Source: a bacterium (GTDB lineage Bacteria > Patescibacteriota > Dojkabacteria > SC72). Taken from it: 60,403 nt of DNA. Positions 1-60,403 of the stretch are shown here, piece after piece. Positions within the stretch are counted from its first letter, which is position 1. Every line of letters begins with the position of its first letter. The translations under genes and the position numbers were made by a program. The stretch covers positions 1 through 60,403 of the forward strand of contig JALHDC010000005.1 in NCBI GenBank assembly GCA_022840695.1, in the 5' to 3' direction. The notes beneath the pieces are model-generated. The model was given only the letters and a program-made list of their open reading frames with translations, was not told the DNA's origin and ran no database searches.

Positions 1-1
1 A

Positions 2-607
2 ATATATCCAAAAGGTGGTACTGTATTGAACAAGAACAACGGTTTTGTAGTTGATATTTTGATAGATTCTGGAGAAGAAAAATTAACATCTGCCAAATTC
101 ACACTACTTTTTGATCCTCAGATATTACAATTAAAAAAAGCAGAGAGAAATAACTCCCTTTTTATCCAATTTCCAGAAGATGAATCTACATTGGATAATG
201 AAAATGGTGTTGTACTACTAACTGGTTTTACACAATCAGGTAGTGGAACTTTGTATCAAACATCACAAAAGCCTGATGTCTTTGCAAGGTTAACATTCGA
301 AGTTTTGAAAGAAGGAGAAGCAGTTTTAGATTGGGAGTATGGTGGAAGTAGCACAGTGTTTAATACCTCTATGTACAAAGAAGGTAGCCCTCCACAGAAT
401 ATTTTAAGTAGCAGGCCCGAGAGTGCAACCTTTGTTATAGGGGATGCAATCCTAGATCCGTCGATTGTAGATACCGCTATCCCTATAGATAAGTATGTTT
501 TAGTTACAGGAGCAGTGCTTATACTTTTTGGTGCATTCATGGTTTTTACTAAACCTTCTACATTCAGAAAGAGAAAAGGTACTGTAATCGTGTATGACGA
601 AGAGTAA
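2..607 (+). CDS. Cohesin-like domain protein with C-terminal TM anchor (5'-truncated by window edge)
   Basis: Frame is open from position 2 (IYPKGGTVLNKNNGFVVDILID...), upstream of the track's TTG at 26; cohesin-type beta pattern (F..DI.ID....A.F.L.FDP..LQ); C-terminal hydrophobic helix then KRK. Confidence 0.6.
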   Translation: MYPKGGTVLNKNNGFVVDILIDSGEEKLTSAKFTLLFDPQILQLKKAERNNSLFIQFPEDESTLDNENGVVLLTGFTQSGSGTLYQTSQKPDVFARLTFEVLKEGEAVLDWEYGGSSTVFNTSMYKEGSPPQNILSSRPESATFVIGDAILDPSIVDTAIPIDKYVLVTGAVLILFGAFMVFTKPSTFRKRKGTVIVYDEE

Positions 608-1706
608 TTATACTAAACAGCGAGTAGCCTTAGTCACAGATTCACTTTGGAAAATTGCTGGAGCAGAGAAAGTTTTATTATCCTTTTTAGATATATACCC
701 TGATGCGGATGTTTTTGCTCTGTTTGGTAAAATGGGTATTCTTTCTGAAAAATTAAAAGAAAAGGAAATACATTTCTCTTTTTTAAATAAAATTCCATTT
801 GTCAGACATATCTATAGATATACTTTTCATTTATGGCCTATTGCAATAGAGCAGTTTGATTTCTCCAATTATGATTTAGTTATTTCAAATACATCTTCTG
901 TTGCACACGGTGTAGTAACCCCTTTAGGTTGTAAACATGTTGTCTATGTTAATTCTCCTATGAGGTATGCATGGGACCTATCCTTCCTCTATACCAAAAT
1001 TGTAAGATTTGGATTTTTAAAAAGATGTATAAAAGAGGTATTTGTTAATTTCAATAGAATATGGGATGTAGTTTCTGCTCAGAGGGCTGATGTAGTAATA
1101 ACTAATTCTAAATTTGTTAAAAAGAGAGTTGAAAAGTATTGGGGTAGATCTGTTGATTATGTAGTTACTCCACCTGTTGAATTGTATGAGGGAGAGATAA
1201 AAAGGAAAAGAGAAGAGTATTTTTTTACAGGTTCTCCATATGAACCAAATAAGAGAGGAGACTTTTTGTTTGAATGTGCTTCTAAATTGGGTTTCAATCT
1301 CAAGGTTATAGGTAATGGATCCATGAAGAAGAAACTAAAAAGAAAATATAGGAAATTTAAAAATATAGAGGTTTTAGATTGGGTATCTGATGAAGAAAAA
1401 TGGAATTTAATATCTAATGCAAAGGGATGTATCGTACCAGGTATTGAGGATTACGGAATATTTTGTGCTGAGGCTATAAGTTGTGGAACTCCTGTTTTGG
1501 CATATGGATATGGAGGTAGTACAGAGATAGTTAAAGAGAATATCTCAGGTATGTTTTTTGATAAATGGGAATTAGAGAGTTTTAAAAAGGCTTTAGGTGA
1601 TTTTGAGAGTAGGAATTGGAATTATGAAAAAGTAAGAAAAAGCTTAAGGGATATAAACAATAAAAAGGAATTTAGGGAAAAAATAATGAAGTGTTTAGTT
1701 GAATAG
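594..1706 (+). CDS. Glycosyltransferase family 4 (GT-B)
   Basis: N-terminal VALVTD..W...GAEKV; C-terminal EDYGIFCAEAISCGTPVLAYGYGG (EX7E motif). Confidence 0.9.
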   Translation: MTKSNYTKQRVALVTDSLWKIAGAEKVLLSFLDIYPDADVFALFGKMGILSEKLKEKEIHFSFLNKIPFVRHIYRYTFHLWPIAIEQFDFSNYDLVISNTSSVAHGVVTPLGCKHVVYVNSPMRYAWDLSFLYTKIVRFGFLKRCIKEVFVNFNRIWDVVSAQRADVVITNSKFVKKRVEKYWGRSVDYVVTPPVELYEGEIKRKREEYFFTGSPYEPNKRGDFLFECASKLGFNLKVIGNGSMKKKLKRKYRKFKNIEVLDWVSDEEKWNLISNAKGCIVPGIEDYGIFCAEAISCGTPVLAYGYGGSTEIVKENISGMFFDKWELESFKKALGDFESRNWNYEKVRKSLRDINNKKEFREKIMKCLVE

Positions 1707-1742
1707 GGGGTGTATTTCTGATATTATTTTGACTACCAATAT

Positions 1743-1815
1743 GCCAAGATAGCTCAGCTGGTAGAGCATCTGTCTGAAGAACAGGGGGTCCCCAGTTCGA
1801 ACCTGGGTCTTGGCA
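1743..1815 (+). tRNA. tRNA-Phe(GAA)
   Basis: Acceptor GCCAAGA/TCTTGGC, anticodon loop CTGAAGA, T-loop TTCGAAC; CCA not encoded. Confidence 0.95.
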
Positions 1816-1821
1816 TATTAT

Positions 1822-1898
1822 GCGAGAGTAGTTCAGTTGGCTAGAACGACACATTGCCAATGTGTAGGTCGCGGGTTCGACCCCCGTCTCTCGCTCCA
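1822..1898 (+). tRNA. tRNA-Gly(GCC)
   Basis: Acceptor GCGAGAG/CTCTCGC, loop TTGCCAA, U73, encoded CCA at 1896-1898. Confidence 0.95.
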
Positions 1899-1967
1899 CA
1901 AGAGTATTGGAAATTCAACATATTTATCCTATAATAGCCCCCATATTTTAATTCAACAGCTCTACTA

Positions 1968-2402
1968 ATGCTAGAAAATTTAACCGAGACTCAAATTCAC
2001 AGAAGCCATGAGTCAATGAAGGAAATTTGGGAATTACTTAGTTGGGAAGATAGAAGATTTTTATACAATCTTCGTGGAGTAGATATAAGTAACAAAAGAA
2101 ATAGATTTACTCCTAACACTGGGTTTCCAGAAGAATATGTATTAAAGAGATTTCCTGTTTCTTCAGTAAATTACTCCTTGCTTTGTTCTAGTAATTTTAT
2201 TCTTAGAACGGATAGAAAAGATATTGCTAAAGATTTTCTTGAAACCTATGTAGAAAATATCCAAGAAGATAATGAAGAATTTTCCTCCGCATATAATAAA
2301 GAAATGTTTATTTTAGAATCTACACAGGAAGGTGAAGACATGAGAGTAGTTGCAACAGAGGAGTGCTTAAGGTTTTTTGAAAAATTCTTTACTGAGTCTT
2401 AA
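1968..2402 (+). CDS. Hypothetical protein (orphan after tRNA-Gly)
   Basis: 144-aa ORF filling the gap; no motif recognised. Confidence 0.6.
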   Translation: MLENLTETQIHRSHESMKEIWELLSWEDRRFLYNLRGVDISNKRNRFTPNTGFPEEYVLKRFPVSSVNYSLLCSSNFILRTDRKDIAKDFLETYVENIQEDNEEFSSAYNKEMFILESTQEGEDMRVVATEECLRFFEKFFTES

Positions 2403-2988
2403 AAAATTTCTTTCTGTTTTTATAAATATATATTCCTACTCCCAAGAATATTAGGAATAGCATACCATTATTAAATGTATCTATAATTTTCTTTATAGCT
2501 TCCCAATTTAATCCGACCTCTGCACCTGCATATGCAAAGCCGTAGGCATATATAAATGTAGGAATAAATACTGTAATAGCAAATATGAAGTAATTATATT
2601 TTACATAACCCGCTACCAAAGATGCTGCTACCCTTATCCATGGTACAAATCTTGCAAAGAAAAGATACCAAGCTCCGTTTCTATTTATGGAGTCATAACC
2701 GTTTTTATATGAATTCTTTGTAACGTTAATTAATTTTCCTCTTCTTTCTAAAAAGCCAAATATATCTTTTTTATTAAAATACAGACCAACTAAATATGTA
2801 GGAATAGATCCAATAACTTCTCCAAAAGCTGCTGCAAGTGCTATTTCTGAAAGATTATCAGGTCTAACTGCAGCTACTGCTGCCATGACTATCTCCGCGG
2901 GAAATATCCCAAAACATGCAATGAATACACCCCAATATCCTAATCCTCCTAACCAAACTGTTATATTGTAAAGTAAATCTGAAATCAC
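2389..2988 (-). CDS. DedA/VTT family membrane protein
   Basis: FPAEIVM, Y..G..F, FFARFVPWIR motifs; GTG start 5 nt after TATAAT (2994-2999). Confidence 0.85.
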   Translation of the reverse strand: MISDLLYNITVWLGGLGYWGVFIACFGIFPAEIVMAAVAAVRPDNLSEIALAAAFGEVIGSIPTYLVGLYFNKKDIFGFLERRGKLINVTKNSYKNGYDSINRNGAWYLFFARFVPWIRVAASLVAGYVKYNYFIFAITVFIPTFIYAYGFAYAGAEVGLNWEAIKKIIDTFNNGMLFLIFLGVGIYIYKNRKKFFKTQ

Positions 2989-3073
2989 AATTAATTATAT
3001 TATCAAATATCTGTGAAGAAAGTATACATCATTTTCATTCTTGTATTTCAATGATAATATTTAGGTATTCATT

Positions 3074-3886
3074 ATGCCTGAAGAAATAGAGAAAAAGCAG
3101 AAGAGGTTTTTTAAAGAGAAAATATCTAGATACAGACCTGTTGTTTTTATACGGAAAAATATATATGTATTTTCTTTTATATCTCTTTTTTCTTTGTCAT
3201 TGTTGTTTGGATTTTGGAATATTAAAAAATATGAGATATATGACATAACAGGTTCTACCGTTGATGAAAATGTTAAGGAAGATATAGATAAATATTTTGA
3301 TGAAAATATACAGGGTCAAAACTATTTTGTGCTCTCTCCCACGGAGTTAAGAGAGAAGATGTATTTAGATATATCATATGTAAAGAGTGTCAGAATAGAG
3401 AAGGTTGTGCCTAATAAATTGATATTCTTTTTTGAGATATACTCTCCACAATATGTTGCAAAGATTGCAGAAAAAAATTGTTATATCTTGTCTAACGAAG
3501 GAATTGTCTTGGAACAGCTTTGTCTTGAGGGGGATGATGAATGTTGCAAACAGATATCACTTGAAAAGAAACTTCCATTTGTTCTTTCTTCTGATATAGA
3601 TATATCATTTTTTGAAGATCAAAAGGATAGATTACTCATAATGGAGGATATAAATAAAATATATACTGTTATTAGTAGTTTTAAATATGTAATTACTGAT
3701 ATTACATTAGATGATGAGGTACTTGAACTTTCGGATGAGCAGGGTAAAATATTTAGGTTCAATATAAATGATGATGTACAGTTACAAATAAAAAGATATA
3801 TCTCTGTAATGAAGAAAATAAGAAGCGATGGAATGGAGTTTAATAGTCTAGATATGAGATTTGAAAGACCTGTTATGAAGATCTAA
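3074..3886 (+). CDS. ftsQ: Cell division protein FtsQ/DivIB-like
   Basis: Single N-terminal TM, POTRA-like segment (YVKSVRIEKVVPNKL), C-terminal LDMRFERPV; directly upstream of ftsA. Confidence 0.75.
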   Translation: MPEEIEKKQKRFFKEKISRYRPVVFIRKNIYVFSFISLFSLSLLFGFWNIKKYEIYDITGSTVDENVKEDIDKYFDENIQGQNYFVLSPTELREKMYLDISYVKSVRIEKVVPNKLIFFFEIYSPQYVAKIAEKNCYILSNEGIVLEQLCLEGDDECCKQISLEKKLPFVLSSDIDISFFEDQKDRLLIMEDINKIYTVISSFKYVITDITLDDEVLELSDEQGKIFRFNINDDVQLQIKRYISVMKKIRSDGMEFNSLDMRFERPVMKI

Positions 3887-3997
3887 GAAAGTTCTTGATT
3901 AAATAACTGTTTTTGATTATATTATTAAATAGAACTTGTTTAATTGAGTTTTTTATATATAATAAGTTTTAAGTAAAATTACTGCCTCTTAACAAAT

Positions 3998-5296
3998 ATG
4001 GCACGCAAAATAATAACAGCAATAGATGTAGGTTCCTCAAAAATTACGACAGTAATTACAGCTGTAGAGGATAATCAACAACCTACAGTTATCGGTGTCT
4101 GTTCTCATCCAAGTAAGGGTATCAAGAAAGGAGTGGTGGTTAATATAGATGATGCTACTAGTGCCATTTCCGAAAGTGTCACTGCTGCAGAAAGAATGGC
4201 CGGCGTTACAGTTTCCGATGTGTATGTTTCTATCAATGGTGAACAGGTAACAAGTTTGAACAACAAAGGTGTTGTCGCAGTTGCTGGTTCTGAAATAACT
4301 ATTGATGATACATATAGAGCTATTGAAAATGCTAGAACTTTATCTCTTCCTGATAATCTTAATCCTATCCATATTATTCCTAGAGAGTTTGTAGTGGATA
4401 ATCAGGGAGGTATCAAGTATCCAATTGGCATGAGTGGTGGAAGGTTAGAGGTAGAGACACACATAATTACAGCACCAAATTCATATTGGCAGAATATTAA
4501 AAAATGTGTGGATCAGATAGGATCAAATGTATATGATGTGATATTTACAGGTTGGGCTTCCTCTCTTTCTGTTTTAACTGATACAGAAAAAGAGTTAGGT
4601 GTAACACTTTTGGATATAGGTTCTGGAACCACCAGTATTTGTATTTTCCAAGAAGGTTCAGTCATATATAGTGGAAGCATTCCTATAGGTGGTAATAATA
4701 TCACAAGTGATATCGCTATTGGATTACAGGTTTCTTTAGAGGATGCTGAAAAGATAAAAATAAATATGGGAGATCTCTTTGATAATAAGTGTGTTGATAA
4801 CAAGAGTAAAAATATGGATTCAACACCTGCTTTATTGAGAAAATTAGATGAACCTAAGGGTAAGAAGGAAAAAAGTGAAGAGGTCGATTTAAATGTAATT
4901 GGTGTAGATAAAAAAGTATCTAAGGATATGTTACAAAAAATAGTAGAAGCAAGATGTGAAGAAGTTTTTGAAATGGCCAAAGATAATGTTACGAAAGCTG
5001 GATATGAGATATCAATGCCAGCAGGTATAGTTCTAACAGGTGGTACCAGTTTATTAAGAAATCTTACGAAATTAACACAGTGTGTATTTGGTGTAGCAGC
5101 AAGGGTAGGGTATCCTTCAGGTCTTACAGGTATGACAGAAGAAATATCAGATCCTTCGTATGCAACTGTTCAAGGCTTGATAAAGCATGCACTAGATGAT
5201 GATGTTGAAATTTCTTCTTCTGTAGATAAGGGTAAATCTAGTATGTCTGGTTTCTTTAATAAGGTTACAGAGTGGTTTAAGTCTTTACTGCCCTAG
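3998..5296 (+). CDS. ftsA: Cell division protein FtsA
   Basis: AIDVGSSKI, LLDIGSGTT, GIVLTGGTS actin-fold motifs; C-terminal amphipathic helix (FFNKVTEWFKSLL). Confidence 0.97.
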   Translation: MARKIITAIDVGSSKITTVITAVEDNQQPTVIGVCSHPSKGIKKGVVVNIDDATSAISESVTAAERMAGVTVSDVYVSINGEQVTSLNNKGVVAVAGSEITIDDTYRAIENARTLSLPDNLNPIHIIPREFVVDNQGGIKYPIGMSGGRLEVETHIITAPNSYWQNIKKCVDQIGSNVYDVIFTGWASSLSVLTDTEKELGVTLLDIGSGTTSICIFQEGSVIYSGSIPIGGNNITSDIAIGLQVSLEDAEKIKINMGDLFDNKCVDNKSKNMDSTPALLRKLDEPKGKKEKSEEVDLNVIGVDKKVSKDMLQKIVEARCEEVFEMAKDNVTKAGYEISMPAGIVLTGGTSLLRNLTKLTQCVFGVAARVGYPSGLTGMTEEISDPSYATVQGLIKHALDDDVEISSSVDKGKSSMSGFFNKVTEWFKSLLP

Positions 5297-5327
5297 TAGA
5301 ATTTAAATTAATAACAGTAAAGTAGTT

Positions 5328-6560
5328 ATGTTAGTTACAACAAATGTAGATCCGGTAGCGAAAATAAAAGTGGTTGGTGTTGGTGGTGGTGGATGTAATG
5401 CAATCAATACTATGATTACCGACTATGATATTGCCGGTGTTGAATTTATGGCATTTAATACAGATGCTCAGGCATTAAAAATGTCTCAAGCTCCAATAAC
5501 TTTGCAATTAGGAGAGGAATTAACGCACGGTTTAGGTGTAGGAGGAAATTACGAATTAGGGGCACAAGCTGCTGAAGAAAGTATTGATCAAATACAGGAG
5601 CTTTTAGAAGGTGCTAATATGGTCTTCATTACGGCAGGTATGGGTGGTGGGACAGGTACAGGAGCCGCTCCAATTGTTGCAGGTGTTGCAAGAAACATGG
5701 GTGCACTAACAGTAGCTGTAGTTACAAGACCTTTTGATTTTGAAGGAAATAAAAGAAAGGAGATTGCAGAAGAGGGTATTAATGCAATGAGAGATAAGGT
5801 TGATACTTTAATTGTTGTTCCTAATCAAAGATTGTTAGAAATAGTTGATGAGAGTGAGAAACTTTCCTTTATAGATGCCATGAAGAAAGTAGATTCTGTT
5901 CTCGCAGAAGGGGTAAATAGTATATCTGGATTAATTAGTCAAACAGGATATATTAATGCTGACTTCAATGATGCTAAATCAGTTATGCAAAATGCAGGTA
6001 CTGCTTTAATGGGTATAGGTAGAGCTAGTGGAGAAAATAGGGCTGAAGAGGCTGCTAGAGCAGCTACAACAAGTCCATTGCTTGATATGTCCATAGAGGG
6101 TGCAACAGGTGTTCTTTACAATATTGTTGGTTCAGATTTAACTCTTCCTGAGATAAGTTTGGTATCTGAATTAATTAAAGAAGCAGTAGATCCTGCAGCA
6201 AATATTAAATTTGGTGCTCAAATAGATCCAGATGCTGGAGATGAAATTTCCATAACAATAGTAGCTACTGGATTTGATGAAAATAAACAGATATTTACTA
6301 AAAAAGAAAGAGGTTTCGGTGGTACTGCTACAAATGTTAGAACATTCGGATTTGATACTAAAGAAAGTAGTACTGATACTGATGAAATGGAAGAATTTGA
6401 TGTTGTAAAAGAGGTAGAAAAAGAAGAGCTTCCTTCCTTTGAAGAGGAAGACACTACTTCTGATACAGTAGATATGCCATTAAATACAGATCTACCCAAT
6501 GATGTCGGAGATGATCCATTAGATGTTCCAGCATTCATGAGGAAAAGAGATAGTAAGTAA
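5328..6560 (+). CDS. ftsZ: Cell division protein FtsZ
   Basis: GVGGGG, tubulin signature GMGGGTGTG, INADFND, C-terminal LDVPAFMRK. Confidence 0.99.
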   Translation: MLVTTNVDPVAKIKVVGVGGGGCNAINTMITDYDIAGVEFMAFNTDAQALKMSQAPITLQLGEELTHGLGVGGNYELGAQAAEESIDQIQELLEGANMVFITAGMGGGTGTGAAPIVAGVARNMGALTVAVVTRPFDFEGNKRKEIAEEGINAMRDKVDTLIVVPNQRLLEIVDESEKLSFIDAMKKVDSVLAEGVNSISGLISQTGYINADFNDAKSVMQNAGTALMGIGRASGENRAEEAARAATTSPLLDMSIEGATGVLYNIVGSDLTLPEISLVSELIKEAVDPAANIKFGAQIDPDAGDEISITIVATGFDENKQIFTKKERGFGGTATNVRTFGFDTKESSTDTDEMEEFDVVKEVEKEELPSFEEEDTTSDTVDMPLNTDLPNDVGDDPLDVPAFMRKRDSK

Positions 6561-6588
6561 TCAGTAAGAGTAATATAATCAGATATAT

Positions 6589-7911
6589 ATGAGTTTTCTA
6601 AGCTCTACTAACAAGAGAAGTATTAAGGTTAATACTACAATTCTTTTTATACTATTTTTACTTTCAGGAATTGGAATTCTTTCTCTTCTCTCTACTACAA
6701 TACTACCATCTGGGACATTTGGAGACTTGGACATAGTTTACAAACAGTTACTATTCATCATCTTAGGATTGGTAACATACATAATCTTTTCATATATAGA
6801 TCTTTCTTATCTAAAACATTGGCAAATTCTTTTAGCAATATATCTCCTTACCCTTCTCCTTCTAATCTTTACTCTTCTTTTTGCACCAACAATCAATTTT
6901 GTTAAAAGATGGTTAGTAATTGGTGGAATACAAATTCAACCATCCGAGATAGCCAAAGTTACAGTAACTATATTTACAGCAGTAATCCTTTCAAAAAAGG
7001 ATACCATTAATGAATGGCTTCTTTTTGTAATATCTTTTCTTCTAACTCTGCCTTTAGCTATTCTAATATATCTTGAACCACATGCTAGTATGGCACTGCT
7101 AACATTGGCAACATGGTTCTTCGTTGCATTTTTGGGTCTTTCTAATCCTGTAAGGAATACGATACTATTAATAATACTTTCCTCTCTTACAGGAGCATTC
7201 CTCCTAAGTTCTATAACCTCAAATCATAATTGGTATTTTCTTGCTATACCAGGAGTAATTCTTTCAATATTTGCCTTCTATTCAAGTAAATCTTGGAAAA
7301 ATCTAGCTGTAATAGTTTTTGCTATTGGTATTCTTCTTGGATTTATATCATCCACAGTCTGGGAAAATGTCCTAAAAGATTATCAAAAAGATAGAATTGT
7401 AGCATTCTTTAATCCAGAAGGAACAGAATCCGATATTGGTTTTAATGTTAATCAATCTAGAATTGCAGTGGGGTCAGGAAAGATATTTGGTAAAGGATTT
7501 GGTAATGGTACACAAAGCAAAAGAAATTTTCTTCCTGAGCATCAAACAGATTTCATCTTTGCATCCTTTGCAGAAGAATTTGGACTTGTAGGTAGTCTTT
7601 TCCTCATGGCTATATATGGATATATTGTGCTTTTTTGTTTCTTCACTGCTATTAATATTGCTGAAGATCCAATGCTTTCTCTAATATCCCTTGGGGTTGG
7701 TGTGAAAGTACTTCTTGAAGTTTTTATTAATATTGGAACAAATACTGGAGCCATCCCTGCTACGGGTATTCCTCTTCCCCTTATGAGTGCAGGTGGGAGC
7801 ATAACTTTGATGACTTTTCTTTGTTTAGCATTGGTTGGAAATATATCCTCTAATGTTTCCAAATTAGGTAGGGTGGAACAAAGAAATCTGGTTAATATAT
7901 ATGAAGAATAG
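6589..7911 (+). CDS. SEDS family protein (FtsW/RodA)
   Basis: KRWLVIGGIQIQPSEIAK, QSRIAVGSG, LPEHQTDFIF, IPATGIPLPLMSAGGS. Confidence 0.95.
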   Translation: MSFLSSTNKRSIKVNTTILFILFLLSGIGILSLLSTTILPSGTFGDLDIVYKQLLFIILGLVTYIIFSYIDLSYLKHWQILLAIYLLTLLLLIFTLLFAPTINFVKRWLVIGGIQIQPSEIAKVTVTIFTAVILSKKDTINEWLLFVISFLLTLPLAILIYLEPHASMALLTLATWFFVAFLGLSNPVRNTILLIILSSLTGAFLLSSITSNHNWYFLAIPGVILSIFAFYSSKSWKNLAVIVFAIGILLGFISSTVWENVLKDYQKDRIVAFFNPEGTESDIGFNVNQSRIAVGSGKIFGKGFGNGTQSKRNFLPEHQTDFIFASFAEEFGLVGSLFLMAIYGYIVLFCFFTAINIAEDPMLSLISLGVGVKVLLEVFINIGTNTGAIPATGIPLPLMSAGGSITLMTFLCLALVGNISSNVSKLGRVEQRNLVNIYEE

Positions 7912-7919
7912 GGTTATAT

Positions 7920-7948
7920 TTGACTTTTTGACGATATTAAATTAAAAT
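7920..7948 (+). promoter_or_regulatory. Sigma70-type promoter for rplU (near-leaderless)
   Basis: TTGACT (7920-7925), 17 bp, TAAAAT (7943-7948), 8 nt, ATG 7957. Confidence 0.6.
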
Positions 7949-7956
7949 CTCTTCTC

Positions 7957-8295
7957 ATGGCAGAAAAGAAAGAAACTACAAAAGAAAAGTTCGCAATTAT
8001 CAAAATCTCTGGAGTTCAGTTGAAGGTTTTTGAAGGTAAGGAGTATGAAATTAACAAGATTAGTGGAAATAAAGGTGATAAGGTGGAAATAGAGGAAGTA
8101 CTTTTGATTAGCGATGGTACAGATACAAAAATTGGTAAACCCTTTGTTGAAGGGTCTAAGGTTGTATTAGAAATAACCTCTCAGAAAAAGGGAGAGAAAA
8201 TAGAGGGTCTTGTTTATAAAGCCAAAGCAAGATACAGAAGAAGATATGGCTTTAGAGCTAATATAACAAAAGTTATTGTTAAAAAAATATCATAA
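7957..8295 (+). CDS. rplU: 50S ribosomal protein L21
   Basis: FAIIKISGVQLKV, IGKPFVEGSKV, YKAKARYRRRYGFR. Confidence 0.95.
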   Translation: MAEKKETTKEKFAIIKISGVQLKVFEGKEYEINKISGNKGDKVEIEEVLLISDGTDTKIGKPFVEGSKVVLEITSQKKGEKIEGLVYKAKARYRRRYGFRANITKVIVKKIS

Positions 8296-9485
8296 TGCCC
8301 AAGCAGTATTTTTTTCAAGCCGGTACTTTTCAGGATCTATCCTATGCAGAACTTGTTTCTGTGTTTGAAATTTACGGATTAAACAAAGATGTTATTCACA
8401 AATTTACAGATGACATATTCTTAATAAAGAGCAAAGAAATTTCTGAAGATCTCTTAATGAATATTTTCAATAGATTGGGTGGATTCATAAGGTTAGGGTA
8501 TGTAATTGATAATTTAGACACATTTTTAGAAAAATTCACGGAACAGAAGAGTAGAGTGGTATTTGGATTGAGTGTTCTTGGAAGGAGAGATAGGGGTGAT
8601 ATAGCTTTCCTTAAAAAGTTAGGTAATGAATTAAAAAGAGGTTTTAAGGAGTACAATATTTCTTCTAGATTTCTTTTCCCAAGGGGTAAAGATTTGGAAT
8701 TAAATGCAGCACAGATAGTGAACAATGCAGTTCTAAAGAAAGGGTTTGAGCTATGTATATTAAGAAATCAGGAAGAGGAAATATATTCTAGTACATTACT
8801 AGTCCAGGATATAGAGGGATATATTAAAAGAGATACCCAAAGACCACATTCTGATATCGATATGGGAGTATTACCTCCTAAATTAGCCAGAATCATGATT
8901 AATCTGTGTTCATTAAAAGAAGGTACGATATGGGATCCTTTCTGTGGATCGGGGACAGTCCCCATGGAAAGTGCTCTCCTAGGCTACAATTTCTTAGCAT
9001 CGGATATTGATGAAAATGCAATATACTATACAGAGGAAAATGTGAAATGGCTGAATGAACAGGGAGATTTAGGAAATATCGTATACGAGGCTTTTCGATT
9101 GGATATATCACAACCAGATAGGGTGGTAATTAAGAAACTTAAGAACACAAATATATCAGGTATAGTATGTGAGCCTTATATGGGTCCAGCTCAAAAAAAT
9201 GTAATTTCAGAGGAAAAGGCAGATGGACTATTAAATGATGTTAAATCTTTGTATAAAAACCTTTTTGAGATGCTAGACGAAGAAATTGGTGTGAGGGGAG
9301 TTAAAATGGTTTTGATAATACCATCATATAAAACATATTCCGGATGGAAAACTTTTGGGATTAGAGAAATTGTTAGTAACAGGTGGGAAGTACTAAATTC
9401 CTACTACTCGCCATCAAGGGACTTGAAGTGGAGCCGTAAAAATAGTATTATCACTAGGAATATTTTCATACTACATAGAACTTAG
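8295..9485 (+). CDS. SAM-dependent methyltransferase, Trm11/TrmG10-like
   Basis: LPPKLARIMINL, WDPFCGSGT (motif I), ASDID, CEPYMG (motif IV-like). Confidence 0.7.
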   Translation: MPKQYFFQAGTFQDLSYAELVSVFEIYGLNKDVIHKFTDDIFLIKSKEISEDLLMNIFNRLGGFIRLGYVIDNLDTFLEKFTEQKSRVVFGLSVLGRRDRGDIAFLKKLGNELKRGFKEYNISSRFLFPRGKDLELNAAQIVNNAVLKKGFELCILRNQEEEIYSSTLLVQDIEGYIKRDTQRPHSDIDMGVLPPKLARIMINLCSLKEGTIWDPFCGSGTVPMESALLGYNFLASDIDENAIYYTEENVKWLNEQGDLGNIVYEAFRLDISQPDRVVIKKLKNTNISGIVCEPYMGPAQKNVISEEKADGLLNDVKSLYKNLFEMLDEEIGVRGVKMVLIIPSYKTYSGWKTFGIREIVSNRWEVLNSYYSPSRDLKWSRKNSIITRNIFILHRT

Positions 9486-9516
9486 TAGTAATTAGATAAA
9501 TTAAGATATTTTTGCT

Positions 9517-9783
9517 ATGTCACATGTAGCAGCAGGAGCGACATCATCAAACTATGGTCATGTTGCAGGAAAAAGACTTGGAGTCAAAAAATATGCAGGA
9601 GAAGAGGTTAAAGCTGGAAACATAATTGTTAAACAGAATGGTTCAGTTTACCATCCTGGTAAAAATACATACATGTCAAAGACATACTCCATACATGCTA
9701 AAACAGATGGTGTTGTTGCATTTAGAAGAATGAGTGGCTTTAAAAGGGGGAAGTTTTACATAGATGTGGTAGAATCTAAATAG
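9517..9783 (+). CDS. rpmA: 50S ribosomal protein L27
   Basis: KRLGVKKYAGEEVKAGNIIVKQNGSVYHPGKN, IHAKTDGVV. Confidence 0.95.
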   Translation: MSHVAAGATSSNYGHVAGKRLGVKKYAGEEVKAGNIIVKQNGSVYHPGKNTYMSKTYSIHAKTDGVVAFRRMSGFKRGKFYIDVVESK

Positions 9784-9784
9784 A

Positions 9785-10534
9785 ATGTCTAAATCCAAAT
9801 TCATACAGATAGAGAGTAAGAATGCTCTTCTTGAACTTTTAAAAGAGGGAAGAGAGTTTGACAAGATTTTTGTTGCAAGTAATGCTTTCAAGGATGAAAA
9901 AAGTAAAGAGATATTGCAATTAGCAGGGAAAAATAAAATTCCTGTTATGAAGGTGTCTAGAAGAACATTGAATAGAAAATTAAGATCTTCCTCATCCGAA
10001 AGTATAGTTGCATATATGTATTCAGATAATGATTGGTCTTTGGATGATCTTTTAGAGAGTATATATAAAGATGGAAAACAACCTTTCTTTTTGATATTGG
10101 ATGATTTGAAATATTCACAAAATATCGCAGCCATAATGAGAACTGCATTTGGTGCCGGTGTTAATGGAGTTATTATTAATCCCCAGAAGAAAAGTATAAT
10201 TTCTGATGAGACAATTAGAATATCCATGGGAGCTGCTGAAAGAATTCCTTTGGTGGAAATGAATCTTTTTAATGCAGTAAAGACTCTTAAGGATAATGAT
10301 ATAAAAGTATACGGTGTTGATATGGAAGGTGAGTACTACTATGATACGAATCTTACAGGTCCTATTGCTTTTGTGTTGGGAGCTGAAGATGTTGGAATAT
10401 CCACTGGCATTATGGAAAGGGTAGATGCAAAAATAGCTATACCAATGAGAGAAGGTATTGGGTCTCTAAATGTAGGTGCTTCAGCAGCAGTTCTTGTTTA
10501 TGAAAAACTTAGACAAGAAGTAAAGGGTAAGTAA
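9785..10534 (+). CDS. rlmB: 23S rRNA 2'-O-ribose methyltransferase RlmB (SPOUT/TrmH family)
   Basis: QNIAAIMRTA, VLGAEDVGIS, IPMREGIGSLNVGASAAV. Confidence 0.9.
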   Translation: MSKSKFIQIESKNALLELLKEGREFDKIFVASNAFKDEKSKEILQLAGKNKIPVMKVSRRTLNRKLRSSSSESIVAYMYSDNDWSLDDLLESIYKDGKQPFFLILDDLKYSQNIAAIMRTAFGAGVNGVIINPQKKSIISDETIRISMGAAERIPLVEMNLFNAVKTLKDNDIKVYGVDMEGEYYYDTNLTGPIAFVLGAEDVGISTGIMERVDAKIAIPMREGIGSLNVGASAAVLVYEKLRQEVKGK

Positions 10535-11389
10535 TTATATTAATTTCCCCATCAAATCCTCTAATTCATCCCTTGTGTTGTATCTAATTACAACCTTTCC
10601 ACCTTTAGTCATTTTTATAATATTTGCTGTAAATCCAAGTTTCTTACTTAATATACTGGAATATTTCTCAGTCACTTTATCGCTTTTTTTCCAATTCTTC
10701 GTAGTTGAACCTTTACCATAATTGATTTTCCTTACTAATGCTTCAGTTTCTCTTACACTCATTCCTCTTTTAATAACTAAATCTGTAGCTGCTATCAATG
10801 ATGTCTCGTCCCTTATACCAAGTAAAGCTCTGGCATGCCCTTCACTTATATTTTCATTAAGAACATCCTCTTTTACTTCATCTGGTAAATTAAGTAGCCT
10901 TATCTTATTAGTAATTGTAACCCTGTTATATCCTACCTTGTCTGCTATATCATCCTGCGATACCCCAAATTCTTCAATCATTTGTAAAAATGCATTTGCC
11001 TCTTCCAACGGATTTAAATCTTTCCTTTGAATATTCTCTATCAAAGCTAACTCCAACATCTCTTGAGGAGAACTATCTTTGATTACAACTGGTACTGTTT
11101 TTAATCCAGCTAATTGTGCAGCTCTAAGCCTTCTTTCTCCTGCTATTAGGAAGTATTTGTTTGATTCCTTATCCTTAGTAATGATTAATGGCTGTATTAC
11201 ACCATTCTCTCTAATCGAATCAGCTATCCCTATTAATTCTTCTGGATCTATGTGCATCCTTGGTTGATATGGATTAGGTTCTATGCTGTTAATATCAAAA
11301 TTTGGATTATATGCACTACTAGAGTTATCAATCTCTTTGGAATCTATGAGTGCAGCTAATCCTTTTCCTAATCTATTTGTATTTTCCAT
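10535..11389 (-). CDS. parB: Chromosome partitioning protein ParB/Spo0J
   Basis: RLGKGLAALI, NPYQPR, LIAGERRLRAA, IENIQRKDLNPLEEA. Confidence 0.97.
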   Translation of the reverse strand: MENTNRLGKGLAALIDSKEIDNSSSAYNPNFDINSIEPNPYQPRMHIDPEELIGIADSIRENGVIQPLIITKDKESNKYFLIAGERRLRAAQLAGLKTVPVVIKDSSPQEMLELALIENIQRKDLNPLEEANAFLQMIEEFGVSQDDIADKVGYNRVTITNKIRLLNLPDEVKEDVLNENISEGHARALLGIRDETSLIAATDLVIKRGMSVRETEALVRKINYGKGSTTKNWKKSDKVTEKYSSILSKKLGFTANIIKMTKGGKVVIRYNTRDELEDLMGKLI

Positions 11390-11406
11390 ATTTAATATCT
11401 ATTAAT

Positions 11407-12201
11407 TTAATTATCAAACTTTTTAATAAATTCTTTCGCTAAGTTTTTGTATGCCATTGCTCCTGTTGATTTCTCGTCATATTCAAATATTGTCTTCCCA
11501 TATGATGGAGCTTCAGAAAGTCTTACATTTCTAGGTACAATGGTATTAAAAGCTGTATCTTTGAAGAAATCTTTTACATCTTTTACTACACTCTCTGAAA
11601 GTTTAGTCCTGCTATCATACATAGTTAAAATGACACCACCAATGGATAATTTAGGATTAATACCCTTGATTAATTTGGTTGTCTCTATTAATTGTCCCAA
11701 ACCTTCTAGTGCAAAATATTCACACTGTATAGGTATTAATATATAGTCTCCTGCACTTAGTGCATTGATTGTAAGGAGACCTAATGAAGGAGGACAATCT
11801 ATAATTACATAATCAAAATCTTCGTTGATTTGGGAAAGAGCCTTTTTTAGCAATGATTCTCTACTTATCATATTCACCATTTCTATTTCTGCACCTGCTA
11901 ATGAAAGATGAGATGGTACTAAGAATAGATTTGGAGTAGAGGTTGTAACAAAGACTGAAGAGATTGGTTCATTAGCTACTAATACATTGTATATACTTTT
12001 ATATGGTGCTTCATCGGAAGAATTCCAACTCTGTTTATCAAATTGCTGTGTGAATCCTAACCCTGAAGAAAGGTTAGACTGTGGATCCATATCAACTACT
12101 AAAACTTTTTTCTTGGCTCTAGCTAAACTAGCACTAAGATTCATTGCAGTAGTAGTTTTTCCTACTCCACCTTTTTGATTAGCAATTACGAATATTTTCA
12201 T
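11407..12201 (-). CDS. parA: Chromosome partitioning ATPase ParA/Soj
   Basis: NQKGGVGKTTT, DMDPQSN, IDCPPSLG, PRNVRLSEAPSYG. Confidence 0.97.
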   Translation of the reverse strand: MKIFVIANQKGGVGKTTTAMNLSASLARAKKKVLVVDMDPQSNLSSGLGFTQQFDKQSWNSSDEAPYKSIYNVLVANEPISSVFVTTSTPNLFLVPSHLSLAGAEIEMVNMISRESLLKKALSQINEDFDYVIIDCPPSLGLLTINALSAGDYILIPIQCEYFALEGLGQLIETTKLIKGINPKLSIGGVILTMYDSRTKLSESVVKDVKDFFKDTAFNTIVPRNVRLSEAPSYGKTIFEYDEKSTGAMAYKNLAKEFIKKFDN

Positions 12202-12233
12202 ATCTTTACTCTATCATGTTTCACAATTGATTT

Positions 12234-12845
12234 CTACATGTTTTTGTACACTTCGTGTTGTACAATTCTAAATTCAGGGAATGGGAAGTACACTATCCAA
12301 GCTTTTCCTTTAATATCTTCCTTAGAAATTGATCCAAATGTCCTGGAATCAGAACTATGTGGCCTGTTATCCCCACATACAAAATACTCTCCCTCTGGTA
12401 CTGTTTTAGATTCCCCCTCCTTTAGAAAATCTCCTCCATTTGTATATACGGAATCATTTAAATAGTTGGATTCATCAAGTAATTTGTTGTTAATATATAA
12501 CTGACCATCTTTTAACATTACAGTATCTCCAGGTAGTCCAATTACCCTCTTAATGAAGTCCTGTGTATCTGAATATTTAAATATAATCACATCCCCTCTT
12601 TGTGGATCTTTTAATCTGTATGTAATCTTGTTAGCCATTAAGTATTCACCATTTTTGTATGTAGGATGCATAGAGTTCCCTATGACCTCGTGTGGTGTCA
12701 TTATGAATATATAAAGCACTATTGAGATTACCAAAGCTACAACAACTGTTTCCAAAAAGGATAGTATGAACTGTCCAATCGATGCAAATGCTGAAGATAC
12801 TTTTTGTGTTGGTGTTGTTATTTGTTCAGAGCTGTTTTCATACAT
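12234..12845 (-). CDS. lepB: Signal peptidase I
   Basis: GNSMHPTY (catalytic Ser), FIKRVIGLPGD (Lys), GDNRPHSSDSR. Confidence 0.95.
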   Translation of the reverse strand: MYENSSEQITTPTQKVSSAFASIGQFILSFLETVVVALVISIVLYIFIMTPHEVIGNSMHPTYKNGEYLMANKITYRLKDPQRGDVIIFKYSDTQDFIKRVIGLPGDTVMLKDGQLYINNKLLDESNYLNDSVYTNGGDFLKEGESKTVPEGEYFVCGDNRPHSSDSRTFGSISKEDIKGKAWIVYFPFPEFRIVQHEVYKNM

Positions 12846-12958
12846 ATTAGGACAGATTTTTAAATTAATATCTATTAATACTAATAGATATGGTCTGATT
12901 ATGCAATGTTAATTGATTTTCTTTTACACAGTACAGTATGGTTTGATATAATACTGGA

Positions 12959-13236
12959 GTGATAGATGTAGAATTAAAAAAAGAAACAGTTAAAGCAGGA
13001 CCTACACAAGAACAAGAGAAAATACTCGTACAGATGTTTGGAATATTTCAACTATGTTGGTTGTTTCGTATATAGAAAAGACAGAAGGTGTAAATTTAGA
13101 TGGAGATGAGGAAGACATCTTGATGAGAGAGTGTCAGAGTATAGTGAATAATTATCCAAATAATTTTTGTGCTGAATTTCTTCAAGAAAGATTAAGTAGA
13201 TATAATCCACTTTTGATAGAAGAAGATTATGTCTAG
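12959..13236 (+). pseudogene. Small hypothetical gene split by a single-base frameshift (or sequencing indel)
   Basis: TGATATAAT promoter then GTG 12959 opens MIDVELKKETVKAGPTQEQEKILVQMFGIF..., stopping at 13075; the -1 frame is open from 12994 to 13236 (…STMLVVSYIEKTEG…). Confidence 0.5.
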
Positions 13237-13287
13237 TTATCAAAGGAGTATATAGATTTCCGTAATTCGGTTGAAAAAGTGTAGGAA

Positions 13288-13360
13288 TACCGCTACGGGG
13301 AATCGAACCCCGGTTTACAGGATGAAAACCTGTTGTCCTAGACCACTAGACGATAGCGGC
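13288..13360 (-). tRNA. tRNA-Glu(TTC)
   Basis: Reverse complement GCCGCTA...ACAGG TTTTCAT CCTGT...GTTCGATTC...TAGCGGTA. Confidence 0.95.
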
Positions 13361-13407
13361 ATAACTGAAAGATTCTACTATAATTAGAGTTTTTTGTGAA
13401 GTTATGA

Positions 13408-13638
13408 TTATCTTTTTTCTATATCTCTTAATACTTGTTGTTCTTCTGCAAATGTAGCTCTTTGGTAGCAATTCATCTCTTTATCAAATACATATCTTCT
13501 TTTACATTTACACTCTACCATTATTCTATTATCTGATAGATTACCAATTATTCTTGCTTTATCTAAAGGATATGTACATCCTACACATAGTCTTCTTTCT
13601 AGTAGAACTTCTTGAAATGGAGCAATTATTTTTTTCAT
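13408..13638 (-). CDS. Small hypothetical protein with CxxC...CxC (putative Zn ribbon)
   Basis: LCVGCTYPL ... ECKCKRRY. Confidence 0.7.
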
Positions 13639-13660
13639 GTCATTTGTGTTAAATAATATA

Positions 13661-13745
13661 TGCCGAAGAGAGGACTCGAACCTCCACGGAGTATTCCTCC
13701 ATATGCTCCTAAGGCATACGTGTCTGCCAATTCCACCACTTCGGC
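13661..13745 (-). tRNA. tRNA-Leu(TAG)
   Basis: GCCGAAG acceptor, loop CTTAGGA, long variable arm GGAGGAATACTCC. Confidence 0.95.
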
Positions 13746-13791
13746 ACTACAGACACTATTTTACTAAATAATGGGAATTTTTAATAGGGAA

Positions 13792-14241
13792 TTAGATTTT
13801 CTTCTCTAATATTATTTGATCATCCCAACCCTCTATGCCTGCTTTCTTATAGTGTACTCTTTCAAATCCATTTTTATAGTAAAAGGATCTTGTGATTTTG
13901 TACGGCTCATATTCTACTTCTTCAGGGAGTGTTTCGGTCTCAATGTAATAAAGACCTAGGGATTTAGCTTCTGAAATGAGATGTTCTAATAGCTTTGTAC
14001 CAATTCCATTTCTCCACTGATCTTTCTTTACTCCCATCCATATTAACAATAATTTACCACAGTATGTTGTATAGCATGTAAAGCCAATTACTTGATTATT
14101 ATCTTTGGCTACAATAACAGTATTATTATCAAAATCTATTTCTAGATTTTTAATACCTTCATCTGTGAACCATTCTTTGAGACTTTTAGCTATTTCAAGA
14201 GCTTCTTCCTTTTCCTGTTCGTTTGCTTTTACTATATCCAT
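13792..14241 (-). CDS. GNAT family acetyltransferase
   Basis: WMGVKKDQWRNGIGTKLL acetyl-CoA motif, FYYKNGF; start reassigned to ATG 14241 (GAGGAG SD upstream, 1 nt after gatC stop). Confidence 0.85.
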   Translation of the reverse strand: MDIVKANEQEKEEALEIAKSLKEWFTDEGIKNLEIDFDNNTVIVAKDNNQVIGFTCYTTYCGKLLLIWMGVKKDQWRNGIGTKLLEHLISEAKSLGLYYIETETLPEEVEYEPYKITRSFYYKNGFERVHYKKAGIEGWDDQIILEKKI

Positions 14242-14242
14242 A

Positions 14243-14536
14243 TTAACTCTCCTCAATACCTCCAAATATCTTTCCATATACCTTTACAAAGCCATTCTCT
14301 TTGTGTGGTGCATTCTTAAGTACATCTTCCTGTGTTAATCCATTTTTAGGTTCATCTACTCTAAGATCAGAAAATACAACTCTATCTTTCATAGGTTGTA
14401 CATTTTCAGTATCTACCTCCTTTAATACAGTAACTGATTCTAATATTGTTTCCATTTGTGGTGTAAATTTCTCAAGCTCTTTCTCTGTTAGAGTTATTCT
14501 AGATAACTCTGCTACATGTTTAACATCTATCTTCAT
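14243..14536 (-). CDS. gatC: Asp/Glu-tRNA amidotransferase subunit C
   Basis: VKHVAELSRI, LRVDEP, LKNAPHKENGFVKV; ATGA overlap with gatB stop. Confidence 0.9.
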   Translation of the reverse strand: MKIDVKHVAELSRITLTEKELEKFTPQMETILESVTVLKEVDTENVQPMKDRVVFSDLRVDEPKNGLTQEDVLKNAPHKENGFVKVYGKIFGGIEES

Positions 14537-16014
14537 TTCTTTAATTCCTTAATTAATATATCTCTAACATCATTTGGGTTTGCAGTACCCTTAGTAAATT
14601 GCATAACCTGACCTACTAGGAAGCCAAGAGAAGCTTCCTTGCCATTTAGATAATCGTTAACAGCTTTTTCGTTTTTTCCTAGAACCTCTTTTATTATTGT
14701 ATCTATATTACCAGATGTATTTTCTTTCTCTTTTTTAATATTTTCTACTTCATCAGATATATCCTTACTATTCTCTATGCAATCCTTTAATACCTCTTCA
14801 GCTTTGTTTTTTGTTAAGATGCCATCCTTAAATGCAAGTATTAATACTGCTAGATCATTAATATCTATATCTAAATTACCAATAGCATATACAGTACCCA
14901 TTAACCAATTAGATGCCTCTATTGCTGCATCTTTCTCATTCAATGATCTTGCTAATACCTCTTGTAACTTTTCAAAATATCTAGCATTCTCTATGGTTGA
15001 AGATATAACTTCTGCACTATATTTTGATATACCCCAATTATCCATATACCTTTTTACTTTCTCATGAGGTAGTTCAATCATTTCTTTTGAAATTCTATCT
15101 ATATCATCCTTTGAAACCTGTATAACTGGAATGTCAGGTTCGGGCATATATCTATAGTCATCAGCTGTCTCCTTACTTCTTTGAAATTCTGTTACTCCCT
15201 TATCTGCATTCCAACCTCTTGTCTGCTGTACTATCTCTTTTCCATTCTCTATTTCCTCAATTAACCTCTCGACCTCATACTCTATGGATTTTTCTACTGC
15301 TGTTATGGATCCAATATTCTTCACCTCTACCTTTGCATTTAGTCTATACTCTCCAATTGGAAGTATCTTTCCATCTTTGTACTCCCACTTTCCTTTCTCC
15401 TGTACAGATATATTAGGTTCACACCTCATCTGACCTTTCTCCATATCAGCATCCGATATACCTAAGTATCTAGCAATCTGTCTAATCTTTGTTGCAAAAT
15501 CCTTTGCATCTTTGGCAGATCTAATACAAGGTTTTGTAACGATCTCAATCAATGGGACTCCTGATTTGTTGTAGTCTATTAGGGAATACTCTTTGTTTGT
15601 ATTTTTTTCAATATGATGCGTAGATTTAGCTACATCCTCTTCCTGATGTATTCTCTCAATTTCTATCCTAACTTCGTTATCCAAATCAACATATCCATCT
15701 GAGCAAATTGGTCTTTTGTACTGACTAATCTGATATCCTTTTGGAAGATCTGGGTAGAAGTAGTGTTTTCTATCAAAATATATTTCATCAGCAATATTAC
15801 AATTAGTCGCAAGACCCATTAATATACACAACTCTATAGCTCTTTTATTTGGTAAGGGTAGGGCACCTGGTAGTCCTAAACATACAGGGCATACCTGAGT
15901 ATTAGGTTCTTTTTGAAAATATCCTGTTGGACAATTACAAAACATCTTAGACTTTGTATTAGTCTGTACATGTATCTCTAATCCAATTATCACATCATAT
16001 TTATCATTTGACAT
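14533..16014 (-). CDS. gatB: Asp/Glu-tRNA amidotransferase subunit B
   Basis: IGLEIHVQ, FDRKHYFYPDLPKGYQISQ, DYNKSGVPLIEIVT, YRYMPEPD; second of two tandem ATGs (16014) lies 6 nt after TAAGAT. Confidence 0.97.
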   Translation of the reverse strand: MSNDKYDVIIGLEIHVQTNTKSKMFCNCPTGYFQKEPNTQVCPVCLGLPGALPLPNKRAIELCILMGLATNCNIADEIYFDRKHYFYPDLPKGYQISQYKRPICSDGYVDLDNEVRIEIERIHQEEDVAKSTHHIEKNTNKEYSLIDYNKSGVPLIEIVTKPCIRSAKDAKDFATKIRQIARYLGISDADMEKGQMRCEPNISVQEKGKWEYKDGKILPIGEYRLNAKVEVKNIGSITAVEKSIEYEVERLIEEIENGKEIVQQTRGWNADKGVTEFQRSKETADDYRYMPEPDIPVIQVSKDDIDRISKEMIELPHEKVKRYMDNWGISKYSAEVISSTIENARYFEKLQEVLARSLNEKDAAIEASNWLMGTVYAIGNLDIDINDLAVLILAFKDGILTKNKAEEVLKDCIENSKDISDEVENIKKEKENTSGNIDTIIKEVLGKNEKAVNDYLNGKEASLGFLVGQVMQFTKGTANPNDVRDILIKELKK

Positions 16015-16040
16015 CATGTAATCTTAACAATTTTAATTGG

Positions 16041-17111
16041 CTATATCAATTCATCATCCTTAGGGGTCATCTCTTTGGTGAGTACATACACAGTTCCTCT
16101 TCCCTTTCCTTTTGTTTTAATATATTTCTTATCCACCATATCCTGAAGATCTCTGTATGAAGTCATGAATGATATCCCCATCATCTTAGTATATTTACCT
16201 CTAGATATTTTTTGATTAAGGGTGAGGTAGTCCAGTAGCTGTATCTGTCTTGAATTTAGGTGCAATTCTAAAGAACCTCTTTTCTTAACTTTTACGGTAT
16301 GTGTTTCTTTAAATTCGTTGGTAATATCCAATACTGTTAAGGATATGGAGTATAGATATGCTTCTAAGAATGTAGTTAAATCAAGCTTACTCTTGGAAAG
16401 TTTAAAAGCTGAGAGTAGGTCGGGACCAATATATTCAATACTTTTAAAAAATGGAATTACATTTTCTGGGTTATATCCATATTTCTTTGTTAACATCTCT
16501 AACATCAATATTGCAGTTATTTGGTTCCCTGAAAGAAATGGTGCTTTATCTATGAACTCAAATAGCAATACACCTAATTTAATCAATTTATGGTTGCTAT
16601 CCTTCCCATTCTGTATCCATTCAAAAATATCATTAAAATGACTTCTTACATCTAAATTAGGATAGAAGTCTCTGGCTTTGTACCATGTGTCATATATTTC
16701 ATTTGGTTTTTCAGAAAAACTCCTGATTTTAGAAAGATCCCATTCATCTACAATTCCTTTCATAGCTAGTTTGTTAATGTGGGATGCCAAATCTATAGAG
16801 GGTTTAAGGAAGTTACTATTGTTATATGATTTAACAAAATCTTTGGAGTTTCTAAAGTTAGTAAATAGCTTAAATGTTTTTTTCTGTGAGGGCATTTCTT
16901 GTCCTCTTTGTATTTGTAATGCTTGGTTATATCCAATTGGATTTCCTACAAGTTCTCCAAGTTTTTGAGTATCTTGAGCACCATATTTTTCTTCTAAAGG
17001 GAGTCTATATTTTTCTGGAAGAGGATTGTAGAGGAGTTCTTTGATGGATGTCTCATATTTGACTATGTAGTTAAGTATGAGGTTTGTAATTGTATATTTA
17101 GGTGTTCTCAT
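16041..17111 (-). CDS. Fic-fold protein with degenerate active site and C-terminal winged HTH
   Basis: APFLSGNQITA at the HPFxDGNGRxxR position; C-terminal LNSRQIQLL...TSYRDLQDMV...GKGRGTVY; track start (17150) lies inside tRNA-Thr, so ATG 17111 is used. Confidence 0.75.
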   Translation of the reverse strand: MRTPKYTITNLILNYIVKYETSIKELLYNPLPEKYRLPLEEKYGAQDTQKLGELVGNPIGYNQALQIQRGQEMPSQKKTFKLFTNFRNSKDFVKSYNNSNFLKPSIDLASHINKLAMKGIVDEWDLSKIRSFSEKPNEIYDTWYKARDFYPNLDVRSHFNDIFEWIQNGKDSNHKLIKLGVLLFEFIDKAPFLSGNQITAILMLEMLTKKYGYNPENVIPFFKSIEYIGPDLLSAFKLSKSKLDLTTFLEAYLYSISLTVLDITNEFKETHTVKVKKRGSLELHLNSRQIQLLDYLTLNQKISRGKYTKMMGISFMTSYRDLQDMVDKKYIKTKGKGRGTVYVLTKEMTPKDDELI

Positions 17112-17126
17112 ATTTATATATTTAAA

Positions 17127-17199
17127 AGCTGATGAATGGTTTCGAACCATTGACCTCTCCCTTACGAAGGGAATGCTCTACCAACTGAGCTACATCAGC
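17127..17199 (-). tRNA. tRNA-Thr(CGT)
   Basis: GCTGATG/CATCAGC acceptor, loop TTCGTAA. Confidence 0.93.
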
Positions 17200-17305
17200 T
17201 AATGTAACAGTATTGTAACAAAGAATGGTTGGATCAACAAGAGTATGCTATTAGAATATGCCTAGTATGTCAATATATTTTGTGTATGGTGTATAATAAT
17301 GGGCT

Positions 17306-17932
17306 GTGGAAAAGGATTTTAGTGAAATTTGTTTAGAAAAAGAGAATAGATACAAGAATAGGGATCCGAGAAACTATATATTAGAAGGGGAACCTAGATC
17401 TTTGTATTGGCATAGGTATAGGGTTACATATGACCTATTAAAGGATCAATTAGTTTCTGGAAGAAAAATATATTCTCCTCTTAAACTTAGAGAAGAAGTT
17501 CCACAAGACATTTTATTATCTAAATTCTGTGTAGATGAGGAGTATAATTTGTTTAATTTGCCAATTGTCATGGTTGGGAATAATAATTTAACTCCATTTA
17601 GTTTTGATATTAGAAAGAAGGATAGGGTAGAGATAGATGGGCTTGAGTATCCAGGTATATCTGCTACGATTGGTTTTTCGGATAATCTTGCAGAAACATG
17701 TGGAGGTATATTTGATAGGGATTGTAAAAGACAGGACAGGATGTATTGTACAACGGTAGGTCAAATAGAGGAATGTAATTACTCTGCCTACTATCTTCCA
17801 ACAGAAAATCAACCATTACATGTCAGATTGGTACATGATATACACGAGGTGTCTCCATTTGAGCATCTTCCACCATTTAGGGATAGGGAGTTATTAGCAG
17901 AGACTTTTAGTAATGGGAAATGTATGAAGTAA
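17306..17932 (+). CDS. Hypothetical protein, possible ADP-ribosyltransferase-like fold
   Basis: 208-aa ORF between two tRNAs; spaced HRYR / PGISAT / TTVGQI...PTENQPLHVRL pattern. ORF is solid, fold call is tentative. Confidence 0.55.
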   Translation: MEKDFSEICLEKENRYKNRDPRNYILEGEPRSLYWHRYRVTYDLLKDQLVSGRKIYSPLKLREEVPQDILLSKFCVDEEYNLFNLPIVMVGNNNLTPFSFDIRKKDRVEIDGLEYPGISATIGFSDNLAETCGGIFDRDCKRQDRMYCTTVGQIEECNYSAYYLPTENQPLHVRLVHDIHEVSPFEHLPPFRDRELLAETFSNGKCMK

Positions 17933-17934
17933 GA

Positions 17935-18007
17935 AGCGAGAGACGGGATTCGAACCCGCGACCTTCTACTTGGGAAGCAGACATTCTACCAACTGAACTA
18001 CTCTCGC
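17935..18007 (-). tRNA. tRNA-Gly(CCC)
   Basis: GCGAGAG/CTCTCGC acceptor, loop TTCCCAA, U73. Confidence 0.95.
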
Positions 18008-18027
18008 ATATATGTTATTTTACTAAT

Positions 18028-18053
18028 AAAAAGGGACTATATCCAGTCCCTTT
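18028..18053 (-). terminator. Intrinsic terminator after YtxH gene
   Basis: AAAGGGACT-GGATAT-AGTCCCTTT 9-bp stem running into a T5 tract on the minus strand. Confidence 0.7.
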
Positions 18054-18077
18054 CTAATTCACATATGAAAGAGTATA

Positions 18078-18458
18078 TTACTTAGCTAATTCCTTCTTAA
18101 CCATACCCCAATCAGCTCTTAATTGCTCAGCTAATCTCTGTGAAGCAGAAGCAGTTACTGTAGCATCTTTTTTAAATTCATCTACTACTTCTGATACTAA
18201 TGCCTTATACTTTGTTTCATCTATCTTCCCACCTGCCTTCTTAACCTGCTCAATCTTTCTCTCTACCTCTCTTCTAGCATCTTTGTATAGATCTTGTGCT
18301 TTCTCCTTAAATTCTTCAGCCAATTTCTTAATGTCTTCTCTTGTCTCTGCACCAGATTTAGGAGCTAAAAGAACACCTGCAACTACTCCAGCCACTGTCC
18401 CAAAGAGTAGGCCTTTCATAAATGATTCTGCACTATTATTACTCATATGATTATTCAA
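18078..18458 (-). CDS. YtxH domain protein
   Basis: FMKGLLFGTVAGVVAGVLLAPKSGAETREDIKK. Confidence 0.92.
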   Translation of the reverse strand: MNNHMSNNSAESFMKGLLFGTVAGVVAGVLLAPKSGAETREDIKKLAEEFKEKAQDLYKDARREVERKIEQVKKAGGKIDETKYKALVSEVVDEFKKDATVTASASQRLAEQLRADWGMVKKELAK

Positions 18459-18506
18459 TTAAAATTATATATATACATAGTAGTATATATTTTTTAATAT
18501 GTCTAA

Positions 18507-18797
18507 TTAAAATTTGAAAAATTTTAGTATCAAATATGCAATTATGATGAATATACTAGGTATTAATATAGCACCTAATATTGTTAGAAATGATACTGGT
18601 TCGGGTTGTATATCTTCTACTGTTTTTTCCTCTAATTGATCAGCAAGAGTATCGGTTTTTTCTTCATCCTTAGTATTCTCTGAATCATTGGTTTGTTGTA
18701 TAACCTCTTCATTTACATTTTCTTCTTGTGCAGATGTATGGGATATTGGAAGAAGAATAAATGATGTTATAAGAAGGATTGTTAGTAGTTTTTTCAT
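18507..18797 (-). CDS. Small secreted protein with C-terminal TM anchor
   Basis: Signal peptide MKKLLTILLITSFILLPISHTSA, acidic linker, C-terminal TM. Confidence 0.8.
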   Translation of the reverse strand: MKKLLTILLITSFILLPISHTSAQEENVNEEVIQQTNDSENTKDEEKTDTLADQLEEKTVEDIQPEPVSFLTILGAILIPSIFIIIAYLILKFFKF

Positions 18798-18800
18798 AGG

Positions 18801-18816
18801 TATATGTTAACATATA
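18801..18816. promoter_or_regulatory. 16-bp perfect palindrome, candidate bidirectional extended -10
   Basis: TATATGTTAACATATA gives TG-T-TAACAT on both strands, 6 nt from ATG 18797 (-) and 8 nt from ATG 18822 (+). Confidence 0.5.
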
Positions 18817-18821
18817 TCAAT

Positions 18822-28200: not shown

Positions 28201-31200
28201 TGTGTGTTGTGGAATTTAAATTAGTCCAACCTGTTCTTTGTTCTTCACTGACCCCATATGTGCCTGGCCCTAAATTAATCCAAGAATGACAACCATCGCC
28301 TGGTTCTAAGGTTGTTGAGTCAGTATCGATTATACTGCCATTTTTAATTAATGAAACAGACCAATTATCTACTGGGAATCTATCATTTGATGTACTATAC
28401 AAACCGTCCATATCAGCTTCTTTACATGCTGTTACAGTGATATTTTCAAAATTACCGAAATCGTTTTCCGTGCTGTTTGTTCCTGAAAGTATAGTTATAT
28501 CAGAAGGATTAGAAGTTGTTTGTGTCCATCCACTTTCCAGTTGTTCTCTTACTCTGTATGTACCAGCAGTTAAACCAGTAAATATGTAATTACCATTGGA
28601 GTCCGTGATTGTAGTTGAATCTACAGTACCATCTGCATTTTTGTCTAATTCAATAGTCCAACTTGATAAGCTGGATTCTCCAGAATCTTTCGTACCATTT
28701 CCATTTAAATCTTCAAATTTTTGACCTGATATTGAGCCTAATTGGAAATTCGTAATTCTAGCATTTATAGCAGATTCAGAAGTATCATAATTGATATTAT
28801 AGGAATAAGTTCTACCACCAGAAGGTATAGTTTCTATCCAACCACTTTGCATTACTTCGGAATATGTGTAAGTACCATATTCCAGGTTTCTAAATGCGAC
28901 ATTCCCATCAGCATTTGTAACTTCGGATTTGGAATATCCATTAGGTCCAACTAAATTAATAGTCCAACCTTCTAAACCAGGTTCTCCTGAATCTTTCATA
29001 CCATTTCCATTTAAGTCATTGAACTTAGAAACATTTATATGACCTAATCGAATATTTCCAAAATCTAAAGATTTTGGTTCCCCAGGACCAACATATACAT
29101 ATTGACAGATTGGAGTTGAATTAAGATAGCCTGAAGGTACAGACTCTTTAACAGAATAATTACCTGGGAGTAGATTATTGAAGGAAATGTTTCCACTACT
29201 ATTAGTGGTTCCTTGTGTAATTCTTGTTCCTGTACAGTCAGTACTACTAAATAGTTCCATTTGTAATCCAAAGATATATGCTGGTTCACCAGCTTCCTTG
29301 CTACCATTAGCGTTTTTATCTACAAATTTATGGACATCTATGGAACCTCTTTGAGTATTAGTAAAGACACATGTGATAATCTCTCCTGGTTGGAGGTTTA
29401 TTGCATTAATGGGGCTTCCATCACTACAAATTGTATTTGTTAAGTCCCATCCTTGTGGGATAGTCTCTGATACGGAATAAATCCCTGCTATCAACCAATC
29501 ACTGGGATATGTCTGTCCATCACTTAATGAGAAAATAGGATTAAAATTTGAAGTAAAATCGAATAATTGTGAGCTTTGGCTAGGTAATGTTTGTTTTTCA
29601 GTTATAATTTTACCTCTTTGGGTATTAGTAAATATACACTCAACATTTTCTCCTGCCTCTAAACCAAAACTTGCCACATTTGTACCGATGAAAGGACCTA
29701 CTGTTTTCCCATCTATACTTGATGTACAAATTAGACTATTTAAATCCCATCCAGAAGGAATAGTTTCGGTAATAGAATAGGAACCAGGTAAAAGATTTCT
29801 AAATGACTCAGTATTAAAATATTCTGCATCATCATTATCATCTAGTATAAAGCTTGACAACCCTACACCTGTTGTTAAGAATGAAAATGTCTGAGGACTA
29901 TTGTTAGGTATAGCCACTTTTGTTACTGTAATTGATCCTCTGTACACAAGATTATTAAATGTACAAATGGTTTCTCCTCCAGGTAGAACAGTAGCTGTAG
30001 CTCCTGAAGAACCATAAGCAGTACAGTTTGTTCCTGAAATGGAACCTAAATAATGTGTTCCAAAAGGACCATATTCAATAATAGTATGGGTTTCTCCTGT
30101 ATTGACCTGTCCAAAGTCGACATATCCATCAGAATCAGGGATTATTGGTGATCCTTCATTTAAAGCGAATGACCAATCTGTCACGTTCCCCCAATCTACA
30201 AGTTTTCTAACCTTCAGGCTTCCAGTATTACGTGTATTTGTAAATGTACATTCTAATTCTTCTCCTAAACTGACATCAACATTTATTGAATTTCCTGTTG
30301 CTGTACTTCCATCATTACATGATATTGAAGTTGCGTAGTTTGAATCTGAAGTCTCTGTTATAGTATAAGGACCACTCATTAAGCCGTGTAAAGCGTGGGA
30401 ATCACCATCTCCAAGGCCATCTCCGATACCGGGTATAGAGTAAGGTCCTCCCGCTCCAGGGATGGAGGTTGTAATTGTAAAGTTCCATTTACTTGAATTG
30501 TTAGGAACAACATCTTTAGTAATCCTGATTGATCCTGATTGATCATTATTGGTTATAGTACAAGTGACATTCTGTCCTGGACTTAGAAGTACTGGATTAG
30601 ATACTGTAGCTCCTGTAGCATCATCTACGCAATTCCAAGTACCTTCAATATAACCTGTAACATCCTTTTCACTTAATAAGTAAGAAACATTAGGTAAAAC
30701 AGATGGAGTTGATGTATAAGTAGTTGTTGAACCATTTACAACACCTGCTCCAAAAGTAATTAAATTCGTTCCTACCTTAATCTCAAAATCATTGACTGTT
30801 GCTGTTCCTCCATGATCATTTAGAATATTTTTAATAACTGTAAGTGTTGGTGTTTCATAATTAAGAAAATCGATACCCTCAACTACAGCATTTGCAGCAC
30901 CGAGAGTTCCAACAGTTACTCTATGGCAACCGTTGTTATCAGTTGGAAAACTTTGAGCCCATCCTGTTTGTGACTGTTCACAAACAATATTTAAACCTGA
31001 AGGAACACCTAAGAAAGAGTATTCCCCTTGGGCGTTTGTTGTTGTAGAAAGTTCACCTGTATCTAATTGTCCATTTCCATTTGAATCAATGAATATAGTC
31101 CATCCAGATAGGGGTAAATCTACATCAGAATTATAAATTCCGTTTGCATTAACATCCTTAAATTTACTCCCATATATAGATGGAATGTTTTTTCTGTTTG

Positions 31201-33325
31201 TTACATATACATGTAGGGTTTGATTTGCAGCAAGCGTAACTTGAGCTCCTTCAGTAGTGGTATCACTATCTGGGGTAATAGATACTAATACAGATCCAGT
31301 AGGTAATGAAGTCTCATAAATTGTATGATTTCCAGCAACTACACCATTGAAAGTTACTGTCCCACCATTACCAATAGTTTGTGGAGAACCATTATTTAGT
31401 TTAACACTATATGTTCCTCCATCGGAGATGTCTTCTCCATGAGGACCAACTACATCTTTGTGAACAATAATGGTTCCCGTTCTAGTATTTATGAAGTCAC
31501 AGGATATTATGTCTGAATCATCAATCGATATATTCCCCCATCCATTCGATATGATTGAGCCAACAATAGATCCAGCTTGATCTCTACAAATAGCCGAACC
31601 ATATGAGTATCCAGAGGGGATATTTATCTCTGTAATGGAATATGTCCCAGCTGGAATTTTACCAGTATTTGCAGTTCCATCGGAGCTTGTCGAGAGACTT
31701 AAGGATGATGTCCCAGCTATGGAGTATTGCCAACCTGCTCCTCCAGGAGTTGAAGTATTATCTATGTATTTTTTGACACTGATGGTACCACCACAAGTTC
31801 TACTTGCAAGTTCACCAAGATCCTTTGCTAAATCAGCAAAGTCAGAGGTAATAACATCTGAAGTTAGTATTCCCGTATTAACATTGGGACCGGAGATAGC
31901 AATCATATTTGCAGTATCCAAGTCTGAACCTATCCCAAGAGCTAGTATTCTTGTGCCAGCAGTTTTTATTGTGTCCGCAACAACTACAGCAGCTGCTACT
32001 GCCTGAGATTCTGTAGCATATGTCCCAGATACTCCTGTTCTATTTGGATTCCCATCTGAGGAGAAAATCATTAGGTTAGGTTTATCATTTCTAGGATCAT
32101 ATGTTGACAATGCTTTATTCAGACCATCTTCCCAGTTTGTAAATCCGCCATCGCCTGCAGAATTTATTGCACTTTTAACTAAAGCAATATCAGCAGTAAA
32201 AGGTTGTAATATATTTGCGGTTGTTGCAAACTCTGTTACTGAAAATTGTGTAGGGGTTCCTGCAAGAGCATCTACAAAAGCTACAAAGGCACTTTTCATT
32301 TGAGCTAGTTCAGTTGTGTTTATACTTCCAGATACATCTAAAACAAGAGCAATATCCAAGCCACAGGCCTCTGTAGGAAGAGGGGGATTAGTAACTGGGG
32401 GAACGACAGTAATTGCCTCCTTCATTACATATGGTGTGGGGTCAGAACCACCACTACAATTATCTCCATTATATACATTTAAAGATAAATCATAGCTACC
32501 AACATCAAAAGGAGCATTAATATCAAAACTCTCGGTATAAGTTCCATCACCATTATGGTCCTCTGTATTTACACATTCCCAATCACTATCTCCTATTCTA
32601 TATTGAGAAGAATGCCAATCATCCTCAGAGTTTCTTCCACTAGTTATTGCTTTGATTGTTACAGTGATAAGAGCACTGGGAAAAACAGTTACTTGAGTTT
32701 GGTTATTAACTGCTCCCGAGGCTAATACAGGACTATTCCCAGAAGTTTCAACAATAAATATTGTAAAATGCTCCAAATCCTCTATTCTAACAGTATCCCC
32801 TTCATTAACTACTGTATTAGTAATTTCTCTTACATTTGTAAATATATCCTCTCTCTCTTCTACATAAACCACCTTTGTATTTTCCCTATTAGATGGTAGT
32901 GTTAGATCATACTCAAATGTCCCATTGACCATATCTGTTGTAATATCATATGCCTTATTACTTATTGACCCAGTAGCATCTATTTCTTCTTGTGTTAATG
33001 TAATTTCCTCTATTGAAAGAGTAGAGGATTGTTCTGGTAATTTGGTAAATGTTACAGACACATCACTATTTGAAGGAAATATATATGTTTCTCCCAATAC
33101 GACTAGATTATTAGTAGTATATATATTGCCTACCTGATTCCATATAGGGATATCTTCTTCTATAATAATAGGCGTATCTGGTACAACATCTTCTTGAATA
33201 CCATTTTCAATGGTAGCTTCTTCTACTATAAAATCAATAGCTTTTACAGAAGGTACAAAGGTATAGAGAATTAAAAATAAAGAAACAAAAACCCTGTTAA
33301 GGGAGTTTTTCAATGATTTTCTCAT
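25181..33325 (-). CDS. Giant surface adhesin: signal peptide, VWA, repeated SdrD-B/Cna-B/SpaA-like Ig domains, DUF11-like domain, internal LPSTG+TM, second extracellular module, C-terminal TM
   Basis: DIALVLDVSGS MIDAS; repeats of GSISGxKxEDxNxNGxxD...W.I.L; LPSTG at 26233-26219; terminal TM IGLIVIVVIFLAGGIGYMYVRNRK. Confidence 0.88.
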   Translation of the reverse strand: MRKSLKNSLNRVFVSLFLILYTFVPSVKAIDFIVEEATIENGIQEDVVPDTPIIIEEDIPIWNQVGNIYTTNNLVVLGETYIFPSNSDVSVTFTKLPEQSSTLSIEEITLTQEEIDATGSISNKAYDITTDMVNGTFEYDLTLPSNRENTKVVYVEEREDIFTNVREITNTVVNEGDTVRIEDLEHFTIFIVETSGNSPVLASGAVNNQTQVTVFPSALITVTIKAITSGRNSEDDWHSSQYRIGDSDWECVNTEDHNGDGTYTESFDINAPFDVGSYDLSLNVYNGDNCSGGSDPTPYVMKEAITVVPPVTNPPLPTEACGLDIALVLDVSGSINTTELAQMKSAFVAFVDALAGTPTQFSVTEFATTANILQPFTADIALVKSAINSAGDGGFTNWEDGLNKALSTYDPRNDKPNLMIFSSDGNPNRTGVSGTYATESQAVAAAVVVADTIKTAGTRILALGIGSDLDTANMIAISGPNVNTGILTSDVITSDFADLAKDLGELASRTCGGTISVKKYIDNTSTPGGAGWQYSIAGTSSLSLSTSSDGTANTGKIPAGTYSITEINIPSGYSYGSAICRDQAGSIVGSIISNGWGNISIDDSDIISCDFINTRTGTIIVHKDVVGPHGEDISDGGTYSVKLNNGSPQTIGNGGTVTFNGVVAGNHTIYETSLPTGSVLVSITPDSDTTTEGAQVTLAANQTLHVYVTNRKNIPSIYGSKFKDVNANGIYNSDVDLPLSGWTIFIDSNGNGQLDTGELSTTTNAQGEYSFLGVPSGLNIVCEQSQTGWAQSFPTDNNGCHRVTVGTLGAANAVVEGIDFLNYETPTLTVIKNILNDHGGTATVNDFEIKVGTNLITFGAGVVNGSTTTYTSTPSVLPNVSYLLSEKDVTGYIEGTWNCVDDATGATVSNPVLLSPGQNVTCTITNNDQSGSIRITKDVVPNNSSKWNFTITTSIPGAGGPYSIPGIGDGLGDGDSHALHGLMSGPYTITETSDSNYATSISCNDGSTATGNSINVDVSLGEELECTFTNTRNTGSLKVRKLVDWGNVTDWSFALNEGSPIIPDSDGYVDFGQVNTGETHTIIEYGPFGTHYLGSISGTNCTAYGSSGATATVLPGGETICTFNNLVYRGSITVTKVAIPNNSPQTFSFLTTGVGLSSFILDDNDDAEYFNTESFRNLLPGSYSITETIPSGWDLNSLICTSSIDGKTVGPFIGTNVASFGLEAGENVECIFTNTQRGKIITEKQTLPSQSSQLFDFTSNFNPIFSLSDGQTYPSDWLIAGIYSVSETIPQGWDLTNTICSDGSPINAINLQPGEIITCVFTNTQRGSIDVHKFVDKNANGSKEAGEPAYIFGLQMELFSSTDCTGTRITQGTTNSSGNISFNNLLPGNYSVKESVPSGYLNSTPICQYVYVGPGEPKSLDFGNIRLGHINVSKFNDLNGNGMKDSGEPGLEGWTINLVGPNGYSKSEVTNADGNVAFRNLEYGTYTYSEVMQSGWIETIPSGGRTYSYNINYDTSESAINARITNFQLGSISGQKFEDLNGNGTKDSGESSLSSWTIELDKNADGTVDSTTITDSNGNYIFTGLTAGTYRVREQLESGWTQTTSNPSDITILSGTNSTENDFGNFENITVTACKEADMDGLYSTSNDRFPVDNWSVSLIKNGSIIDTDSTTLEPGDGCHSWINLGPGTYGVSEEQRTGWTNLNSTTHSFGSAQSGQNFLYRFVNTQLGSISGIKWEDMNANGVRDAEDEGLDNWTIKLDKDGDGTIDFTTTTNSNGIYIFEDLLPGTYKIIEDSPYPWNVSYPSAGVNYYDGVVLSAGSNLLEYDFGNYKNGSIEGYKWEDTNRDGIYDSNEQAPNSQWEIKLWKEINGEKVSQPGSVFSQADGYFGFGVSPGIYYLTEVLKSGWTQTYPNTEFLGPIEITSGEISINNNFGNFENGTIYVDKYEDTDGILGSEGREESLIGDPTFTFRLYYIEDTQWTLIGEEDTNSSGKASFENQMSSLGEYKICEIKKDGWEDMRSLFNPANNLSGATDEYPVCEGISLTTSGYSASLEFENAKLSDIHGYKWQDINGNGYRDCSDELLERSLLQENYCREWAEPLLSDWTINLYRWNGEDYGEEPIESTTTDDTDEHFGWYWFEDLLPGQYKVCEVPQDGWLQSFPINENDNCHIITLPDDNPNTYPLTVNFLIEPEPEYNFGNYVIPPELEIEKLNDTGGLGMSTEDIVTYTIIVKAPEDDTDGEYLLKNVVVTDILPEGFEYILGSWTGTTNEPVYNGVPAKWEIGDMEEGDIVILTYKALISTTQEPGLYPDIAWVSGEDILEGSVLGVSSVEPTENFVGTEVLVIAEEELEEGEVLGATTIQNIELPSTGANILITIGAIVSMILGFILLLFKPKKKVNVLLLATTLLLGMSIFLTPKATYASENEKINVQISQPQTPTNKTSFRISYVALDLDSRPLTIECLETTYGKYATHSTYSGTCLVDSSILTGSGTYTFTVKATANDGSGDYKISKPVTVVVDLEMPTPITNYTKTEGICTYILSFTTGSKSTKVQIFRSTVQPFSANASTLIKEISVSPNQSVTYTDTIPVCGQEYFYAVRSVDSVSNTSPIVTDPIIQTVEVQGEATTTTTTTQTTTPTSTTPTAVTVQESEDAEVKGEEETPEDTEKVEKEESEEIGEEKEDKTEEKSNIGLIVIVVIFLAGGIGYMYVRNRKTTY

Positions 33326-33349
33326 TAAATGGTTATTAAAAATTTATTT

Positions 33350-33387
33350 TAATGAGAAACACTCGGGGCAAAAGAAGTTTCCCACTA
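33350..33387 (-). promoter_or_regulatory. Hairpin in the predicted 5' leader of the adhesin
   Basis: UAGUGGGAAAC/GUUUCUCAUUA 11-bp stem plus 3-bp inner stem; TATAAT at 33410-33405 upstream. Confidence 0.45.
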
Positions 33388-33429
33388 AATGTCTTTATAG
33401 TAGAATTATATGTCTTTTAAGAATAAATA

Positions 33430-35649
33430 TCAATAATTCTTCTTTTCAAAGATATTGGTTCTAAATTTGGTATTCTTAACCATATACAACCTATGCAATG
33501 CCCTTGTAATACCAACATACAGTAACCTAGTATCTAACTCAGTATCTTTGTAATAGTTACTATTAACATCAGCAAATATTACACTATCAAACTCCAAACC
33601 TTTAGCATTCTCTATGGGTAGTACAAGTAATCCACTATGATAATCATTCTCTTCATAACTAATAACTCTTCTATCTATGATATCCTCATACTCTTTGAAT
33701 ATATTGTAAAGGGTACTAGCATGATTCCTATCCTTACAAAGTAATGCACATGTCACAGAACCCTTAGTAAACTCATTCTTAATAGTATGTACTAATTCCT
33801 TTATCCTACTATCTGCTAGTTGTGATATTTCTGTATCATATTCTAGTATCTTTACATCATCCCCATGTCTAAGTACTGCTTCTGGTAGTATATATGACTT
33901 AGGAAATCTATCTTTAAATATATTATTTGCAAATTCTACAATTTCTACTGTAGTTCTATAACATTTTTGAAGTTGATAATACTCTGTATCCTTATTTGTT
34001 AATTTCTTTATTAATCTCATCACATCATCCCAATCCCTTATATAGAATGGAGGAATAATAGATTGAGCTAAATCACCTGCTATTGTGATATTTTGATTCT
34101 TTGCAACCTTTATAAGTGTTGCTAATTGAACAAAACTAATATCTTGTGCCTCATCAATCATTACATAATCTCTCTCATGCATCTTGGTTCCCTCTATTTT
34201 AAGATGTAGATATACCATTCCCCCTAAGTCTTCCATTCTGTAATTATGTATTCTTCCTTTCTGTGTTAAACCTGCGAGAGTATATTTGGATGTATCCTTA
34301 GTTATTAAATCAGTTTTAAATAGATTCTTGTATAGTGAGAATATGTCACAATTTCTTCTAAAGTAGTCATATATATTCTTTCGGATTGTAACATCTGAAT
34401 CATATGTAGAATCATAGAAACCTGTATTACCCTGTTTAAACTGTTTTTGTGCAAATGCATAATCAGTTGCTAACTCTAACCTCTCTTTCATATCTATATT
34501 GGGGAATTCTTCCTTAAGTTCGTAATATCTTCTTTCAATAATATCTTGTCTTGAGTATGGAATCTTCTCAAGCAATTCTTTTTCAAACATAGAAAAATAT
34601 TCATCCAATATATCTAAAAATTTCAAAGAACCTTTATACTCTTTAATATCAAGATCTTCCTTTTGTGGGGATATAGTGTATGTATCATTCCATCCTAAAA
34701 CCTTTTTAGCCCAGAAAAGGTAAGTTTCAGTATCAACTCTTTCTACACCTAAATTAGGTAGTACATCAGATACATAATCTATGAACATCTGATTAGGTGC
34801 AATAATTAAGGAATTGTTTGGATTAATTTCTTTCTTATATGTATAGAAAAGATATGCGAGCCTATGTAAAAGTATTGTAGTCTTGCCACTTCCTGCAACT
34901 CCCTGTATTAATATTGGCTTCTTTAGAGTATCTCTAATTATTTTGTTTTGTTGCATCTGTATTGTAGAGACAATATCTTGCAATTTCTTTCCTAATCTTT
35001 CATTTAATTGGGAGAGTAGAAATTCATCTGCTGCAACATTACCAGATTTGGCATCATATATACCATTTATCCTAGCTCTGGATATTTGAAACTGTCTTTT
35101 CTGTTTTAAATCTCCAGCCCTCTTACCTATAGGTGTGTCAAATGATACATTCTCACAAGGCCCACTATTCTCATAATATATATTTGATATTGGAGATCTC
35201 CAATCTGTAATTAAAGGTATATGAGTTTCATTCTCTACTAATGCAAATTTCCCAATGTAAAGTGAGAGAGATTTATCATTTCTAGATTCGTAAGGTTGAA
35301 AAACGATCTTCCCAAAATATGGAGAATCTAATGCGATTAATTCGTTGTTTATTCTTTCAACTAAATCCTCTATCTGTGAAAGCAATTTGTTGTAAACACC
35401 CTTTGCTTCCATCCTAGCATCTATATCACTCTCTGTTTGAATTAAATATATTTGGTGCTCGAGTTCCTCTTCCAATCTGTCTAAACGAGGCAATAGATTT
35501 TTTATACTATCTGCCTTTATTTTCGTTACTTTCTGTAAATTGGGATATTCTTCAGTCTCAAGTGGAGTTAATTCTTTCAAATCATCAAATTTAGAAACGA
35601 GGTCTACGTCCTTGTACAAAGGGTTTAAGTACTTTTTAAAACTTTGCAT
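33430..35649 (-). CDS. helD: HelD-like (RNA polymerase recycling) SF1 helicase/ATPase
   Basis: SPYFGKI, ITDWRSPISNIYYE, LQDIVSTIQ..Q, QGVAGSGKT, IDEAQD, AKGLEFD, YVGITRA. Confidence 0.8.
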   Translation of the reverse strand: MQSFKKYLNPLYKDVDLVSKFDDLKELTPLETEEYPNLQKVTKIKADSIKNLLPRLDRLEEELEHQIYLIQTESDIDARMEAKGVYNKLLSQIEDLVERINNELIALDSPYFGKIVFQPYESRNDKSLSLYIGKFALVENETHIPLITDWRSPISNIYYENSGPCENVSFDTPIGKRAGDLKQKRQFQISRARINGIYDAKSGNVAADEFLLSQLNERLGKKLQDIVSTIQMQQNKIIRDTLKKPILIQGVAGSGKTTILLHRLAYLFYTYKKEINPNNSLIIAPNQMFIDYVSDVLPNLGVERVDTETYLFWAKKVLGWNDTYTISPQKEDLDIKEYKGSLKFLDILDEYFSMFEKELLEKIPYSRQDIIERRYYELKEEFPNIDMKERLELATDYAFAQKQFKQGNTGFYDSTYDSDVTIRKNIYDYFRRNCDIFSLYKNLFKTDLITKDTSKYTLAGLTQKGRIHNYRMEDLGGMVYLHLKIEGTKMHERDYVMIDEAQDISFVQLATLIKVAKNQNITIAGDLAQSIIPPFYIRDWDDVMRLIKKLTNKDTEYYQLQKCYRTTVEIVEFANNIFKDRFPKSYILPEAVLRHGDDVKILEYDTEISQLADSRIKELVHTIKNEFTKGSVTCALLCKDRNHASTLYNIFKEYEDIIDRRVISYEENDYHSGLLVLPIENAKGLEFDSVIFADVNSNYYKDTELDTRLLYVGITRALHRLYMVKNTKFRTNIFEKKNY

Positions 35650-35750
35650 AGTGAGTTGTGAGGCAATGATTTTACAAAAATAGAATATATATCATATTGC
35701 TTAGAATGTAAAGCTTTTATAATATTTTCTTAATTGTGATATATTAACAT

Positions 35751-36308
35751 ATGAGTAATCAACTTAAATTACTGTTCTATATTGCAGTAATTGCTGGTGT
35801 AATCCTATATATCCAAGATAGTTTTAATATATTCGATATATCTTTTACAGATGGAAAGAAGGAAAATATTGAAGAAGAAAAGCAAGACAATGAGTCAGAG
35901 AGTGTAACTAAGGAATCTGAAAAGAATTATGTTGAAATATTTTTTGAAAATGGAGAAAGAATTAGTGTAGATGTTGAGGTGGCTGATACTGAAGCTCTTA
36001 GAACATTAGGATTATCAAACAGAAGATATTTAGGAGATTACAATGGAATGTTATTTATTTTTGATGATGTAGTGAGTAATCCTTTTTGGATGAAGGATAC
36101 ATATATTAATCTTGATATTATCTTTATTGACGAGAAAGGCTTCATAGTTGATACAAAGAAAAATAATCAACCGTGTACTCCAGAATTTTGTCCATATATA
36201 TTTTCATCATCTATGTACAAATATGTACTTGAAGTAAATGGAGGATTTTCTGATTTAAATGATATTAAAATAGGACAGAGTGTTGTTATGTATTTGGCTT
36301 CTAAGTAG
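35751..36308 (+). CDS. DUF192 family protein
   Basis: VEVADT...GLSNR, GMLFIF, FWMKDT..NLDIIFID, YVLEVNGG. Confidence 0.92.
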   Translation: MSNQLKLLFYIAVIAGVILYIQDSFNIFDISFTDGKKENIEEEKQDNESESVTKESEKNYVEIFFENGERISVDVEVADTEALRTLGLSNRRYLGDYNGMLFIFDDVVSNPFWMKDTYINLDIIFIDEKGFIVDTKKNNQPCTPEFCPYIFSSSMYKYVLEVNGGFSDLNDIKIGQSVVMYLASK

Positions 36309-36351
36309 TAAGATGATATATTTTTATGTTTTAAATTAGTCTCTCTATTTA

Positions 36352-36978
36352 ATGATTAATTCTTTTGTAGTTTGGTTAGTGGATATTATCAATAGATTAG
36401 GATATCCAGGAGTAGCATTAGCGATGTTCATTGAAAGTTTTTTTGCCCCTATACCTAGTGAAATCATATTACCTTTCTCTGGTTTTGTAGCTTCTCAAGG
36501 TAGTTTAAATATATATTTAGTAATAATTGTTGCTACTTTAGCAGCATATCTTGGTACTCTCCCTTTCTATTTCGTTGGATTGTGGGGAGAGGAGCATATT
36601 TTAAAATTTTTAAAGAAATATGGTAAGTATCTATTCATTTCCCAGAAGGATTTAGATTTTGGATATAAAGCCTTTGAAAAGTATGGTGTGGGGATAGTTT
36701 TCTTAGGTAGAGTTATTCCAATTGTTAGAACTGTGATATCTTTTCCTGCAGGTGCCTCTAAGATGAATTTTGTGAAGTTTTCAATATTTACACTTTCTGG
36801 AAGTTTAATATGGTCCTCATTATTAGCATATATGGGTTATGTTATGGGAGATAATTGGAAATTAGTATCTGTATATACAGAGGAGTATGAAAGAGTAATA
36901 TTAGGGATATTGGTTATTGTGGTACTTCTATATATCACCAGAGGCATTAAGAATCTATCAAACGATTCTGATAAGTGA
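36352..36978 (+). CDS. DedA family protein
   Basis: IESFFAPIPSEIILPFSG, LGRVIPIVRTVISFPAG. Confidence 0.93.
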   Translation: MINSFVVWLVDIINRLGYPGVALAMFIESFFAPIPSEIILPFSGFVASQGSLNIYLVIIVATLAAYLGTLPFYFVGLWGEEHILKFLKKYGKYLFISQKDLDFGYKAFEKYGVGIVFLGRVIPIVRTVISFPAGASKMNFVKFSIFTLSGSLIWSSLLAYMGYVMGDNWKLVSVYTEEYERVILGILVIVVLLYITRGIKNLSNDSDK

Positions 36979-38487
36979 TTGTCCTGTCATATCACTAGGT
37001 TTAGGAATTCCGAGAAGTTCAAGTATTGTTGGGGCGACATCTTTTAGAGAGCCGTAAGGAAGTGTCTTTGCAGTTATTGATGTCCCAGCTAAGATAAAAG
37101 GTACTGGATTTAGAGAATGTTCTGTGTCAATTTGTCCATTTTCAATATTTATCATCTCTTCTGCATTTCCATGATCAGATGTAATGATTACAGCACCTCC
37201 ATAGCTTGTGAATGTTTTAACAAGTTCATGTATACAGTGGTCAATCACTTGTACAGCTTTAATTCCTGCATTCAAATCTCCTGTGTGTCCAACCATATCA
37301 GCATTTGCAAAGTTAACAAGTATGAAATCATACATTTGGGCCTTTATCCTATCTACTAATATATTTGTAATTTCTAATGCACTCATTTCAGGTTTCAGAT
37401 CATATGTAGCAACTTTTGGTGATGGAATAACCGTTCTGTCTTCTTTTGAATATGGTGAAGGAATGCCTCCATTGAAGAAGTATGTAACATGAGGATATTT
37501 TTCTGTTTCTGAAATTCTTAATTGTCTAAGTCCCATTGAATCTATAACTTTACCAAGAGGTAGAGTTATGAATTGTTTAGGAAATATTACATTAGAAGGA
37601 AAATCCTTTCTGTATTCAATCATACTAGCAACAAAAAGATTTGGAATTTTCTCTCTACTAAAACCTATGAAATTATCTGAGAGTAGTGCTTCTGTCAGTT
37701 GAAGGGATCTATCAGGTCTAAAATTAACCATTAAAACTACATCATTAGGTTGTATAGTACTAGGATTTATAACTGTTGGTTCCAAAAATTCATCTGTTAT
37801 CCCTCTTAAATAGTTTTCTTCTATCGCTTTTTGATATGTAGGGAATTTTTCTCCAAAGTTTTTTTCAAGTAGATAATATGCTCTTTGTGTCCTATCCCAT
37901 TTCTTATTCCTATCCATCGCATAATATCTTCCAATGAATGTACCTAACTTTCCAAGTCCCATCTCTAAACAGTATTTATCCATATCTATTAAATAATTTA
38001 GTGCTACATTGGGAGCAGTATCTCTTCCATCTGTAATAGCATGTATGAATATCTCATTTTGAAAGTTTGCTTTTGCAAAATAATCAATTAGAACTTTAAA
38101 ATGATTAATATGGGAATGTACACTTCCATCACTTAGTAAACCAACTAAATGTATATTACTGTTATTCTTCTGTGCATGTATGAATGCATTCTTTAATGTA
38201 TCGTTTCTGTATATTAATCCGGAAGATATAGCATTATTAATTCTAGGAAGACTTTGAAAAACAGTATTCCCTGCTCCTAAGTTCAAATGTCCCACCTCAC
38301 TATTTCCTTTTACATTTTTTGGAAGACCTACGGATTCTCCAGAGGCTAATAGATATGTATGAGGATGGATACTCCAGAAACTAGAAAGATTCTTAGGATT
38401 AGCCATTACAACGGCATTTCCCTTGTTATTAGGGGCTGCTCCTAGTCCATCTAAGATTATTAATAATACCTTTTGTTTTACTTTCAT
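36958..38487 (-). CDS. gpmI: 2,3-bisphosphoglycerate-independent phosphoglycerate mutase
   Basis: LIILDGLG, GNSEVGH, GRYYAMDR, SETEKYPHVTYFFNGG, NADMVGHTG, DHGNAE; start placed at MKVKQ (38487). Confidence 0.96.
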   Translation of the reverse strand: MKVKQKVLLIILDGLGAAPNNKGNAVVMANPKNLSSFWSIHPHTYLLASGESVGLPKNVKGNSEVGHLNLGAGNTVFQSLPRINNAISSGLIYRNDTLKNAFIHAQKNNSNIHLVGLLSDGSVHSHINHFKVLIDYFAKANFQNEIFIHAITDGRDTAPNVALNYLIDMDKYCLEMGLGKLGTFIGRYYAMDRNKKWDRTQRAYYLLEKNFGEKFPTYQKAIEENYLRGITDEFLEPTVINPSTIQPNDVVLMVNFRPDRSLQLTEALLSDNFIGFSREKIPNLFVASMIEYRKDFPSNVIFPKQFITLPLGKVIDSMGLRQLRISETEKYPHVTYFFNGGIPSPYSKEDRTVIPSPKVATYDLKPEMSALEITNILVDRIKAQMYDFILVNFANADMVGHTGDLNAGIKAVQVIDHCIHELVKTFTSYGGAVIITSDHGNAEEMINIENGQIDTEHSLNPVPFILAGTSITAKTLPYGSLKDVAPTILELLGIPKPSDMTGQSLIRIV

Positions 38488-38575
38488 AGGCAGTTGTTGT
38501 ATACATTCTGGCATATTTTCAGAATTTATTCTATAATTGCAACTGCAAATTAGTAATATATTTAAAAGACTCATT

Positions 38576-39055
38576 ATGGATAATAGTTTTACAAAAAAGA
38601 TAGAAGAAGGTTTCTACAAGAAAAGACCTGATGTTAAGGTTGGAGATACTGTTAAATTACATCTTAAGATAAAGGAAGGGAGTAAGGAAAGAGTTCAGAT
38701 TTTTGAAGGTGTTGTAATATCATTAAAAGGTTCTGGGTTGAATAGGAACATTGTGGTGAGAAAAATATCCTACGGTGTTGGTGTAGAGAAGATTGTACCT
38801 TTACATACTCCGGTATTACAAAAGATAGAGGTTGTTAAGAGGGGAACTGTTGGGAGATCCAAACTCTACTACCTAAGGGATAGGGTTGGTAGAAAAGCTC
38901 TTAAGACTGGTGCCACAGAGGATATATATTTAACAGATGAAGTAGAGGTTCCCGTAACAGGAGAAGAAATTGCTGTTGAAGAGGAAGTAACTGAAGTAGA
39001 AGAGAGTACAGAAGAGAAGGTTGAGGAAGCAGTTGAAGAGAAAGAGGAATCTTAG
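38576..39055 (+). CDS. rplS: 50S ribosomal protein L19 with acidic C-terminal tail
   Basis: PDVKVGDTVKLH, RVQIFEGVVI, VRKISYGVGVE, KLYYLRDR; start placed at MDNS (38576). Confidence 0.96.
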   Translation: MDNSFTKKIEEGFYKKRPDVKVGDTVKLHLKIKEGSKERVQIFEGVVISLKGSGLNRNIVVRKISYGVGVEKIVPLHTPVLQKIEVVKRGTVGRSKLYYLRDRVGRKALKTGATEDIYLTDEVEVPVTGEEIAVEEEVTEVEESTEEKVEEAVEEKEES

Positions 39056-39076
39056 TATATTGAATATATTACTCTT

Positions 39077-39150
39077 GCAGGAGTAGTTCAATTGGTTAGA
39101 ATATCTGTTTTCCAAACAGAGGGTTGCGGGTTCGAGTCCCGTCTCCTGCT
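39077..39150 (+). tRNA. tRNA-Gly(TCC)
   Basis: GCAGGAG/CTCCTGC acceptor, TCTGT TTTCCAA ACAGA, U73. Confidence 0.95.
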
Positions 39151-39187
39151 CAGATATGAAATTCTCATTAAAGTATTAGATAATTAT

Positions 39188-39217
39188 TGGACAGAGCAAT
39201 TATAAAGATGTTATACT
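39188..39217 (+). promoter_or_regulatory. Promoter for the hairpin-NYN unit
   Basis: TGGACA (39188-39193), 18 bp, TG-T-TATACT (39212-39217). Confidence 0.55.
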
Positions 39218-39223
39218 CTGTGT

Positions 39224-39269
39224 AATAACCGCCTGCACCAGATTCTTCTGACAGTGCAGGCATTTTTTT
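39224..39269 (+). ncRNA. Candidate ~46-nt structured small RNA / terminated leader upstream of NYN
   Basis: GCCUGCAC-CAGA-UUCU-UCUG-(ACA bulge)-GUGCAGGC-A-U7; ends 6 nt before the NYN ATG. Confidence 0.55.
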
Positions 39270-39275
39270 ATACCT

Positions 39276-39815
39276 ATGTTTCCAAAAGAAAAAGTAAAAA
39301 TATTTTTAGATGGTAGTAATTTCTATTACTACTGCAAAGATATTGGGATACCAGCATATCCTAATTTTGATTTTGAAAAGCTAATTAATATACTAGCAAA
39401 TAGTCGTTTAATAAAAGAAAAATCATACTATGTAGGTGTTGTTAGAGGGAAACCCTCTGATAGTAAAAGCATGAAAATGATGGCAAAACAAATGAGTCTC
39501 TTTTCATATCTTAAGAAAAACGAATGGAAAATTAACAAAGGGTATCTATTAAAAACAAAGGGAAAACATCACGAAAAAGGAGTTGATGTTAAATTAGCAT
39601 TGGATTTAGCACTTGGGGCTGTAGATGATCTATACGATGTCGCCATTTTAATTTCTTCTGATACCGATATCCTACCAGCGGTAGAAGAAGCAAAACTCAG
39701 AGGAAAGAAAGTTGAATATATCGGATTTTCTGACAACCCAAGCAAAGCTATGCTGAATAAGTGCGATCGAAGTATGCTACTTGGAAAAAAGATTTTGAAA
39801 AGTTGTGTGATCTAG
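39276..39815 (+). CDS. NYN (LabA/DUF88, PIN-like) domain ribonuclease
   Basis: IFLDGSNF, EKGVDVKLALDL, LISSDTDI, GKKVEYIGF; catalytic Asp residues intact. Confidence 0.92.
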   Translation: MFPKEKVKIFLDGSNFYYYCKDIGIPAYPNFDFEKLINILANSRLIKEKSYYVGVVRGKPSDSKSMKMMAKQMSLFSYLKKNEWKINKGYLLKTKGKHHEKGVDVKLALDLALGAVDDLYDVAILISSDTDILPAVEEAKLRGKKVEYIGFSDNPSKAMLNKCDRSMLLGKKILKSCVI

Positions 39816-39827
39816 TCCATCTACAAA

Positions 39828-39836
39828 TTATCCACA
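39828..39836 (+). promoter_or_regulatory. Single consensus DnaA box
   Basis: TTATCCACA exact match, 8 bp upstream of TATAAT (39845-39850). Confidence 0.3.
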
Positions 39837-39857
39837 ATTTGTAATATAATCAAAGGT

Positions 39858-40412
39858 ATGAAAAATGTTGATGTTCCAATGTGGGACAAGGGTGATGATA
39901 CAGATGATTTCTCAAAAGGAGGAGCTTCCTCCTCATTTTCTTTTGAACCACCAAAGGTAAAAGCTCCAGCTGTTCAGGAAATATTCCAATTAGTATTAGG
40001 TAGAGAACCTTCTTCAAGAGAAATGTCATATTACAAATACAGCACATTAAAAAAAGAAGAAGTTGTAAACAAACTATTAGATGGAGAAGAGCATAAAAAT
40101 ATTTTAGAAAAATCTAAAAAATTCCCAGAGTTAAAAGAGGAAAACAAGAAATATCAATCTACAATTTTAAAACTTAAAAGTAATATAGAGGATAGTAGGA
40201 ATGAGTACTTAGAATTAAAAAGGTTACTTGTAGAAAAGAACAATATAATAGAATCGTTAAGACAAAATCGAGATCTTCCATTTCTAACAAATAAAAGTAC
40301 CATAGAAGAAAACAACATACATTACAGCATATCTAAGGAAAGAAATATTTCAGAAAAGAAGGATATTGGCATTCTTGATAGGCTAAGATATTTACTTTTT
40401 GGTGATAAATAA
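39858..40412 (+). CDS. Hypothetical coiled-coil protein
   Basis: QEIFQLVLGREPSSREMSYY (DUF4214-like helix pair) followed by a coiled coil. Confidence 0.7.
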   Translation: MKNVDVPMWDKGDDTDDFSKGGASSSFSFEPPKVKAPAVQEIFQLVLGREPSSREMSYYKYSTLKKEEVVNKLLDGEEHKNILEKSKKFPELKEENKKYQSTILKLKSNIEDSRNEYLELKRLLVEKNNIIESLRQNRDLPFLTNKSTIEENNIHYSISKERNISEKKDIGILDRLRYLLFGDK

Positions 40413-40414
40413 TA

Positions 40415-40618
40415 ATGAATACAAAAATATTTGCAGAAAGATTAAGAAGGGCAAGAGAGGATATGGGATATTCCCAAAGAATTCTTGGTATGAGAGTAGG
40501 ATTATCAGATAAATCTATTAGCATGTACGAAAAAGGTAATGTTTATCCACCCGTTGGCAATTTACTAAAGATTGCTAAGGAATTAAAGAAAAGCATAAAC
40601 TACTTTCTTGAAGATTAA
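40415..40618 (+). CDS. XRE-family helix-turn-helix regulator
   Basis: RLRRAREDMGYSQRILGMRVGLSDKSISMYEKG..YP. Confidence 0.92.
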   Translation: MNTKIFAERLRRAREDMGYSQRILGMRVGLSDKSISMYEKGNVYPPVGNLLKIAKELKKSINYFLED

Positions 40619-41271
40619 GAAGGTGGTGTTAACCATTTCTTAGCTTTAACCATATACCTCTTTACTACAGCAATTGTAATAATACAGATTATTACAAAGA
40701 GAGTTAATATTCCGAGTATTTTAACGATATTCATTATTGTATATTGAGAACTAACAGGTTGGAGTACAAGAGAATTACTCAAGGTAATGCTGTCATGTAT
40801 AGAGTTTGTATAATTTGTATTGTGTTGCCATGAGATTACAGAAACTGAAAAATCAAAAGTACCTCCTCTTAATGGTTTGATATTTGCTTGAAAAGTATAT
40901 GTTTGGCCATCTTCTAAGCTAACGAATTCTTTATGTTTTGGACTTACATCTAAGGTTGTTGGTACATTCCACAATATTTGTGTTCTACTTGAATTAAGAT
41001 GTGGAGTTACAGTAAGAACATATGGGATATGTTTTCCAAATGCTGATTGTGATTTTCTTTCTAAGGTGAGATCAAAATATTTATTTGTAACCATCTTTGT
41101 ACTTTCATCTATCTGGGTTTCCTCATCAGAAATATCCTCTGCCTCATTTGTCACCTCCGTTACAGCTGGTGTCTCCGTGACTACCTCGTCAGGAGGGAAA
41201 GACTCTGCAGCATAGAGAAAATTTGATGAGAAGAGAGAGAGGAATAATAGGGTAATTAATGTTTTTTTCAT
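40615..41271 (-). CDS. Secreted protein with C-terminal TM anchor
   Basis: Signal peptide ending LYA, acidic linker, beta-rich domain, C-terminal TM plus basic tail. Confidence 0.75.
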   Translation of the reverse strand: MKKTLITLLFLSLFSSNFLYAAESFPPDEVVTETPAVTEVTNEAEDISDEETQIDESTKMVTNKYFDLTLERKSQSAFGKHIPYVLTVTPHLNSSRTQILWNVPTTLDVSPKHKEFVSLEDGQTYTFQANIKPLRGGTFDFSVSVISWQHNTNYTNSIHDSITLSNSLVLQPVSSQYTIMNIVKILGILTLFVIICIITIAVVKRYMVKAKKWLTPPS

Positions 41272-41684
41272 TGTAATACTCTTAAAATATTTATTTTATA
41301 TACTTCAAATGCACTTTTAGACTCCTCTAAAGATATTTGATAGTCATCATGAACCACCTTGTTCCTTAATTTGTGAACCTCCCAAACCGAATTGTATGCT
41401 CTTTTCTTAAATATTTTTTTCGCTAATTTCAAATTCTCTCCGCACTGTAAATTATTCTTAAAATACATCTGTAATGATTTTGAGAGAAGATTATCTAATT
41501 TAATAATTGTATCTCTCCTAACTGCTAATTCTTCACTTTTAGCACTATCATTAAGATTGTACAAAGCTTCTACTACCTTTTTCCTTTTTCTAATATCAAT
41601 CTTTCTACTATTTAAAGAGACTAAAATGAAAAGGATTGTAATTAGAACTAAAATTGTAATTGGTAAAAACAGTGTACTATCCAT
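41268..41684 (-). CDS. Hypothetical membrane-anchored protein
   Basis: N-terminal TM; IIKLDNLLSKSL...VWEVHKLRNKVVHD (HEPN-like RxxxxH spacing). Confidence 0.7.
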   Translation of the reverse strand: MDSTLFLPITILVLITILFILVSLNSRKIDIRKRKKVVEALYNLNDSAKSEELAVRRDTIIKLDNLLSKSLQMYFKNNLQCGENLKLAKKIFKKRAYNSVWEVHKLRNKVVHDDYQISLEESKSAFEVYKINILRVLQ

Positions 41685-43557
41685 TCTTTTTAATTATCTT
41701 TGATAGAAAGTATATCAGAAAAGCAATTACAACAAAAACAAAGAAAGAAAGTATCTTTGCAATATATATAAGGTAACCTGGAACAATAGAATTAACCTCT
41801 TTCTCAATCAAAATATCCTTATTCTGTAGATTAAAATTAGAATATGTAATGTTTACAAATATATTTCCTTCCTGAAGTTTTTCAATTGGTATATTAAACT
41901 GCAAGTTACCACTTTGTTTTGGTAATATAATTTTAGAAGAGAGATTATTAACAGGATCTAAGTATTTTTGAATATTTTCTATATTAGATTTAGATATAGA
42001 GTATCCATTTATGGCGGTATTTCCTGTATTACTTATGTAAATATATCCTTTTAGATATCTATTTGTGATTCTGTATTCTTCAAATGAAAGCTCTGAGTTC
42101 ATATCGAAATTAGGAATGATACTTTCTTGACTTTCAGATCGTACAATGAAATCAGAGTCATTAAAGAAGGATATTTTAGGTGCAACAGGAGATTTGCCTC
42201 TTTTTAGTATAGATATGTGATCAAAAAATGGTGTACCAAAGAGATTCTTCTCAAAATATTCCTCTAAAAATGGATCTGATATAATCCATTTTTTGTTTAC
42301 ATCATCATAATACTCTACCCAATGGTGATAGAAGCCATCAGCTGTGTAACCAGTTATATTTGATATATATCCTACAACCATTCTTGCAGGTATTTGGTAG
42401 TTTCTTAATATTGCAATATACAGGTCTGCATAATCTGTTGCTGTGGAATCATTTGGTGCTTCTACCAAAGCATTTGCTCCCAATCTTGTTTCATTTATAG
42501 TACCTAATGTTATATCTTTGTTAAAATTTAATCTCTCTATTACATATTGATATATGTATTTATAAAATAATTCTTTGTTTATATCCTCTAACTCCTCTAT
42601 GGAATCGAAATCCTCTGATATATTAATTCCCTTCTTCTGAACATAATTGTTTATTCTTTTAAATTCTGTTTTGTTTTTTATTGACCAATATCCAGAAGTT
42701 TCAGTTAAATAGGATCTGCTTAATGTTTCGGATACTGGATTAATCATTTGGATGTATCCTGAGACAGTACAATCAAGTGATTCATCAGGAGCTACAACAT
42801 ATTTGAAGATATAATTTCCATCTTCATCAAGTAGGGTGGAATTTGGTAGGGGAGATATCTTATCCCAAATAATCAATTGATTTTGTGTATCTGAAGGTAC
42901 ATATATTTCAAAGGTTTGATTTTCTCCATCTAGGCTATTTGTAAAGACTTTACTAATTTCAAATCTGTATGTAACATTTTCTCCAAAAAGCAATGAAATA
43001 CTTGAATATGCCGGTTTATTTATTACTACCTCTAAATTTTCCCCCACTGATTTTATATTTTCTATCGGATCTGAAGACCAAAGTGGTTCCCCTTTCTCTT
43101 TCGGATATTTTATTACTATCGTATTTGTAGTCGTATCAGCAACTTTAGAAGGCATCGTATATGTATTTCCTTCTGATATAGGTGTTGTATATGTTAGGAG
43201 AATTTCAATTGGAGAATCTGGACGAACTACTGCATTCTTCAAATCCATCAAAATATCAGTAATACTACCTCTGTGGTACAGAGTACAATCCAAATCCTGA
43301 TTGGTTGTTAGATTTTTACATCTCGCTTGCAGATTTTTGATTGGGATGGATGCAGTATAGTAAGAGATAACCTTTGGAAAATCACTTCTTATTTGTAATA
43401 CAACTTCGGTATTAATAGAATCTGACTCTAAGGTATGTTTGAAGCTTGTATATATTTGAAAATTCTCAGCTGCGGAGACATTAGATAGAGGAGAGAAAAT
43501 AATGAAAAGACTAAATAGATATAGAATTTTCTTTAAATAACCAATCAAATCTTTCAT
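41677..43557 (-). CDS. Transglutaminase-like domain protein lacking the catalytic Cys
   Basis: TATDYADLYIAILRNYQIPARMVVGY, HHWVEYY, WIISDP; N-terminal signal and C-terminal TM. Confidence 0.8.
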   Translation of the reverse strand: MKDLIGYLKKILYLFSLFIIFSPLSNVSAAENFQIYTSFKHTLESDSINTEVVLQIRSDFPKVISYYTASIPIKNLQARCKNLTTNQDLDCTLYHRGSITDILMDLKNAVVRPDSPIEILLTYTTPISEGNTYTMPSKVADTTTNTIVIKYPKEKGEPLWSSDPIENIKSVGENLEVVINKPAYSSISLLFGENVTYRFEISKVFTNSLDGENQTFEIYVPSDTQNQLIIWDKISPLPNSTLLDEDGNYIFKYVVAPDESLDCTVSGYIQMINPVSETLSRSYLTETSGYWSIKNKTEFKRINNYVQKKGINISEDFDSIEELEDINKELFYKYIYQYVIERLNFNKDITLGTINETRLGANALVEAPNDSTATDYADLYIAILRNYQIPARMVVGYISNITGYTADGFYHHWVEYYDDVNKKWIISDPFLEEYFEKNLFGTPFFDHISILKRGKSPVAPKISFFNDSDFIVRSESQESIIPNFDMNSELSFEEYRITNRYLKGYIYISNTGNTAINGYSISKSNIENIQKYLDPVNNLSSKIILPKQSGNLQFNIPIEKLQEGNIFVNITYSNFNLQNKDILIEKEVNSIVPGYLIYIAKILSFFVFVVIAFLIYFLSKIIKKNG

Positions 43558-44245
43558 ATTTCCTAATAATCTGTTTATTTATAGGTGTTTTAGGAGTAAT
43601 CCCGTAATCACCTATTATTTTGTCCCAATCTAATTTTTCTGGTTCATTAACAATCTTGTAGCTAGGATTGCGGACAGTTTCCTGCTTAGCATTCTTTCTT
43701 ATAATATAATAGGCTAAACCATTGTTATCATCAAGCACTACTCTCGGAACGGCTTTAATACTTAGATATTCTGCAAAAACCAAATTCGAATTTTGCCTTG
43801 TATTAACAACAACTACTGAGTAACCAGGTGGGACAATAACCTTTTGTTCTTTTTTGGCAACAATTTTAATAACTCGGTTGTTTCTTGGACTACGATAATC
43901 TTGTAAAAGTATCGTTGCACCTCCATAAATAACATCAAGGATTCTGGGATATTTATTACATCTGGTAGCTCTTGTTTTAACAAATTCAATACCTGCTAGA
44001 TTAGGTTTGAGAGTATAGAAATTTATCTTAATTCCTTTTGATCTATATATATCGTTATTATCAAGCTCTTTATATTTTCTATAGAATATATCTGGACAAG
44101 AAAGCTCCTTGTTAAGCAATTGATCTCTGATTTCATCAATGGTAACCTCTATTTTTTCTTTGAAATCAAAATCCTTAACTACTAATTCATCACCATCATA
44201 TATTATTGGAAAACCGGCAGTCTTTTTAAGATTGATTCTAGCCAT
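43511..44245 (-). CDS. Cupin-type glucose-6-phosphate isomerase-like protein with degenerate metal ligands
   Basis: Layout matches cupin GPI (FYTLKPNLAGIEFVKT, VIVPPGY..VVVN, GLAYY) but the His ligands are absent. Confidence 0.6.
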   Translation of the reverse strand: MARINLKKTAGFPIIYDGDELVVKDFDFKEKIEVTIDEIRDQLLNKELSCPDIFYRKYKELDNNDIYRSKGIKINFYTLKPNLAGIEFVKTRATRCNKYPRILDVIYGGATILLQDYRSPRNNRVIKIVAKKEQKVIVPPGYSVVVVNTRQNSNLVFAEYLSIKAVPRVVLDDNNGLAYYIIRKNAKQETVRNPSYKIVNEPEKLDWDKIIGDYGITPKTPINKQIIRKYERFDWLFKENSISI

Positions 44246-44269
44246 GCCCAGTATTATACCACAACAATA

Positions 44270-44557
44270 CTAATCTCTAGAAAAGGATTTGAGTAATTCA
44301 GAGAGTACAAATGCTGCAACTATATAGAAAAGAAGTGCTACAACAGGGGTTAATGGAATAACTAAACTATTTATTTGTAAATTAGAAGCTACAATACCAT
44401 CAAATGGTTGTACAAACATATCACTCATACTTAAAACCCAGTTTGCAAAAGTATTACTTGTATTAGCATTAATTAGTAAAAGGATTATTCTAGTAATAAC
44501 TAATGCTTCAACAAACATTGTTGCTATATATGCTAATCTTATTATTAATTTCAACAT
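44270..44557 (-). CDS. YggT family membrane protein
   Basis: RIILLLINAN, FANWVLSMSDMFVQPFDGI. Confidence 0.8.
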   Translation of the reverse strand: MLKLIIRLAYIATMFVEALVITRIILLLINANTSNTFANWVLSMSDMFVQPFDGIVASNLQINSLVIPLTPVVALLFYIVAAFVLSELLKSFSRD

Positions 44558-44560
44558 ACT

Positions 44561-45280
44561 CTATAGATTCTCAAGATTATTTACATAATATTCTAACTCA
44601 TTCATGAATCGAGTTACACCCTTTGCCCAAAGATCCTCTCCTGAAGCTCCACAAGGGGGACAGTAGGTGTTTTGAATATCAAAAGGTGTTAGATCAGTAC
44701 CATATCCAATTGCTAATCTCTCAGTAATATGTTCAATTGCTTCTTTCCAAGTATTAAACATGCTCCACCCGCCATCATTTCTATTTATACCTCTCCATCC
44801 CCATCCGTTATTAGATCCTTTTGGTATTAAATTCCCAAAAGCAGACTCTACTCCTGATATCGATACAACTAATCTCCAATCCAATCCATGCTTGTCTGCT
44901 TCCTCTACGAAAACTTCTGCATATTTTGCCATAGGAGATTGATAGTCTACTAAAAATTTGTTTAATGCTAAAACTCTGGGATCTAATGTAAAAAACTTTG
45001 TTTTACTAGACATAGAATCCTTTTCAAAAGAAGAAGAAAGATTATACTCTCCTGCATACACATGTATATCAAATATTGGTGTTAGAGAATTCACCTCAAT
45101 AGTTGATGCATTTCGTACGACCTTAGCCAATTCTTGAATAAAAAAGCTCTCTATTCTTGTAGAAAAGAGTAGTGAATACATAGTCAATGCAAGAAGCAGA
45201 AAAAGAACTCTAGTAATACTGGAGTTGAATATGTTGTTTCTGGTAAAAATATTTGACTTACCCACTATACTATCTGGCAT
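44561..45280 (-). CDS. Membrane-anchored glucosaminidase/lysozyme-like protein
   Basis: GLDWRLVVSISGVESAFG, NNGWGW, YCPP, WAKGV. Confidence 0.75.
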   Translation of the reverse strand: MPDSIVGKSNIFTRNNIFNSSITRVLFLLLALTMYSLLFSTRIESFFIQELAKVVRNASTIEVNSLTPIFDIHVYAGEYNLSSSFEKDSMSSKTKFFTLDPRVLALNKFLVDYQSPMAKYAEVFVEEADKHGLDWRLVVSISGVESAFGNLIPKGSNNGWGWRGINRNDGGWSMFNTWKEAIEHITERLAIGYGTDLTPFDIQNTYCPPCGASGEDLWAKGVTRFMNELEYYVNNLENL

Positions 45281-45316
45281 AATATTTCAGTATATCAAAT
45301 TGGGGCAATATTTGTT

Positions 45317-48300
45317 ATGTTCACACATCTACATCTACATACAGAGTACTCTTTGCTTGATGCAACAATCAGGGTCTCTGATTTGATTGAGAAACTTCAA
45401 AACTCTGGAATGAAATCATGTGCTGTAACTGATCATGGAAGTATGTATGGAATATTTAAATTTCAACAGCAAATGAAAGATGCCGGTCTAAAACCGATCA
45501 TCGGCTGTGAAATATATATTGCACCAAGAAGTATGCATGAGAAGGAATTCGGCATAGACAATGAATACTATCATATGGTACTTCTAGCAAAGAATTTAAA
45601 AGGATATAAAAATTTGATGAAGATAGTTTCCGTAGCCCATATGGAAGGCTTCTACTACAAACCAAGGATAGATATTGAGACATTAAGTAAATATACAGAA
45701 GGAATTATTGCTCTTTCTGCTTGTCTTGCCGGACCTTTGAGTAAACCTATTCTTAAAAGTGATCCTAAATTATCAAGAGAAAATGCAAAAAAGTACAAAG
45801 AGATGTTTAAAGATAGTTTCTATGTTGAAATTCAAAGAAACGGAATGGATGAACAGAATTTAGTTAATGAAGAACTACTAAAGATATCAAAAGAATTAAA
45901 ACTTCCATTAGTAGCTACATGTGACAGTCACTATTTGAATAAGGAAGATGCAGAAATACAGGAGATTCTTTGGTGTATCAGTGATGGATATACAATGGAT
46001 GATCCAAATAGAAGAAGAATGCCCACTAATGAATTTTATGTAAAAACACCTGAGGAAATGCAGGAACTTTTCAAAGATATTCCTGAAGCTCTGGAAAATA
46101 CACAAAAAATATCGGATAGTGTAGAAGAGTACAACATTACTTTTGACAGAGTTGAGATTCCATACCCTGATCTTCCTAAGGGAGAAACAGCAAAAACATA
46201 TTTAAAGAAATTAACATATGAAGGTGCTAAAGAAAAATATGAAAAAGTTGACAAAAAATTGGAAGAAAGAATTGAATATGAACTAGACATCATCCATGAC
46301 AAGGGATATGACGACTACTTTTTAGTTGTTAGAGATATTGTAAAATTTTGTAGAGAGAATGACATCGTTGTTGGAATGAGAGGTTCAGGCTGTGGTTCAG
46401 TTGTTGCCTATGCTGTTGATATTACTGTCATAGAACCCATATCTTGGGAGCTATACTTTGAAAGATTTCTAAATCCTGAAAGACCTAGTCCTCCAGATTT
46501 TGATATTGATATTGCAGATAAAAGAAGGGATGAAGTGATAAATTACACAATTCAAAAATATGGTGCTGAAAATGTTAAACAGATAGGGACATTTAGTAAA
46601 CTACAAACAAGGCAGGCCATCAGAGATGTTGCTAGAGTAATAGGAGTTGATTTGACCGTTGCCGATGAACTTTCCAAAATGGTTGAAATAGTCTTTGGAA
46701 AAGCCAAAAGTTTGGATCATATGATTGAGCATAATCCTGAATTTGCACAAATAATAAATTCGTCTGATAAAACTAGACATCTGGCTGAAATAGTTAGAAA
46801 AGTATCTGGTCTTTGTAGGGGAGTATCGACCCATGCTTGTGGAATACTCATAACACCACTACCTGTTGTTGAATACTGTCCAATTCAAAAAGATGCACAT
46901 GGTGAAGGCATAGGTATGACCCAATATGAAATGTTTGATATTGAGGCAGTCGGTTTAATGAAATTTGACTTCCTTGGCCTTAGGAATCTTAATATCATAG
47001 GTGCTGCTTTAAAGAAAATTGAAAAAAATAAGGGAATAAAAATAGATCTTTCTAAGATAGATATACAGGATGAAAAATCATTTGATTTGCTTAAATCAGG
47101 ACATACTATTGGGATTTTCCAATTAGAAAGTGAGGGGATGAAAAGAACAATAAGAATGCTACAACCTGAGAATATGGAAGACATCTGTTATATCCTTTCA
47201 GCATATAGACCAGGCCCTATGCAGTTCATACCCGAGTATGCAAATGTAAAAAAAGGTAAACAGAAACCTGATTACATAGTTGATGAATTAGAACCAATAC
47301 TTTCAATCACAAACGGTGTCATAACCTACCAAGAACAAGTTATGAAAATTGCTGAGATAGTAGCAGGATACTCTCTTGGCGCTGCTGATATTTTAAGAAG
47401 AGCTATGGGAAAAAAGAAATTGGATGTAATGAATGCAGAAAAACCTACATTCATAGAAGGTGGTCTTAAAAATGGATTTAAAAAAGAAGATGTAGAGAAA
47501 TTATGGGAAAGATTAGTACAATTTGCTAATTACGGCTTTAACAAAGCACATAGTGCATCATATGCCACTATTGCATACTGGACTGCATTTCTCAAAGCTA
47601 ACTATCCTTTAGAGTATATGGCAGCACTATTAGAAGGAGATTTAGAGAAATTTGACAGAGTAATACTTGATTTAAACGAATGTGAAAGATTAGGTATAGA
47701 TGTACTACCTCCAGATATTAATAAAAGCGATTTCTACTTCACTGTAGAAGATGAAAAAAGCATTAGATTTGGTTTGGCCGGTATAAAGAATATAGGGAAT
47801 GACATAGTTAAATATATATCCAAAGAGAAAAAAGAAAATGGTCAGTACAAACATCTAGATGATTTTGTACACAGAGTATTTGAAGAAGTAAGTAGAAAAG
47901 CAATAGAGTACTTTATAATGGCAGGGACGATGGATTCCTTTGGTGATAGAAATGCACTCCTTCATGTACTTGAAGAAATATATAACAGAGAAAAGTCTGA
48001 AAGAAAAACTTCTCAAATTGGACAAATAGATATTTTTTCATTAAATAATGGTGATAATAATGCAAAATATGAAATTCAAAAAACTCCTCTTCCTTCTGAC
48101 ATAACCACTGAGAACTCCCAGGCACTTCAATGGGAAAAAGAACTTTTAGGATTATATTTCTCTAGTCATCCTTTGGATTGTCTAGAAGACTTTTTCCAAG
48201 ATAGAAATGTCATACCATTAGCAGAAGCTTTAGATATTAAGAAAAATAATGACAACCTGATTTTAGGAGTAATGGTAACTAAAGTAAGGAAAATAACAAC

Positions 48301-48712
48301 AAAAAAGGGAGAAGTAATGGCATTTCTAACGATTGAAGATAAAACTGCTAGAACTGATGCTATAGTATTCCCTCGAGTCTATCAGGAATTAAAAAGCGCA
48401 CTACAAGAAAATAAACCTATGCTTTTAGTAGGTAGATTAAATATAAGAGATGGAGAAAAGAGTGTAATTGTTCAAAAGGCAAAATATGTAGATGAAGCAA
48501 AATACTCATCGAAATTTGATGGTATTACATTTAGAATAAAGCCATCACATACACAAGAAGAAATTACAGAACTAAAGAAGTATATACAAGATTCTAATGG
48601 TGATATTCCTGTTAAAATAATAGTTAATAATGGAGAGGGGAATAAAACTGTAGTATTGAATAAAAAAATAGAAATAAACCAAGAAACAAAGAAATGGCTT
48701 AGAAAGTTCTAG
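45317..48712 (+). CDS. dnaE: DNA polymerase III alpha subunit
   Basis: FTHLHLHTEYSLLD PHP domain, RGSGCGS, FERFLNPER, PDFDIDI, YGFNKAHS, OB fold. Confidence 0.98.
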   Translation: MFTHLHLHTEYSLLDATIRVSDLIEKLQNSGMKSCAVTDHGSMYGIFKFQQQMKDAGLKPIIGCEIYIAPRSMHEKEFGIDNEYYHMVLLAKNLKGYKNLMKIVSVAHMEGFYYKPRIDIETLSKYTEGIIALSACLAGPLSKPILKSDPKLSRENAKKYKEMFKDSFYVEIQRNGMDEQNLVNEELLKISKELKLPLVATCDSHYLNKEDAEIQEILWCISDGYTMDDPNRRRMPTNEFYVKTPEEMQELFKDIPEALENTQKISDSVEEYNITFDRVEIPYPDLPKGETAKTYLKKLTYEGAKEKYEKVDKKLEERIEYELDIIHDKGYDDYFLVVRDIVKFCRENDIVVGMRGSGCGSVVAYAVDITVIEPISWELYFERFLNPERPSPPDFDIDIADKRRDEVINYTIQKYGAENVKQIGTFSKLQTRQAIRDVARVIGVDLTVADELSKMVEIVFGKAKSLDHMIEHNPEFAQIINSSDKTRHLAEIVRKVSGLCRGVSTHACGILITPLPVVEYCPIQKDAHGEGIGMTQYEMFDIEAVGLMKFDFLGLRNLNIIGAALKKIEKNKGIKIDLSKIDIQDEKSFDLLKSGHTIGIFQLESEGMKRTIRMLQPENMEDICYILSAYRPGPMQFIPEYANVKKGKQKPDYIVDELEPILSITNGVITYQEQVMKIAEIVAGYSLGAADILRRAMGKKKLDVMNAEKPTFIEGGLKNGFKKEDVEKLWERLVQFANYGFNKAHSASYATIAYWTAFLKANYPLEYMAALLEGDLEKFDRVILDLNECERLGIDVLPPDINKSDFYFTVEDEKSIRFGLAGIKNIGNDIVKYISKEKKENGQYKHLDDFVHRVFEEVSRKAIEYFIMAGTMDSFGDRNALLHVLEEIYNREKSERKTSQIGQIDIFSLNNGDNNAKYEIQKTPLPSDITTENSQALQWEKELLGLYFSSHPLDCLEDFFQDRNVIPLAEALDIKKNNDNLILGVMVTKVRKITTKKGEVMAFLTIEDKTARTDAIVFPRVYQELKSALQENKPMLLVGRLNIRDGEKSVIVQKAKYVDEAKYSSKFDGITFRIKPSHTQEEITELKKYIQDSNGDIPVKIIVNNGEGNKTVVLNKKIEINQETKKWLRKF

Positions 48713-48729
48713 AATTGGTATAATACTGT

Positions 48730-50187
48730 ATGAATAAAGAAATACTTGATACATTACCCAACAAACCAGGTATATATAAATTTCTAAATGAAGATGAAGA
48801 AATTCTCTATATTGGAAAGGCCATAAACCTTAGAAATAGGGTTAAATCATACTTTGCTAATGAATTAACAGATAGACCAAGAATTAAACAAATGATTCCT
48901 TTGATAAAGGATATTCAAGTAGTAGAAACTAATAATGAAATAGAATCATTAGTTCTAGAATCTATTTTAATAAAAAAACATAAACCTTTCTATAACTCAG
49001 ACAAAAAAGATGATAAATCATATGCTTGGATATACATATCAACCAAGGAAAAATTTCCTACAGTCGAAATTGTTCGAAAAATATCTAACAACGATCTTAA
49101 AAAAGGACGAATATTTGGTCCATATCCCTCATCCACATCTACTAAAAGAATATTCTCATACTTAAGAAAAATATATCCATTCTGTACATGTAAAAAAGAA
49201 AACAGCAGAGAGTGCCTATACTTTCACCTTGGACTATGTCCTGGTCCACACCAAGGGCATATATCAGAAAAAGATTATAGAAAAAATATTAATGAAATAA
49301 TTAAGTTTCTAAACGGAAGAAAAAGAGGGCATATATCAGAATTGGAAAAAGAAATGAAAATATATTCCAAAAACAAAGAGTATGAAAAAGCCGCTCAGTT
49401 GCGAGATCGTATAAACGATTTGAAATACTTAGGAGAGAAAATAGATTTTGAAATGAATGACACAGAACTCTCATATGTAGAAAGAAGAAAAAGAGTACTA
49501 AAGGAAAATTTTCTAGATCTAAAAGAAGAATTGGGAATTAAAAAATTAGACAGAATCGAATGTTATGACATATCAAATATCCAAGGCAAACTAAGCTACG
49601 GCTCTATGGTTGTTGCTCAAGATGGAGAAATAAGAAGAAGTGAGTATAGGATTTTTAAAATAAGAAATATTGATACTCCGAATGATCCTGCGATGTTAAG
49701 AAGTATCTTAGAAAGAAGATTCAATACTAAAAATTTAGAAAAATATACTCTCCTTCCAGACATAGTATTAGTTGATGGAGGAAAATCACAACTATCTGTT
49801 TTGAAAGAAAGTATTCCCAAAACAGTATTTCTCGTAGGAATTAGTAAAGGAAAAAGATTAAAAAGACAAGGTAAAAAGAAATTGGATGAATTTTGGGTAG
49901 TAATTGGTAATGAAATAAAAAGGATTGACATAGAAAACAAATCAATATTGATAGATCTTAGAGATGAAGCTCACAGATTCGCAATTCTTCATCACAGAAA
50001 AGCAAGAATTAGAGAGTCAAAGAAATCAGTTTTGGCAGATATAGAGGGAGTTGGAGAAAAACGAAGAAAATTACTAATAACAAAGTTCAAGGACATAGAT
50101 GGAATAAAGAAGGCTACAGAAGATGATTTAAACAATATTTTAAAAAATAAAAGAATTGCAAAAAATATCTTTAAATATTTTCATTAA
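48730..50187 (+). CDS. uvrC: Excinuclease ABC subunit C
   Basis: PGIY...LYIGKA.NLRNRVKSYF GIY-YIG, YEKAAQLRDRI UVR, IECYDISNI, VDGGKSQ, LRDEAHRFA, HhH. Confidence 0.95.
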   Translation: MNKEILDTLPNKPGIYKFLNEDEEILYIGKAINLRNRVKSYFANELTDRPRIKQMIPLIKDIQVVETNNEIESLVLESILIKKHKPFYNSDKKDDKSYAWIYISTKEKFPTVEIVRKISNNDLKKGRIFGPYPSSTSTKRIFSYLRKIYPFCTCKKENSRECLYFHLGLCPGPHQGHISEKDYRKNINEIIKFLNGRKRGHISELEKEMKIYSKNKEYEKAAQLRDRINDLKYLGEKIDFEMNDTELSYVERRKRVLKENFLDLKEELGIKKLDRIECYDISNIQGKLSYGSMVVAQDGEIRRSEYRIFKIRNIDTPNDPAMLRSILERRFNTKNLEKYTLLPDIVLVDGGKSQLSVLKESIPKTVFLVGISKGKRLKRQGKKKLDEFWVVIGNEIKRIDIENKSILIDLRDEAHRFAILHHRKARIRESKKSVLADIEGVGEKRRKLLITKFKDIDGIKKATEDDLNNILKNKRIAKNIFKYFH

Positions 50188-51299
50188 TTCTTCTCTTTGC
50201 TCTGAGGCTTCAAATTGGATAATACATATTCCAAAAACGAATTATCTTGTAGATCACTATCGATTACATATATAACCCCATCGTAACTATTTGGAGTAAC
50301 TATAACATCATGGTTATTTCCTAAATTGCTTCTTATATCCCCTCTTAAACCTACACCCGATTCCGTATACATAATCATCGTATTATTTATATTCCAACTT
50401 TCTTCATCTGCATTTTCGTTTAGAATATCAATGTAATCTCTTAAAAAATCATCTAAACCTTTTCCTCCGGAAGCTCCAACAGGCATTATTACTACAGTAT
50501 TCTCTGTCCCAATTTGTTGAAATTGTACAGACCTCATATTATTGTAGGGGGCAACTTTATAATTAATCACATACTCCTTTGGTACTTTCATAACCCAAGG
50601 GAAATCAGGAAGTAGATCTTGTGGCTCGTCACTAGTTAACAAAAGATCTCTTTCTACCTCTCTAACGACTCTCTCTCTCAAACCAGTAATTGCTTCCTGT
50701 TCAGATATTAACTCATACCAAATATCGCTAAATTTAGAATAAATTCTTAATCCCTTTCCATCTTTAATCCAATATTGACCATCCTTCATTTCCTCAGACC
50801 CTATATCCACAGAAAGTACTAAGTTCCAACCCAATTCAGGCAAGACCTCAGTATAATAATCATAAACATCAACAATAGATACTCCTGGAAGTAATCTATA
50901 TGCTGAATTACCAGAGCTTAAGAAATTTGCTACAGAAGTTTCATCTAGTGTATTTAGAAATATAAACTCAGATTCAGGAAATGCAGGAACCGAATCTATT
51001 CCGATTACATATTCAGTTGAATTCTCAGTATCTTCACCAGAATTTCTCAATTTTACAATTAATAGGGCAGAACCATAGAATAGGGCTATAGCAAAAATAA
51101 CAATCAATAAATAGAAAAAGAATGATGGTATAGAGAATTTTCTTCTAGATGCATGGACTTTTGTAGATTTCTTTTTAAAGAATGAAAAAGATTTTCTTTT
51201 TCGAATAACCTGAGTAGCTGGTTTCTTATACGGCATATATACATTACTACTTTTTGTGGACTGTTTTCCTCTTGTTTTTTTTCTTTTTAGTAGGGGCAT
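50184..51299 (-). CDS. Hypothetical protein: basic N-terminus, single TM, extracellular domain
   Basis: 371-aa ORF; no catalytic motif recognised. Confidence 0.75.
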   Translation of the reverse strand: MPLLKRKKTRGKQSTKSSNVYMPYKKPATQVIRKRKSFSFFKKKSTKVHASRRKFSIPSFFFYLLIVIFAIALFYGSALLIVKLRNSGEDTENSTEYVIGIDSVPAFPESEFIFLNTLDETSVANFLSSGNSAYRLLPGVSIVDVYDYYTEVLPELGWNLVLSVDIGSEEMKDGQYWIKDGKGLRIYSKFSDIWYELISEQEAITGLRERVVREVERDLLLTSDEPQDLLPDFPWVMKVPKEYVINYKVAPYNNMRSVQFQQIGTENTVVIMPVGASGGKGLDDFLRDYIDILNENADEESWNINNTMIMYTESGVGLRGDIRSNLGNNHDVIVTPNSYDGVIYVIDSDLQDNSFLEYVLSNLKPQSKEKN

Positions 51300-51355
51300 A
51301 TTTCAATTGATTATATTACAAATTAATTAACACATGTAGTATAATTTCGACATAT

Positions 51356-51429
51356 TGCGGGGTCGTCTAATGGTAGGACACCGGCCTTTGAAGCCGTGAA
51401 TCATGGTTCGAGTCCATGCCCCGCAACCA
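51356..51429 (+). tRNA. tRNA-Gln(TTG)
   Basis: TGCGGGG/CCCCGCA acceptor, loop CTTTGAA, encoded CCA. Confidence 0.94.
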
Positions 51430-51481
51430 TTATTTCAGCAAAAACATGGTCATAAAGCTGCTATTGTTTTATAATTAGAAA

Positions 51482-52276
51482 ATGGACAACAGCGATATCT
51501 CCTCAATAGAAGATAACGAACCAATGACAAGAAGAGATTTTTTAAAGTCATCTTCAAAACTATTAGCTGCAGGTTTTGTTTTGCCCGTAATGCAAAGTAT
51601 GTCCCACTATTCTGAGAATCCTGAAATTGGTGAGTTAAGTGAAGCAGAAATTGAATTTATAGCCAATCATGAAATTGTAGAAGGAGATACAGATAGGAAT
51701 GTTGTTATGATGACTTATGACGACATGGGCACAGAAGAACAGATCGAGAAAATTCTAGCAGCTTATAGACCATATCCTAACTGCAAAGCCTCGTTCTTTT
51801 ATTTGGGAGACAAGCTAGAGTGGAGTGCAAAATCTATTCAAAAAATTGTAGAAGAGGGACATCTTCTAGGTTCTCATTTTTGGAATCATTCCCAAATGTC
51901 TACTTTATCCTCAGATAGAATTGAAAGATGGTTCGAGCTAAATATCTCGGCACTTGATAAAGTAATCCCTGGTTACAAAATGAAATATTTTAGGATGCCA
52001 TATGGAGATGGGGTCAGTAATAAAAGAATATTAAATATTGCAGCAAAATTCGGGTTACAACATGTATATTGGTCAATGGGAAGTAACGGTACAGTATCAG
52101 ATACTTATCAAAAGGTTCTATGGGCTGTAAAACCCGGTTCTATTGTACTATCTCATATACATAGATACTATGATTATACCCAAGCTAATTTGATAGTAGA
52201 CGGATTATTAGAAAAAGGTTTCTCCCTTGAAACAATAGATACTGGTAAGAAACCTGCAGACAGATTCTCTCCGTAA
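51482..52276 (+). CDS. Polysaccharide deacetylase (NodB/CE4) with twin-arginine-like leader
   Basis: MTYDD, GSHFWNH, YFRMPYG, VLSH; MTRRDFLK near the N-terminus. Confidence 0.88.
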   Translation: MDNSDISSIEDNEPMTRRDFLKSSSKLLAAGFVLPVMQSMSHYSENPEIGELSEAEIEFIANHEIVEGDTDRNVVMMTYDDMGTEEQIEKILAAYRPYPNCKASFFYLGDKLEWSAKSIQKIVEEGHLLGSHFWNHSQMSTLSSDRIERWFELNISALDKVIPGYKMKYFRMPYGDGVSNKRILNIAAKFGLQHVYWSMGSNGTVSDTYQKVLWAVKPGSIVLSHIHRYYDYTQANLIVDGLLEKGFSLETIDTGKKPADRFSP

Positions 52277-52288
52277 TAATAATAGTAA

Positions 52289-52525
52289 TTATGAATATCT
52301 AAAACTTCTTAGTAAATTGGACACTTTGTTTTTAACCTGGTTTAGTAATTCATTGTTAGTAATTCCTCCAATTGCATCTAATATACTCTCAAGTTCCTCT
52401 TCATTAAATAATACTGATTTTTCTTCTTCTTTATTTTCTAAAGCAATATTCAATTTCTCTATATATATTAATTTCAAAATTTCTCCTATTTCATCATTAT
52501 TTAACAACAATGTTCCTCTGTTCAT
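52289..52525 (-). CDS. Small hypothetical protein
   Basis: 78-aa ORF starting 4 nt after the uvrB stop. Confidence 0.7.
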   Translation of the reverse strand: MNRGTLLLNNDEIGEILKLIYIEKLNIALENKEEEKSVLFNEEELESILDAIGGITNNELLNQVKNKVSNLLRSFRYS

Positions 52526-52529
52526 ATAA

Positions 52530-54491
52530 TCAAAGACTTAATTTAATTTCTTTAATCTCATCTCTCAATTGAGCTGCTTGTTCAAATTGCAAATTATCAG
52601 CAGCTATGATCATTTTTTGCTCAAGATCTCTAATTAATAATCTTTTCTGCTTTTCGTCTAACTTTTCTATATCTATATCAGCATCTTTACTTTCTTCTGT
52701 ATCCACTAACCTTCCTCGAATCTCCTTTTCTATACTCTTAGGTGTAATTCCATTTTTTTCATTATATTCGATCTGATACTTTCTCCTTCTTTCTGTTTCC
52801 TCTATTGCATATTTCATACTCTCAGTAATATGATCAGCATACATAATAACTCTTCCCTCAACATGTCTAGCAGCTCTTCCAATAGTTTGTACCAAACTGA
52901 CTTTAGATCTTAGGAAGCCTTCTTTGTCAGCATCCAATATAATAACCAAGGAAACCTCAGGTAAGTCAATGCCTTCTCTTAAGAGATTAATTCCAACTAA
53001 AACATCATACTCTCCTAATCTTAAATCTCTCAAAATATCCACTCTTTCAACAGTATCTACATCTGAATGTAAATACTGTACTTTAATATCCAGCTCTTTC
53101 AAAAATAATGTTAAATCCTCAGCCATCTTTTTAGTTAATGTGGTTACAAGAACCCTTTGTTCCTTCTTAATATTCTTATTTATTTCATTAATCACATCAT
53201 CTATTTGACCCTCTGTTTTCCTAACCTCTACAGAAGGATCCAGGAGGCCTGTAGGCCTTGTTAACAGTTCTACAACATGTTTGTTACTATCCTTAACTTC
53301 CCACTCAGATGGAGTAGCTGAAATATATACGGTTGTACCCTGCCTCTTTCTAAATTCATTAAAATTCAACGGTCTATTATCTCTTGCTGTAGGCAATCTG
53401 AATCCATACTCAATCAAATTATCCTTTCTTGCCTTATCTCCATTGTACATTCCACCAATCTGAGGAATTGTGATATGTGATTCATCTATGAACATTAAAT
53501 AATCTTTTGGAAAATAGTTAAGAAGTGTATATGGAGGCTCTCCACTTTTTCTTCCATCAAAATATATACTGTAATTTTCCATACTCTTACAATATCCAAC
53601 CTGTTCTAACATCTCCAAATCATAATTTGTTTTCTGTTCCAAACGATATGCTTCTAAATCTTTCCCAATATTCTTTAAAAACAGTACACGATCATTTAAA
53701 TCCCTCCTTATCCTATCTACCGCTCCTTTTATAATATCCTCAGAATATACCAATGAAGTTGCAGGAAAGATTAAAGCCTCTTTTAAATCCATTAATTTCT
53801 GCTTTGTAAGCGGATGTACTTTAGCTATATTCTCTATTTTATTCCCCCACAATTCAATTCTGTATGAAAATTCCTCATACGGTGGAAATATTTCAACAAT
53901 ATCTCCATTAATTCTAAATACTCCCGTTGTAAAATCAAAAGAATCTCTATCATATCTCATGGATACTAATTCTAAAGAAAGTTCAGATATATTTATTTCT
54001 TGTCCTACATACAGAGATATACTCTTGTTCTCATAGTTTTGTGGATCACCGATATTGTATATACAAGATACCGAAGCCACCACTATGGTATCTCTTCTTG
54101 TTAATGCTGAATTCATTGCTCCAAATCTCAAGTTCTCAATTTCCTTGTTAACTTCAGACTCTTTCTCAATATATAAATCTTTGGCTGGAATATATGCTTC
54201 TGGTTGATAGTAATCATAATATGACACAAAATATTTTACAGAATTATTGGGGAAAAACTCTTTAAATTCCTCATACAATTGAGCAGCAAGTGTTTTGTTA
54301 TGCGATATAACAAGTGTTGGTCTATTCAAATTCTCAATAATATTTGCCATGACAAATGTTTTACCTGAGCCCGTTACTCCAAGCAATGTTTGCTTTTCAT
54401 TGCCTGCTCCAACACCATTTACCAAATTTTCAATAGCAACTTGCTGATCTGGCGATACATTGTATGGTTTTTTTAATTCAAACTTTCCCAT
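52530..54491 (-). CDS. uvrB: Excinuclease ABC subunit B
   Basis: LGVTGSGKT, YFVSYYDYYQPEAY, IDESH, RDNRPL, INLLREGIDLPEV, QTIGRAAR; start placed at ATG 54491 (5 nt after TGCTAGAAT). Confidence 0.97.
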   Translation of the reverse strand: MGKFELKKPYNVSPDQQVAIENLVNGVGAGNEKQTLLGVTGSGKTFVMANIIENLNRPTLVISHNKTLAAQLYEEFKEFFPNNSVKYFVSYYDYYQPEAYIPAKDLYIEKESEVNKEIENLRFGAMNSALTRRDTIVVASVSCIYNIGDPQNYENKSISLYVGQEINISELSLELVSMRYDRDSFDFTTGVFRINGDIVEIFPPYEEFSYRIELWGNKIENIAKVHPLTKQKLMDLKEALIFPATSLVYSEDIIKGAVDRIRRDLNDRVLFLKNIGKDLEAYRLEQKTNYDLEMLEQVGYCKSMENYSIYFDGRKSGEPPYTLLNYFPKDYLMFIDESHITIPQIGGMYNGDKARKDNLIEYGFRLPTARDNRPLNFNEFRKRQGTTVYISATPSEWEVKDSNKHVVELLTRPTGLLDPSVEVRKTEGQIDDVINEINKNIKKEQRVLVTTLTKKMAEDLTLFLKELDIKVQYLHSDVDTVERVDILRDLRLGEYDVLVGINLLREGIDLPEVSLVIILDADKEGFLRSKVSLVQTIGRAARHVEGRVIMYADHITESMKYAIEETERRRKYQIEYNEKNGITPKSIEKEIRGRLVDTEESKDADIDIEKLDEKQKRLLIRDLEQKMIIAADNLQFEQAAQLRDEIKEIKLSL

Positions 54492-54533
54492 ATCGTATTC
54501 TAGCAAATATATTAATGTGTTAGAATAATGTAT

Positions 54534-56326
54534 ATGCAGAAACCAAAATTAAACAAACTATCTCCTGAAATAATAAATCAAATTGCTGCCGGTGAGGTTA
54601 TAGAAAGACCGGCTTCAATTGTAAAAGAATTAGTAGATAATTCAATAGATGCTCAATCAACCAAAATTGAAATAAAGGTTAAGAATGGAGGAATCGATTT
54701 AATAGAGGTTTCAGATAATGGTATTGGTATTCCAAAAGAAAATATTTCTTCGGCTTTTGATTCTCATACCACTTCCAAAATTGAAAAGATAGAGGATTTA
54801 AACACACTTTTAAGCTTGGGATTTAGAGGAGAGGCTCTTTCTACTATTACTTCTGTATCAAGAGTTAAACTTGTATCAAAGTTCCAATCAGAGGATTTAG
54901 GAAATGAGATAAATTATAATGAGAATGGGAAATCCTTAGTAAAAAGTGCAGCAAAAGAACAGGGAACTACAGTTAATGTTGAAAATATTTTTTACAATAT
55001 TCCTGCTAGATTTAAATATCTTAAAACTGCACAAACGGAATACAGAAAAATCTATGAATTATTACTTAATTATTTTCTAATATTCCCCAATATCCACTTT
55101 ATTCTATACAAAGATGGAAAGATAGTCGTGGATACATCACTTGTTCCAAATAGTAAGGCTGGTGAGATATCTGAGGAAAGAGTAACAAAGTTTTTAGGAA
55201 GTCATAATTTTTTAAAACTATTCTCTGATGGTGCTGGGATTAAGATTAATGGATATATAGCTCACCCATCTACACATAAATCCAAGAGCTCCAACTCGTA
55301 TATCTTTCTCAATAACAGACCAATCACTGATAGGGGGATTATGAGAGCAATATATGAAGGATATTCAAGATATCTACCATATGGAGAAAAAATTTTGTTA
55401 ATATAAATATTAATCCTGAACTTGTTGATGTTAATGTACATCCAAGAAAAGAAGAGGTAAGATTTGAAAATCCCTTTAGAATATATTCTGCAATAGAGGA
55501 AGCAGTAAAACATACACTGAACAAAGAACTCTCTTTTGAGAATACAAATAGCTCAGAATCTAAACTTAATGAAAACTCCTTCTCTTCATTTAGAGATCGT
55601 TTTAATAAACCGAAAAAGGAGTATGGACAAAATAATCTATATTTAAAAAACAAATCATCCTCTGTAAAAGATACATTACTCTTCTCTAAAGAGCTTCTAA
55701 AAAGCTCATCATCACCTGAATATGATTCATTTCAACAAAATAATGATCACAATGATATTGTTAATATCTTCCAGCTATTTAACAAATACATTGTTGTCGA
55801 GTTTGTAAATGAAAACCTTTGGATAATTGATCAGCATGCGGCTGCTGAAAGAATAAATTTTGAAAAGCTTTCGAATAATTCTAAAGATCTAGATATACAA
55901 AACTTTCTTGTTCCAGTAGAGCTCTCTATGAAAAAAGAAGAAATACTGTTTTTAGAAGAAAACAAAAAATTTTTCTCTGATCTGGGAATTCAGTTTGATA
56001 TAAAGAAAGAAAAAATTCTTCTCAAAACTGTTCCTGTAGAATTTGCTAATTCTGATTTTCAAAAAATATTCTATGAAATATTCGAGTTGGAAGAAAATCT
56101 TTCTCTACTAAAAAAGAATTTCAAGAAATTAAGAGATGATGTTTTAGCAACAATATCATGTCACACAAGTGTTAGAAGTGGACAAAAGCTTACAAGAGAG
56201 AGTATGCTAGATTTGTATGAAAGACTCTCTAAGTGTGAAAATCCATATAGCTGTCCTCATGGTAGGCCTGCAATTTGGAGACTAACACTGGATGAGATAG
56301 ATCATAATTTTGAAAGAACATATTAA
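54534..56326 (+). pseudogene. mutL: DNA mismatch repair protein MutL with one -1 frameshift near 55387-55406 (real or sequencing indel)
   Basis: IAAGEVIERPAS, DNGIGI, GFRGEAL; stop at 55404-55406; the -1 frame continues NINPELVDVNVHPRKEEVRF...DQHAAAERI...CPHGRP to 56326. Confidence 0.85.
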
Positions 56327-57036
56327 TGAACAAAGGAAAACTTTTTTTACTTCCCACACCAATATCTAAAGATCAAAATGTTACTGATATTCTCTTACCG
56401 ATGTATTTGAATTCAATTAGATCCATTGAATATTTTGTAGTAGAAACACCCAAAATTGCTAGAAGTTTTCTAAAAGATTTACCATTTGAAAAAAAGATTC
56501 AAGACTTGCATATAGAATCTTTAAATGAACACACACAGAAAGAAGAAATAAAAGAATTAATTGCACCACTACTTTCCGGAAATGATATAGCCTTACTCTC
56601 TGATGCTGGCATTCCAACAGTAGCTGATCCTGGATATAAATTAGTGTCATTAGCTCAAAAGGAAGGAGTTAAGATCGTACCGTTGATAGGACCATCTTCT
56701 ATATTATTAGCATTAATGGCTTCCGGTTTAAATGGTCAATCTTTTGCTTTTCATGGATATCTTCCAAAGGAGAAAGGTTTAAAGAGAAAAAGAATAAAAT
56801 CCTTAGAGAAAGTGGCTATGAATACTCATCAAACACAAATTTTTATGGAAACACCGTATAAAAATCAGCATATGTTAGAAGATATTTTAGAAGTTTGTGA
56901 AGAAACAAGTATGCTTTGTATTGCTCAAAATATAATGAGTTCAAATGAATATATCGTTACAAAAAGTATTGGTGAATGGAGAAAAGAACCTATTATATTA
57001 GATAAAACTCCATGTCTTTTTTTAATTAACACATAA
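56326..57036 (+). CDS. RsmI-like tetrapyrrole-methylase family methyltransferase
   Basis: KLFLLPTPI, LSDAGIPTVADPG, GPSSILLALMASG, FMETPYKN. Confidence 0.85.
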   Translation: MNKGKLFLLPTPISKDQNVTDILLPMYLNSIRSIEYFVVETPKIARSFLKDLPFEKKIQDLHIESLNEHTQKEEIKELIAPLLSGNDIALLSDAGIPTVADPGYKLVSLAQKEGVKIVPLIGPSSILLALMASGLNGQSFAFHGYLPKEKGLKRKRIKSLEKVAMNTHQTQIFMETPYKNQHMLEDILEVCEETSMLCIAQNIMSSNEYIVTKSIGEWRKEPIILDKTPCLFLINT

Positions 57037-57041
57037 TACAA

Positions 57042-60403: not shown

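Follow-up and report, generated by a model that had tools for sequence, protein, structure and literature searches.

The window, by which we mean the whole 60,403-nt stretch of DNA analysed here, contains open reading frames in the tandem order ftsQ-like (3074-3886), ftsA (3998-5296), ftsZ (5328-6560), and ftsW/rodA-like (6589-7911). The ftsA gene (+ strand) encodes a 432-aa protein in which the ORF, Pfam, AF2, and Foldseek analyses delineate the four canonical subdomains plus one insert, while ftsZ (+ strand) encodes a 410-aa protein with the Pfam domains Tubulin and FtsZ_C. FtsA matched PF14450 (FtsA) at 133.5 bits (cut-off 31.8) and PF02491 (SHS2_FTSA, subdomain 1C) at 87.7 bits (cut-off 25.4). 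A single-chain AF2 model of FtsA built on a 94-sequence alignment had a mean pLDDT of 83, with the core above 90, and its top Foldseek matches were all FtsA structures, with TM scores of 0.88 to V. maritimus 7q6f and 0.82-0.83 to T. maritima 4a2a, the entry of FtsA with the FtsZ 336-351 peptide. The domains, the 1A/1C/2A/2B fold, the adjacency to ftsZ, and the C-terminal amphipathic helix are all those of an FtsA. This helix (GFFNKVTEWFKSLLP; 5243-5293, + strand), which AF2 places at residues 419-428 after a disordered linker, probably targets the protein to the membrane, going by what is established for FtsA. A read-through fusion of ftsA and ftsZ was ruled out by a +1 frame difference and several stop codons in the spacer; there was also no CGG codon. 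The genome measures 773 kb at 98% completeness, and NCBI names the close homologues of its FtsA Candidatus Dojkabacteria (candidate division WS6, Patescibacteria/CPR), a group whose members are tiny and uncultured.

The original prediction had described an insertion in FtsA subdomain 2B at 4771-4885, a range that spans G258-V296, and its coordinates agreed with the ORFs and the sequence. The charged, variable loop itself occupies D259-E294 (4772-4879, + strand) and exceeds that of ordinary FtsA by about 23 residues. That an insertion is present was apparent from the distance between the AExIK helix and the ARxEE helix, which is 73 residues here compared to 48-52 in about 120 of 150 diverse FtsA representatives, most of which have exactly 50, and from phmmer alignments to most FtsAs, which split in two at query residue ~258-260. 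Its assignment to 2B also held, since alignment with E. coli FtsA placed the extra residues in the loop that joins the helix ending in INMG to the strand EVDLNV; both helices of the FtsZ-tail site belong to this subdomain too. The order along the protein is thus ...AEKIKINMG-DLFDNKCVDNKSKNM-DSTPALLRK-LDEPKGKKEKSE-EVDLNV...IVEARCEE. The same 2B loop is also enlarged in the FtsAs of WWE3 and Microgenomates, by 2-25 charged residues, but those inserts contain no FtsZ-tail-like word, their best scores on a position-specific scoring matrix (PSSM) of FtsZ tails being -25 to -2 bits.

The FtsZ-tail site of E. coli FtsA has been placed at residues 234-245 and 294-304 by an AlphaFold model of fragments whose authors report agreement with the Pichoff-Lutkenhaus mutants (PMC10769210). 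In our alignment these segments correspond to residues 230-241 (GGNNITSDIAIG) and 313-323 (QKIVEARCEEV) of the Dojkabacteria protein. The first groove helix spans G230-Q244 (GGNNITSDIAIGLQ; 4685-4729, + strand) and aligns to E. coli 234-248, and the second spans K309-M326 (4922-4975, + strand), includes IVEARCEE, and aligns to E. coli 294-304. Seven groove residues, T236, D238, A240, G242, L243, R319, and E322, were invariant in 149 CPR FtsAs. With the groove mapped in this way, the insert and the putative receptor site share one subdomain.

The loop contains the word D274-S-T-P-A-L-L-R-K282 (4817-4843, + strand), which conservation, codon usage, PSSM scores, and the AF2 model all set apart as an FtsZ-tail-like short linear motif. 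The FtsZ encoded next to it ends in ...DDPLDVPAFMRKRDSK, where the conserved C-terminal peptide (D395-DPLDVPAFMRK406, followed by RDSK; 6510-6545, + strand) includes DVPAFMRK (D399-K406, 6522-6545). Ungapped alignment of STPALLRK with DVPAFMRK gave four identities (P, A, R, and K) and three conservative pairs (T/V, L/F, and L/M). The likeness that had been predicted between the two words therefore stood for P, A, R, and K and for the L/F and L/M pairs, although the prediction implied a position for the Asp that is one residue too far downstream. The motif fits the core of the FtsZ C-terminal peptide (CTP), P-[AST]-hydrophobic-x-R-[KR], with the Asp shifted by one residue in this genome and in register in families f2, f7, and f15. 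Being internal, within FtsA, it is a look-alike of the FtsZ C-terminal peptide and not a member of that class. A recent DNA copy of the 3' end of ftsZ into ftsA was rejected because the 13 of 24 bases that match are only what the shared residues demand.

Since the pattern was picked after it had been seen, the genome, PSSM, and shuffle numbers are descriptive, with conservation as the independent test: PA[hydrophobic][hydrophobic]R[KR] had only two matches across the whole genome (339,662 residues, from every six-frame ORF with 80 aa or more), one in the FtsA insert and one in the FtsZ tail; the FtsA word ranked third of 326,686 genome positions at 12.4 bits on a PSSM built from 40 distinct CPR FtsZ tails; and none of 200 shuffles of the insert reached the motif's score. 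On the same PSSM the FtsZ tail ranked first at 31.3 bits and KDIPTLLRQ second at 13.7 bits; the latter, on contig C19, lies inside an ATP-grasp-like, probably folded enzyme region without a Pfam match and was judged a chance hit, and NPSLMRR (contig C18) falls in a Ser/Leu/Pro-rich ORF that is probably spurious. PSSMs made from 40-59 FtsZ tails gave DSTPALLRK 12.4-15.2 bits; outside the insert, the top-scoring word of this FtsA stayed below 0 bits. A profile-profile comparison of motif and tail gave P = 5e-4, a value that is not usable as evidence because the alignments were registered on the motif and the comparison is thus circular. Sequence mimicry of the FtsZ tail by the FtsA motif is solid, and a putative decoy function is plausible. 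We found no description of an FtsZ-tail-like motif on FtsA in the literature searched.

The original prediction had also named, as a check, conservation of the motif in related FtsAs within the variable insert, and this is what we observed. Among 36 orthologues drawn from the genus, family, and order, the flanks of the insert vary freely; in families f1, f4, and f5, [DK]-x-T-P-A-L-L-R-K is almost invariant. Column entropy reached 2.5 bits across residues 259-273, the N-terminal flank, and 2.1 bits across residues 283-294, the C-terminal flank, compared to 1.1 bits over the motif and a mean of 0.66 bits in the protein core. P277 was retained in 46 of 48 distinct order-level orthologs, L279 in 44, and R281 in 41. 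At the motif, the unchanged residues are encoded by all four Pro codons, all four Ala codons, six different codons for Leu, and four for Arg; codon turnover under constant residues points to selection on the peptide and not on DNA or RNA. Judged by residues and codons, the motif is an island of conservation under purifying selection.

These data bear directly on the reading that the insert is neutral filler whose likeness to the FtsZ tail arose by chance, which we consider extremely improbable. The flanks of the loop are indeed highly variable, and many lineages are without the motif. Nevertheless, the residues have been kept through saturating synonymous change, 117 of the 120 nearest protein clusters, drawn from public metagenomes at 90% identity, retain [TIRM]-P-[ATV]-[LI]-L-R-[KR], and the shuffles and the genome search, in which FtsZ supplied the sole other such word, count against it as well. 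The codon, shuffle, and cluster results have already largely refuted the chance reading.

We surveyed the class through 80 GTDB species, by a degenerate-pattern search, and 40 genomes over 16 further families. Variants of the motif occupied the same place in the loop: TPALLRK in f1, f4, and f5 was joined by LDKPALERR, LDTPAINRR, and LDTPTLRRR in f2, FDVPAISRK in f7, NTPAINRK in f13, DSPSFLRK in f15, and [IVM]PSYLR[AN] in f18. Across the class these variants scored 4-17.6 bits on the FtsZ-tail PSSM, compared to less than about 1 bit for the remainder of FtsA, and several of them resemble FtsZ tails more closely than the word of the window does. FtsZ ended with [DE]x[IVKT]P[AS]F[LM]R[RK] in all relatives examined, and the tails in the surveyed genomes with a motif variant included LDVPAFMRK, LDKPAFMRR, ETPSFLRRKK, and DTPAFMRRR. 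Only charged filler was found at the motif's position in families f3, f6, f8, f9, f14, f16, f19, f20, and f21, and another word, KRxK[LVI]LG, stood there in f10, f11, and f17. Outside the class, none of 59 FtsAs from WWE3, Microgenomates, CPR2, and Chloroflexi had a loop scoring above 0 bits on the FtsZ-tail PSSM. The strict pattern was likewise absent from this loop in all 150 broad FtsA representatives, the only near-matches being P0126 (TPALLKK) and P0124 (NNIPSLRSD), both of them Dojkabacteria-like.

In an FtsA tree computed without the insert columns, the class formed one clade (SH-aLRT 100) with the motif-less families f9 and f21 basal. Motif-bearing families occurred in each of the three remaining main branches, with f7 basal in the second, so a single early origin followed by several losses would be the simplest reading. 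There was no signal of covariation between the motif and the FtsZ tail, the tails being canonical with or without the motif; because many families have lost or replaced the motif while their tails stayed canonical, its function can be dispensed with and shows no co-variation with the tail. Groove residue 244 was Arg in 59 of 59 outgroup FtsAs and is Gln in most motif-bearing clades, a difference that is suggestive and for which an independent-pairs test is powerless.

The likeness to the FtsZ tail could instead be convergent, with no functional link to the groove, the word serving FtsA itself as part of the IIA-IIB filament contact, as a cap that orders the enlarged 2B loop, or as a phosphorylation site at the conserved Thr-Pro. 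In favour of this, FtsA filaments make their longitudinal contact through subdomain IIB (PMC7613929), and the word of the window departs from the FtsZ tail in having Leu where the tail has Phe and one more residue separating Asp from Pro. The FtsZ tail is unchanged where families lost the motif, and loops rich in Lys and Arg that contain a Pro and two hydrophobic residues are not in themselves rare. However, the variants of distant families approach the FtsZ consensus (SPSFLRK, FDVPAISRK, LDTPAINRR, and IPSYLRN), and no comparable insert from the sister classes exceeds 0 bits when scored with the FtsZ-tail PSSM. Many relatives that bear the motif have Ile, Lys, or Arg at the position of Thr276, and a phosphorylation site is therefore unlikely as the conserved feature. 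On this evidence we regard convergence as quite unlikely.

In the AF2 model the insert appears disordered, with pLDDT below 50 at residues 265-276 and 280-292. Within the loop only P277-L279 reach a pLDDT of at least 50, and A278-L280 form a one-turn helix. The motif is thus displayed on a segment that, from the pLDDT on both sides, is intrinsically disordered, as is the case for motifs of the FtsZ-CTP type. In L061, a relative of the f18 type (IPSYLR, 275-280), the motif block had a mean pLDDT of 70 with a helical turn at 277-279, and the linker after it had a pLDDT of 52-56. A one-turn helix and a bump in model confidence within a disordered loop look characteristic of a short linear motif whose folding depends on binding. 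The intramolecular decoy suggested by the original prediction gained no support from the single-chain FtsA model, in which the motif was not confidently docked; given a loop pLDDT below 50, a stable intramolecular dock is not predicted for this FtsA.

We searched for the known readers of FtsZ tails, and none of SepF, MinC, EzrA, ZipA, and ZapD was found in this 98%-complete genome, while positive controls for the five families succeeded in reference genomes. With these five absent, the genome is left with a single known receptor, the groove of FtsA itself. This weakens the second function that had been predicted for the insertion, namely that it serves as bait for other tail-binding proteins.

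A related possibility is that the motif docks a different partner, either the globular core of FtsZ, as a second and reciprocal contact, or an undescribed CPR reader of both tail and loop. Sites that bind in trans typically take the form seen here, a conserved linear word exposed in a disordered loop, and AF2 gives no docking of the motif in cis. Moreover, binding of FtsZ tail fragments to the FtsZ core has been predicted or demonstrated in other species (PMC10769210 and PMC12747378), and ZipA is reported to bind FtsZ in a two-pronged manner (PMC8669495). Apart from the absence of the known readers, this explanation is opposed by the nature of the B. subtilis tail-core element, which lies in the linker and not in the conserved C-terminal peptide (PMC12747378), and by the failure of any candidate protein to emerge. 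Docking on another partner is, in our estimate, unlikely, if somewhat less so than convergence.

The explanation that we prefer, at slightly less than even confidence, is that the motif is a candidate pseudo-ligand that sits in the FtsZ-tail groove of the same or a neighbouring FtsA molecule and so tunes the tethering of FtsZ. A putative receptor site and a ligand-like word both lie in 2B of one polypeptide, the word being flanked by tethers of ~12-15 and 12 residues. The disordered 2B loop displays a motif in which the features that mark the FtsZ C-terminal peptide for recognition recur: a hydrophobic/Asp prefix is followed by Pro, one small and one hydrophobic residue, an arbitrary residue, Arg, and a basic residue. 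Judged by contour length, an N-terminal tether of ~12-15 residues and a C-terminal one of ~12 may suffice for the groove, so that the motif could reach the groove of its own 2B (in cis) or that of a neighbouring FtsA (in trans). Binding of the groove by the motif, and with it every consequence described here, is what we infer. To bind, FtsZ tails would need to oust an occupant that is weak but locally concentrated. In cis, FtsZ binding would face a higher threshold and single FtsZ molecules would be held less tightly, which would favour multivalent FtsZ filaments; in trans, FtsA molecules might be bridged until FtsZ tails displace the motif. In this FtsA, Leu replaces the aromatic Phe of the FtsZ tail, and in several families the residue after this key position is not hydrophobic (S, N, E, or R). 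The affinity of the motif for the groove may therefore be low or nil. The broader proposition that Dojkabacteria FtsA gates its FtsZ-binding groove with a built-in copy of its partner's docking peptide we put forward tentatively, as rather doubtful. In a variant of this pseudo-ligand model, the two proteins would make a reciprocal swap, the FtsA loop binding the FtsZ core while the FtsZ tail binds FtsA.

The nearest known counterpart is the FtsZ CTP bound to FtsA 2B, which shares with the Dojkabacteria motif the core word, a disordered tether, and a short helical propensity; its Leu/Phe-Asp prefix also occurs in several Dojkabacteria families, and the 2B groove residues are intact here. In contrast, the FtsZ CTP lies at the free C terminus of FtsZ, whereas its putative Dojkabacteria counterpart is internal to FtsA and tethered at both ends. 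Ordinary FtsAs (E. coli 7Q6D, V. maritimus 7Q6F, S. aureus 3WQT, and T. maritima 1E4F) have the same domains and fold (TM 0.82-0.88), and the C-terminal amphipathic helix and the ftsQ-ftsA-ftsZ gene order are common to ordinary and Dojkabacteria FtsA; what ordinary FtsAs do not have is the ~23 extra residues of the 2B loop and the motif. In importin-alpha, with its NLS-like IBB, and in kinases with pseudosubstrates, a weak internal copy of the ligand within the receptor admits only strong or multivalent ligands. These proteins are unrelated to Dojkabacteria FtsA, and the analogy is one of logic only.

Intramolecular switches have also been described within the division machinery itself. The C terminus of S. 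pneumoniae FtsA is reported to be an intramolecular switch (PMC4252000), and the B. subtilis FtsZ tail is reported to bind its own core, with autoinhibition (PMC12747378). In both cases a disordered segment folds onto a functional surface of its own protein and gates assembly or partner binding. The segment and the surface differ from those considered here, however, and neither switch copies the docking peptide of a partner.

What is new at this locus is an otherwise ordinary FtsA that bears a lineage-specific, conserved, ligand-like motif. If the pseudo-ligand model is true, this would be the first FtsA regulated by a pseudo-ligand. In a divisome without ZipA, SepF, Min, and Zap, competition between loop and tail would let FtsA tell filaments from monomers; alternatively, the loop would keep FtsA molecules together until FtsZ arrives. 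The regulation of FtsA's affinity for FtsZ and of its oligomeric state is a central open problem in bacterial division, and in model organisms many accessory proteins regulate both. That a lineage with a stripped-down divisome has a conserved look-alike of the FtsZ tail on the very receptor of that tail suggests a regulatory device that is self-contained. If the loop competes with the FtsZ tail, it would provide a natural inhibitor or gate, and a tunable one, for the contact between FtsA and FtsZ and would show reduced genomes swapping lost regulators for short linear motifs. The family variants, with Leu, Ile, Tyr, or Phe at the key position as well as outright losses, form a ready natural mutational series.

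The groove helix of FtsA, which belongs to the FtsZ-tail site on subdomain 2B (ITSDIAIGL-x), ends in this genome with glutamine 244 (window 4727-4729, forward strand). The identity of this residue varied among lineages. Arginine occupied position 244 in all 59 outgroup CPR FtsAs, drawn from WWE3, Microgenomates, CPR2 and Chloroflexi, and most of the Dojkabacteria families that lack the FtsZ-like motif (DSTPALLRK in the window's FtsA) share this arginine. Clades f1-f5, f13 and f18, which bear the motif, have glutamine here; family f6 has serine or histidine, and families f7 and f15 combine the motif with arginine. The arginine-to-glutamine change arose independently at least twice, and the test of its association with the motif had no statistical power.

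FtsA proteins of families f10, f11 and f17 (loci L121, L122, L124-L127, L138 and L055) carry another conserved word, EAT-K-[KR]-x-K-[LVI]-L-G, where the FtsZ-like motif sits elsewhere. The proline and arginine of the FtsZ-like motif are absent from this word, which may be either a degenerate descendant of that motif or a replacement for it.

Variable charged inserts of up to about 25 residues enlarge the same 2B loop in many CPR lineages outside Dojkabacteria (FtsAs of Microgenomates and WWE3, loci L063-L116), and no FtsZ-like word was found in these inserts. In CPR FtsA generally, this loop seems to be a hotspot for insertion.

When a score matrix built from 40 distinct CPR FtsZ tails was run over the genome's ORFs, the second-best match was KDIPTLLRQ, located in a 253-aa forward-strand ORF outside the window (contig C19 of the same genome, offset 383). 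This ORF contains an ATP-grasp-like segment (GGILEINTMPE), and a Pfam search with it returned no match. KDIPTLLRQ is probably a chance word within a folded enzyme.

The FtsZ linker (window 6320-6450, forward strand, about residues 333-374) is acidic and mostly variable. Two words within it, V-RTFGF-D and E-[ED]-LPSFE-E, are conserved across the genus of the window and its neighbouring genera; these could be additional short linear motifs, or short divergence alone could explain their conservation. At the C-terminal end of FtsZ, families f10, f11, f16 and f19 (loci L117-L128) have a fixed sequence, ETPSFLRRKK[DN]Y, with tyrosine as the last residue; in the order to which the window belongs, the tail is of a different type, PAFMRK.

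What the first reader, a model, noticed from the sequence alone, without database searches (positions are those of the whole stretch)
39188..39815. NYN ribonuclease gated by a ~46-nt bulged hairpin RNA
TGGACA-N18-TATACT (with extended TG) predicts a start near 39224. The RNA folds as GCCUGCAC/GUGCAGGC (8 bp) plus CAGA/UCUG (4 bp, UUCU loop) with a 3-nt ACA bulge, then A-U7. Only ATACCT separates it from the ATG, with no SD and no room for another promoter. The asymmetric bulge is not needed for a simple terminator and could be a protein-recognition or cleavage site. All NYN catalytic Asp residues are intact. I know of no described RNA-antitoxin/NYN pair, but could not search.
Basis: partly seen in the sequence, partly recalled or inferred. 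Interest (0 to 1): 0.8.

Follow-up and report, generated by a model that had tools for sequence, protein, structure and literature searches.

The report
Conserved hairpin RNA before NYN nuclease
A tiny, strongly promoted hairpin RNA that ends in its own terminator sits directly in front of a predicted NYN ribonuclease gene, here and in nearly every relative examined across the Patescibacteria (CPR bacteria); neither Rfam nor the searchable literature describes this RNA-nuclease pairing.

Summary
There is a TGGACA-N18-TGtTATACT promoter (39188-39217) with a predicted start at A39224. The hairpin has 8 + 4 bp and a 3-nt ACA bulge (39231-39261), followed by A-T7. The NYN ATG comes 6 nt later, with no SD.

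It is not a chance hairpin or just a tRNA terminator. All 80 NYN homologue loci from across Patescibacteria carry the RNA beside the gene. In 79 it lies upstream on the same strand. Most loci have a near-consensus promoter ending 5-8 nt before a conserved 5' tail (RCUAA...), then a covarying 7-8 bp stem, a helix defect at that height, an apical stem-loop and a U-run.

In the ten Dojkabacteria-type loci the 3-nt bulge is always present, while flanking genes differ. The module has duplicated as a unit. The same RNA also precedes a distant NYN paralogue. About 77% of independently found RNA copies are followed by a NYN gene. Rfam and the literature have nothing.

Here NYN can only be transcribed by terminator read-through. 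In other lineages NYN has its own leaderless promoter, so the RNA is a gene in its own right.

Best reading: a dedicated small-RNA partner or regulator of a LabA-type NYN nuclease, with architecture like type III toxin-antitoxin loci but not a member of that class. The RNA-protein interaction is untested.

The parts
39188..39193 (+). -35 hexamer TGGACA (preceded by T39187) of the RNA promoter
   Evidence: Relatives carry a perfect TTGACA at the equivalent position in 50 of 74 loci.
39209..39217 (+). Extended -10, TGtTATACT
   Evidence: The strict motif TGnTA[TC]A[AC]T occurs only 12 times in 120 kb of both strands. A TGnTATAAT-like extended -10 lies 5-7 nt before the RNA in most of the 10 Dojkabacteria-type loci; L087 has TATATT and L088 lacks the TG.
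39224..39230 (+). Predicted transcription start (A39224) and single-stranded 5' tail AAUAACC
   Evidence: The start lies 7 nt after the -10. The tail is conserved as AAUA(A/U)(A/C)C in 9 of the 10 Dojkabacteria-type loci, with UAAACCC in L084, and as RCUAAAAC(C)A in most Patescibacteria loci. The start site is inferred, not mapped.
39231..39261 (+). Bulged hairpin: outer stem 39231-39238 with 39254-39261, inner stem 39239-39242 with 39247-39250, loop UUCU 39243-39246, 3' bulge ACA 39251-39253
   Evidence: MFE -19.1 kcal/mol, z -5.2. In close relatives 100% of cells pair and 4 pairs show compensatory changes. Across the phylum, 8 of 9 pairs covary. CM R1 hits 39224-39266 at 23.6 bits.
39262..39269 (+). 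A + U7 tract; with the hairpin this forms an intrinsic terminator, and so the 3' end of a ~43-47-nt RNA
   Evidence: A T-run of at least 4 follows the hairpin in 66 of 74 loci. Termination itself is inferred.
39270..39275 (+). 6-nt spacer ATACCT, with no SD and no promoter
   Evidence: A -10 here would lie only 1-2 nt from the ATG, so NYN depends on read-through in this lineage.
39276..39815 (+). LabA-type NYN domain protein, 179 aa, a predicted metal-dependent ribonuclease
   Evidence: PF01936, E = 5e-19. D12, D104, D129 and D131 are invariant. AlphaFold2 mean pLDDT 92.5. Best structural match is 2QIP (VPA0982), TM 0.71-0.78.
39077..39151 (+). Context only: tRNA-Gly(UCC) after rplS (38537-39055). 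Its transcripts would also stop at the hairpin.
   Evidence: A tRNA directly upstream is seen only in the window, L001 and L002 among the 10 close loci.

Best explanation
This is a two-part module made of a small RNA gene and a LabA-type NYN ribonuclease gene.

Proposed sequence of events:
1. A sigma-70-type promoter (extended -10) starts transcription at about A39224.
2. The transcript is a 7-nt tail plus a bulged 12-bp hairpin.
3. Because the hairpin is followed by a U7 tract, most transcripts end there, giving a ~45-nt RNA.
4. The minority that read through are the only NYN mRNA in this genome. They carry the hairpin at their 5' end and start translation at AUG 39276 without an SD, as most genes here do.
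5. The terminator therefore sets a large excess of RNA over nuclease.
6. The RNA is proposed to be the nuclease's dedicated partner. NYN would recognise the conserved helix defect (the ACA bulge, 8 bp above the helix base). The free RNA would then titrate or restrain the enzyme, or possibly direct it. The same contact on the read-through mRNA would give feedback on NYN synthesis.

Status of the steps: steps 1-5 are inferred from sequence and strong comparative evidence. Step 6, binding or cleavage, is hypothesis.

The logic is that of a type III toxin-antitoxin locus (promoter, RNA, terminator, RNase gene). The phylum-wide spread, with RNA classes that follow the taxon labels, points instead to a housekeeping nuclease with a built-in RNA regulator rather than a selfish element.
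For: NYN to RNA:
- All 80 genome loci holding a homologue, from many Patescibacteria lineages, carry the RNA next to the gene. 77 were found by covariance model R1 and 3 by inspection. In 79 the RNA is upstream on the same strand.

Promoter:
- A perfect TTGACA at 16-19 nt spacing from a -10 that ends 5-8 nt before the RNA occurs in 50 of 74 loci. At least 10 of 12 matches occur in 56 of 74.

Structure under selection:
- 92% of cells pair, against 72% in shuffles.
- 122 cells carry a change on both sides, against 28 in shuffles.
- 0 of 500 shuffles reach the observed values, and slid controls collapse.
- In the 10 close relatives pairing is 100%, with 4 compensatory pairs and the 3-nt bulge in every sequence.

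A helix defect at the same height is seen in all classes inspected:
- C-C or C-A mismatch, sometimes with U-C (class A and C).
- 1x2 or 1x3 internal loop (class B).
- 3-nt bulge (Dojkabacteria type).

The RNA is its own gene:
- At least 13 loci have a TATAAT box (6/6, or 5/6 with the TG extension) 6-8 nt before the NYN ATG, after the U-run.
- The U-runs are longer in those loci: median 6 against 5, p = 3e-5, not corrected for relatedness.

Coupling to NYN:
- L053 has two complete RNA+NYN modules.
- L103 and L139 have the same RNA in front of a distant NYN paralogue.
- Of 60 genuine RNA copies found by a DNA pattern in metagenomes, 46 are followed by a NYN gene 51-90 nt on. At least one orphan copy (L160) looks like a deletion remnant, and another (L095) lacks a recognisable promoter.
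- Flanking genes differ between close relatives.

Other support:
- This is the strongest terminator-like hairpin in the window.
- NYN enzymes can be non-specific Mn-dependent ssRNases (bioRxiv 10.1101/2024.04.08.588522), which makes a restraining partner plausible.
Against: - There is no direct evidence of transcription, termination, binding or cleavage.
- No expression data were available.
- A terminator hairpin is itself under selection for pairing, so covariation alone does not prove more than 'conserved terminator'.
- The 5' tail and the defect differ between RNA classes, so a single recognition mode is not proven.
- Some RNA copies stand without NYN, next to AlaRS, ProRS or a 23S-IVP gene.
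- Most NYN-B genes lack the RNA.
- The loci were chosen through NYN similarity and through one RNA class, so the percentages are not unbiased.
Confidence: 0.45

Rival explanations
1. The hairpin is purely a cis-acting leader. It would be a constitutive or protein-dependent attenuator and 5' stabiliser of the NYN mRNA, through which the nuclease autoregulates by cleaving or binding its own leader, as RNase III and RNase E do. The short terminated RNA would be a by-product without function.
For: - In the window and in most Parcubacteria-type loci there is no second promoter, and the ATG follows the U-run by 8-30 nt.
- Some loci have an SD after the terminator, e.g. L050.
- U-runs are shorter where read-through is needed.
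- RNases commonly autoregulate through 5'-UTR hairpins (established knowledge for rnc and rne).
Against: - In at least 13 loci NYN has its own leaderless promoter downstream of the terminator, yet the RNA keeps its strong promoter, hairpin and U-run.
- In L072 the RNA lies downstream of NYN on the opposite strand.
- Orphan RNA copies persist without NYN.
- With only ~7-9 nt before the hairpin there is no room for an alternative antiterminator structure.
Confidence: 0.25
2. It is a selfish or defensive type III-like toxin-antitoxin pair. NYN would be a toxic RNase and the hairpin RNA its antitoxin, maintained by addiction or for phage defence.
For: - The architecture promoter-RNA-terminator-RNase gene matches type III loci.
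- NYN is never seen without the RNA (80 of 80), while orphan RNAs exist, which is the asymmetry expected for toxin and antitoxin.
- The module has duplicated (L053).
- Flanking genes vary.
Against: - There are no tandem repeats.
- The toxin fold is NYN, not ToxN/AbiQ-like.
- RNA classes follow the taxon labels of the loci.
- There is one copy in 60 kb.
- None was found in IMG/VR viral contigs.
- No PADLOC search was run.
Confidence: 0.15
3. It is an independent housekeeping small RNA whose function is unrelated to NYN. The two would be neighbours only through old, conserved synteny.
For: - The RNA has its own promoter and terminator.
- A few copies sit before other genes, AlaRS in L095 and ProRS in L160.
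Against: - Synteny around the module is otherwise not conserved, even among relatives with 60-70% identical NYN.
- The pair duplicated together.
- The RNA also precedes a distant NYN paralogue.
- In most lineages NYN has no other promoter.
Confidence: 0.1
4. It is an ordinary intrinsic terminator of the rplS-tRNA-Gly unit, with a fortuitous promoter-like match in AT-rich DNA.
For: - The hairpin plus U7 lies 80 nt after tRNA-Gly.
- Hexamer matches are not enriched over shuffles.
- The upstream gene is co-oriented in 52 of 61 loci.
Against: - The same RNA with a near-consensus promoter at a fixed distance occurs in 80 loci with different upstream genes.
- Only 3 of the 10 close loci have a tRNA directly upstream.
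- The upstream gene is divergent in 9 loci.
- The 5' tail and the bulge are conserved in sequence, not only in pairing.
Confidence: 0.03

Closest known systems
Type III toxin-antitoxin loci (ToxIN, CptIN, TenpIN, AbiQ/antiQ)
   Same: One promoter drives a small structured RNA. A Rho-independent terminator lies between the RNA and a downstream endoribonuclease gene. The terminator sets an excess of RNA over protein.
   Different: - The RNA is a single hairpin that is itself the terminator, not a tandem repeat array.
- The protein has a NYN/PIN-like fold, not a ToxN-like one.
- The module is found across the phylum, with RNA classes that follow taxon labels, and is absent from viral contigs.
- Toxicity and processing are untested.
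Autoregulatory 5'-UTR hairpins of ribonuclease genes (rnc leader cleaved by RNase III; rne 5'-UTR hp2 bound by RNase E)
   Same: A conserved stem-loop with a helix irregularity lies between the promoter and an RNase gene. In this lineage the hairpin sits at the 5' end of the only possible NYN mRNA.
   Different: - The hairpin is followed by a U-tract, so it also terminates transcription.
- In other lineages the RNA is transcribed separately from NYN.
- The enzyme family is different.
abiF RNA motif (Rfam RF03085) and similar short hairpin motifs upstream of abortive-infection or nuclease genes
   Same: A promoter followed by a short hairpin RNA and a U-run next to a defence or nuclease gene, with unresolved cis or trans roles. 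One copy lies in L020.
   Different: The sequence and structure differ. R1 scores the abiF copy at only 25 bits, and Rfam's abiF model does not hit the NYN-linked RNA. The associated protein family also differs.
LabA-like NYN proteins, group NYN.COG1432 (e.g. VPA0982, PDB 2QIP; LabA of Synechococcus)
   Same: Pfam family, fold and four acidic active-site residues.
   Different: No partner RNA is described for this group, and its function is listed as unknown (PMC5499597). The family seen here carries only Patescibacteria labels, apart from bin labels that appear to be errors.
CRISPR-associated NYN ribonuclease of Bacteroides fragilis type III system
   Same: A small stand-alone NYN nuclease that works on short structured guide-RNA precursors. 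It is a Mn-dependent ssRNase (bioRxiv 10.1101/2024.04.08.588522).
   Different: No CRISPR array or cas genes are present here. The RNA is a single fixed hairpin, not repeat-spacer units.

Membership tests
Type III toxin-antitoxin system | Antitoxin is an array of tandem direct RNA repeats processed into units | tested here: not met
   Tandem Repeats Finder found nothing in 38900-39900. Only a single hairpin lies between the promoter and the U-run.
Type III toxin-antitoxin system | Toxin is an endoribonuclease of the ToxN/AbiQ, CptN or TenpN families | tested here: not met
   The protein is PF01936 NYN. The best structural match is the LabA-like 2QIP.
Type III toxin-antitoxin system | Rho-independent terminator between the RNA and the toxin gene, both driven by one upstream promoter | tested here: met
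   Hairpin plus U7, 6 nt before the ATG, with no second promoter. In at least 13 other loci NYN has its own promoter.
Type III toxin-antitoxin system | Toxin is growth-inhibitory and is neutralised by direct binding of the RNA | not testable with these tools
   This needs expression and binding experiments.
Type III toxin-antitoxin system | Patchy, mobile distribution (plasmids, phages, islands) | tested here: not met
   The module is found across Patescibacteria lineages, with RNA classes that follow the taxon labels. There are no relatives in IMG/VR contigs. One copy is present in the 60-kb window. A phylogenetic congruence test was not run.
Intrinsic (Rho-independent) terminator | G+C-rich stem-loop immediately followed by a U-tract | tested here: met
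   -19.1 kcal/mol hairpin, then A-U7. It is the strongest such site in the window. Termination efficiency was not measured.
NYN domain, LabA-like (PF01936 / NYN.COG1432) | Profile match above the curated threshold | tested here: met
   69.7 bits against a cut-off of 24.2, E = 5e-19.
NYN domain, LabA-like (PF01936 / NYN.COG1432) | Four conserved acidic residues that bind the metal ion | tested here: met
   D12, D104, D129 and D131 are invariant in 31 sequences. The definition comes from PMC5499597.
NYN domain, LabA-like (PF01936 / NYN.COG1432) | PIN-like alpha/beta fold without a helical insert after strand 2 | tested here: met
   AlphaFold2 mean pLDDT 92.5. Foldseek match to 2QIP, E = 8e-10, TM 0.71/0.78.
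NYN domain, LabA-like (PF01936 / NYN.COG1432) | Ribonuclease activity | not testable with these tools
   No member of this subgroup has been assayed (PMC5499597).
Any Rfam 15 RNA family | Covariance-model match at or near the gathering score | tested here: not met
   Only tRNA was found in the window. No family hits the RNA in 9 relatives. Short-region scans give only hits of 7-18 bits, far below the cut-offs.
RNase autoregulatory leader (rnc/rne type) | Hairpin lies within the 5' UTR of the RNase's own mRNA | tested here: inconclusive
   True by anatomy in the window and in most loci. Not true where NYN has its own leaderless promoter. Transcript ends were not mapped.

The most novel reading that the evidence does not exclude
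Patescibacteria possess a phylum-wide, vertically inherited ribonucleoprotein or RNA-inhibitor system. A dedicated ~45-nt hairpin RNA, made in excess from a near-consensus promoter that carries a DnaA box in some lineages, binds a LabA-type NYN nuclease at a conserved helix defect and controls or directs its activity. This would be the first partner RNA and the first functional handle for the large, uncharacterised bacterial LabA/NYN group. A second CPR NYN family (NYN-B) carries a different, nearly invariant RNA-like element at its 3' end, which hints that pairing of NYN proteins with small RNAs is a general theme in these organisms.
Probability: 0.3. Interest if true: 0.9.

Novelty: new variant of a known kind. 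Interest (0 to 1): 0.8.

Why it matters
- LabA-type NYN proteins are one of the largest bacterial nuclease-like families with no known substrate (PMC5499597). A conserved, co-inherited RNA next to the gene gives a concrete candidate ligand or substrate that can be tested in vitro with two small, easily made components.
- CPR/Patescibacteria are mostly uncultivated and their RNA biology is almost unknown. A new RNA family with a clear promoter, terminator and covariation, found across the phylum, is a useful annotation landmark. It would also be one of the few candidate trans-acting small RNAs proposed in these organisms.
- The module shows the type III TA layout (RNA, terminator, RNase) in what looks like a housekeeping setting. 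This bears on how such systems originate.
- For genome annotation, the CM built here separates this element from generic terminators.

Tried and rejected
- Rfam 15, at gathering and permissive thresholds, on the window, on 13 relatives and on short excerpts: no family.
- SRP/4.5S, 6S, tmRNA or RNase P identity: rejected. There is no CM hit, and the size and motifs do not fit.
- Kink-turn at the bulge: rejected by inspection. There is no tandem G-A after the 3-nt bulge.
- Mini-ORF in the RNA: one class has an AUG near the 5' end, but frame and stop are not conserved, so this was rejected.
- 5' tail merely pairing with the U-tract: this holds for CUAAAAC/GUUUUAG in one class but not for the other classes, so it is not general.
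- Antisense pairing of the tail to the NYN start region or to the NYN-B 3' element: none seen by eye.
- Tandem repeats: none.
- Viral contigs: no relatives.
- Literature: six full-text searches on NYN, CPR, small RNA, type III TA and LabA found nothing on this pairing.
- The raw metagenome DNA pattern gave 60 chance matches among 120. They were separated from true copies by requiring the 3' arm and a U-run.
- PDB sequence search: only 2QIP, with no functional information.
Full report
**1. What is in the window**

- The -35 TGGACA is at 39188-39193.
- After an 18-nt spacer comes TGtTATACT at 39209-39217.
- A39224 lies 7 nt after the -10.
- The transcript would begin AAUAACC. It then forms GCCUGCAC/GUGCAGGC (8 bp) and CAGA/UCUG (4 bp) around a UUCU loop, with an unpaired ACA on the 3' side (39251-39253).
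- A-U7 follows (39262-39269), then ATACCT and the ATG at 39276.

RNAfold returns exactly that structure at -19.1 kcal/mol, z = -5.2, with none of 200 shuffles folding as well. The simple terminator scan missed it only because of the bulge. A scan that tolerates bulges ranks it as the strongest hairpin-plus-T-run in all 60 kb.

The ORF at 39276-39815 is an NYN domain protein (PF01936, E = 5e-19). Upstream lie rplS (38537-39055) and tRNA-Gly(UCC) (39077-39151).

**2. Two corrections of emphasis**

Sigma-70-like hexamer pairs are no more frequent here than in shuffled sequence (32 against 37.9). The promoter cannot be called from the hexamers alone. The strict extended -10 is rare, with 12 matches in 120 kb of both strands, about half of them in front of genes.

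The lack of an SD is not special to this gene. Only 4 of 51 ORFs in the window have an SD-like motif. Eighteen have a TATAAT-like box 4-9 nt before the start codon, the signature of leaderless mRNAs. The closest named homologue is from Candidatus Dojkabacteria, and the family carries Patescibacteria labels.

**3. The decisive evidence is comparative**

An alignment of NYN homologues (A1) retrieved 80 genome loci. They come from Dojkabacteria, Moran-, Kuenen-, Magasanik-, Falkow-, Nealson-, Wildermuth-, Gribaldo-, Roizman-, Curtiss- and Daviesbacteria and from bins labelled Saccharibacteria. Printing the 110 nt before each start codon shows the same arrangement almost everywhere:
- a promoter;
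- about 6-7 nt further on, a purine followed by CUAAAAC(C)A or a variant;
- a G+C-rich stem of 7-8 bp;
- an irregularity in the helix;
- an apical stem of variable length, capped mostly by GNRA or UUCG;
- the 3' arm, then a U-run, 8-50 nt before the ATG.

A perfect TTGACA at 16-19 nt from a -10 that ends 5-8 nt before the RNA occurs in 50 of 74 distinct sequences. At least 10 of 12 matches occur in 56 of 74.

A covariance model built from these RNAs (R1) finds the element in 77 of the 80 loci. The other three (L041, L042, L079) have the hairpin by inspection. In L018, L029 and L052 the RNA lies 120-190 nt upstream. In L072 it lies just downstream of NYN on the other strand. The window itself has one hit, at 39224-39266, and nothing else above noise.

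**4. Structure is under selection**

On the MAFFT alignment A2 (74 sequences), nine pairs were tested: the outer stem plus two inner pairs.
- 92.3% of cells form a standard pair, against 71.9% in shuffles.
- 122 cells carry changes on both sides, against 28.
- 0 of 500 shuffles reach either value.
- Pairing drops to 33-49% when the 3' partners are slid by 1-3 columns.

RNAalifold independently predicts the 7-bp outer stem, with compensatory changes at 6 of 7 pairs.

Among the ten Dojkabacteria-type loci (window, L001, L002, L081, L083-L088):
- all 110 cells pair;
- four pairs show compensatory changes, for example GCCUGCAC, ACCUACGC, GCCUGCGC and GCCUACAC, each with matching 3' arms;
- the 3-nt bulge is present in every sequence (ACA x3, AUA x6, AUC x1);
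- loops and U-runs vary.

Other lineages have a different defect at the same height: a C-C or C-A mismatch, sometimes with U-C, or a 1x2 or 1x3 internal loop. It is conserved where this RNA type occurs, and an equivalent helix defect is seen in every class inspected.

**5. It is not merely the terminator of the upstream gene**
- Flanking genes differ in every one of the close relatives.
- A tRNA directly upstream is found only in the window, L001 and L002.
- The nearest upstream gene is on the opposite strand in 9 of 61 loci where it could be judged.
- A promoter always intervenes.

The hairpin will also stop transcripts coming from rplS/tRNA-Gly, but that cannot explain the conservation.

**6. 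The RNA is a gene in its own right and is tied to NYN**

In at least 13 loci, from Roizman-, Curtiss-, Davies- and Wildermuthbacteria and from bins with unreliable or generic labels, a TATAAT box lies 6-8 nt before the NYN ATG, downstream of the U-run. The box is 6/6, or 5/6 with the TG extension. NYN is then a separate leaderless transcript, yet the RNA keeps its promoter, hairpin and terminator. U-runs are longer in those loci (median 6 against 5, p = 3e-5, not corrected for relatedness). That fits tuned read-through where NYN has no promoter of its own.

Further evidence of coupling:
- L053 carries two full RNA+NYN modules 3 kb apart.
- L033 has a partial tandem duplication.
- Searching metagenomes for the RNA's 5' half (CTAAAAYCACCCRCYCTG) gave 120 loci. 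Sixty were chance matches without a 3' arm. Sixty were true hairpins.
- Of the true hairpins, 44 are followed after 51-90 nt by this NYN family. Two more (L103, L139) are followed by a distant NYN paralogue that the family HMM does not detect (PF01936, E about 1e-12).
- The remaining copies fall into six distinct cases. They precede AlaRS, ProRS (with a few NYN-like codons left), a 23S-IVP gene, an unknown ORF, or nothing obvious.

The association is therefore strong in both directions, but not absolute from the RNA side.

**7. The protein**

A1 shows D12, N15, D104, D129 and D131 invariant. This matches the four acidic residues that define NYN active sites (PMC5499597). AlphaFold2 gives a confident model (mean pLDDT 92.5). 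Its only clear structural neighbour is 2QIP (VPA0982), a LabA-like protein of unknown function. A profile search of 1.84 billion representatives finds 104 clusters at E <= 1e-30 and 1889 at E <= 1e-10. The LabA-like group is listed as functionally uncharacterised. A CRISPR-associated NYN was recently shown to be a non-specific Mn-dependent ssRNase.

**8. What it most likely does**

Inferred from anatomy: the promoter makes a ~45-nt hairpin RNA. Most transcripts end at the U-tract. In this genome only read-through transcripts can encode NYN, so the RNA greatly outnumbers NYN mRNA.

Hypothesis: NYN recognises the helix defect. The free RNA would restrain or direct the enzyme, and the same contact on the read-through mRNA would give feedback.

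A purely cis-acting autoregulatory leader is the main rival. It fits this window but not the lineages with a separate NYN promoter. A selfish type III-like TA pair shares the layout, but it is disfavoured by three results: RNA classes follow the taxon labels across the phylum, there are no repeats, and nothing was found in viral contigs.

**9. Known or new**

Rfam 15 has no matching family at any threshold tried. Six full-text searches found no description of an RNA linked to NYN or LabA genes, or of this element in CPR bacteria.

The layout resembles type III TA loci and RNase autoregulatory leaders, but defining features of both are not met. I rate it a new variant of a known kind. It includes a new RNA family, and it could be more than that if the RNA proves to be a true cofactor.

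**10. Limits**
- No expression or biochemical data were available.
- Loci were sampled through NYN similarity and through one RNA class.
- Taxon labels on bins are partly unreliable.
- CM E-values are rough because calibration was shortened.
- The covariation controls do not correct for phylogeny.

Noticed in passing
L209 2995-3045, L210 2995-3045, L211 3039-3089, L212 2987-3035, L103 13201-13250, L139 2435-2485: A second, very conserved Patescibacteria NYN subfamily (NYN-B) shows about 70% identity across classes and has at least 8000 database relatives. Directly after its stop codon it carries a nearly invariant ~47-nt element, AGAGAGGCAUUCCCnnGGGACRAAACCCUUUGGUAGUCCUCUCAUCGUGAUA, that folds into a stem with an internal hairpin. 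There is no Rfam match. It could be a second NYN-linked RNA.
   Followed up: partly
L103 12600-12646 and L139 1877-1924: The same R1 hairpin RNA, with the same TTATCCAC-TTGACA promoter as in Magasanikbacteria-type loci, precedes NYN-B instead of the NYN family of the window. Four other NYN-B loci (L209-L212) lack it.
   Followed up: yes
window 39828-39836; also L005, L008, L022, L030, L037, L046, L047, L053, L054, L059, L073 just upstream of the RNA promoter's -35: A DnaA-box 8-mer (TTATCCAC/GTGGATAA) lies in the promoter region, next to the -35 of the RNA promoter where inspected, in 11 of 75 loci, against fewer than 1 expected. The window's only perfect DnaA box (TTATCCACA) sits between the NYN stop codon and the -10 of the next gene (39858). 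This hints at DnaA-linked control in some lineages.
   Followed up: partly
L035, L039, L047, L053 (both copies), L054, L070, L078, L080: about 50 nt before the RNA's CUAA motif: In this subgroup the promoter lies about 55 nt farther upstream, and the RNA carries an extra 5' domain (..GAAGUAU.GGAG..GAUGAAACUCCUUUAUUUU). This is a further small hairpin of unknown role.
   Followed up: partly
window, whole: The genome almost lacks Shine-Dalgarno motifs (4 of 51 ORFs). About a third of genes have a TATAAT-like box 4-9 nt before the start codon, often with a TG extension. Examples are the ORFs starting at 17306, 39858, 48730 and 51482 on the + strand and at 22257 and 44245 on the - strand. This indicates widespread leaderless mRNAs.
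   Followed up: yes
window 39858-40618: Directly after NYN lies a 184-aa ORF with no Pfam match (leaderless-type promoter TAATATAAT, 7 nt before its ATG). It is followed 2 nt later by a 67-aa XRE-type HTH protein (PF01381). This small two-gene unit is of unknown function.
   Followed up: no
L020 6052-6087 (- strand): An abiF RNA motif (Rfam RF03085, 45 bits) with its own TTGACT/TAAAAT promoter and U-run lies 3 kb from the NYN module of a Moranbacteria genome. It has the same promoter-hairpin-terminator layout, and R1 scores it weakly (25 bits).
   Followed up: partly
L033 2680-2723 and 2918-2962: A ~240-bp tandem duplication covers the promoter, the RNA and the first NYN codons, so this genome has two RNA copies before one intact NYN gene.
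   Followed up: yes
window 25181-33325 (- strand): A very large ORF of 2714 aa. It was not examined.
   Followed up: no
window 12944 (+ strand), in the intergenic region 12846-13286: A strict extended -10 match (TGnTA[TC]A[AC]T) lies in an intergenic region with no annotated + strand gene nearby. It could be the promoter of an unannotated small gene or RNA.
   Followed up: no
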